46,093 nt of DNA. It comes from Macrostomum lignano. Its lineage: Eukaryota. The stretch is from positions 1 through 46,093 of the forward strand of contig NIVC01004434.1 of NCBI GenBank assembly GCA_002269645.1, written 5' to 3'. The stretch's first letter is position 1. Every line of letters starts with the position of its first letter. The notes beneath the pieces were generated by a model, which had not been told where the DNA came from, did no database searches, and was given only the letters and a program-made list of their open reading frames with translations. The translations under genes were made by a program, and so were the position numbers. Shown here in pieces: positions 1-46,093 of this stretch.

Positions 1-1142
1 TTTCGCCGATTCTCATTTCGCCATTCTCGTTTCGCCGATTCTCGTTTCGCCATTCTCGTTTCGCCGATTCTCGTTTCGCCGATTCTCGTTTCGCCGCATT
101 CTCATTCGCGATTCTCGTTTCGCCGATTCTCATTTCGGCCGATCTCATTGCGCCGATTCTCATTCGCCGATTCTCGTTTCGGCCGACATTCTCATTGTCG
201 CCGATTCTCATTTCGCGCACATTCTCGTTTCGCCGATTCTCGTTTCGCGGCGATTCTCGTTTCGCCGATTCTCGTTTCGCCGAATCTCATTTCGCCGATT
301 CTCATTTCGCCGATTCTCATTTCGCCGAATTCTGCATTTCGCCGATTCTCGATTTCGCCGACTCGTTTCGCGACATTCTCATTTCGCCGACATTCTCATT
401 TCGCCGATTCTCGTTTCGCCGACATTCTCATTTCGACGATTCTCATTTCGCCGACTCATTTCGCGCCGATTCTCATTTCGCCGATTCTCATTCGCCGATT
501 CTCATTTCGCCGATTCTCGTTTCGCCGACATTCTCATTTCGCCGATTCTCGTTTCGCCGACATTCTCATTTCGCCGATTCTCGTTTCGCCGACATTCTCA
601 TTGCCGATTCGCCGTTTCGCGACATTCTCATTCGTCCGATTCTCATTTCGCCGATTCTCATTTCGCCAATTCTCGTTTCGCCGATTCTCGTTTCGCCAAT
701 TCTCGTTTCGCCGATTCTCGTTTCGCCGATTCTCGTTTCGCCGATTCTCGTTTCGCCGATTCTCGTTTCGCCGATTCTCGTTTCGGCCGACATTCTCATT
801 TCGCGCCGATTCTCGTTTCGCCGACATTCTCATTTCGCGCGATTCTCGTTTCGCCGACATTCTCATTTCGCCGATTCTGCGTTTCGCCGCATTCTCATTT
901 CGCGCCGATTCTCGGTCGCGACATTCTCATTTCGCCAATTCTCGTTTCGCCGACATTCTCATTTCGCCGATTCTCATTTCGCCGACATTCTCATTTCGCC
1001 GATTCTCGTTTCGCCCGACATTCTCATTTCGCCAATTCTCGTTTCGCCGACATGTCTCATTTCGCCGATTCTCATTTCGCCGACATTCTCAATTTCGCGA
1101 TTCTCGTCGCCGACATTCTCATTTCGCCATTCTCGGTTCGCC
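1..1142. repeat. 15/17-bp tandem array (left arm of the foldback element)
   Basis: Direct reading of the TTTCGCCG(AC)ATTCTC(A/G) units. Confidence 0.95.
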
Positions 1143-1537
1143 GAAATTAGTTTCATAAGCCATCTGGACATTAGACCATAGACAACTACACTAATGCAAG
1201 TGGATTTAGATCCTAGGCTTGAAAAAATAAATTTAAAATTAGTAATTCTTCCTTCTGTATAGTCTATGGTAATCCTTCTGCATAGTCTATGGTAAAAAGT
1301 CTATAGCCAGTGGTAATATGTATGGTAGGAGGTTGAGGAATAACATCCAACTTTCAAGCAAACGCACCATGGCTCAAGCAGCACTACAATTAGCTACTTT
1401 TGTCCCAAGTTCGCGTGGAGGGCAGCTGCTTCACATTATGGGATATGTTGTACCTGTCGGCGAACGAGAATTGGCGAAATGAGAATGTCGGCGAAACGAG
1501 AATCGGCGAACCGAGAATCGGCGAAATGAGAGGTACC
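1..1537. mobile_element. Non-autonomous Mutator-like (Phantom/foldback-type) element with tandem-subrepeat arms; left end outside the window
   Basis: 15/17-bp array (TTTCGCCGATTCTCR / TTTCGCCGACATTCTCA) at 1-1142 and five inverted copies at 1455-1537 ending in GGTACC. Between them, ATG 1369 reads MAQAALQLATFVPSSRGGQLLHIMGYV, resembling the start of a FLYWCH domain, and is cut off by the right arm. Confidence 0.6.
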
Positions 1538-2955
1538 CGTTTTCAGCTTCTAAAAGAAAGAAATTTACTCTTTCCCTAAAGCGTCGCGGACGTCTGCGGC
1601 TGGCTAGAGAATCCCAGAAGCTGTCGTCCGACAGAGTCAGAAAACGTGAGTAATATGCAAATATTTTTATTGACTATTCATAAAGTAGGTACGCCTTTCC
1701 ACTCTTAGCTCGTAATATCTTAAACACGAGTGAGTAGTGTGGTCTAGGAGGATTCCGTTTTATAGGACATGCCCTCCTAAAATTTACTCCTAGACTCCTA
1801 CAAGTGTCTCCTAGCACTTTAAGTTTACTCTTTTGTTCATTGGACACATTTTTGATCAAGGATTCAAGATTTAGGAGACCCCTGACGGTTTAGGAGTCAA
1901 TAGTGTTTTATAGAACTTAAAATGTGTACTTTGTAACTTGTCACTTTGTTTTATTTAATACCTTTGGAGGACAGATTCACTAAAAACTCAAAATATTTTT
2001 AGATTGTGCAATTTCAAGCTATCGTTTCAAGCTAATTAAATTTTAGGATTGTGGAATTGTTAACAGGACTTTTTCACAGAATAAACTTTCTGAAATTTTG
2101 GACCCAAAACGGTCGCATAGCTACCTACCAACAAACCATTTTAGTATGTGGACTAGCAATCAGCGCCCCCGTTGGGAGCCAACAATGAATGAAACACAAT
2201 TTTTTGAATAAACATGCATGTAGCTTCTACGTGCAATAACCTCAGCAATTCCCCTTGTAAGAATTGACATCTCGGCGAATTCCTTCGGAAGCCTTGACAG
2301 CTCAGCTATTCCCCCACCCCGCGCGTGAACCTAGGCATCTCAACAATGCCCCCATAACCCTAGCCCTAACCCTAACCATAACCCTAAATTCTTGACATTT
2401 CAGCAATTCCTCCACCGTAAGCTTTGAAATTTCAGTAGCTAATTCTCCCCAAGAGGATCACAGCATTATAGCGATCGATCCACTTCAAGCCTTGACATCA
2501 TAGCAATTCCTAAATGAATCCTCTATGTTTGACATGACGCTTCATTTATGTCGGACATGACGTTCTTTTCTATTTTAAGTAGCTAACTTTCTTTCTTTTT
2601 GACTTAACACATCCTTTATTATTTTATAACGCTTCTTCTATCGTTGAGGAGCCAACAAAGAATGCCCATTACAATTTTCGATTCTATTTTATTTTTCTTA
2701 GGGTCGCGTCTTAATGTAGTTTGCCTGCTGAAACTTTAGTTGAATATATTTAACATAAAACGTCAAGATATAGAATGCAAAAAGTAACTCGTCGATTTAA
2801 TTCATTTTCTTTTCAAGCGTTAAAAAAATTCTGTTTAACAGAGCAATTTGAATGCAAAAACAAAACGTTTCACGATTGTGTTCCGATTAATCTAGTTTGT
2901 CAAACAACATTGTTTTCAAATCACGGTAAGATTGAATTCACTGAATTCATTCAAT

Positions 2956-4724
2956 CTACAGAGTCCTCTGACTTCCGCTGGAATTCACGCTGCTCTTTGA
3001 TGTTGCTGAACCCAGCCTTTGTAGACAGGGCATGTAAAAGTAGTAGAATCTTTTCGATAATCCGGCTATGAACAGAGCGTTGGTGTAGTACGGAATGGTG
3101 AACGCGAATGCAGCGAACTTTTCCGTCAGAATAGCTGAAAATGAGAGCGTTGAGTTTGAATGCTGATTGCAATAAAACAGGAAACGGCACGCAAACTGTT
3201 GGTGTTTTACAAAATATTGTAATTTCAGCAAGATACAGTTCCACCAAGACATTTGATACGATTTTCCTGAAAGTTTAAGCACTTATTCATGTCAGTGTAT
3301 TCAGAAACCACTGAAAATAGTGCCGGCCTGGGCAAAATTACATCATCAAAGGTTGAATAGACTATGCAGGAATATATAGGAATTCATGTCAACTTAATGG
3401 TCTCCTTAGTTCCATAGGAGTCAAACCGGTGTTCCGGAGCGACACAGAAGTGATGCCTCTGCTCTCTAGCTAACCACCTGTCGATTGCAGTTGGTTTTGT
3501 CCAGAGCTGTACTTCAGGCTTCATTCTGATGATGCTTCAGCTGACATCCTTTTTTCGTTCATTAAGAGTGGTTAACCGAAAGCAAAATAAAGAGGAATAC
3601 AATGAAATGATAAAAAACAAGCCGGATAGTTATAATAGTAAACTGTATTCGACAACTGTCGACTACTTACACACTTTGTAGTCGTAAAATATGTGTACTT
3701 GAGTGTTGACAACCATGCAGATTCTGGACATCAGGAAGCAGAAAAAGAACGACACGTTCATGCCGAGAAGAATCGCAGTCGCTCGAACTTCATTCTTCTC
3801 GCTCGAATTGTGCGTAGCAACGCCCATTTGTAAACGTTTCCGCTTCGAGTCAAACAGGACAATAATTATGATAACGGATGAGACGAATGTCAATGCGCAG
3901 ATAGTGAATATGATGACAAGCATGATTAAACTGCCAATCGCATGATTGGTCTTATTGGTATTGAAACTAGAGAAGTCCGGTATGCTGCAGCGGCCATAAT
4001 ACCTCCGCCGGCCATCCAGCGTGGTTACTTTGAACGGCCCCAACCATGCGAACGGCTCAATGAGCAGCATGCAGAAAACCAGCGACGCAGCAGCCGAGAT
4101 GCCGGCCGCTAATAGCATCAGGCATCGGTCGCGAAATTTCGTTAGAACAAACTTCGCTTTCAGTGGATACTTGACCGCATAGGTGCGAATCAGTGAGCAG
4201 ATTGTTAGCGCCACCGGTGACAGAATCACTGGGTAGTACAAGATGAAGAAGAATATCTTGCACATTACTTCCTGCAGCTCCTTGTCTTCAGCACGTATCA
4301 GACCCCACATTAGGTACATGAAGTCCATTCCAGGCGTTTCCCTTGAGTCCGGATTGGCGTTTTGGAAGTCCACAGTAATGAGCTCGTACAGTCGATAGAG
4401 CGTGCTGCAGACATCGGCGCTGAGAACGACCAAGAACCAGCTCCTGGCTGACTGTGAGTAGCCCGACTGTCCCCTGACTAGAAAGATTATCGTGAGAATT
4501 TGAAGCAGAAATCCCAGCGGAAATCCAACAGCCTTTACGACGCCAGAGTGATACTCAATATCTCGCTTCAATTCAGTACGCAGAAGGTTGAGAAACCCTC
4601 TATAAATCTTTTCCTCTGGCCAAGTCCCGTTTCTGCGCTGCATCTCAAAAAAAAAATATACCATTTTTAGTATATTGGATTTTGATAAATAAAATCTTCG
4701 GGGAGCTTTATTTATTAAATCCAT
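2956..4724 (-). CDS. Rhodopsin-class (class A) 7TM GPCR, divergent peptide-receptor-like orphan
   Basis: Exon 4724-3671 carries TM1-TM6 (ECL Cys, SLIRTYAVKYPLK at the DRY position, EVRATAILL before TM6) and ends at a GTAAGT donor at 3670 (phase 1). Acceptor TTTTCAG opens exon 3134-2956 (ILTEKFAAFAFTIPYYTNALFIAGLSKRF, TM7). Joined length 1233 nt, about 410 aa. The true start may be the internal MQRRNGTW. Confidence 0.85.
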
Positions 4725-5234
4725 AGCAACTTAACAGAAACATGTAGCTATGGGTATAATTAAAAAGTTCGAACGTTGAAAATATATTTTGTACTTACCG
4801 GCGTAGTCTTTGAAATCTTTAGACATTTTTTGCTTCTGTCATACTTACAATACAGGTTATATACGTCGTACTTCGCTCAATTTGAACCAACAATGCGTCT
4901 GAGTTCCAAACTGTCAATACGTTTGTTTAAATACACGCATTTTCCAGTAATTTCTCACAGAAGTAAACAAGGGCGGTACCCAAAGTAAAATCCCTCTTTG
5001 GTTTGGGGCTGCATGCAGTACGTTATTGGGCTTTCCGATTATTGCTTGCCATCGCCTCATTCGGCAATATTTGTGCAAATTAATTTTGCAACATGTGCTG
5101 ATGGACAAGTTAGTGACAAGGATTTAGTGTGCTTACTAAAATTATTGAGACCGCTGTCGGTAAAGAGGGTGTGAATTGATCGAAAGAGTCAAAATGGAGC
5201 CGGAAACAAAACATTTATTAAAACCTATAAAAAG

Positions 5235-5478
5235 AGATTTATCATGGTCATCTCGTCAATTCAAGCATTTGAAGCTCTAAGGACTGGGGCGTCGCCAACA
5301 CACACCTACAATTATCCAATGGCTAATGCTGGCACCCATTTTACAGCTGGGTGAACTGAAGCAATGCAGAGTTGAGCGCCTTGCTCGAGGACACAAATTT
5401 TTCCGAGTGGGTCGAGAATCGAACCCTTGACCTTTCAGTCGTGAGTTCCGACGCCCTAACCACTGGGCTACAACCTCG
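5235..5478 (-). mobile_element. tRNA-derived SINE with CORE-like central domain
   Basis: Minus strand shows A box TAGCCCAGTGGT (5459-5470) and B box GGTTCGATTC (5416-5425). Then GTGTCCTCGAGCAAGGCGCTCAACTCTGCATTGCTTCAGTTCACCCAGCTGTAAAATGGG (5335-5394) aligns by eye with the MIR/CORE consensus. The 3' boundary is approximate. Confidence 0.8.
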
Positions 5479-6798
5479 CAGTGGCGTCGCCAACGGGGGA
5501 AAGGGGGGACATGTCCCCCCAATAAAAGACCTGGCAGGGACATGACAATTCTTTGTCCCCCCACCCCGTACCTTGACCCGTTATGGAAATAAAAAAAGTT
5601 GCTACAGGGCGACAAAACATAGCGACTGCGGCGCTAAAATGAGTGCCTGCGGCGCTAAAATGAGTGCCTGCGGCGCTAAACTGAGTGCCTGCGGCGCTAA
5701 ATGAGTGCCTGCGGCGTTAAAATGAGTGCCTGCGGCGCTGAAATGAGTGCCTGCGGCGCTAAAATGAGTGCCTGCATCGCTAAAATGAGTGCCTGCGGCG
5801 CTAAACGAGTGCCTGCGGAGCTAAAATGTGTGTCTGCGGCGCCAAAATGAGTGCCTGCAGCGCTAAACTGAGTGCCCGCGGCGCTATAATGAGTGCCTGT
5901 GCGGCGCTATAATGAGTGCCCGCGGCGCTATAATGAGTGCCTGCGGCGCTAAACTGAGTGACTGCGGCGCTAAAATGAGTGCCTGCGGCGCTAAAATGAG
6001 TGCCTGCGGCGCTAAAATGAGTGCCTGCGGCGCTAAAATGAGTGCCTGTGCGGCGCTAAAATGAGTGCCTGCGGCGCTGAAATGAGTGCCTGTGCGGCGC
6101 TAAAATGAGTGCCTGCGGCGCCAAAATGAGTGCTTGTGCGGCGCTAAAATGAGTGCCTGCGGCGCTAAAATGAGTGCCTGTGCGGCGCTAAAATGAGTGC
6201 CTGTGGCGCTAAAATGATTGCCTGCGGAGCTAAACTGAGTGCCTGCGGAGCTAAAATGTGTGTCTCCGGCGCCAAAATGAGTGCCTGTGCGGCGCTAAAC
6301 TGAGTGCCTGTGCGAAGCTAAACTGAGTGCCTGTGCGGCGCTAAAATGAGTGCCTGCGGCGCTAAAATGAGTGCCTGCGGCGCTAAAATGAGTGCCTGCG
6401 GCGCTAAAATGAGTGCCTGCGGCGCTAAAATGAGTGCCTGCGGCGCCAAAATGAGTGCCTGCGGCGCCAAAATGAGTGCCTGCGGCGCCAAAATGAGTGC
6501 CTGCGGCGCTTAAATGAGTGCCTGCGGCGCCAAAATGAGTGCCTGCGGCGCTTAAATGAGTGCCTGCGGCGCTTAAATGAGTGCCTGCGGCGCTAAAATG
6601 AGTGCCTGCGGCGCTTAAATGAGTGCCTGCATCGCTAAAATGAGTGCCCGTGCGGCGCTAAAATGAGTGCCTGTGCGGCGCTATAATGAGTGCTGACAAC
6701 ACTGATTCTGAAAATAATGTACATGTAGGAATTTAGTCATGTACATGTATAATTGTTGGCTTTGTCCCGCCACCATAAAATCCATGGCGACGGCCCTG
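5479..6798. mobile_element. Non-autonomous hAT-like element containing a 21-bp satellite
   Basis: Imperfect 14-bp TIRs CAGTGGCGTCGCCA (5479) and TGGCGACGGCCCTG (ends 6798); internal palindrome GGGGGGACATGTCCCCCC. No clean 8-bp TSD. Confidence 0.6.
5625..6693. repeat. 21/23-bp tandem array GAGTGCCT(GT)GCGGCGCTAAAAT, about 50 units
   Basis: Direct reading. Confidence 0.95.
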
Positions 6799-8152
6799 CC
6801 AACCCCACTTATACATCGAGCTACATGTAAAAATAACTAACGAGCTTTATATACATTATAAACAAAAAGGCGGTAATTTTTTTAACTAGATGGTACATGT
6901 GCATGCATTATTTTTGGAAAGTTCTTCCATCCTATTATAATATTTCTTTGTGAATCCCTTCACGTGCAGCTGTACCCATCACGTGCTTCATCATAATTAG
7001 TTGTCGACGATGCCATACAAACAATACTTGATATAAATGAGTGCGTTCGACTGTATTGTAATAGGGGCGTGGCTTTCGCCCCGGAGCGTTTCCAGAAAGG
7101 CTGGTGGATCGGAAAGCCAAAATACCACATGTAGCTTAGCTAATCTTTTTGTCTTTTTGTCTGCAGTGACTTTCAATAAAACGTTTAAAAGTTTAACGTA
7201 ATTATAATAAAATAAGAAGTAATCTCGAGTTTGATTATCATAATAAGCGCACCGCTCTCAAATCTTTGGGGCTCACGTTCGGTTGCAATTTTTCGATCTA
7301 GACTAGAGCTTGGCAACTTATGCAGAAAAAAATTTAAAAAGCCAAGAAAAATCCACGCATCGTGGATACACCAATCTTTCGTAGAGAGTTTTACGACCTT
7401 AACCTCAGAATTATTTAGCAACATTAGATGTATAAGCAACAATTATTTAAATATTTTTAATTCGCAGTAAAAAATCAACCATAATTAAGCTGCATGTATC
7501 GAAACTTCGAAACTTCATAAGCCCGAAATTTCTCATCAAAAACCTTACATCCAGCAAGTCGCTTCATAGGGTCGAAATTTTACAACGCCAAAAACTACTG
7601 GATATGGCTCTTGTTATGTTAAGTTTTCGACCTTGTGAAAGTGGCTGCTAAATCTGGGTTTTCGACGTTTCCTAACGTTCAGTCTCCAGCAGAGCATGTG
7701 ATTCCCACTGCGATCTAACTTGAGAAAGAGATGATCTTGCTATGGGATTGGGAAGCCACTGAAAGCGCTTGCCACACCTATAGTGGGTGTGGCAAGGGTG
7801 GCGCCCAACACCTCTGATTTGGCGTCCGTTATCAAAAGTATGGGTATTACCCGAGTTGCAGAACTCAAGGGTTGTAATGGCAAATGTAAAGACAGGATTG
7901 ATATACATGCAATATGCACTCATGAGCGCCAACCCCCCAAGGCACAAAGCTAGTGTACATGGGCTGACGATTAGAAAGTCATGCAGGACCATGGTACACC
8001 CTGTTAAGAGTTAAAAATATAACATTAACATTGACAACTAGCAAAATTCTATGTCAATAAGATTGTTATTAACTTAATCAATGCAAGAAATTTGCGGATA
8101 ACAATGTGGAAATTTGCGGGCACTATGTTAGAGATAGGCAGAAAGTTAAGAA

Positions 8153-8966
8153 AGTCTATGGTCGAAGGCTATTTTTTTCGGTGGATGGGCAAATCTTTGT
8201 GCCATAGACTAAACACTCGGATTAATCGAGAGGACGGGGCTATGGAGCCGCGTTTTGAAGCAACGATTCTAGAAAGTTCTGTCTGTCTAATCAACTACTG
8301 ACTAAGAATGTTCAACTATGCGAATCTGCCCGACCAACTTATCAGCGGTCTGTCAACAGAGGAGTTGAATTGGGTGTCGTCAGAGTCAGCAACCCGCTAT
8401 TTGGAAGAATTGAGTGGCGAGTTCGCTCGACAACTAGACGCTGAAGAGATTCAGCAGGACCTAAGCGAAGATCAGGACCATCGCGGTTAACACCGACCTT
8501 AAAGAGTTCAGCGAGCGTGGAGCGCTATACGCGAGTGAGGCGCGATGCCGACTTCCGTGCGATGTCATCAGCGCTGAGCGTCGAGACAAGCGCCTCCCAG
8601 GTCTCTATCCGTCGTGTTGGTCAGGATGGTGAAGTGGCGATCAGTGAGATATTGAAACCAAGGGCTATTGAAACCAAGTATGGAGAACGGCAATCAGAGC
8701 CGGCTGCAATCGTCGTGAACTTTAACGGGACCTTCCAGAATTGCACGTTTAATCTAACTGGAGTTGGTAAGCAGTAGCTTGGAAAAAGTAAAATGTCGTT
8801 TGATTGAATGAACTAAACTAACAAGCCGAAAATTGTTGCGTTACTGTTACGAAATTATAAAAGTACGAAAACGTAAAAGAAAACTAAATCATAATAATCC
8901 TATAAAAGTATAATTTCTTTTCAAATATAAAAGCATTCTTGATTGTAACTTGTTTTACCATAGACT
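8153..8966 (+). pseudogene. Possible decayed Crypton-like (tyrosine recombinase) element
   Basis: With frameshifts near 8478-8503 the two short ORFs join as ..SEDQD-IAVNTD(L)K-SSASVERYTR..FRAMSSAL, resembling the C-terminal T-G-H-K-S-x4-Y motif of tyrosine recombinases. It ends NFNGTFQNCTFNL. Bracketed by AGTCTATGG (8153) and CCATAGACT (8958). Confidence 0.35.
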
Positions 8967-10710
8967 ACGAAAATTTGAGACGAAATTTCATTCATTGATA
9001 CCCCGAAAAGGGACACTTGAGCTCAGGAAAGTTAATGACAATCTGAAGTTTTGACCCTAAACCAGAAGATATAAGTAGAAAACTATGAAATGCCCAGGCG
9101 CAGTGAAGGGCGAGGCAGAAAAGCACAATGGAACCCCTAGATAGCTATTAGAAGGGCAAACAGAAGCAGCATTAAGACAATTAATAAACTGTCAAGTCAG
9201 GTATGAATGACCGAATCTAATAAAGCCTCTTTCCATTCCAGCGACTAGCAACACCCGCGCAGGCACAATGGCGCTCAAACCGGCCGGGAGAAGCCCGACT
9301 CAGACAGCAATGACGTCAAAAAGAGCAATCGGTCCGTGGCACGCGTAAGAACCGGGCGAACTTTGGAGGAGAATCGCACGGCCCGCCCCACGGACTTCTA
9401 TCCAACCCGAAGCTGGCCAACAAGAAGGCGAGGTCAACCCCAAGTAGCTTGACAACCGAGAGAGAGGACTGTTAATTTAATCATCTATGGTTAGAGTTAA
9501 GAGAAGGAAGACTTCTATCCCAAAATTTATCCAACTCAAAGCATGATTTACAAAACTCCGAATTTCTAACCCACACACTTAGCAACCTATTAATAGAACT
9601 AGCTAAATTCGTGTACAAGCTTCCTTTTTCCCATCTTGCGCGATTTCAGATCTTAACTCGCTCTATTTGTGCTGGTCTCTGGATTATCCAGTTAATAAGG
9701 ATTATCCGATAAAGGCACCAGAGAAAAACGCGTATAATGAGCCACGGTTCCTGCTTACAGCATATCCGAGATCACCGAAATTCGTTTTCACGAATTTACC
9801 GAAAGCGTTGCGTTAAAAGGTGGTGCCCAAAACATCCTGCAATATATTTATGACTCAATAATATTTTATTGCTCCTCGCAGTAAAGTTACAGTTAAACTT
9901 TAAAATGAAATGGATGCAGTGTGCATGTACTTTGGGCAAAAAGGTAACGTTATGACGATGGTCTTAAACATTTCAATAGCTTTTTTAGGTGCAATAATAG
10001 ATCGGCGAAAGCAAGCAAGCAAGCTGCAGTCGAAAAAAGTGCCTATTTAGTGCACGCCTCTGGTTCGCCGGCAAGTTCTCATCATCAGTTCTCATGCAAG
10101 TTTCTCATGCAAGTTCTCATGCATGGAATGGAGCAAGCAGAAATGCGCCGCGGATTGCGTGAATTTAAACGTTAAGCCTGATTTCTCTGAATTCCTAAAA
10201 GTTTTTTCTAAAAGTTTTGCTAAAAGTAAGAATAGAGATGCTATTATATTTTATTTATTATTTGGTGCAATGTTTCAACTTGCTGTTTTGGAGGAGAGAT
10301 CTTTTAACCACAAATGCCAACTCGGCTGAACCAGCAAGCCCACTCAAAAAAGATTGAATGTTAAAACTTTTTGAGGCATACTTTTATATACTAATCTATC
10401 AATTTTCAAGCCTTTTCTGGGGCATGGGCTTAAAAGTGGATAGGACCCAGCTAGCGACTAGCTAGTAGAAGCGAACTACCGGGCTTAAAATTAAATGCAT
10501 TAAAACAAAATATTTTCCAACAAAAATATGAATTAAACTAGCTTGCTTTAATGTATGATTCATTAATTTTTATAAAGTTTAGAGATCCTTCCATTTGTAC
10601 ATCAAAGGAAATAAATGTTACTAATTCTTTATTATGCAGAATGACACTAGAAACAAAGCTTCAACTTCAGGAATTCTTGCGCTTAACAATAACATGTACA
10701 GAATCTATTC

Positions 10711-10722
10711 GAAAACGAAACT
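10711..10722 (+). promoter_or_regulatory. Candidate ISRE/IRF-E site GAAAACGAAACT about 970 bp upstream of the IRF ATG
   Basis: Exact GAAANNGAAACT match; function untested. Confidence 0.35.
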
Positions 10723-11682
10723 CGATTGCTATTATTAGAATCAAAGACTCAGATGGGCCACTAAACAATTAATTTTTTTTAACTGTGATCCATTGTGCTT
10801 AGCCAAAACAAGTTTTTCTATCAAAAAGTTGCACTATTGCAAAACTCGATTCCGGAACTACACCTTGTCTCAGTTGTCTTCTCTGGAGTCTGAGTCTGAA
10901 TTGTGATACTCGTCTGTGTTTCACAGATTTTTAGTTTAGCGTAGCGGGTAGTTTAGTGTTTTGATATAAATTTTTCCTGGGCCTAATGTTAATTTTTTTA
11001 AATAACCAACAATCCTCAAAACGGTAGGCTTGAGTAAAAAAAGTTGTTTCATTCTTTTTCTACTTTTTGGTTAAAACTCATTCAAAGACAAATCTTAATA
11101 GCTATAGCTCGAACTAGTTATTTGTTGCTAAGCAGCAACAACAACTAGTTATTTTCTGTATGAAAAGAGTCATATTTTTTGTATGAACTTTATACATTGT
11201 CTTAAATCTACGTAGTTTTACATCAGTTACGTGGGACATATAGCATTGATTTTGTTCAAAAGTAGATCCATGTAATTTTATGCTAAAACAATTATTAGCT
11301 ACTATTTTGATATAGGAAAAGTTCTAGTTTTGTCATTAACAGGATTTAAATATGGAATAGAATAACCATATTTATTAACACACTAAGCCATGCACTGAGG
11401 CTAGGCTAAATGAAATGAATTATTGTTGTAATTATTAAATAATCAATCACATACCTACCTATTTACCTAGAAAAAGACAATCCATTTTTAGTATAGTGGA
11501 TAGGATAATCCAGTAAAATATTTTTTTAAATCAAAATTTCGATTTCCTGCTAGCAGCTGTAGCGGTTATACTCTTTTAGTGTGATTTTTATGTATTTAGA
11601 GTTAAAATGTTTAAATCATTTGTCAAAAACATGTAATATTGTGCATATCTGTTGATCTTTGGTCATTGTCAACATATACTTC

Positions 11683-14600
11683 ATGGCTCCAAAAGCAAAG
11701 CACATGCTGACTACCTGGCTTAAAACCAGGCTTGATGAAGGCCGATTCCAAAGATTAGCCTGGGTAGACAAGAGTGCTGGCATTTTCACCATGTCCTGGA
11801 TGCACCACAATAGCAGCTCTTGGAATCCGGAGGAGTTCGAGGTAAGGTTTGGAATTTACTTACAACTTCTAATTTTACTATTTTTTGTCCATAAAGTTGC
11901 TATAGATTAATGTAAAACTATGGTCTTGATTCATTTGAAATTTCAGGTGTTTCTCGATTGGGAGAGATACAGCAATAGGAATAAGGCTACTGGCAACGCA
12001 GGCAACTGCTCAGACTGGACGGCCTGCAAGGCTCGACTTCGCTGCGCTATCAATAAGAGCCCGTGAGAATCTGCAATAACCATCCCATCCATTTAGGCTT
12101 ACTAGGAGTCACAGATAAGGGTAGGCACCATCCAGGGTCACAGATAAGAATAGACATCATCCAAAGTCAGGGATGAGAATAGATATCATCCAGAGTCACA
12201 GATAAGAATAGACATAATCTAGAGTCAGGGATGAGAATAGACATCATCCAGAGTCAGAGCTGAGAATAGACAGCATCCAGATTCAGAGCTGAGAATAGAC
12301 ATCATCTAGAGTGAGGGATGAGAATAGACATCATCCAGAGTCAGAGCTGAGAATAGACATCATCCAGAGTCAGAGCTGAGAATAGACATCATCTAGAGTG
12401 AGGGATGAGAATAGACATCATCTAGAGTCAGGGCTGAGAATAGACATCATCCAGAGTCAGAGCTGAGAATAGACATCATCTAGAGTGAGGGATGAGAATA
12501 GACATCATCCAGAGTCAGAGCTGAGAATAGACATCATCCAGAGTCAGAGCTGAGAATAGACATCATCTAGAGTGAGGGATGAGAATAGACATCATCTAGA
12601 GTTAGGGATGAGAATAGACATCATCCAGAGTCAGAGCTGAGAATAGACATCATCTAGAGTGAGGGATGAGAATAGACATCATCCAGAGTCAGAGTTGAGA
12701 ATAGACATCATCTAGAGTGAGGGATGAGAATAGACATCATCCAGAGTCAGAGCTGAGAATAGACATCATCTAGAGTGAGGGATGAGAATAGACATCATCT
12801 AGAGTGAGGGATGAGAATAGACATCATCCAGAGTCAGAGCTGAGAATAGACATCATCTAGAGTTAGGGATGAGAATAGACATCATCCAGAGTCAGAGTTG
12901 AGAATAGACATCATCTAGAGTGAGGGATGAGAATAGACATCATCCAGAGTCAGAGCTGAGAATAGACATCATTCAGATTCAGAGCTTAGAATAGACAGAA
13001 TCTAGAGTCAGAACTGAGAATAGACATCATCCAGATTCAGAGCTGAGAATAGACATCATCCAGAGTCAGAGCTGAGAATAGACATCATCTAGAGTCAGAG
13101 CTGAGAATAGACATCATCTAGAGTCAGAGCTGAGAATAGACATCATCCAGAATATCCTCTCCTCACTGCAGCCTCATCAAAGTCGTCGACCGAAAGCCGA
13201 GAAACGGGCAGCGCAGATTTCAACTGGTAAACTTAACGCCTAGCGACGAGGAATACTCGAAGCTACAGCGCGACAAACTACTTCAACGCCAGGAACGTCA
13301 ACGGCAGGTTGAGCTGCACCGTCAACAGAATCTGATGGCCCAACTGCGACACCGTCGGCTACTTCAGCTCGGCGAAGAGCTGGCCAGAGCAATCGGCGGA
13401 TTTCCCGACGCTTGTCCAACGCTGAGCACCGATGAGAGTGCTTGGCTGTTGGATCCGGCCAGTCCCAGCGGTGGGGCATTCCTGCTGGTGTTTCACCACA
13501 TGAAACACCGGCTGTTCCATCAGCTCATCACGAATCCTGCTGGGGCCTGCATTCAATGCGGCCAGCTGCTAGGGGAAGAGCAGGGATTTGTGGTTGGGTG
13601 AGTTCACTGTTCCGTGTCAAATTATAGACCCGGGGCACGGGTACATTCCTGACGATCAAGAAAGTCAGGGGGCGCTGTACACCCTGAGTGAGCGTGTGTA
13701 TGAGTGCATGAAATGCGATTTTCAAAGTTTTCAAACATCGTCACATTACATGCACATATGCTCCGATTAACTTCTCAAGTGTGGGAGTAGTAGACACGTT
13801 GAGCAGCGGGGTAGACACTCAAATTCACTTGACCCTGCAAAAATCAATATCAGGACCTATCGCTGGATATTCCCATGCATTGTTCGATTAAGAGAATAAT
13901 ACATGCATTACTGAGCTCCTACATACGGGTCTACATCTAACTTGAAAAGTAAAAAAATATTTGCAAGCGGTGATACTTTGCGCTTCGATCCTCAGGTGTG
14001 CCGAGCCGGAGCAGACAGGGGACACCCAGACGGAGCCGGGAGCAGTGCAGCAACCAGAGTTGGTGTCGGTCGATGTCCCAGACGCCGTGGCCAAGCACAA
14101 GTGGCTCATCTCTGACGTGCTCGTCTTTCTCAGCGGGGGTCTGCAGCTTCGAGTTTATCAATCTAACGGCGATTTTATCATTGAAGCTAATCGAAAGTGA
14201 GTTACAGCGGCAAAGCTTTTGATTATTGCTACTAACAGTAGAATAAATGCGTTTTTCAGTCATTTTAACATGCTAGAAAGTTACAAGAGCCTGACAAGAG
14301 ATTTACGTCCACTTTTAAACTGTAGATCTTTTTAAATATCATTGAAGGTCAAACCCACAGTCATTTCTCTCGCAGACACACTCATACATGAGTACAGAGG
14401 CTCAGCCTTTCTAATCGTCAGATCATGGTGTACATCACTCTGCAGATACGGCTCTTGCTCAAGGACTGACTACTCAAGTAGAAGGACGTGAAGCTTCGTT
14501 TCTTGGAAAATTTTAGGAGGCAGGTTTTTTCCGAAAAACTACAAACTACGGAAATTGGAAGTTTGCATGTTTTCAATACAAAATTTGTTATTGCTTTTGA

Positions 14601-17255
14601 TAGGAGGCAGACCCAAAGTTCATCTTATGTAGCTCTTATTAGGATTCTATATTGATTTTTTGTTTGTGACTGAGTGACTGTGACTGTGATTGAGTTTGTG
14701 ACAGATTTTGGGGTCAGGTTAATGGCTTGTAGGTCAGACTCTGGCGTGGCGGTCCGGCCTTGGCCCCGTCGGAGACGCTCGGTTGGCTGATGCAGCAGGG
14801 TGAGCGCCAGCGGGTTTTGCTCCCCTCTGCCGTAGCTGCGGAGGCAGTGGCCGACGAGCATTAGCCGGCGCCGCTGGAGGGTGGCACTGAGCTGAGGCAT
14901 GCGGGCTCTCGCCATCAGCAGGTCCGTCGGCAGCCGATCTGGGTAATGGATGCCAAGGGCGAACCGCAGCATGCAGCGATCGGTAGGCAGCGTCCAGGGC
15001 TCGAGACCTCGAGTCGGTCATTGGCACTGCCTCCAGTCCGTGCAGGAAGATTGGCTCTACGGCAGCGCGGAACAGGCGCACCTTCAGGTCGTCGATGGCA
15101 GCTGAGGATGAGCCGCGCGCCAGGCCTGTGACCTCCGGTCAGCGATGATGGAGTCAGGGCTCATCACGAGGGAGTCCAGGTACCGGAAGTCTCTGCAGAC
15201 TGAAATGACTTGCCCATCTGGTAGGGTCAGGATTGGTGCTGCATCGGTGCCCACGTGCTACACCTCCGTCTGGCATGCGTTGATTTGCAGTCCGACTCGG
15301 GCGCTCTCCTCATAGCTATAATTTTCGTTGGGCATGGTACGCGTATTGCTACACAGCTGTCAGCTATAAGAATGACAAAAATAGATTCATAAGACCAATT
15401 AGCTGAGCCGTGCCGAATTTTAATGGTTTTTAGGCGCAGGACACGTGCAATTGTACGTGTTGTACTCGCGGGCTGCGATCTCGTCTAGCCCAGTCGTTTT
15501 GTTTCCCCGGGGTAGCGGGTTCGGTGCGGGACTGCCCCGGGCGCGCGGCGGAGGGATGGACAGAGGACGAACGACTGGCGCTCCTCGAGGCGGATGGCCA
15601 CTCCGAGGGGAAGAGGAAGAGATGCGACCCGGGGCGCACAGGCACTCCTTGGTCACGGAAGGCTCGGGGTACTTCCGCGGTCAGCGGAGCGGATAGCCAC
15701 TCAGAGCCGGCCGGGGAGTCACCGAGGTGAATGTGAAACGAGGTGAATGTGAAGGATTGGCCGGGGCGTAAAGACACTCCGGACCAATCAAGAGATACGA
15801 GGTGATGGATTAGCTGGGGCGTACAGACACTCCAAGCCAATCGAAGAGTGCAGGTGAGCAAGGGGGTGAGAGTAGGTGAAGCGATGAGGCGGCGAGGATG
15901 GAGGGAAGACACGTGCAGAGAGCCCCAAAAAACGCGAACGCAACCCGAATAAACGTAATTTAAGCTCACCGGGCGGGGTCAAACCGACTCATGCGAGACG
16001 GCGGGTGGCACGGATTATCTGGTGGTGCGCTGTCCGAAAGTTCATTGGGCTAGTGCAGTTTTGTACTTTTATGATAGTTTTCTTACTCAGTTGCTGGTGT
16101 AGCTCTAACCGCAAAAACCAAGCAGCGTGCCACCGGCCGGCTCCAAGCGAGCTAATAAATAGTATGCCAAAAAATGGGGGAGTGGGCCAAACCGGCCTGA
16201 GCGCAAATACTCACACAACAGAACCCCGCGAGCACCCCACCCTAGCCCAGCCAATCAAAACATGCGCTGGGTAAGGCTTTACGAACGGGGGGGGTAGAAA
16301 AGCGAGGGTCTGCCGGCCCAGCCAGCCAATCAGAGCACACGCCGGCTGCCTAAAACCAAAGCCGGCTGAACCAACTCAAACCAGCTAGGCCGGCAGACCG
16401 GGCGGTTCGCATGCACCAAAAAAAACATGTTGATGAGAAGGTCATTGTGGCGCAGGCCACAACATACGTAGAATAAAAAATCAATCTAAATATACTAATC
16501 TTATAGAATTCTAATTTTCTGAAGCTATAAGAAAGGCGAGACATATCAAAAGCTTTCTATCTCCGTAGTGTATTTTTTTCGGGAAAACCTATAGCTGTCT
16601 CCTAAAATTTTCTAAGAAACGAGGTTTTCCCCGTCCTTCTAGTTGAGTATAGTCCTTGCTCTTGCTATGCGGGCCAATCCTCAAGGCCCTATGTGTGTAC
16701 ATGTACATACCTGACAACAAGAAAGTCAGGGCCACTGTCTGTACACCTTGTGTGAGTTCGTGCCTGCGTACGTATCTGTTACAGAGGCATGAGACATGCT
16801 TGCCTCCTCCTCTCTGGCTGCGGATCTGAAATTCAACAAACTATCCATGCAAACGCATCGGTAAGAGCTGAAAAATACTACTGCTATCAAAAACCCCCGC
16901 TCTCCAAAGGTGCCACACCAGAGTGTTCGCCTACGAGTGCGTCGGCGGCGAGTACAGCGCCAAGCCTCAGGAGCTGTCGCGGCTGCAGCAGCAGCAGATA
17001 TTCAGCGCCAATGCCTTCTTGACGGAGACGGCTTTCAATAAGCAACAGCAGCAAAGCCAACGGCGTCATCGAGCCGCAGCTCGACTCTCGGCCGCTTCCG
17101 CATCGTCAGCAGCCTCCAATGTCGACTCCGTGCGACCTCACGTGCTGCTGACTTTCGGACAGAAGCTCGGCTCATCGCCAACAAGGCTGGTGCTGTGGGC
17201 TGAGCTGCTGCACATCAGGACCTGGGCTCAGCTGCAAACGGCTCTGAGCGACTGA
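11683..17255 (+). CDS. IRF: Interferon regulatory factor (IRF DBD + IAD/SMAD-like domain), IRF4-supergroup-like, 415 aa
   Basis: Exons 11683-11841, 11947-12062, 13172-13597, 13996-14196, 16910-17255, all GT-AG, phases 0/2/2/2, total 1248 nt. DBD: TWLKTRLD..LAWVD..FTMSWMHH..FLDWE..KARLRCAINKS. IAD motifs: LLVFHHMKHRLF, GGLQLRV, NRKCHTRVF, LLTFGQ. Confidence 0.92.
12105..13150. repeat. 29-bp minisatellite in IRF intron 2, about 36 units, two interleaved variants
   Basis: Variant A GAGAATAGACATCATCCAGAGTCAGAGCT; variant B GAGAATAGACATCATCTAGAGTGAGGGAT. Confidence 0.95.
14375..16780. mobile_element. Composite element bounded by about 290-bp diverged inverted repeats in IRF intron 4
   Basis: The reverse complement of 14375-14660 aligns with 16475-16780 (e.g. 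CTCCTAAAATTTTCYAAGAAACGA, CGTCCTTCTA, AGTCCTTG, TATCAAAAGC). TSD not identified. Confidence 0.55.
14662..15312 (-). mobile_element. 5'-truncated, decayed RTE-like non-LTR retrotransposon (RT C-terminus)
   Basis: Minus-strand translation: ARVGLQINACQTEV*...FRYLDS...KVRLFRAAVEPIFLHGLEA...LRFALGI...LQRRRLMLVGHCLR. In-frame TAG at 15258-15260, frameshifts, and a short tandem (CACAGT-like) tail at 14662-14700. Confidence 0.85.
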
Positions 17256-18686
17256 TCAATCATATAGAAAAAACGTAGAAGCTCGTTACGGGCGTATAAT
17301 TAACTATTTGAGAGAGCAAGCAGACTGTTTATTTATGCGCAGATGTCATTTTGGTTCAAGCGTGTGAGTATAGGTTGGCTGGGCCACAAGATAGGCCACT
17401 CATTATAAACTACTTAACTGGCCATAGAAGCCAATGTGAAAAATTCTGCAACTCGCGGGCAGCGCAACAATCAACTACTGAACTCAATTTCGTCAGTAGT
17501 CTCTGCAGTGCATGCATCATTCTTAGTTTCATTGAGTAGCTTTCTATTTAGTTCATAAGTAGTTCATCAAATTCTCAAAAGATAGCGTCTATGTCCCTAA
17601 GCTACTGAACTCAAATTTATTAGCAACGCGTGTCGGCTTTTTTTCCTATTGCCACTTTCCCTATTGCTGCAATACAAAGTGGTCTATCTATGGTAGATCT
17701 ATGGTCTACCGAGTTAAATTAAAAGAAAACTTTTAGAGATGTTTCCATGGATTTTTCCATGGAGGAAAGAATAAAATTTGTCTATGGCCAAACCAAGGAC
17801 CACTATAGCAGTATGCTGATATTGTCGTTCAAACTAACTGCTTGATATATTCCGTTGTAATTTTTTCATTTTTTTCATTTTCTAACTCATACATTGGTTC
17901 TTTATTAATGTAAGCTGTGATTGAGATCTCTTAGCCAAAAATGCATTAGCCATGATCCTGGAGTACATGTGTATGCTTATCAGCCTTCCATGACAAATAT
18001 TACTCAAATTTTTTATTCAGTATCTATATATAACTTCTCGCTCAACTTGCGCACACTATTAGTAAACAGTTTTTATTCATAAAATTTACTAACACAATCA
18101 TCCTTACTCTTCAATTTCATTCCGAAAAACAACAACACCCATCAATCCGATTTGCACTTTTGCTTTACAGTGACAGGCTGACAGCTTTGTAAATTGTATT
18201 AGAATAGAAACCCATCATGCGATCATTCTAATGTATTAATGAAAAGTCTAAAAAAGATGCAGCGTGACATTTTCCTTCCATTCTACTTTCATTAGTATGT
18301 ATGTCGTATGGTAACGTTTATGGTGCTCAGAAATTTTAATGTCTCTGTGAAAACTTTTTTGTTTAAGAGAGGTTGAAATGTTTGTCTACGATAATTATTG
18401 TCTTTAAATAAAAGTACACATTTTTTTGTTTACTATACATACTATCTTCCGAGTGTCTTTTTAACCGACCATCGAAAGATTGAAATGAATTTGCTTGCAG
18501 CCGCGCTTCGATTTGACTTTGCAATCACTTAATGAGTCATTTAATGTTCATCGTACTACTTCGAAGCATAAGAACTTTCGTAAGTATACCTACACATGTT
18601 CAGGTGTAAATGTCTCGAAGAAAGATCTAACTACTTTTTTATTTTTTGAACGGTTACAGTTCACAGAGATCTTCATTAGATGTTAA

Positions 18687-18895
18687 CAGTGGCGCAACCG
18701 GGGGGGGGGTGGTGGAGGCGGGGCACGGGGGCGCGCGTCACGCGCGCTCCCCCTTTAGGCGGAGACCAGAAAAAATCAAAGGAGGGCCAGCGAATTTTCG
18801 CCAAAATACAGAGCCGCGCACCCCAGCTCTGCCCCCTTCGGTCTTTACCCTCCAGAATTCGTCCCCTCAACAAATTTCTGATTGCGCTACTACTG
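18687..18895. mobile_element. hAT-like MITE, about 210 bp
   Basis: CAGTGGCGCAA at 18687 and ATTGCGCTACTACTG ending 18895 (imperfect TIR); GC-rich island in AT-rich DNA; no clear TSD. Confidence 0.5.
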
Positions 18896-20309
18896 TCAAG
18901 AGTGTGAGTAAATTTTAGTGCACATGCACAGTATTTTGGATTTTATTATTGACAAATAATAATTATTATGGCCATCGTCAGTTGTCGAATATTGAAATGT
19001 AGCCATTTCCACAGTTTCTAAGCATTTTTAATATTATATAGCTAGCACACATATACTCGTACTGTAGTATTCATAATTTTTATATCACCATAATAACACT
19101 GCATGATTTATTAAATTAGAAAATTTAATAATAGTAATTAATTCTAATAGTATTAGAATTAATTTATTCTAATTAATTAATATTTAATTAGAAAATTAGA
19201 AAATTCAGGATTATTGTGTGATTAATTGTACTGTGTGTACATATATACATTTACCATGGGTGGTAGATTTAGAAGGCGCACAAGGCGCGCCCCCCGTTAG
19301 AATTTATTTATTTTTTATATGGAAAAGAACATTATCGTGTTACATATAATATTACATACATATACATGTATACACTTCTGCATGGATCCGCACCTGATAT
19401 ATTTACATGTAGTCCCGGTTTAGTTTTCAAAGCGTGGAAAATTATGGTAAATGGCATAAAGTGATGAAGGACGCATTTTTTTAATCGCACTTGAGTTTTC
19501 ATATTTACATCCTCTTCTTCTTTACAGGTTACAGCTGTGACTATAGTAACATGTAGTTACGAGTTATTTGTATGCATGTTATTCTTTATTCAATCACAGA
19601 TCTATTTTTACTACTTTCTTGCCAATTCGTTACATCTAGAGGTGGTCAACGTATCTAAATCAGTTTGGATCTACAATACTTAAACAATCAACCTGACCTG
19701 TAACTTTAGTTTAGTCAAACGGTACGTAAAACGCATCAAGCCGTTTTTTTACTGAATGGATAAAATAGGCTCTAAAAACGCTTCTTTTTTTAAAAGTATT
19801 ATGCTGTAATATATAATTTTAAAACAGCAGTGTTATTACGTAAACCTAATCATTCTTTATTATAATAAACAGCTTTTGTTAAAACCTAATGCAGGTTTTG
19901 TTTTACGCAGTGAATTTTTTAAAGCGTAAGAAATATTCAATTTGCAAAAATAAAGCCCGTTAAATTCTGAGAACTTCACACAGCCACCTCGTACTTTTCG
20001 AATGTTTAACGAGACCAGAAACAAGTAGGGGAGTGAAGCGTATCGTAATTGTAGTTAGAGAGCAAATTTTATTCTACGCATGGTAAGTGTTTTGCTACAA
20101 ACGTTTCTGTCATCAAATGTAGAATCAAGCAGATTCACTGTTCTGTTTGTTTTTGTTTAGTGTTATGTAATATGTTTATTAGTGCCTGGAAGTGTTAATT
20201 AGGCCTATTTCAAATGGTCTAGACCTATTTGAGTAGTTATATCCCATAGTCTGAAAGGGGGCACAGCGTGTGGCGAAAAAATTTGGTGGACAATGTGCTG
20301 GAAAATCTG

Positions 20310-21790
20310 TGCTAGGGTTCTGACAATGGTAATGGCTAGGGTTCCGGCACCAGAACCAGTTTACTAGGCCCCTAATGGCTATTGATCCAGCAGTCTTCTG
20401 CAGGCAGTATTCTACTAATGAAGTCTTGAACATTAGAAGTATCTTCATTTGAATCTCATTGTTTCGTTTTGATCTTATCTTGAACAAAATCCCAATATCA
20501 ACCACCTGTTAAAAAGTAAAACGTTTCTGCTATAATATACCCATAAATTGCACTACTCACTACTGGAATACATACCACTGCCAGATCGATAGCCATTAGA
20601 AAATGGGTTCTGGTGCCAGAACTCTAGCCATTGCCCATTGCCTCTGACAATATCAAATTTTTGAGATTTTTGAGATCTATACTTTTAAGATAATTGAGAT
20701 CCAAGATTAGACCTAGCCTAAGCCTAAGCCCTAATTTGTGTCTAGTAGGCCCTATGCCTATTTACACTATTCTATCATTCAAGCCAATGGCTAGAGTTCC
20801 AGCACCAGAACCCATTTTCTAAGTGCTATAGATCTGGCAGCCATAGTCAGGAAGGTGGCAAGTGCACGTGGGAATCAATTTATGGAAAAATCCTTGGTGC
20901 ATGCCAATGTATGCCAATTTTTTAAAACCCTTAACATGACATTTCTGTTGCATGCCAAAAATCTTGAATACCAAAAATCATGTACGCCTCATGTATGTGT
21001 GATTTGAATATTAACTGTATTAGATACTATTTTTAAATAAATTTTCTACTTACGTTAAACAAAGTTTATATTAAAAAGGAAATTCGCTACAAAGAACATA
21101 GTGAGTATCAAAAACTTTTTCTTCACATTTCAAGAAACAAATAAACTAAAAGTCTACAAGAGTCACAAAATAAGAGCGTTTAAAAGTTATTGGATATTTT
21201 AATTTTAATGTAGGCTGTAGAGTGTAGGCCTGGCTGTAGGCTAGGCTGTAGCCTCAACTAGTTGGTTTAATCAATATTCAAATTCAATTGTTCACGCTTA
21301 ACTTTATATATTGTATATATATAGTGTATACATCTATATCTGACTTGTTGATATACTGTCAGTTTGTAATTGCACGCCAAGGTTACACGCCAAGTAAAAA
21401 ACTTGTACGCTGAAAATTTAGGCGTGGCTTGAGACCCCTATTTGCACGCCAAATTTGCATGCCAAAATTTTAGCGTGGCTTGTGCATGCGGGAAAATTCC
21501 TGCGTGCAGGCCACCTTTCTAAGTATGGTCTGGCAGTGGTATTCCAGTAGTGCAATTTATGGGTAATAGGCCCTAGAGTAGAAACATTTCATTTTTTAAT
21601 GGGTAGTTGATATTGAGATTTTGTTAAGATAAGATCAAAATGAAATGATAAGATGAGATTCAAAACAAGATACTTCTAATGTTCAAAGACTTCATTAATA
21701 TCAATAGTTAACTGCTTGCTAAAGACTGCTGGATCTATAGGCCTAGCTTTTAGAAACAGGTTCCAGTGCTAGAACTTTAGCCATTGCTAT
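20310..21790. mobile_element. Nested inverted-repeat (MITE/foldback) cluster
   Basis: 20384-20586 is inverted at 21529-21735. 20578-20633 is inverted at 20785-20840 (51/56 identical). An inner unit 20855-21515 has AAGGTGGC...GCCACCTT ends. Confidence 0.7.
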
Positions 21791-23094
21791 CAATCAATGG
21801 TAATATTGTTACTTGTTAAATGTAGGCCTATACAAATATTATAATAGAAAGAAAATAATTTGGGCCTATTTAATATTGAGCTTGCTAGGTCTAATATCTT
21901 AGTCTATCCTATAGAACCAGACTTGGGAAGGTTATATGTTATAAATGACCCTTTTTGAAATTGGCATACAAATTTTGGCATACAAATTGATGCTATATAT
22001 GAAAATTGTAATATAAATCAATATTTTCACATAAAAAAAAATTGTATAGTCTAGAAAGTCAATAATAAACTTTTTGCTTCTTTAAAATTAATAATAAATA
22101 AAATTAGTATAAATTATTATTAAAAACATAAATTTAGCATTATTATTTCTATAAGTTTAATTTAAGTTTGTTTAAAATGAAAACATTTGTAATATTTTAA
22201 AAAGACTTTTTGTATGAAAGCCTTTCTTAGGAAACTCTACTTGTGAAAACCAAATGACCTTTTTTAAGCAGAATTTTTGGCAAACAGGATTTTTTTGCTT
22301 TTGGCATATATTGATATACATTTTGCTGAGATAGGATTCTTGTTCCAATATACACTACTACATGATCTGGACCCTGGCTATAGAATCGTTCAATAAATAT
22401 TTTTCTACTTGAATTTGATTCCTTTCTTTTTTAGATAGAGTCCAAAAATATAAAACCAAAGAACTGATTCAAATAGTATGTTTTGCATACACAAAGCATA
22501 AAAATATTTCTATAGACTATAGTTGAAAGGCTAAGATGCAAGAGACCTTAAAGAAAGATGCATTTGAGATTGAAAATTAGCTGCCAAGCTATCACTATTG
22601 GGATTCAAGCCAAGCCATTACTAGAGAAGCCCTGCCATTATTCACTTTTTATTTTAGATTTCTACTCTCTAGCCTGTTAGTAAAATATCTGTTACTAAAA
22701 TGGTCACTAACCAAATATTCCATGTTTTACTACTATGCAGCTTGTCACATTTTTTATGAAAAATTAAATAAAAATATGCCCTAAGCACATTAAGGATCCC
22801 ATATATATATATTAGTACTATATACCAAACAGTGCAAAGATATTTTTATATAATGGAAATTAAATTATAGAATGGACCTAATATTTAATAAAATTTTATA
22901 ATACAAAGAGGTATTATATAAAAATGATGATCTCAAATAAAAAAGGCTATAATATACTTGCTTTATATAAGATAAAGTTAAGAAATCAAGAAAATTCTCT
23001 CTATGTATATATATTTATGTCATAAAGCAGTGTTGTAGTAACAAAGGAAATTTAAAATTAAAAAATTATTGCAAGTGATATAACATGCTTGGGC

Positions 23095-23246
23095 GCAACC
23101 TAGGGATTCACCTGGCTGTTTCTATTGGCAACACACACATGTAAGTTGCTATTGGATGGAATAGTAGTCACGTGACTGCTCTGAGCCAATCGCGACTTAC
23201 ATGTGTGTGTTGCCAATAGAAACAGCCGAGTGATTCCCAAGGTTGC
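23095..23246. mobile_element. 152-bp palindromic MITE-like hairpin
   Basis: 61-bp arms, 55/61 complementary with a 33-bp perfect run; 30-nt loop containing the palindrome AGTCACGTGACT. Confidence 0.75.
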
Positions 23247-23921
23247 ACATGTATGAGATATAACAGTATCTAGAAAAGTCAGTAAAAAACAAATGTGCTA
23301 GTTCTAAATCTCCTAGACTAATTTAGATACAAAGTACAACATTTGCAAAGGTTCAATAGTGCAGTCTCATAAGTATACCATTAGCCTATCTACACTAAGT
23401 GCATGCAAAAGAATTTACTAGTCCAAAAGATCACCAAAAATTGTGTAGCAAGTATGCACCAATTGTTCCAAAAGTACATTAGAAATTTCTAGTGTATGGC
23501 ATAACCATGAGTATGGTTTGATTAAAAATTTATTAGCTGCAATATACACAAAAGCTATACAAGTAGAGGATTACTTAAGGATTATGCAAGGAAATATTAC
23601 ATTAAAGAGATATCAGCTTTTCATTTTTCAGCACAAAAATTGTTATTGCTTTTGATAGTAGAGAGACCCGGTGTTGATTTTTTAATGTGCCGCCTTTCCT
23701 ATAGCTCTATCAATATCCATTTATTCATAGTCTTATAAAATAAACATAAAATCTTAATTTTTTAAACAAATAGCTGTATGAATATCCATAGCACATGTAC
23801 TAAAACTGTCATAGATACAATTTTTTCATGTTGCTCTTGTTGCATTTAAGTGTTTAGTGCCAAGTTTTAACAATAATTATGAACCATAATTGACGATAGA
23901 TATTTAACTAAATGATTGCAG

Positions 23922-26900
23922 GTTGAGCTAAGCCAACCCTCTGGTCCAACACTGGCTGCCACCACCAACACAGCCGTTGGCGTTGTAGGCGGCATGGGCG
24001 CCGCCGCTACCCCGTCTGGCGCCAAACGGGCTAGGCGCGGTCCCCGACCGCACGAACTCGAAGACGAGGACAGCTCACTGTTTGCTATTATCAAGCAGGG
24101 CCGTGGCGCTCTGCAACAGATTGCAGACGAATGGATCCAGCAGTACAAGCAGGATAGAGACGCCGCTCTTGTTAGACTATTGCAGTTTTTTATTAGCAGC
24201 AGCGGCTGCAAAGGTCGCATCACTATGCAGATGTACCTTAACGATAGCTACGCTGAGATTATTCGCAAAATGACGGAACAATTCGACGAGGATAGCGGCG
24301 AGTATCCGCTAATCATGACCGGGCCAGTTTGGCGCAAATTCCGGTCCAGCTTTGTTGACTTCATCACTATACTGATTCGGCAGTGCCAGTATAGCGTCAT
24401 CTATGACCAGTTCATGACTGACACTGTGATCTCGTTGCTAACTGGTTTAACCGATTCTCAGGTGCGAGCATTTCGTCACACAAGCACCCTGGCAGCTGTG
24501 AAGTTAGTCACAGCCCTTGTTGAAGTGTCCTTAAGCGTGTCAATCAATCTTGACAACACGCAGCGTCAATACGACGCCGAACGATTGAAAGCGCAGAATC
24601 GGCGCGCACACGATCGTCTAGACGGCCTGTTAAAGAATCGACAGAAGCTGCAGGAGAATCTTGAAGAGATTAAAACTATGATCACCTACCTGTTCAAAGG
24701 AGTCTTTATCCATCGGTACAGAGACTCGCAGGCCGAGATTCGCACTATTTGCATCCAAGAGATTGGCCAGTGGATGAAAAAGATGCCAAACGTATTCTTG
24801 GAGGATTCCTATTTAAAATACGTAGGCTGGACTCTGTACGATCGAGTGTCGGAGGTTCGATTAACCTGTCTGAAATCGTTGCAGCCGCTCTATGAAGATC
24901 CGAACGCTGTTAACAAGCTGGAGCTGTTCAGCAGCCGGTTTAAATCGCGCATATTAGACATGACGCTAGACAAAGATAGCGAAGTTGCCGTTGAAGCTGT
25001 TCGCTGCGTCACCTGTATGCTGCGCAATCTCGATCGGATTCTTGACGACAAAGACGCCGAGAATATCTACGAGCTAGTGTACTCAAGCCACCGACCGTTG
25101 GCCGTAGCAGCCGCCGAGTTCTTGAATTTGAAACTGTTCCAACTAGACGAACACGCGCCGCAGTTGCGCACTAAGAAAGGCAAAAAGCGCAGCCAGAACA
25201 CTGTGCTATTGCGCGATCTAGTCCAGTTCTTTATTGAGTCCGAATTAAACGAACACGCCGCTTATTTAGTTGATAGTTTCTTCGACATTAACGACATGCT
25301 GCGCGACTGGGAGGCCATGATCGACCTGCTGTTGGAGGAGCCAGGTCGGGGCGAAGAGCCGCTAGGTGATCTGCAGGAATCGTCGCTAATTGAAATTCTA
25401 GCCTGCTGCGCGCGTCAGGCCGCCACTGGCGAAAGTCCGGTTGGTAGGCAGGCCAGTCGGAAGCAGTTGACTAATCGCGAGATGCGACAGGTGCGTCTGA
25501 TGGAGTTGACTTGCAATTGCAGTCGAAATTGGGATTTTTGGGGGATTTTTTACAATTAGGGTGTCGAAATGGGGATTTTAGAGGATTTTTTTACAATTGA
25601 GGTGTCAAAACAAGGATTCTAGGGAATATTTTACAATTAGGGTGTCAAAATAGGGATTCTAGGGAATATTTTACAATTAGGGTGTCAAAATAAAGATTCT
25701 AGGGAATATTTTACAATTAGGGTGTCAAAATGGGGATTCTAGGGAATATTTTACAATTAGGGTGTCAAAATAGGGATTCTAGGGAATATTTTACAATTAG
25801 GGTGTCAAAATAAAGATTCTAGGGAATATTTTACAATTAGGGTGTCAAAATGGGGATTCTAGGGAATATTTTACAATTAGGGTGTCAAAATAGGGATTCT
25901 AGGGAATATTTTACAATTAGAGTGTCAAAATAAAGATTCTAGGGAATATTTTACAATTGGGGTGTCAAAATAGGGATTCTAGGGAATATTTTACAATTAG
26001 GGTGTCAAATAGGGATTCTAGGGAATATTTTACAATTAGGGTGTCAAATAGGGATTCTAGGGAATATTTTACAATTGAGGTGTCAAAATAGGGGTTTTAG
26101 GAGATTTTTTACACTCGCATGTCAACATAGGAACTTTCTTGGGATTGAGATAGACATTTCAAGCATTAATCGTTGATAGTTAAGTGTAAAGTTTAATATT
26201 TTTAGGAATCTTTAACACTATTTTTGTCAAAACTCGACAGGTTTTGATGATATTTGACACCCAATGAGCTTGGCCTGTTTTCTAATCGAACGATCCCTAT
26301 TATTAACTAATGTCTCCAGGTGCAAGAGGACAAGCAGAGGCTAACTGAGCACCTGATTCCAACTCTGGCTCAGCTTATTCTCAAATACGGCGAAGACACA
26401 GGCAAAATGTTAAACCTGCTGTCGCTTGTGCAGTACATGGACTTGGACATGTTCGTTAGCACTCGCCAGGAGAAGCATCTGGACCTGCTGCTCAAGTACA
26501 TGCAGGAGTCCATTGTGAAGCACACTGAAACCGAGGTGCTGCTATCGTTTGCTCGAGTATTCGAGTCCCTAACCCAGGAGGAGCTGCAGATTGGCAGCAA
26601 ATGCCTTGCCGTGCTCAACACCTTGATTGACAGACTAGTAGAATCCTATAAGCAGGCCTATCTCAACTATTTTCAAGAGGAACGACCAGACGAAGACGAC
26701 AAATATGCCCTGCTGTCGGCTTTGAAAAGAATATTTGCATTCTATTCTTATCACGACCTGACCTCGTGGGACCTGTGGATCAGCCTGTTAACCATATTCC
26801 GATCAGCTCAGGAGCGACCGTTCTATTACGAAGAAGTTGTCGCCAGAGGCATCGGCTGCGCCTATTTTGCGCTGTTCTGGCAGCAGTATCGCCAGATGAA

Positions 26901-29741
26901 GGAGGGCCAACCGGATAAAAATGAGCAGAAAGATTTGAAGAAATGCGTTGAGCTGTTTTTTCAGGTACTGCCTTTTTGTTTTTATAGATTGTTTAAGAAT
27001 TCCGAATTTAGGTTACATCTAGTATTACTGATTCTTAGTCAGAAGTAGTATGCATAAATATTTTGTAGCATGCTTCAATCTACAACTTTGTATAACTAAC
27101 ACTTGGGTATCTGCAGTTCAACTCTACCTGATATCTACAGATAGATCAAGAATATCTACAGATAGATCAAGAATATCTACAGATAGATCAAGAATATCTA
27201 CAGACAGATAAAAATATCTACAGATAGATCAAGAATATCTACAGACAGATAAAAATATCTACAGATAGATCAAGAATATCTACAGACAGATAAAAATATC
27301 TACAGATAGATCAAGAAAATCTACAGACAGATAAAAATATCTACAGATAGATCGATAATATCTACAGATAGATCGATAATATCTACAGATAGATCAAGAA
27401 TATCTACAGATAAATCTGAAATATCTACCGTTAGATCTAAAGTATCCACAGTCAGGTCCGGAAACCCGACAGATATATATGGAAATCTATAGATGGATCT
27501 GGAATATCTACAGATAGATCTGAAATATCTACAAATAGATCTGAAGTATCTACAAATAGATCTGAAATATCTACAAATAGATCTGGAATATCTACATATA
27601 CATCCCGAATGTCTACAGGGTAAATCTAGAATATCTACAAGTGGATATATTGTACTATAGCCTAGATCTGTACATAGTCTCATGCCAACCCCTTACCCAC
27701 CTGCAATCAAAGGTGACCACCGCTTACCTGTCGCACGACGAGAAGTCGATAGCAACGGAAGCTTATGTATCAATCTGCGACTTACTAGTGGTGTTTAGCA
27801 GGCACAACGAACCGGCCGTGGCCGGTCAAGCAGGGGATCGACAGCAGCCGGCGGGTGTCGTCTCGTTCGTCGCCGACGCCGGCCTTCAATCCGGTCTGGT
27901 GCACTTCATGCAGCGTCGGGTGTTTGTCGAAGACGACCCCGACACTGACGAGGACGCCAAAATTGAAGAGCTGCACAATCGGCGCACGCACCTGGCCTGT
28001 TTTGCTAAATTAGTCGTCTACAATTGTGTGCCATTACAGTTGGCTAGTAACATGTTTGTGCATTACATTCGGTTCTATAACGATTTCGGCGATATTATGA
28101 AAACTACGCTGCAAAAGTGCAAAGAGATTAACAAACGAGAGACCACTTTGTGCATAGCGGCCACGCTGCAGAAGGCGTTTAGTCAATTGCCGGCTAATTC
28201 CGATCGGGGCTCCCCTGGCTTTGTTGCTCTCAAGGATTTGGCTCGCAGGTTCAATCTGAGCTTCGGTTTGGACGCTGCAAAGGTGAGAATTCGTTATTAA
28301 TATTGACTTGAATACTATAGTGAGTTCACATCTTGAATCTTTTAAGTTCCTATTCCAATTTGTTATTCTGAATCTCGTGTATTTCTGAAGTGCCATTTCA
28401 CACCTTGATTTCGGGTTCCGGTAGTGCCATTTTACACTTGGATTTAGGGTACCGGAAGTGCCATTTCACTCCTGGATTTCGGATACCGGAAGTTCCGTTT
28501 CACTCCTGGATTTCGGATACCTGAACCCGGAAGTTCCATTTCACTCCTGGATTTCGGATACCGGAAGTTCCGTTTCACTCCTGGATTTCGGATACTGGAA
28601 CCCGGAAGTGCCATTTCACTCCTGGATTTCGGATACCTGAACCCGGAAGTTCCATTTCACTCCTGGATTTCGGATACCTGAACCCGGAAGTTCCATTTCA
28701 CTCCTGGATTTCGGATACTGGAACCCGGAAGTTCCATTTCACTCCTGGATTTCGGATACTGGAACCCGGAAGTTCCATTTCACTCCTGGATTTCGGATAC
28801 TGGAACCCGGAAGTGCCATTTCACTCCTGGATTTCGGATACCTGAACCCGGAAGTTCCATTTCACTCCTGGATTTCGGATACCTGAACCCGGAAGTTCCA
28901 TTTCACTCCTGGATTTCGGATACCAGAACCCGGAAGTGCCATTTCACTCCTGGATTTCGGATACCGGAAGTTCCATTTCACTCCTTGATTTAGGATACTG
29001 GAAGTGCCATTTCACACCTGGATTATCTCAATCAATCCATCCAATACCCCTCCCCTCCCCCAGGTCCGCGAGCTCATGCGCTGCCTACACGAGGAGGGCG
29101 TCAAATTCGCGCTGGCCGACTGGGACCCGGCATCGCCGGCCGCAGCCGCCCCGCCGCACAATCTCGCCTTCTTCGACGTGCTAGCGGAATTCTCGAACAA
29201 ACTATTGCGCGAAGACAAGGCCCAGCTGGCTCAATGGTTGCGCACCGGTTGGCAGGTCCGCACTAACGGCCTTGGTCCGCAATGGCAGAGTTTGATTTAT
29301 TACCTGTCATCTTTGGAGAGCCCCGACGGCGGCGGCGCTGAAGGTTCGATCAGCGGAGCGACTGGTTCGGTTGTTGGCGGCGGTCCCGGCCGGGGCTCCG
29401 GACAACGCGGACGGCCGAAACGTCAGCGAGACTCGTCCATGACGCCATCGATGGGCGGCGGGCAAGGACAGGCATCGGCCGTTGCGCCGAGCCCCGGAGC
29501 CACTGCGGCTGCGGCTGCGGCGGCGTCAACGTCCATCCAGTCGGCGGCGGGCGCCGGCGGGCCGCAGGCGGTGTCAACCGCAGTGAAACGCTCCCGCCGA
29601 GATCAGATGATGCCGCCGGCAGGAAATCTGGCCACTCCGGCTTCTACTTCCGGTCAGCAGCAGCCGCCGCAGTCGCACGGCCCGACAACCTCGGTGCTGC
29701 AGCTTCGGTCGCATCAGCAGTTCCTGGCCGGTGGCCTATGA
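23922..29741 (+). CDS. STAG1: Cohesin subunit SA/stromalin (STAG family; invertebrate co-orthologue of STAG1/2/3)
   Basis: Exons 23922-25490, 26320-26964, 27713-28282, 29064-29741, all phase 0 GT-AG, total 3462 nt. STAG/SCD motifs: FDEDSGEYPL, DSQVRAFRHTSTLAA, FIHRYRD, YLKYVGWTLYD, ARQAATGESPVGR, ALKDLARRFNLSFG, PPHNLAFFDVLAEFSNKLL. Start codon unresolved: upstream exon, trans-splicing, or ATG 23994. Confidence 0.95.
25545..26115. repeat. 40-bp minisatellite in STAG intron 1 with 120-bp higher-order period
   Basis: TTACAATTAGGGTGTCAAAATAGGGATTCTAGGGAATATT; the variable position cycles TAGG/TAAA/TGGG. Confidence 0.95.
27130..27640. repeat. 21-bp minisatellite in STAG intron 2
   Basis: AATATCTACAGATAGATCAAG units, degenerating 3'. 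Confidence 0.92.
28390..29015. repeat. 41/34-bp minisatellite in STAG intron 3, with CCGGAAGT (ETS consensus) in each core unit
   Basis: CCATTTCACTCCTGGATTTCGGATACCTGAACCCGGAAGTT; 14 copies of CCGGAAGT counted from 28452 to 28964. Confidence 0.95.
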
Positions 29742-30683
29742 TTAGATTCTTGTAGCTTTATTCGGTCCATCTTGTGTTTGTAGCTTACTGTCAGTTTGCT
29801 GTTGTATTTCTTATATATTCGCCCTAAATCTCCCTTGGAAAATAAATCGCTTGTATTCAATTGGCGGTTTTGTTTGTTCTTGTTTGTTTGTTTTTTTAAT
29901 GCATACATACATTTAGGCCTCTATTATAATGTTCTTGTACTAATAACAATACGTATTTTCAAAATAGTTAGTTAGCGCGGATTCTAACCTTTGCTGGCGC
30001 CTTCAGGTAAATTTTTTTCTTATTATAATTCACTTTATCACCGAATAACCTCAATATGCTACTTTCCTTGCTAAGATAGTCTAGTAGTCAGCTGGAGAAA
30101 TTAAGGTTATAATTACAATTACAGCCAGTAAGTAATAAATCAGTGTTTACTATTGCTAACTAACTACTAATGAGTAGGAGATACGCCTTCTAAAATGTGT
30201 GCGTGAAACGTTTATCCTGTTGGCTTCTCTATGTGTCTCTGTGTCTCTTGCGTCATGTCATGGCAGCTCGATTTTTGTAAGCCCAGTGTCAGTTTGCGCG
30301 TCTGTTTAAAATATATGATTATATATATGTAATAAGTATACTAATCATGAATATTATTGCTTAGCTATTAATGTGTTTGTAGGTATATTTCACCTGCCTG
30401 CCCCTTTATTATCATTTTGTAATTTATCTTATTTCACCTGATCGATTAAAATTCTTACCAGCTACTATTAATAGTACTATTGCACTACTTACAGTAGCGA
30501 TATATTAGCAAAATTGAAGACTGCTAACTTTGTTGTGTTCTTTAGTCAGGTTTTTTAATGTTGGCTTGGCTAACTCTGAGCGCTTCTTAATCAGGTAACA
30601 AATAGCTTATTGATTGTTAACTTTTTTCAAAAGAATAATTTCTGTTGCATCAAACAAGTGTAGGAGTTTGGTAATCGGTTAGT

Positions 30684-31094
30684 GTTTCCATAGCAACCAG
30701 AGTTTCTATAGCAACTAGGGTTCTCTCAGCAACGGAGTGTTTCCATAGTAACCCTAGAGTTTCTATAGCAACTAGGGTTCCCTCAGCAACGGAGTGTTTC
30801 CATAGTAACCCTAGAGTTTCTATAGCAACTAGGGTTCTCTCAGCAACGGAGTGTTTCCATAGTAACCCTAGAGTTTCTATAGCAACTAGGGTTGTCTCAG
30901 CAACGGAGTGTTTCCATAGTAACCCCAGAGTTTCTATAGCAACTAGGGTTCCCTCAGCAACGGAGTGTTTCCATAGTAACCCCAGAGTTTCTATATCAAC
31001 TAGGGTTCCCTCAGCAACGGAGTGTTTCCATAGTAACCCCAGAGTTTCTATATCAACTAGGGTCCCCTCAGCAACGGAATGTTTTCATAGCAAT
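30684..31094. repeat. 57-bp tandem repeat made of three X-box-like subunits
   Basis: Unit starts at 30727, 30784, 30841, 30898, 30955, 31012, 31069. Subunits GTTTCCATAG(C/T)AAC, GTTTCTATAGCAAC, GTTCCCTCAGCAAC. Confidence 0.95.
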
Positions 31095-31143
31095 GACTTT
31101 TCTGTCCTCATATTTTGGCAGATAGTCGCCCTCGTACATATGA

Positions 31144-31157
31144 GTTACCATGGCAAC
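31144..31157. promoter_or_regulatory. Near-palindromic RFX X-box GTTACCATGGCAAC
   Basis: Exact match to the canonical X-box, 50 bp past the X-box array. Confidence 0.55.
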
Positions 31158-32100
31158 TAGTGCGCGAAATGCCTATACAAAGCATAACAGCATTAATAAG
31201 CCTGTCGGTCTGCCTGTGTTACTAAAATATTAAATTCAAACTAATTAAATGCAGTGTGTTGCACATTAGGATTGCTTATAAATGTGTACAAATTGGCCAT
31301 TTTTATAATGTTTGTTTTTAATTAATTAGAAAACTAATGTTTTCTCAGCTATTTAAGGTTGATGAATTTTTCCGCTCTCCGCGTCTGCAGCTACTAAAAT
31401 TACTACTACTTAGCCAGCAGTAGTATGATTAGCAATGTACATACGGTGTTTATTTATACGCGCTATCTAGAAGAATCATGTGCTCTGCTTGTACCAACGT
31501 TTGTTGTATTTCTATGATTTTATCGTCATATAATTTTTTAAACATAACTTAATCGCCTAAATTTTCTATATCAGGCCCGAAAGTATCGATAGTAAAAGGC
31601 ATGCTAAATTTGGCATATTCTGTACATTGCTGTCAACTCCCCACGAATTTTCCTCTCACTTTTATTGTCCCTAAAATTTACCCCTGTTTTCTAAATTCCC
31701 GTGCGGAATAACAAACTTAATAATAATTGAATTTTTATAATTCAAACTGAATGCCCCCCAATGCCGAATCATTAATCAAATTTTGCTGCTGCAGACTCTA
31801 ACATTTTTTAAATTCGTTGAAATTCATACATAATTAATAATTAAATGCATATACATGTTAATATTAATAATGTGTTTAAAAATATAAAAGCCCCCAAACT
31901 TGTGGGCACGCGTGTTCTCTGGCTCTGTTTCTTTTAAAAACAAATTTACAAAATTTAACAAAGAATTGCTTGTCTTTTGTCTTTTCATCGGCGTGTTGTT
32001 AGATTGTTAGATAGGCCTGATCGTATTTGTTGTCAGTTAGTGTCGTCACTTATAGTGTTCAGGTAGATCATGACAATCCGTTTTTGACTTAATTTTCTAT

Positions 32101-33170
32101 GTTGCTGCTGACAAATCTTCTGACAAAGTTGATTCTGACAATGTTGATTCTGACAATGTTGATTCTGACAATGTTGATTCTGACAATGTTGATTCTGACA
32201 ATGTTGATTCTGACTATGTTGATTCTGACAATGTTGATTCTGACCAATCTTCTGACAGTGTTGATTCTGACCAATCTTCTGACAGTGTTGATTCTGACAG
32301 TGTTGATTCTGACCAATCTTCTGACAATGTTGATTCTGACAATGCTGATTCTGACAATGTTGATTCTGACAATGTTGATTCTGACAATGTTGATTCTGAC
32401 CAATCTTCTGACAGTGTTGATTCTGACAGTGTTGATTCTGACCAATCTTCTGACAATGTTGATTCTGACAATGCTGATTCTGACAATGTTGATTCTGACA
32501 ATGCTGATTCTGACAATGTTGATTCTGACCAATCTTCTGACAATGTTGATTCTGACCAATCTTCTGACAATGTTGATTCTGACCAATCTTCTGACAATGT
32601 TGATTCTGACAATGTTGATTCTGACCAATCTTCTGACAATGTTGATTCTGACAATGTTGATTCTGACCAATCTTTTGACAATGTTGATTCTGACAATGTT
32701 GATTCTGACCAATCTTCTGACAATGTTGATTCTGACAATGTTGATTCTGACCAATCTTCTGACAATGTTGATTCTGACCAATCTTCTGACAATGTTGATT
32801 CTGACAATGTTGATTCTGACCAATCTTCTGACAATGTTGATTCTGACCAATCTTCTGACAGTGTTGATTCCGACCAATCTTCTGACAATGATGATTCTGA
32901 CAAATCTTCTGACAATGTTGATTCTGACCAATCTTCTGACAGTGTTGATTCCGACCAATCTTCTGACAATGATGATTCTGACAAATCTTCTGAGAATGTT
33001 GATTCTGACAAATCTTCTGAAAATGTTCAGTCTGACAATGTCAAACCTGATCGACAAAGTTGGTTCTGACAATTTTTCTAACAATTTCAATTCTGACAAA
33101 AAAGATTCTGAAAATTGATTTTGACAACTTCGATTCTGACAATTCGTATGACAATGTTGATTCTGACAAA
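32101..33170. repeat. 15/24-bp minisatellite (GTTGATTCTGACAAT with TCTTCTGAC inserts)
   Basis: Direct reading; unit lengths are multiples of 3, which explains the long open frames on both strands. Confidence 0.95.
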
Positions 33171-33505
33171 TTTAACAATTTTCACTCCTACAATTATCCC
33201 CCCTGAGAATGTCACTCAGATTTTTTTAAAAATCCTCTTTTTTTCTCTTAAAATGCTTCTCCTAAGTCCTGGGCAAAGTCGATTTGGAAAATTTTTTGAA
33301 GTTACAGCACTAAACATTCAAGACAATAGTTTGTTTAAAAATGTTAATTGTATTTTTATGTCAAAAGCGCTCACTTAATGTTTTTGCATGCCTATGACAC
33401 TTGTTTCATCATACTACTGATGTGTCAGTAGTTGAAGTTATTAATTTAAATTTAAGCAGCGAAATTGCGTAAATAAATACAGATTTGTAAGGAATAAACT
33501 TGTTG

Positions 33506-36500
33506 ATGTCCTCTCGCCTTGTATTCGGCGGTCAGCCGCTGCTAACGGGTGGCTGTTTAGTCCCTAGCAACAGTGGTACAGTTGCCGTGCTCACCAGTCG
33601 AGGCGCCGCAGTACTGTCTCTGGATTTTGATCCCACCTGGGAAGGAGACGAACCCGTCGGTGAAGCTGGTGGCAACGGGTTAAGCCGGAGCGATTGCGAA
33701 GTGGCCAACTGTAGCGAAGGGTTCAGCTTTCGGCTCACCTGTTGGGCGTCATTACGGGACAGGTAAAAGTATATTTAGACTGCGACACCATCAAAATCCC
33801 TGATCTCTAACACGACAAAATCCCTGATCTCTAACACGACAAAATCCCTGATCTCTAACACCCAAAATTTCTGAATATCTAACACCCCAAGATCCCTGAT
33901 CTCTAATACCCAAAATTTCTGAATATCTAACACCCCAAGATCCCTGATCTCTAATACCCAAAATTTCTGAATATCTAACACCCCAAGATCCCTGATCTCT
34001 AATACCCTAAGATCCCTGATCTCTAACACCGCAAAATCCCCGAATATTTAGCACCCCAAAATCATTTAATATCCCCAAAATCCCTGAATATCTAACACCC
34101 CAAAATCCCTGAATATTTAACACCCCAAAATCATTTAATATCCCCAAAATCCCTGAATATCTAACACACCGAAATCCCTGAAAATCTAACACCCCAAAAA
34201 TGTCCTATCTCTAACGCCCCTAGCCATATAACTCGGATTTCTAATACGGACATAACCACGATCTCTAACACCCAGGCCCTTTTTCCCAATCTCTTACCCC
34301 CTAGCCATATATCTCTAGCACCATCAGCCTATTATTCCCAAACTTTCTATCTCCCTCATTCACATCTCCGCAGGTTCCGCCTACCTCTAGCCATCGATCC
34401 GGAAGTGATCGAATCCGGCAAGCATCTCCCCAACCCTCTACGCGATCCTCTGCGCGCATTTCACTCGCTAGCTCGGCGATTCCCGTCGGCTACTGTCGTT
34501 GCCGACTCTGACGCAGACGGCGAAGGATTGCTAACAGCGCCGCCAGCTTCAAAGTCCATCTCGGACAGTTTCATCAAAGCCGATTGGTCGCCATTCGAAC
34601 AGTTCGGACGTCCGTGTTTAGCCGCAGTGTCCGATTCTGGCCGGTTAGTTTTATTATCCAATCGGAGATGCCTGTTAGAATCGGAATCTATGGCATTGGT
34701 GAGCCCGGAACCTGGCAGTCTATGGTGCAAAGCCTATGTTCAAACTGGTCGAGTTGTGCAACCGCCGGGTCAAGGTGGCGACGGGCCTGCTACCGATTTG
34801 AACTTTCTCATGCCTGGCGCCGGCGCTGCCGCTATGGACTCGGATGGTGGCACCGACAGCAGCAGCAGCAGCTACATCTGGTGCGATCAGATGGACGAGT
34901 TCGCTTTGGCCGTTATGGACATGTGCTTTGTTGGCGTCAGCTGGTCTCGGTGAGCCTAAGGCTTTTTTGTTTTCTCAAATCGTGTTTTTGCTTTTGGCTT
35001 TATTGTATCCTTTAGCTTGTCTATATCTGTTTGCCACGGGCGGCGCTCTATTATGAAACTCTTCTGCCTCTCTTTCTCCTTTGCCTAATCTTCGAATTTT
35101 TGCACTGTAACATCACCATGAACCTCCTCTTCATCTCGTCTCTACTTGCGCTCTTCCTCCCCAACATCCCCACTCTCTTTCCCACGACACTATCCCACTC
35201 TCCCTCTCTCCATCTCCCACTCTCCATTTCCCACTCTCCCTCTCTCCCACTCTCACTCTCCCCCTCTCCCACTCTCCATTTCCCACTCTCCCTCTCTCCC
35301 ACTCTCACTCTCCCACTCTCCCCCTCTCCCACTCTCCCCCTCTCCCACTCTCCCCCTCTCCCACTCTCCCCTCTCCCACTCTCCCCCTCTCCCACTCTCC
35401 ATTTCCCACTCTCCCTCTCTCCCACTCTCACTCTCCCACTCTCCCCCTCTCCCACTCTCCATTTCCCACTCTCCCCCTCTCCCACTCTCCATTTCCCACT
35501 CTCCCCTCTCCCACTCTTTATTTCCCACTCTCCCCCTCCCCCACTCTCCATTTCCCACTCTCCCCCTCTCCCACTCTCCATTTCCCACTCTCCCTGTCCC
35601 ACTCCCTCTCCTACTCTCCCACTCTGCCTCTCCCACTCTCCCTCTCCCACTCTCCCTCTCCCACTCTCCCTCTCCCCACTCTTCCATTCTCCAACTCTCC
35701 CTCTCCCACTCTCACTCTCCCACTCTCCCCCTCTCCCACTCTCCATTTCCCACTCTCCCCCTCTCCCACTCTCCATTTCCCACTCTCCCCCTCTCCCACT
35801 CTTTATTTCCCACTCTCCCCCTCTCCCACTCTCCATTTCCCACTCTCCCTGTCCCTCTCCCACTCTCACTCTCCCACTCTCCCCCTCTCCCACTCTCCAT
35901 TTCCCACTCACCCCCTCTCCCACTCTCCATTTCCCACTCTCCCTGTCCCACTCCCTCTCCTACTCTCCCACTCTGCCTCTCCCACTCTCCCTCTCCCACT
36001 CTCCCTCTCCCACTCTCCCTCTCCCCACTCTTCCATTCTCCAACTCTCCCTCTCTCCCTCTCCCCACTCTTCCATTCTCCAACTCTCCCTCTCCCACTCT
36101 CACTCTCCCACTCTCCCACTCTCCCTCTCCCCACTCTCCCATTCTCCAACTCTCCCTCTCCCCACTCTCCCATTCTCCAACTCTCCCTCTCCCACTCTCA
36201 CTCTCCCACTCTCCCACTCTCCCACTCTCCCTCTCCCCACTCTCCCACTTTCCCCACTCTCCCATTCTCCAACTCTCTCTCTCCCACTCTCACACTCTCC
36301 CTCTCCCACTTTCCCATTCTCCCGCCGCTATCCCTCTCCCACTCTCCCACTCTCTCACTCCCTCTCCCACTTTCCCATTCCCCAGTCTCCCTCTCTCCCT
36401 TTCTAATTATTCTTCCCATTCTACGTGTAGCTTGCAATATGACTTTCATTTGTCACTCCCTATCCAATGTTATATCGACTAAAAATCCCTGTTACAAAAA

Positions 36501-39500
36501 TGTTCCAATCCCCGTACACTCTACTATCAATAGGCAGATGCGAGCACAGCCTTGGCACGCACTACTAGCAGGCGTTACCCGTTCCGGCGTTCTAGTACTA
36601 TTTAGCTACAATCCCGGCGCTAAAACTGCCACCCTGTTGTACGCAACCTACGCGTGCGCTATCGGCGGCGGTCTCACCAGTTTATCCTCTGCGTCAGCCA
36701 ACGGTCTGCCATCGCCCAGTACTCTTGCCAACTTCGGTTTGCAAGCTTGTTCACTGAAAATCTGCGATCTGTTGTCTAGTAATGCTACTAATACTACTGC
36801 CGCATCGGACGGTGTCAGTAGTATTTGTAGCGACAGTCTGTTAGCTTTAATTGGCCTGTGCGATGGTCGCGTATTTGGTGTTAAAATTCGATTAGAAAGT
36901 AGTACAGCTGAGACTGCAATAGTGATATCCGCTGGTCCGGAGTGGCGTCTTTGGCGATGGCCAGATCAGTTGCAACCGTTTGATGCTGTCTGGTCGGCTA
37001 CCAATCAGTTCGGTTGCGTTGCTAAGGGCGCTCATTTGGTTAGCTTTGCGTTGCGAAGGTGAGTAACTGATTTGTTTGGTGTTTAGTGATTTAGTCTCAA
37101 GGTGCGATCTCTGGGGTATTTAGTCTCAAGGTGTGATCTCTGTGGGGTATTTAGTCTCAAGGTGTGATCTCTGTGGAGTATTTAGTCTCAAGGTGTGATC
37201 TCTGTGGGGTATTTAGTCTCAAGGTGTGATCTCTGTGGGGTATTTAGTCTCAAGGTGTGATCTCTGTGGGGTATTTAGTCTCAAGGTGTGATCTCTGTGG
37301 GGGATTTAGTCTCAAGGTGTGATCTCTGTGGGGTATTTAGTCTCAAGGTGTGATCTCTGTGGAGTATTTAGTCTCAAGGTGTGATCTCTGTGGGGTATTT
37401 AGTCTCAAAGTGTGATCTCTGTGGAGTATTTAGTCTCAAGGTGTGATCTCTGTGGGGTATTTAGTCTCAAGGTGTGATCTCTGTGGAGTATTTAGTCTCA
37501 AGGTGTGATCTCTGTGGGGTATTTAGTCTCAAAGTGTGATCTCTGTGGAGTATTTAGTCTCAAGGTGTGATCTCTGTGGGGGATTTAGTTCCATGTTGGG
37601 ATATTTATTCTCAAGGTGTGATCTCTGTGTAAAAGATATTTATATTTTTCCACTAAAGAATTTTCTACTAAAGAGTATCATGTGCCGACCCGCCGGCTTT
37701 CATTGCTAATAAAGCACTTGGTGTACTGTTGCCACTCACCCAGACCCGAAGGCATCGCAGCCAGCACAGTAACTACCAGCGTTAATTGCCTACAAATCAC
37801 TGGCATGTCCTGTATTGGCAATTCTGTCTACTATTGCTGCCTAGATGGTCGCCTATACTGTGCTACATTTGCTCCCGATACTACTAATATTGGCGGTGGA
37901 GGAGTAGTCTGTACGAGCATATCGGAATTGCAGTTGAACGCTGGGCCAACAAATAAACTGGTTGAGCCGAATGCTATGCCTTATTACGGTTTGTATTGTT
38001 CGAGAAATGGCGTAATTTTAGGCGTGCTGGAAGGTCGGCCAGATACTACTGTTAGTAAGCAGCGAGCGATAGGCCATTTGGCGTTTCGATTGATGTGCTC
38101 AGTTGGAGAGGATAGGCTTGTTGGTGAGAACCGTTATTCTGATTTTTTACTGATCAATTTTATACAGACAGCTACATACTACATTACGAGTTATAGCTAC
38201 ATCACAGACGCTAGAATAACTGAATATCTCACTCGCAATTAAAGTTCTGAAAAAGCAGAGAATCTAGCTACTCCTAATCAGTAGTTTGTCTGCGCAGTGT
38301 CACTTAAATTTAATAATTTGGCAGCTAAAACTTCCTTTTCCCCGGCGTTTGCGGACTCAGGACCATATGGAGTTAGGAATGAACAACAAACATGTAACTA
38401 TATGTTACACAAGTGAATGCCAGACGGAGGAAAAGCCCTCCCCACTCTAGACTTGAGGGCACAAAAAACCCTAGACTTGAGGGCCCTATCGAGCAGGCCC
38501 ATCTGGATCAGCCAATGAGAGAGCGGTAAGGAGAGAGGTCAAAGTTAAGACGGACAAAACTCAGCCTATGGGGCAGGCCCAATCTGGCTCAGCCAATGAG
38601 AGAGCAGTAAGTAGAGAAAGCCAAGGCGACAAACTTGCCTAGGGGTAGGCCCAATCTGGCTCAGCCAATGAGAGAGCAGTAAGGAAGGAGAGAGGTCACA
38701 AGGGGGCAAGAGAAAGGCCTACTGTTTATTGTTTACGACAAGCTTACGATTTACGATGTTTACGATGGGCGTCGCTGGGGTCTGGCCCTTCTCTCTTGCC
38801 TGGATTTTAATGATTTCCTGTCATTTTTAGTCTTACATTTCTTTTCAAATAATTTCGAGTAGTAAAGCGGTCTCGAGTCGGAAAACAGGATGAAGATGCA
38901 AATTTAATAGGTCTACTTGCAAAAACCATAGGCTATTGTTGTAGCTTCAAAAACTTTACATATCTTGTAAAGTGAAATACATTTTAAATCTCACAGGAAA
39001 ACGATAATTTTGCTACTAGCTCGTATAAAGGAGTAAAAACGCATCTTTTGCGAGTAAAAATATCTAGTTCTTCTAGTATTTGTGAAATTTCCTTGATCAA
39101 GTGATCATCCACGACCCCCCCCTCCAATTGGGTTGGCAGAGCTGCTCCGCAGTAGCGATCAACCGCTCAGTCAAAAACTCGACGTACTCGAAGCAGTTCG
39201 CCACGTCTATTATCGCGACAAGTTCACATCGGCAAGTTTTCTTAGCGCGGAACTGGCCAGTCTAACGGATATTATGCGCAATCCGACAACTCTGGTTGCC
39301 CTTGGCAACGATGCTCATAATCTGCGCCTATTAAGATTTCTGCTATCGCTGGCTGGCGGCCAAGCTGCCAGAGCTATGACCAGAGCGGCTGAGGGTCTCA
39401 TGCTGATGAAGCATTGCGGTATAGCTTTGAGGCAGCTGTGCAGGATTGCCCAGGGAGATGAGGGCGGTGAGTGTGCAGTTTGCTCTTTGTTACTCAAACA

Positions 39501-40324
39501 CAACTTCACTCTCTCCTTCACTCTCTCCTTTAATCACCCTTCAATCTCTCTCCTTCACTCTCAACCTTCACTCTCACCCCTTCAATCTCATCCTTCTCTC
39601 TCACCTCTTCACTCTCACCTCTTCACTCCTTCAATCTCATTCTTTCCCTCTCGCCTCTTCACTCTCACCTCTTCACTCTCACGCCTTCACTCTCACTCTT
39701 TCATTCTCACCCCTTCACTCTTTCCTCCAACCTTTTCTTTCTGGCTTTCATTCGCCCACCACAATTCGCCGTCTCACAGGTAAGCCGCAGCAACTCAAGC
39801 GACAATTAAGCGGTCGCGATCTGCGCGCCGCAGCCTGCATGTTAGACGCTTTACGCCGCGCTTGCGCCGCTAATCCGCGCGTGTTAGGCGCCGCTAGAAC
39901 CGCCTGGCGCCTAGACGCTATCATAAACCGAGCAGCTGGTCTGCTTTCGCAGCAAAAGCAACAACAGCAACAGCCGACGTCAGAACAGCCACAATGGGAG
40001 AACTGCGTTATCTGCTTCTCTAAATGGACCGATCCGCCATTCGAAACGGCGGCTACAGTTGCTATGGATCCTCTAGTTGGCGTCTGCTGTCCTAATGGTC
40101 ACGTGTTCGCTCGCTGCTGCCGCAGCCTAATCCCCGTGACAAGTTCGGACGGATTCCTAATCTGCACTACTTGCCTGGCCTATTGCCTGCAGGATACTGG
40201 CGGCAATAACAGTACTAGCGATGGGTCTGTTTCGCAGCCAAATAACGATTGGCTAGGCCGGTTGCTTAGCAACGATGTCTGCCTGTTTTGCGATTCGCCA
40301 ATGGTGCCGGTTCGATGTGTCTGA
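33506..40324 (+). CDS. GTF3C4: General transcription factor IIIC subunit 4 (TFIIIC90/delta), about 869 aa
   Basis: Exons 33506-33762, 34374-34949, 36534-37058, 37744-38123, 39140-39466, 39780-40324; phases 2/2/2/1/1; total 2610 nt. Motifs VAVLTSRGAAVLSL and FIKADWSP..GRPCLAAVSDSGRL. C-terminal zinc finger CVIC...CPNGHVFARCCRS...CTTC...CLFC. Confidence 0.88.
33785..34275. repeat. 24-bp minisatellite (alternating variants, 48-bp period) in GTF3C4 intron 1
   Basis: CCCCAAGATCCCTGATCTCTAATA alternating with CCCAAAATTTCTGAATATCTAACA. Confidence 0.9.
35170..36410. repeat. Pyrimidine-rich CTCCCACTCTCC-type low-complexity repeat in GTF3C4 intron 2
   Basis: About 1.2 kb almost free of G on the + strand. 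Confidence 0.95.
37088..37630. repeat. 31-bp minisatellite in GTF3C4 intron 3
   Basis: GGGGTATTTAGTCTCAAGGTGTGATCTCTGT, about 17 units. Confidence 0.95.
38490..38690. repeat. Three dispersed direct repeats carrying CCAAT boxes in GTF3C4 intron 4
   Basis: AGGCCC(A)ATCTGG(A/C)TCAGCCAATGAGAGAGC(A/G)GTAAG near 38495, 38575 and 38647. Confidence 0.8.
39505..39720. repeat. CT-rich CTCTTCACTCTCAC-type repeat in GTF3C4 intron 5
   Basis: Direct reading. Confidence 0.85.
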
Positions 40325-40768
40325 ATCTGTTTATTTTACTTTTCTGCTCAAAGGTAAATGTATCTCTACTTATGACAAGTATAAATAAGCTGCACTTCAT
40401 TAAGTTTTTTTGGCATTTTGTATGCTGTCTGGTTGGTGCATTTATTGTAGTAAGTATATGTAAGAATATGTAAAAAAAGAGGAGCTTGTGTATTGCAGGG
40501 TGCTACTTGTTTGATAATGTTAGTTGCTTATCTAATCACGATTCAGCTATTTTATGAATGAACTCCTCGTAATTATCTATTGCGGCATTGTTCGACTTTT
40601 CCTAATATTAATATTAAATTAAAATACATGCGCAGCTTATTTTTTGTATAACAAAAACGTCGGTTTATTTCTAATTTATTTGGCATATGTTTTCGATTAG
40701 CTAGCAGCCTTTCAGTCCCCCGGCCCACCCTTATTTTCTTTTCTAGCCTCCGTTTATCGCTGGTGTTT

Positions 40769-41030
40769 GTTATCGATTTTATGACTGGCGGCTCCTTAGC
40801 CCAGCCCCACCACCCCTTTCTACGAGCTATCTTACCCAACCACCACCCTGTCAGCCCCTTTCTTATCGCTGCTGTGAAATGTTTACAAGCGAGTATCCTC
40901 TCAGCCCAGCCCCACCACCCCTTTCTATCTTACCCAACCACCACCCTGTCAGCCCCTTTCTATCGCTGCTGTGAATTGAGGCGAGTGTGTTATCGATTTT
41001 ATGACTGGCGGCTCCCCACCACCCCCTTAT
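40769..41030. repeat. Local direct duplications (CACCC/GC-rich) between GTF3C4 and INPP4
   Basis: GTTATCGATTTTATGACTGGCGGCTCC twice; CCCAGCCCCACCACCCCTTT twice; CACCACCCTGTCAGCCCCTTTCT twice. Confidence 0.7.
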
Positions 41031-41656
41031 ATCAGGATAGCTTACACTAGCCATTTGTTTGTACTTTTTCAGTCCGTCTGTTTTTAAACATTACGGAGAT
41101 AGTAGGTTTTTATTTTTTTCAGCACAAAAAATGTTATTTCTTTTAAGAGAAGTGAGACCCAGTGTTCATCTTTTGATATGCCTTGTATTTCTTATAGCTC
41201 TTATGGATAGTCATGAAGCTTTTCGTTTAGAAAATTAGGATTATATGTTTATCTTATACCCTGCGTACGTACATGCCCTATACCTAGAAATCATGAGAAT
41301 TGAATTGCACCAACTAATTGATTTCAGAACTCTTTTTATTATTCTGTTACACAGTCATTAAGATAAGAATGATAAAATAGATTTCATAAAACCAATGCGT
41401 CCAGCTGTGTGACACTGTGTCATTTTTATGATTTTAGGTACAGTACATTTACGATGTACTTGTACTTGTACGTAGGATATAAAATTAACATAGAATCCTA
41501 ATTTTCTAAACAAACAAATCCTTGATTTCAGCTCAATAGTCTTTAATCCCACTTCTAACCATGTCTAATATTAAATCAGAATGTGTCATATTTATTAACA
41601 CGGCAATTAAATACATTGATAGTTGATACCTATTGGTGTTGGTTGTCTTTCCAGAA

Positions 41657-44600
41657 ATGCAGACCAATTGCGACTTGTTACAACAGCACAGTCGCCTACA
41701 AGCGGACAAATCCGGCTGTCTGCAAGTACTAATAGGCAAAGACTCCGCTGGCGAATCTGGCGGCTCAAAATCTGATAAAAAATTGTCTTCCAAATCTGCA
41801 TCAAACAAATCTAGCGACGCTTGCATATGCCGCCTAGTCGGCAATTTATTATTTGTTACTAAAGGCATCGACCCGTTGGCGCAGGACTGCGACTATCTTA
41901 TTGTGCTAGAGGCTTGCAAAATTGAAGTCGACTATTCGCCAGCAAATGTCGAAGCAGATTATCCATTCAGATTAGTGTTTGACTACGAAAGTCAGACTGT
42001 ACTATTTCGAGCCGCCAGCGAAGAGGACCGCGGCGCTTGGGTTGCCGCCTTTCGCGAGGCGTCAATATTCGATAAATTAGACTTAGCCGAATCTGCCAGA
42101 CAAAATATTATAGATATTACTGGCCAGGATCCGTTGGAGCCAACTCTGATTGAAGCCGAAGTTGATGCCACTGTTGTGGATGCCAATGCTGCTGGTTCAT
42201 TTTCGGGATGGCCAACTAAAATTAATGAAGAATCTTTCACTACGGAATCTGCTGGCACTGATCCTGCCGCTACTTCTAATGCTGGAGGCCTCGAACTTGA
42301 TTTGTCGTTGCGCTGTTTGCCAGCTTTGACAGCAGATCCCAGCCTGCAGTATCCCAACGCGTACGTTGAAGTGCACGCGTGTACACCTCCGCTACAGTCG
42401 GACTGGAGCCTCGTCGGTCGGACTGATGTTGTTGAGAATAGCGATCGGCCCATGTTTCGCAAAGTGGTAGGACTGTGTTTATTTTAACTGGAGGTAGCTT
42501 AATCCAGTAGCTTAGCCAGTTATTCAGTTAGTTAGTTAGTCAGTTAGTTAGTTAGTCAGTTAGTTAGTTAGTGAGTCAGTTAGTTAGTTAGTTATTCAGT
42601 TAGTTAGTTAGTTAGTCGGTTAGTTAGTCAGTCGGTTAGTTAGTTAGTCAGTCAGTCAGTCAGTCAGTTAGTTAGTCAGTCAGTCAGTCAGTCAGTCAGT
42701 CAGTCAGTCAGTCAGTCAGTCAGTCAGTCAGTCAGTTAGTTAGTTAGTCAGTTAGTTAGTTAGTTAGTCAGTTAGTTAGTTAGTAAGTCAGTTAGTTAGT
42801 TATTCAGTTAGTTAGTTAGTTGGTTAGTTAGTTAGTCGGTTAGTTAGTTAGTCAGTCAGTCAGTCAGTCAGTTAGTTAGTTAGTCAGTTAGTTAGTTAGT
42901 CGGTTAATTAGTTAGCCAGCCAGTCAGTCAGTCAGTCAGTCAGTTAGTTAGTCAGTCAGTTAGTTAGTCAGTCAGTTAGTTAGTCAGTCAGTTAGTTAGT
43001 CAGTCAGTTAGTTAGTCAGTCAGTTAGTTAGTCAGTCAGTCAGTCAGTCAGTTAGTTAGTCAGTCAGTTAGTTATTTAATTAGTTAGTCAGTCAGTTAGT
43101 CAGTCACTTAGTTAGCCAGTCAGTTAGTCAGTTAGTTAGTCAGTCAGTCAGTTAGTTAGTTAGTTAGTCAGTCAGTCAGTTAGTTAGTTAGTTAGTCAGT
43201 TAGTCAGCTAGTTAGTTAGTTAGTCAGTTACTTAGTCAGTTAGTTAGCCAGTCAGTTAGTCAGCCAGTCAGTTAGTTAGATCAGAATATTCTAAAGTGTT
43301 TATAGAAAGTTAGCCCATTGTACTTAGACATGTACATCCTACACTGCCTTAGAGGGTTGGTCATTATCGCAAAAAACGTGACAAACCCCAGGGCATATTC
43401 GCATATGCAGACATTAAAATTGCTTTTCATCCATAAAATTGCAACCATAAAATCTCACGCCAAATTCATCAAGGTGGTCATTCCCGATGGACAATACAGC
43501 GAAGACTCCACAGAACTAATATTCGACGTTTTCGACGTTCGCGATCAGATTAGTCGTACAATGCGCAAGCTGTACTCTGTTCAGGCCGCTTTAAAACAGT
43601 TGCGAGGCAATCCCGAGCTGTCGTTATTGGCTGCAACTTCTGACACTCAAGCAGCTGTGGTGCCTGCCAACCAACAGCCCACTCTGACTGTGCAAATGCG
43701 CGTGTGAGTGCCTGTGTATGTTTGTGAACGATGTATGTGTTTAGTTTTCGGATTAGACAGCTGCCTGTCTATGAGTCATAGATCATGAGTCATCAAATCA
43801 TCTGTTTGGTTTATGAGGGTCAGCTGGCAAAGGAGTTCTGGGTCAGGGCTAAGAGGTTTTTAGTCAGGGATAAGGGGTTCTGGGTTAGGGCTAATGGGTT
43901 TTGGGTCAGGGCTAAGGGTTTTGGGTCAGGGCTAAGGAGTTTTGTGTCAAGGCCAAGAGGTTTTTGGTCAGAGCTAAGATGTTTTGGGCCAGGGCTAAGG
44001 GTTTTGGGTCAGGGCTAAGGGTTTTGGGTCCGGGCTAAGGGTTTTGGGTCATGGCTAAGGGCGTTTGGGTAAGGGCAAGGGTTTGGGTCAGGGCAAGGGG
44101 TTTGTGTCAGGGCAAGGGGTTTGGGTCAGGGCAAGGGGTTTGTGTCAGGGCAAGGGTTTGGGTCAGGGCAAGGGTTTGTGTCAGGGCAAGGGTTTGGGTC
44201 AGGGCAAGGGGTTTGTGTCAGGGCAAGGGGTTTGGGTCAGGGCAAGGGTTTGTGTCAGGGCAAGGGTTTGGGTCAGGGCAAGGGGTTTGGGTCAGGGCAA
44301 GGGGTTTGGGTCAGGGCAAGGAGTTTGGGTCAGGGCAAGGGTTTGTGTCAGGGCAAGGGTTTGGGTCAGGGCAAGGGTTTGGGTCAGGGCAAGGGGTTTG
44401 TGTCAGGGCAAGGGGTTTGGGTCAGGGCAAGGGGTTTGTGTCAGGGCAAGGGTTTGGGTCAGGGCAAGGGGTTTGTGTCAGGGCAAGGGGTTTGGGTCAG
44501 GGCAAGGAGTTTGGGTCAAGGCTAAGGGGTTTTGTGTCAGGGCTAAGGGGTTTTGTGTCAGGGCTAAGGGGTTTGGGTCAGGGCTAAGGGGTTTGGGTCA

Positions 44601-44979
44601 GGGCTAAGGGGTTTGGGTCAGGGCTATGGGGTTTTGTGTCAAGGCTAAGGGGTTTGGATCAGGACAAAAAAGTTAAGCAGGTGGGTGAAGCGTTTATGCT
44701 ACAGAGATCAAATTTATTGTATTTCCATTCTGCCCTTCAAAATATCGATTTGTCCCCATTCCTGAATCCCCCAGTCGGCCCAATCAACTGGGCGGGCCCA
44801 GCAAGAATCGTCACGCTGTGTTGCTGCGCCACCTGTGCACTGAGCAGCGATTGGTCGCTTCGAACCCCTACAAATTCCCAGTGGAACAGAATCAGATGTC
44901 AAACGAGGGGCATCAGGAGCAGCTGTCTGTGCAGGAGTTCATGTGCGATCTTAAATGCGGCATGCACGTGCCAATGCAG
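41657..44979 (+). CDS. INPP4A: Inositol polyphosphate 4-phosphatase, PH + C2 N-terminal part (partial; continues beyond the window)
   Basis: Exon 41655-42466 (ATG 41657) holds a PH domain (CRLVGNLLF..LIVLEAC..YPFRLVF..RGAWVAAF) and the C2 start (PNAYVEV..TPP..W..RTDVVENSDRPMF). Exon 43474-43703 has IFDVFDVRD. Exon 44775-44979 has YKFP..QEFM...HVPMQ and a GTAAGT donor. The catalytic CKSAKDRT exon is not in the window. Co-orthologue of INPP4A/B. Confidence 0.88.
42520..43275. repeat. Compound (AGTT)n/(AGTC)n microsatellite in INPP4 intron
   Basis: Direct reading, about 750 bp. Confidence 0.97.
43835..44660. repeat. G-rich 18-20-bp repeat (GGGTCAGGGCAAGGGGTTT) in INPP4 intron
   Basis: Regular GGG runs with 3-nt loops on the sense strand. 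Confidence 0.95.
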
Positions 44980-44999
44980 GTAAGTGATGGAGAGTGAAG

Positions 45000-45450
45000 C
45001 AGGATATCGAGGTCATCTATGAGTAGGATATTGAGGTCATCTATGAGTAGGATATTGAGGTCATCTTTGAGTAGGATATTGACGTCATCTTTGAGTAGGA
45101 TATTGACGTCATCTTTGAGTAGGATATTGAGGTCATAAATGAGTAGGATATTGACGTCATCTTTGAGTAGGATATTGACGTCATCTTTGAGTAGGATATT
45201 GAGGTCATAAATGAGTAGGATATTGAGGTCATAAATGAGTAGGATATTGAGGTCATCTTTGAGTAGGATATTGAGGTCATAAATGAGTAGGATATTGAGT
45301 TCATAAATGAGTTGGATATTGAGATCATAAATGAGCAGGTCATTAAGTTCATAAATGAGGGATATTGAAGTCATAAATGAGCAGGTCATTAGGTTCATAA
45401 ATGAGGGATATTGAAGTCATCAATGAGTAGGATATTGAGGTTTATAAATG
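45000..45450. repeat. 24-bp minisatellite in INPP4 intron
   Basis: GAGTAGGATATTGA(G/C)GTCAT(CTTT/AAAT) units. Confidence 0.95.
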
Positions 45451-46093
45451 AGTACTATGTTGAGATAATTTATGATTAGGATCGTGAGTTGATCTCTATA
45501 TGATGAAGACTTATGAATAAAATTACAGACAAATAAATTGAGCTTTAACAGTAGGAATACCAAGCCATTTTACCGCCCGTCGAACTACCAAGAGGGGGGG
45601 AATCCCCCCCCCCCTGACAATTTTATTTTGCTGCGCCGGAACGGAGCAACGCAGGCACCTAAAATTCAAGAACACGGGCCAACTTTTATTGCGCACCTTC
45701 TCAAACAAAAATCAGGTCGCCAGCCCTCCGGTCCGTCGAGATATTCGACGATTTCGCCAGAAGGTCGGATTTTGAGATCCTGTTGCAACTATGTCAGATT
45801 TTTCTTATCAAGCTTCAATAATGGACAAACTTTAACTCCTGGTCATTCTCAGCTAGACTCTCAAACAGCCTATCATCACCCAACGTGATGACGTAAACGT
45901 GATGACGTAATTAGTTAATTGAACCGAATTTTCGGCAGGAGAAAAAATATAAAAAGTATCAATTTGTTGTATGGACTCAAGATCAAGTAAAAGTAACTAA
46001 AATTGCTAAAAAAATAAAAAAACTTCTTAGCTTTTGGGTGTCTATAGTCCTGTTTTTGTCCTCTTGAAGGTACCGAGACGTCGGGTGATGACA

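Follow-up and report, generated by a model that had tools for sequence, protein, structure and literature searches.

RFX/DAF-19 X-boxes such as those of the C. elegans xbx, bbs, osm and che genes, or of human DCDC2 and DYX1C1, are 14-bp imperfect palindromes that typically occur singly or in pairs, 60-285 bp ahead of the ATG of a ciliary gene. The same palindrome is present in the Macrostomum lignano contig analysed here (hereafter the window, 46,093 bp), where it forms 12 tandem boxes plus one isolated box that lie between housekeeping genes and at least 2.3 kb from a start codon. How such an array arose, and whether its density of boxes reflects a regulatory function or is simply the product of repeat growth, is the question considered here.

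Architecture of the tandem array

Tandem Repeats Finder (period 57, 96% matches, no indels) delimits a minisatellite of 410 bp at 30681-31090, between the cohesin gene STAG and a GTF3C4-like gene, that comprises 7.2 head-to-tail copies of a 57-bp unit; the unit lies within the usual 10-100-bp minisatellite range and is confined to this one locus within the 46 kb window, whereas the term satellite in the original prediction would imply long arrays and/or many loci. Each 57-mer consists of three related subunits, A (20 bp, GTTTCCATAGTAAC followed by CCYAGA), B (18 bp, GTTTCTATAGCAAC followed by TAGG) and C (19 bp, GTTCYCTCAGCAAC followed by GGAGT), and GTT-N8-AAC boxes recur at spacings of 18, 19 or 20 bp to give 21 subunits and a decayed 22nd at 31081. 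The boxes of A and B are identical at 12 of 14 positions, and those of A and C and of B and C at 10 of 14, indicating that the three subunits are homologous.

The A-type box, GTTTCCATAG(C/T)AAC, is present seven times, with C in one copy and T in six: the variant GTTTCCATAGCAAC forms the first copy (30684-30697), and GTTTCCATAGTAAC is found at 30739-30752 with further copies starting at 30796, 30853, 30910, 30967 and 31024. Five B-type boxes GTTTCTATAGCAAC (30702-30715, then starting at 30759, 30816, 30873 and 30930) are accompanied by two decayed variants, GTTTCTATATCAAC, starting at 30987 and 31044. The seven C-type boxes (30720-30733, then starting at 30777, 30834, 30891, 30948, 31005 and 31062) are GTTCCCTCAGCAAC in three cases, GTTCTCTCAGCAAC in two and GTTGTCTCAGCAAC and GTCCCCTCAGCAAC in one each; they keep only the right half-site AGCAAC and have TC in place of the central AT. 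The 3' edge of the array is formed by a decayed terminal A-type copy, GTTTTCATAGCAAT, at 31081-31094 (13.2 bits by the scoring described below). Both the 57-bp unit of three approximately 19-bp subunits and the motif counts of the original prediction (seven A, five B plus two variants, seven C and a lone box at 31144) are reproduced exactly by Tandem Repeats Finder and by a print-out of the sequence in register.

Sequence variants within the array are distributed in blocks. The A spacer is CCTAGA in units 2-4 and CCCAGA in units 5-7, and a TATC variant is restricted to units 6-7; such possession of common variants by adjacent units is a signature of block duplication, and the adjacent identical blocks and decayed edge conform to the pattern left by slippage or unequal exchange. 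Three units treated as single-stranded DNA fold better than shuffled sequences (z=-3.0), which is compatible with slippage.

Resemblance to validated X-boxes

To compare the boxes with known RFX sites we built a position weight matrix (PWM) from 30 validated 14-bp C. elegans X-boxes (PMC3245922, Table 1), for which leave-one-out scores have a median of 17.7 bits and quartiles of 16.7 and 19.7, and scored every 14-mer of the window. The isolated box GTTACCATGGCAAC (31144-31157) scores 22.3 bits, above all 30 of the validated C. elegans sites. The A variant at 30684 (20.8 bits) exceeds 29 of the 30, and is identical to the X-box of the human DCDC2 promoter, for which an EMSA probe was supershifted by antibodies to both RFX1 and RFX2 (PMC5024701), whilst the standard A box (18.6 bits) and the B box (17.9 bits) each exceed 17. 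The B variant GTTTCTATATCAAC falls to 11.8 bits and loses its match to the consensus; C-type subunits, at 6.8-9.7 bits, are at background, with about seven sites of 9.7 bits or more expected by chance per window. The highest-scoring unrelated site in the window reaches 13.1 bits. If an X-box is taken to be a 13-15-bp imperfect inverted repeat, GTNRCC-N(0-3)-RGYAAC or GTHNYYATRRNAAC, whose PWM score falls among those of validated sites, then the A, B and isolated boxes qualify, and the C-type subunits and the B variant do not.

As originally predicted, 13 sites match the consensus GTHNYYATRRNAAC exactly; all are at this locus, with none in the rest of the 46 kb, and with up to two mismatches allowed the window contains 25 matches against 1.1 expected. 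Thirteen sites of at least 17.9 bits within 474 bp constitute, at the level of sequence, a dense cluster. The estimate of about 21 tandem boxes needs to be revised: the array does contain 21 GTT-N8-AAC subunits, but there are 12 strong boxes in the array and one isolated box, because the C-type subunits score at background and two B variants have dropped to 11.8 bits. The C-type subunits are not X-boxes. The DNA-binding domain of RFX proteins is highly conserved, making it very likely that the A, B and isolated boxes would bind RFX in vitro.

This resemblance is not coincidental. Given the base composition of the window, 0.0008 sites of 22.3 bits or more are expected in 46 kb, 0.0004 minisatellite units of 17.9 bits or more are expected over all array units in the window, and 3e-6 sites of at least 22.3 bits are expected within 100 bp of the array, so that the isolated box and the array must be linked by descent or by function. 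The 13 sites nevertheless represent one or two independent events, since the remainder were made by tandem duplication.

How the isolated box relates to the array

The isolated box lies with its flanks (GA and TAG) at 31142-31160, and is separated from the array by a 47-bp stretch (31095-31141) without similarity to the repeat unit, local alignment to the unit scoring 10 against a shuffle mean of 11.6. Upstream of the array no decayed repeat was found, the sequence there giving no alignment to the unit. Alignment of the isolated box and its flanks (GAGTTACCATGGCAACTAG) to subunit B (GAGTTTCTATAGCAACTAG) gives 16 identities over 19 positions, a score equalled by none of 2000 shuffles. Of the 11 flanking positions taken alone, 6 agree (p=0.03 before and approximately 0.1 after correction for the three subunit types), and the flank-only homology to subunit B is weak. 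Across the window, similar stray copies of the respective unit occur in the flanks of about 4 of 14 arrays.

The scores provide an indication of direction. At most 0.4% of the derivatives of an array-type box would drift to 22.3 bits, whereas the isolated box yields two-step derivatives that retain at least 16.7-17.9 bits in 9-18% of cases; it is accordingly the likelier of the two to be ancestral-like.

Gene neighbourhood

STAG, which encodes the cohesin subunit SA, is identified by its Pfam STAG and SCD domains and occupies large exons between 23916 and 29741 on the forward strand; its best database matches, which are 65-70% identical, are from trematodes and then a mollusc. The last coding exon lies in an open reading frame at 29004-29741 (+) with its stop codon at 29739-29741, and is followed by AATAAA signals near 29842 and 30133. 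The array begins 940 bp downstream of this stop codon. On its other side is the GTF3C4-like gene, identified on the basis of a zf-TFIIIC exon at 39446-40324 (+). An exon at 33506-33762 (+), with an ATG at 33506 and a GT donor at its end, is probably the first coding exon of this gene, to judge from strand and order; the start at 33506 is assigned from features of the sequence itself, since the putative 5' exons (33506-38242) gave no Pfam match even at E<=10. A database search with the zinc-finger exon gave no relative at E<=1e-5, and the gene is very divergent. Its ATG is approximately 2.35 kb downstream of the isolated box and 2.4 kb from the array, which agrees with the position originally given (about 1 kb past STAG and 2.4 kb before GTF3C4). 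Elsewhere in the window we observed a single-exon rhodopsin-family GPCR reading frame of 353 aa at 3663-4724 (-), for which an exact look-up gave no match, a PH-domain exon at 41633-42487 (+) and, near the window end at 45882-45910, a doubled CRE-like sequence, AACGTGATGACGTA.

Neither coding nor structured-RNA features accompany the boxes: 29975-32089 contains no open reading frame of 60 aa or more outside the arrays, and an Rfam search near the boxes returned no credible match. The distance rule that relates X-boxes to the ATG is looser in vertebrates, and is a weaker guide outside nematodes. At this locus the nearest start codon is at least 2.3 kb from the boxes and they are not promoter-proximal, compared with 60-285 bp from the ATG, and in one case 767 bp, for validated C. 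elegans X-boxes (PMC3245922). The adjacent genes, encoding a cohesin subunit and a GTF3C4-like protein, are housekeeping rather than ciliary.

Tandem arrays elsewhere in the window

Tandem arrays are abundant in this region. The window contains 17, accounting for 24% of its bases, and at least six have higher-order periods comparable to the 3 x 19 = 57 bp seen here. Most introns of STAG and GTF3C4 hold a minisatellite, which in STAG nearly fills the intron (25522-26113, 27131-27639 and 28387-29024; for GTF3C4, 33792-34199, 35188-36404, 37089-37589, 38485-38683 and 39504-39724), and an unrelated minisatellite with 15/27/42-bp periods occupies 32099-33169 of the same intergenic gap. An array at this position consequently needs no functional explanation. 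The intron minisatellites suggest a habit that is striking and genome-wide, and which might reflect the way these introns grow or arose. Two further repeats were seen close to the window start: a 15/32-bp array of TTTCGCCGATTCTCA at 1-1144, which runs off the window and has a short inverted partial copy approximately 300 bp downstream (1455-1531), and an interstitial telomere-like (TAACCC) run of 5.5 copies at 2352-2387.

The X-box array shares with ordinary minisatellites its unit size, 96% identity, higher-order periodicity, block-shared variants, decayed edge and stray copy, and the other 16 arrays of the window display several of these features. It differs in that its unit carries two validated-grade sites for one identifiable transcription factor, a far higher specificity than that of the short motif cores in the arrays nearby.

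Tests for selection on the boxes

If the boxes were maintained by selection, box positions would be expected to vary less between copies than spacer positions, as had been proposed as a check. No such difference was found: within the array, variation affects 7 of the 42 columns in boxes and 3 of the 15 in spacers (Fisher p=0.71), and the boxes are not spared. The G-to-T change in column 10 that breaks the consensus in the B variant is present in two adjacent units, and hence the broken box was itself amplified. In subunit type C, one third of all subunits, the central AT and with it the box has been lost.

Some features point the other way. Columns 6 and 11 are the only ones that distinguish the A box from the B box, and the consensus tolerates both changes. 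Each of these boxes is three positions removed from the isolated box yet still has a validated-grade score, which is retained by only 2.2% of random triple substitutions of the isolated box and by 15% of triple transitions. Both features would fit purifying selection, but are suggestive at best, since two of the three changes are common to A and B by descent. The original view that the spacers had diverged whilst the GTT...AAC frame was kept concerns very few positions and is only suggestive. At 96% identity, the array may not be old enough for internal variants to reveal selection in either direction.

X-box pairs and arrays in other contigs

The 57-bp unit itself had no match among the metagenome contigs or prokaryotic genome contigs searched. 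A generalised pattern of two X-boxes, in which a spacing of 17-22 bp was imposed by the search, retrieved 65 metagenome contigs (L001-L065) against approximately 0.01 expected for random sequence. Among them are short tandem X-box arrays with periods of 18-22 bp and 2-5 copies, for example at 484-582 of L047 and at 578-682 of L055, the latter a 22-bp x 4.5 array whose contig also encodes a Ty3/gypsy-type reverse transcriptase and integrase. Pairs of X-boxes are found, too, on contigs with piggyBac-type transposase reading frames (L044, 2504-2534; L026, 2329-2359; L010, 7828-7858), at a distance of approximately 500 bp from the reading frame in L044 and L026. Multiplication of X-boxes by repeats is therefore not unique to the window.

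Two observations from this set stand somewhat apart. Contigs of the JAAUXW and JAAUYA series (e.g. L063, L064 and L046) contain a dispersed family in which two X-boxes precede CRE palindromes, its conserved core consisting of GTTTCCATGGYAAC, six bases, GTTGCCATGGCAAC, a run of A and then several TGACGTCA (CRE) palindromes. The family resembles a promoter module carried by a mobile element; spermatids are a site of action of both RFX2 and CREM, and one idea is that the family is expressed in the germline. In L007, three GTTTCCATAGTAAC boxes, identical to the subunit A 14-mer, lie at 309-388, approximately 600 bp 3' of a homocysteine S-methyltransferase gene; the likeness to the window array is limited to the boxes, the contig being unrelated.

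Discussion

The reading that we favour, with moderate confidence, is that the array is a young, locus-specific minisatellite that was seeded from a duplicate of one high-affinity RFX X-box and has since evolved neutrally. A seed of approximately 19 bp would have arisen by duplication of a single high-affinity X-box, which would survive as the isolated box at 31144; this seed would first have been triplicated, its copies then diverging into subunits A, B and C, and the resulting 57-bp unit would next have been amplified some seven times by replication slippage or unequal exchange. The boxes would on this model be present through inheritance by copying, rather than through selection on each, and any regulatory effect of the array would be incidental, very probable though RFX binding to the A, B and isolated boxes is from their sequences. 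We infer the direction of seeding, the mechanism of amplification and neutrality from several features taken together, namely the frequency of arrays in the window, the block-shared variants, the lack of box sparing, the duplication of a broken box, the loss of the C box, the 16/19 alignment of the isolated box with subunit B, the stray copies at other arrays, the folding of the units and the distance to any gene start. Retention of validated-grade A and B boxes, the weak flank homology, the non-aligning 47 bp and the possible youth of the array weaken the neutral reading.

A possible but rather unlikely alternative is that the locus is a functional cluster of RFX sites, i.e. an enhancer or alternative promoter built from repeats, at which RFX dimers would occupy the 12 strong boxes and the isolated one in ciliated or germ cells, which would drive GTF3C4, STAG or an unannotated transcript, and whose output would be tuned by copy number. 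The density of validated-grade boxes, one of them identical to a site proven to bind RFX1/2, is what such a cluster would provide, as is the presence of the top-scoring box of the window within 100 bp of the array, and the confinement of A/B differences to tolerated columns is also in its favour. Synthetic reporters with three tandem X-box variants, arranged head-to-tail as here, suffice for expression in C. elegans, although this is often weak (bioRxiv 10.1101/2021.02.03.429678); those constructs were engineered directly upstream of a reporter, whereas the window array is natural and intergenic, and half-sites alone, which are all that the C-type subunits keep, gave no expression in the worm. 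Genes with more than one X-box (C. elegans F25B4.2, yeast RNR and human MAP1A; PMC3245922) likewise carry boxes of differing strength, through which expression is tuned and for which combinatorial effects have been proposed, but their boxes are two or a few non-repeated, conserved sites in promoters or first exons, and in no case form a tandem array of recently duplicated copies. Against a functional cluster are the housekeeping neighbours, the distance of at least 2.3 kb to any start codon with no reading frame or RNA family nearer, the behaviour of the boxes within the array (not spared, lost from a third of the subunits and amplified when broken) and the ubiquity of arrays in the window. 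For the roles proposed originally, as super-enhancer, promoter or sink, the evidence within the array is neutral to negative. The stronger proposition, that minisatellite dynamics have turned one ancestral X-box into a natural RFX platform of variable copy number, whose 12 sites form an enhancer or alternative promoter and are occupied by RFX in ciliated or germ cells, we regard as doubtful.

It is improbable that the array is left over from the regulatory region of a mobile element (for instance an LTR, or a transposon promoter in which X-boxes were repeated) whose coding parts have since been lost. There are precedents for X-boxes multiplied by repetitive DNA, in the gypsy-linked array, piggyBac-linked pairs and dispersed X-box/CRE family described above, whose short arrays have periods (18-22 bp) corresponding to the subunit length, and in the RFX motifs amplified by SINEs in pigs (PMC10471783); Helitron derivatives, moreover, can consist largely of minisatellites (PMC12001565). 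However, some of those sets share a contig with gypsy- or piggyBac-type genes or form a dispersed family, and the window array bears no transposon signature: neither flank (29742-30680, 31091-32098) recurs in the window or contains terminal repeats or a transposon reading frame, and on these grounds a transposon origin of the locus was rejected. The absence of the 57-bp unit from the contigs searched is a further argument against such an origin, and the likeness to the 65 contigs is that of the box itself only.

We consider it very unlikely that the X-box likeness is fortuitous and that another factor, or none, recognises the repeats. Any minisatellite multiplies the motifs that its unit happens to contain, as illustrated by the 13 T-box half-sites (AGGTGTGA) of the 31-bp array at 37089-37589 and the 35 SOX cores (ACAATG) of the array at 32099-33169, and hundreds of motifs are recognisable to a reader. 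Those cores, however, are of 6-8 bp, compared with boxes of 18-22 bits here, and both the chance expectations given above and the identity of one box with a proven RFX site argue against coincidence.

Least probable of all is a copy-number-tunable sink that would titrate RFX away from ciliary promoters: tandem decoys, whose units each carry a high-affinity transcription-factor site as here, do sequester an activator and sharpen its dose-response in yeast, where a plasmid with 6-7 sites also had a measurable effect (Lee and Maheshri 2012, PMC3322331), but the main effects in that synthetic tetO system were obtained with 67-240 sites, and 12 sites at one locus, with no other copy of the unit in 46 kb, are few beside the hundreds of promoters with candidate X-boxes in an animal genome (for C. 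elegans a figure of 730 candidate targets is given; PMC3245922).

Returning to the neutral minisatellite, its significance would lie in offering a clean example of how minisatellite growth can turn one transcription-factor site into a dense cluster. Such clusters are raw material for new enhancers, and a caution for scans that rely on motif clusters in repeat-rich genomes. In the literature we found no description of a natural X-box array; should RFX occupy this one, it would be, as far as we could find, the first of its kind on record, and its repeat number would offer a natural means of varying the dosage of RFX sites. More generally, X-boxes may be a motif that is recurrently captured and multiplied by repeats and mobile elements in invertebrate genomes.
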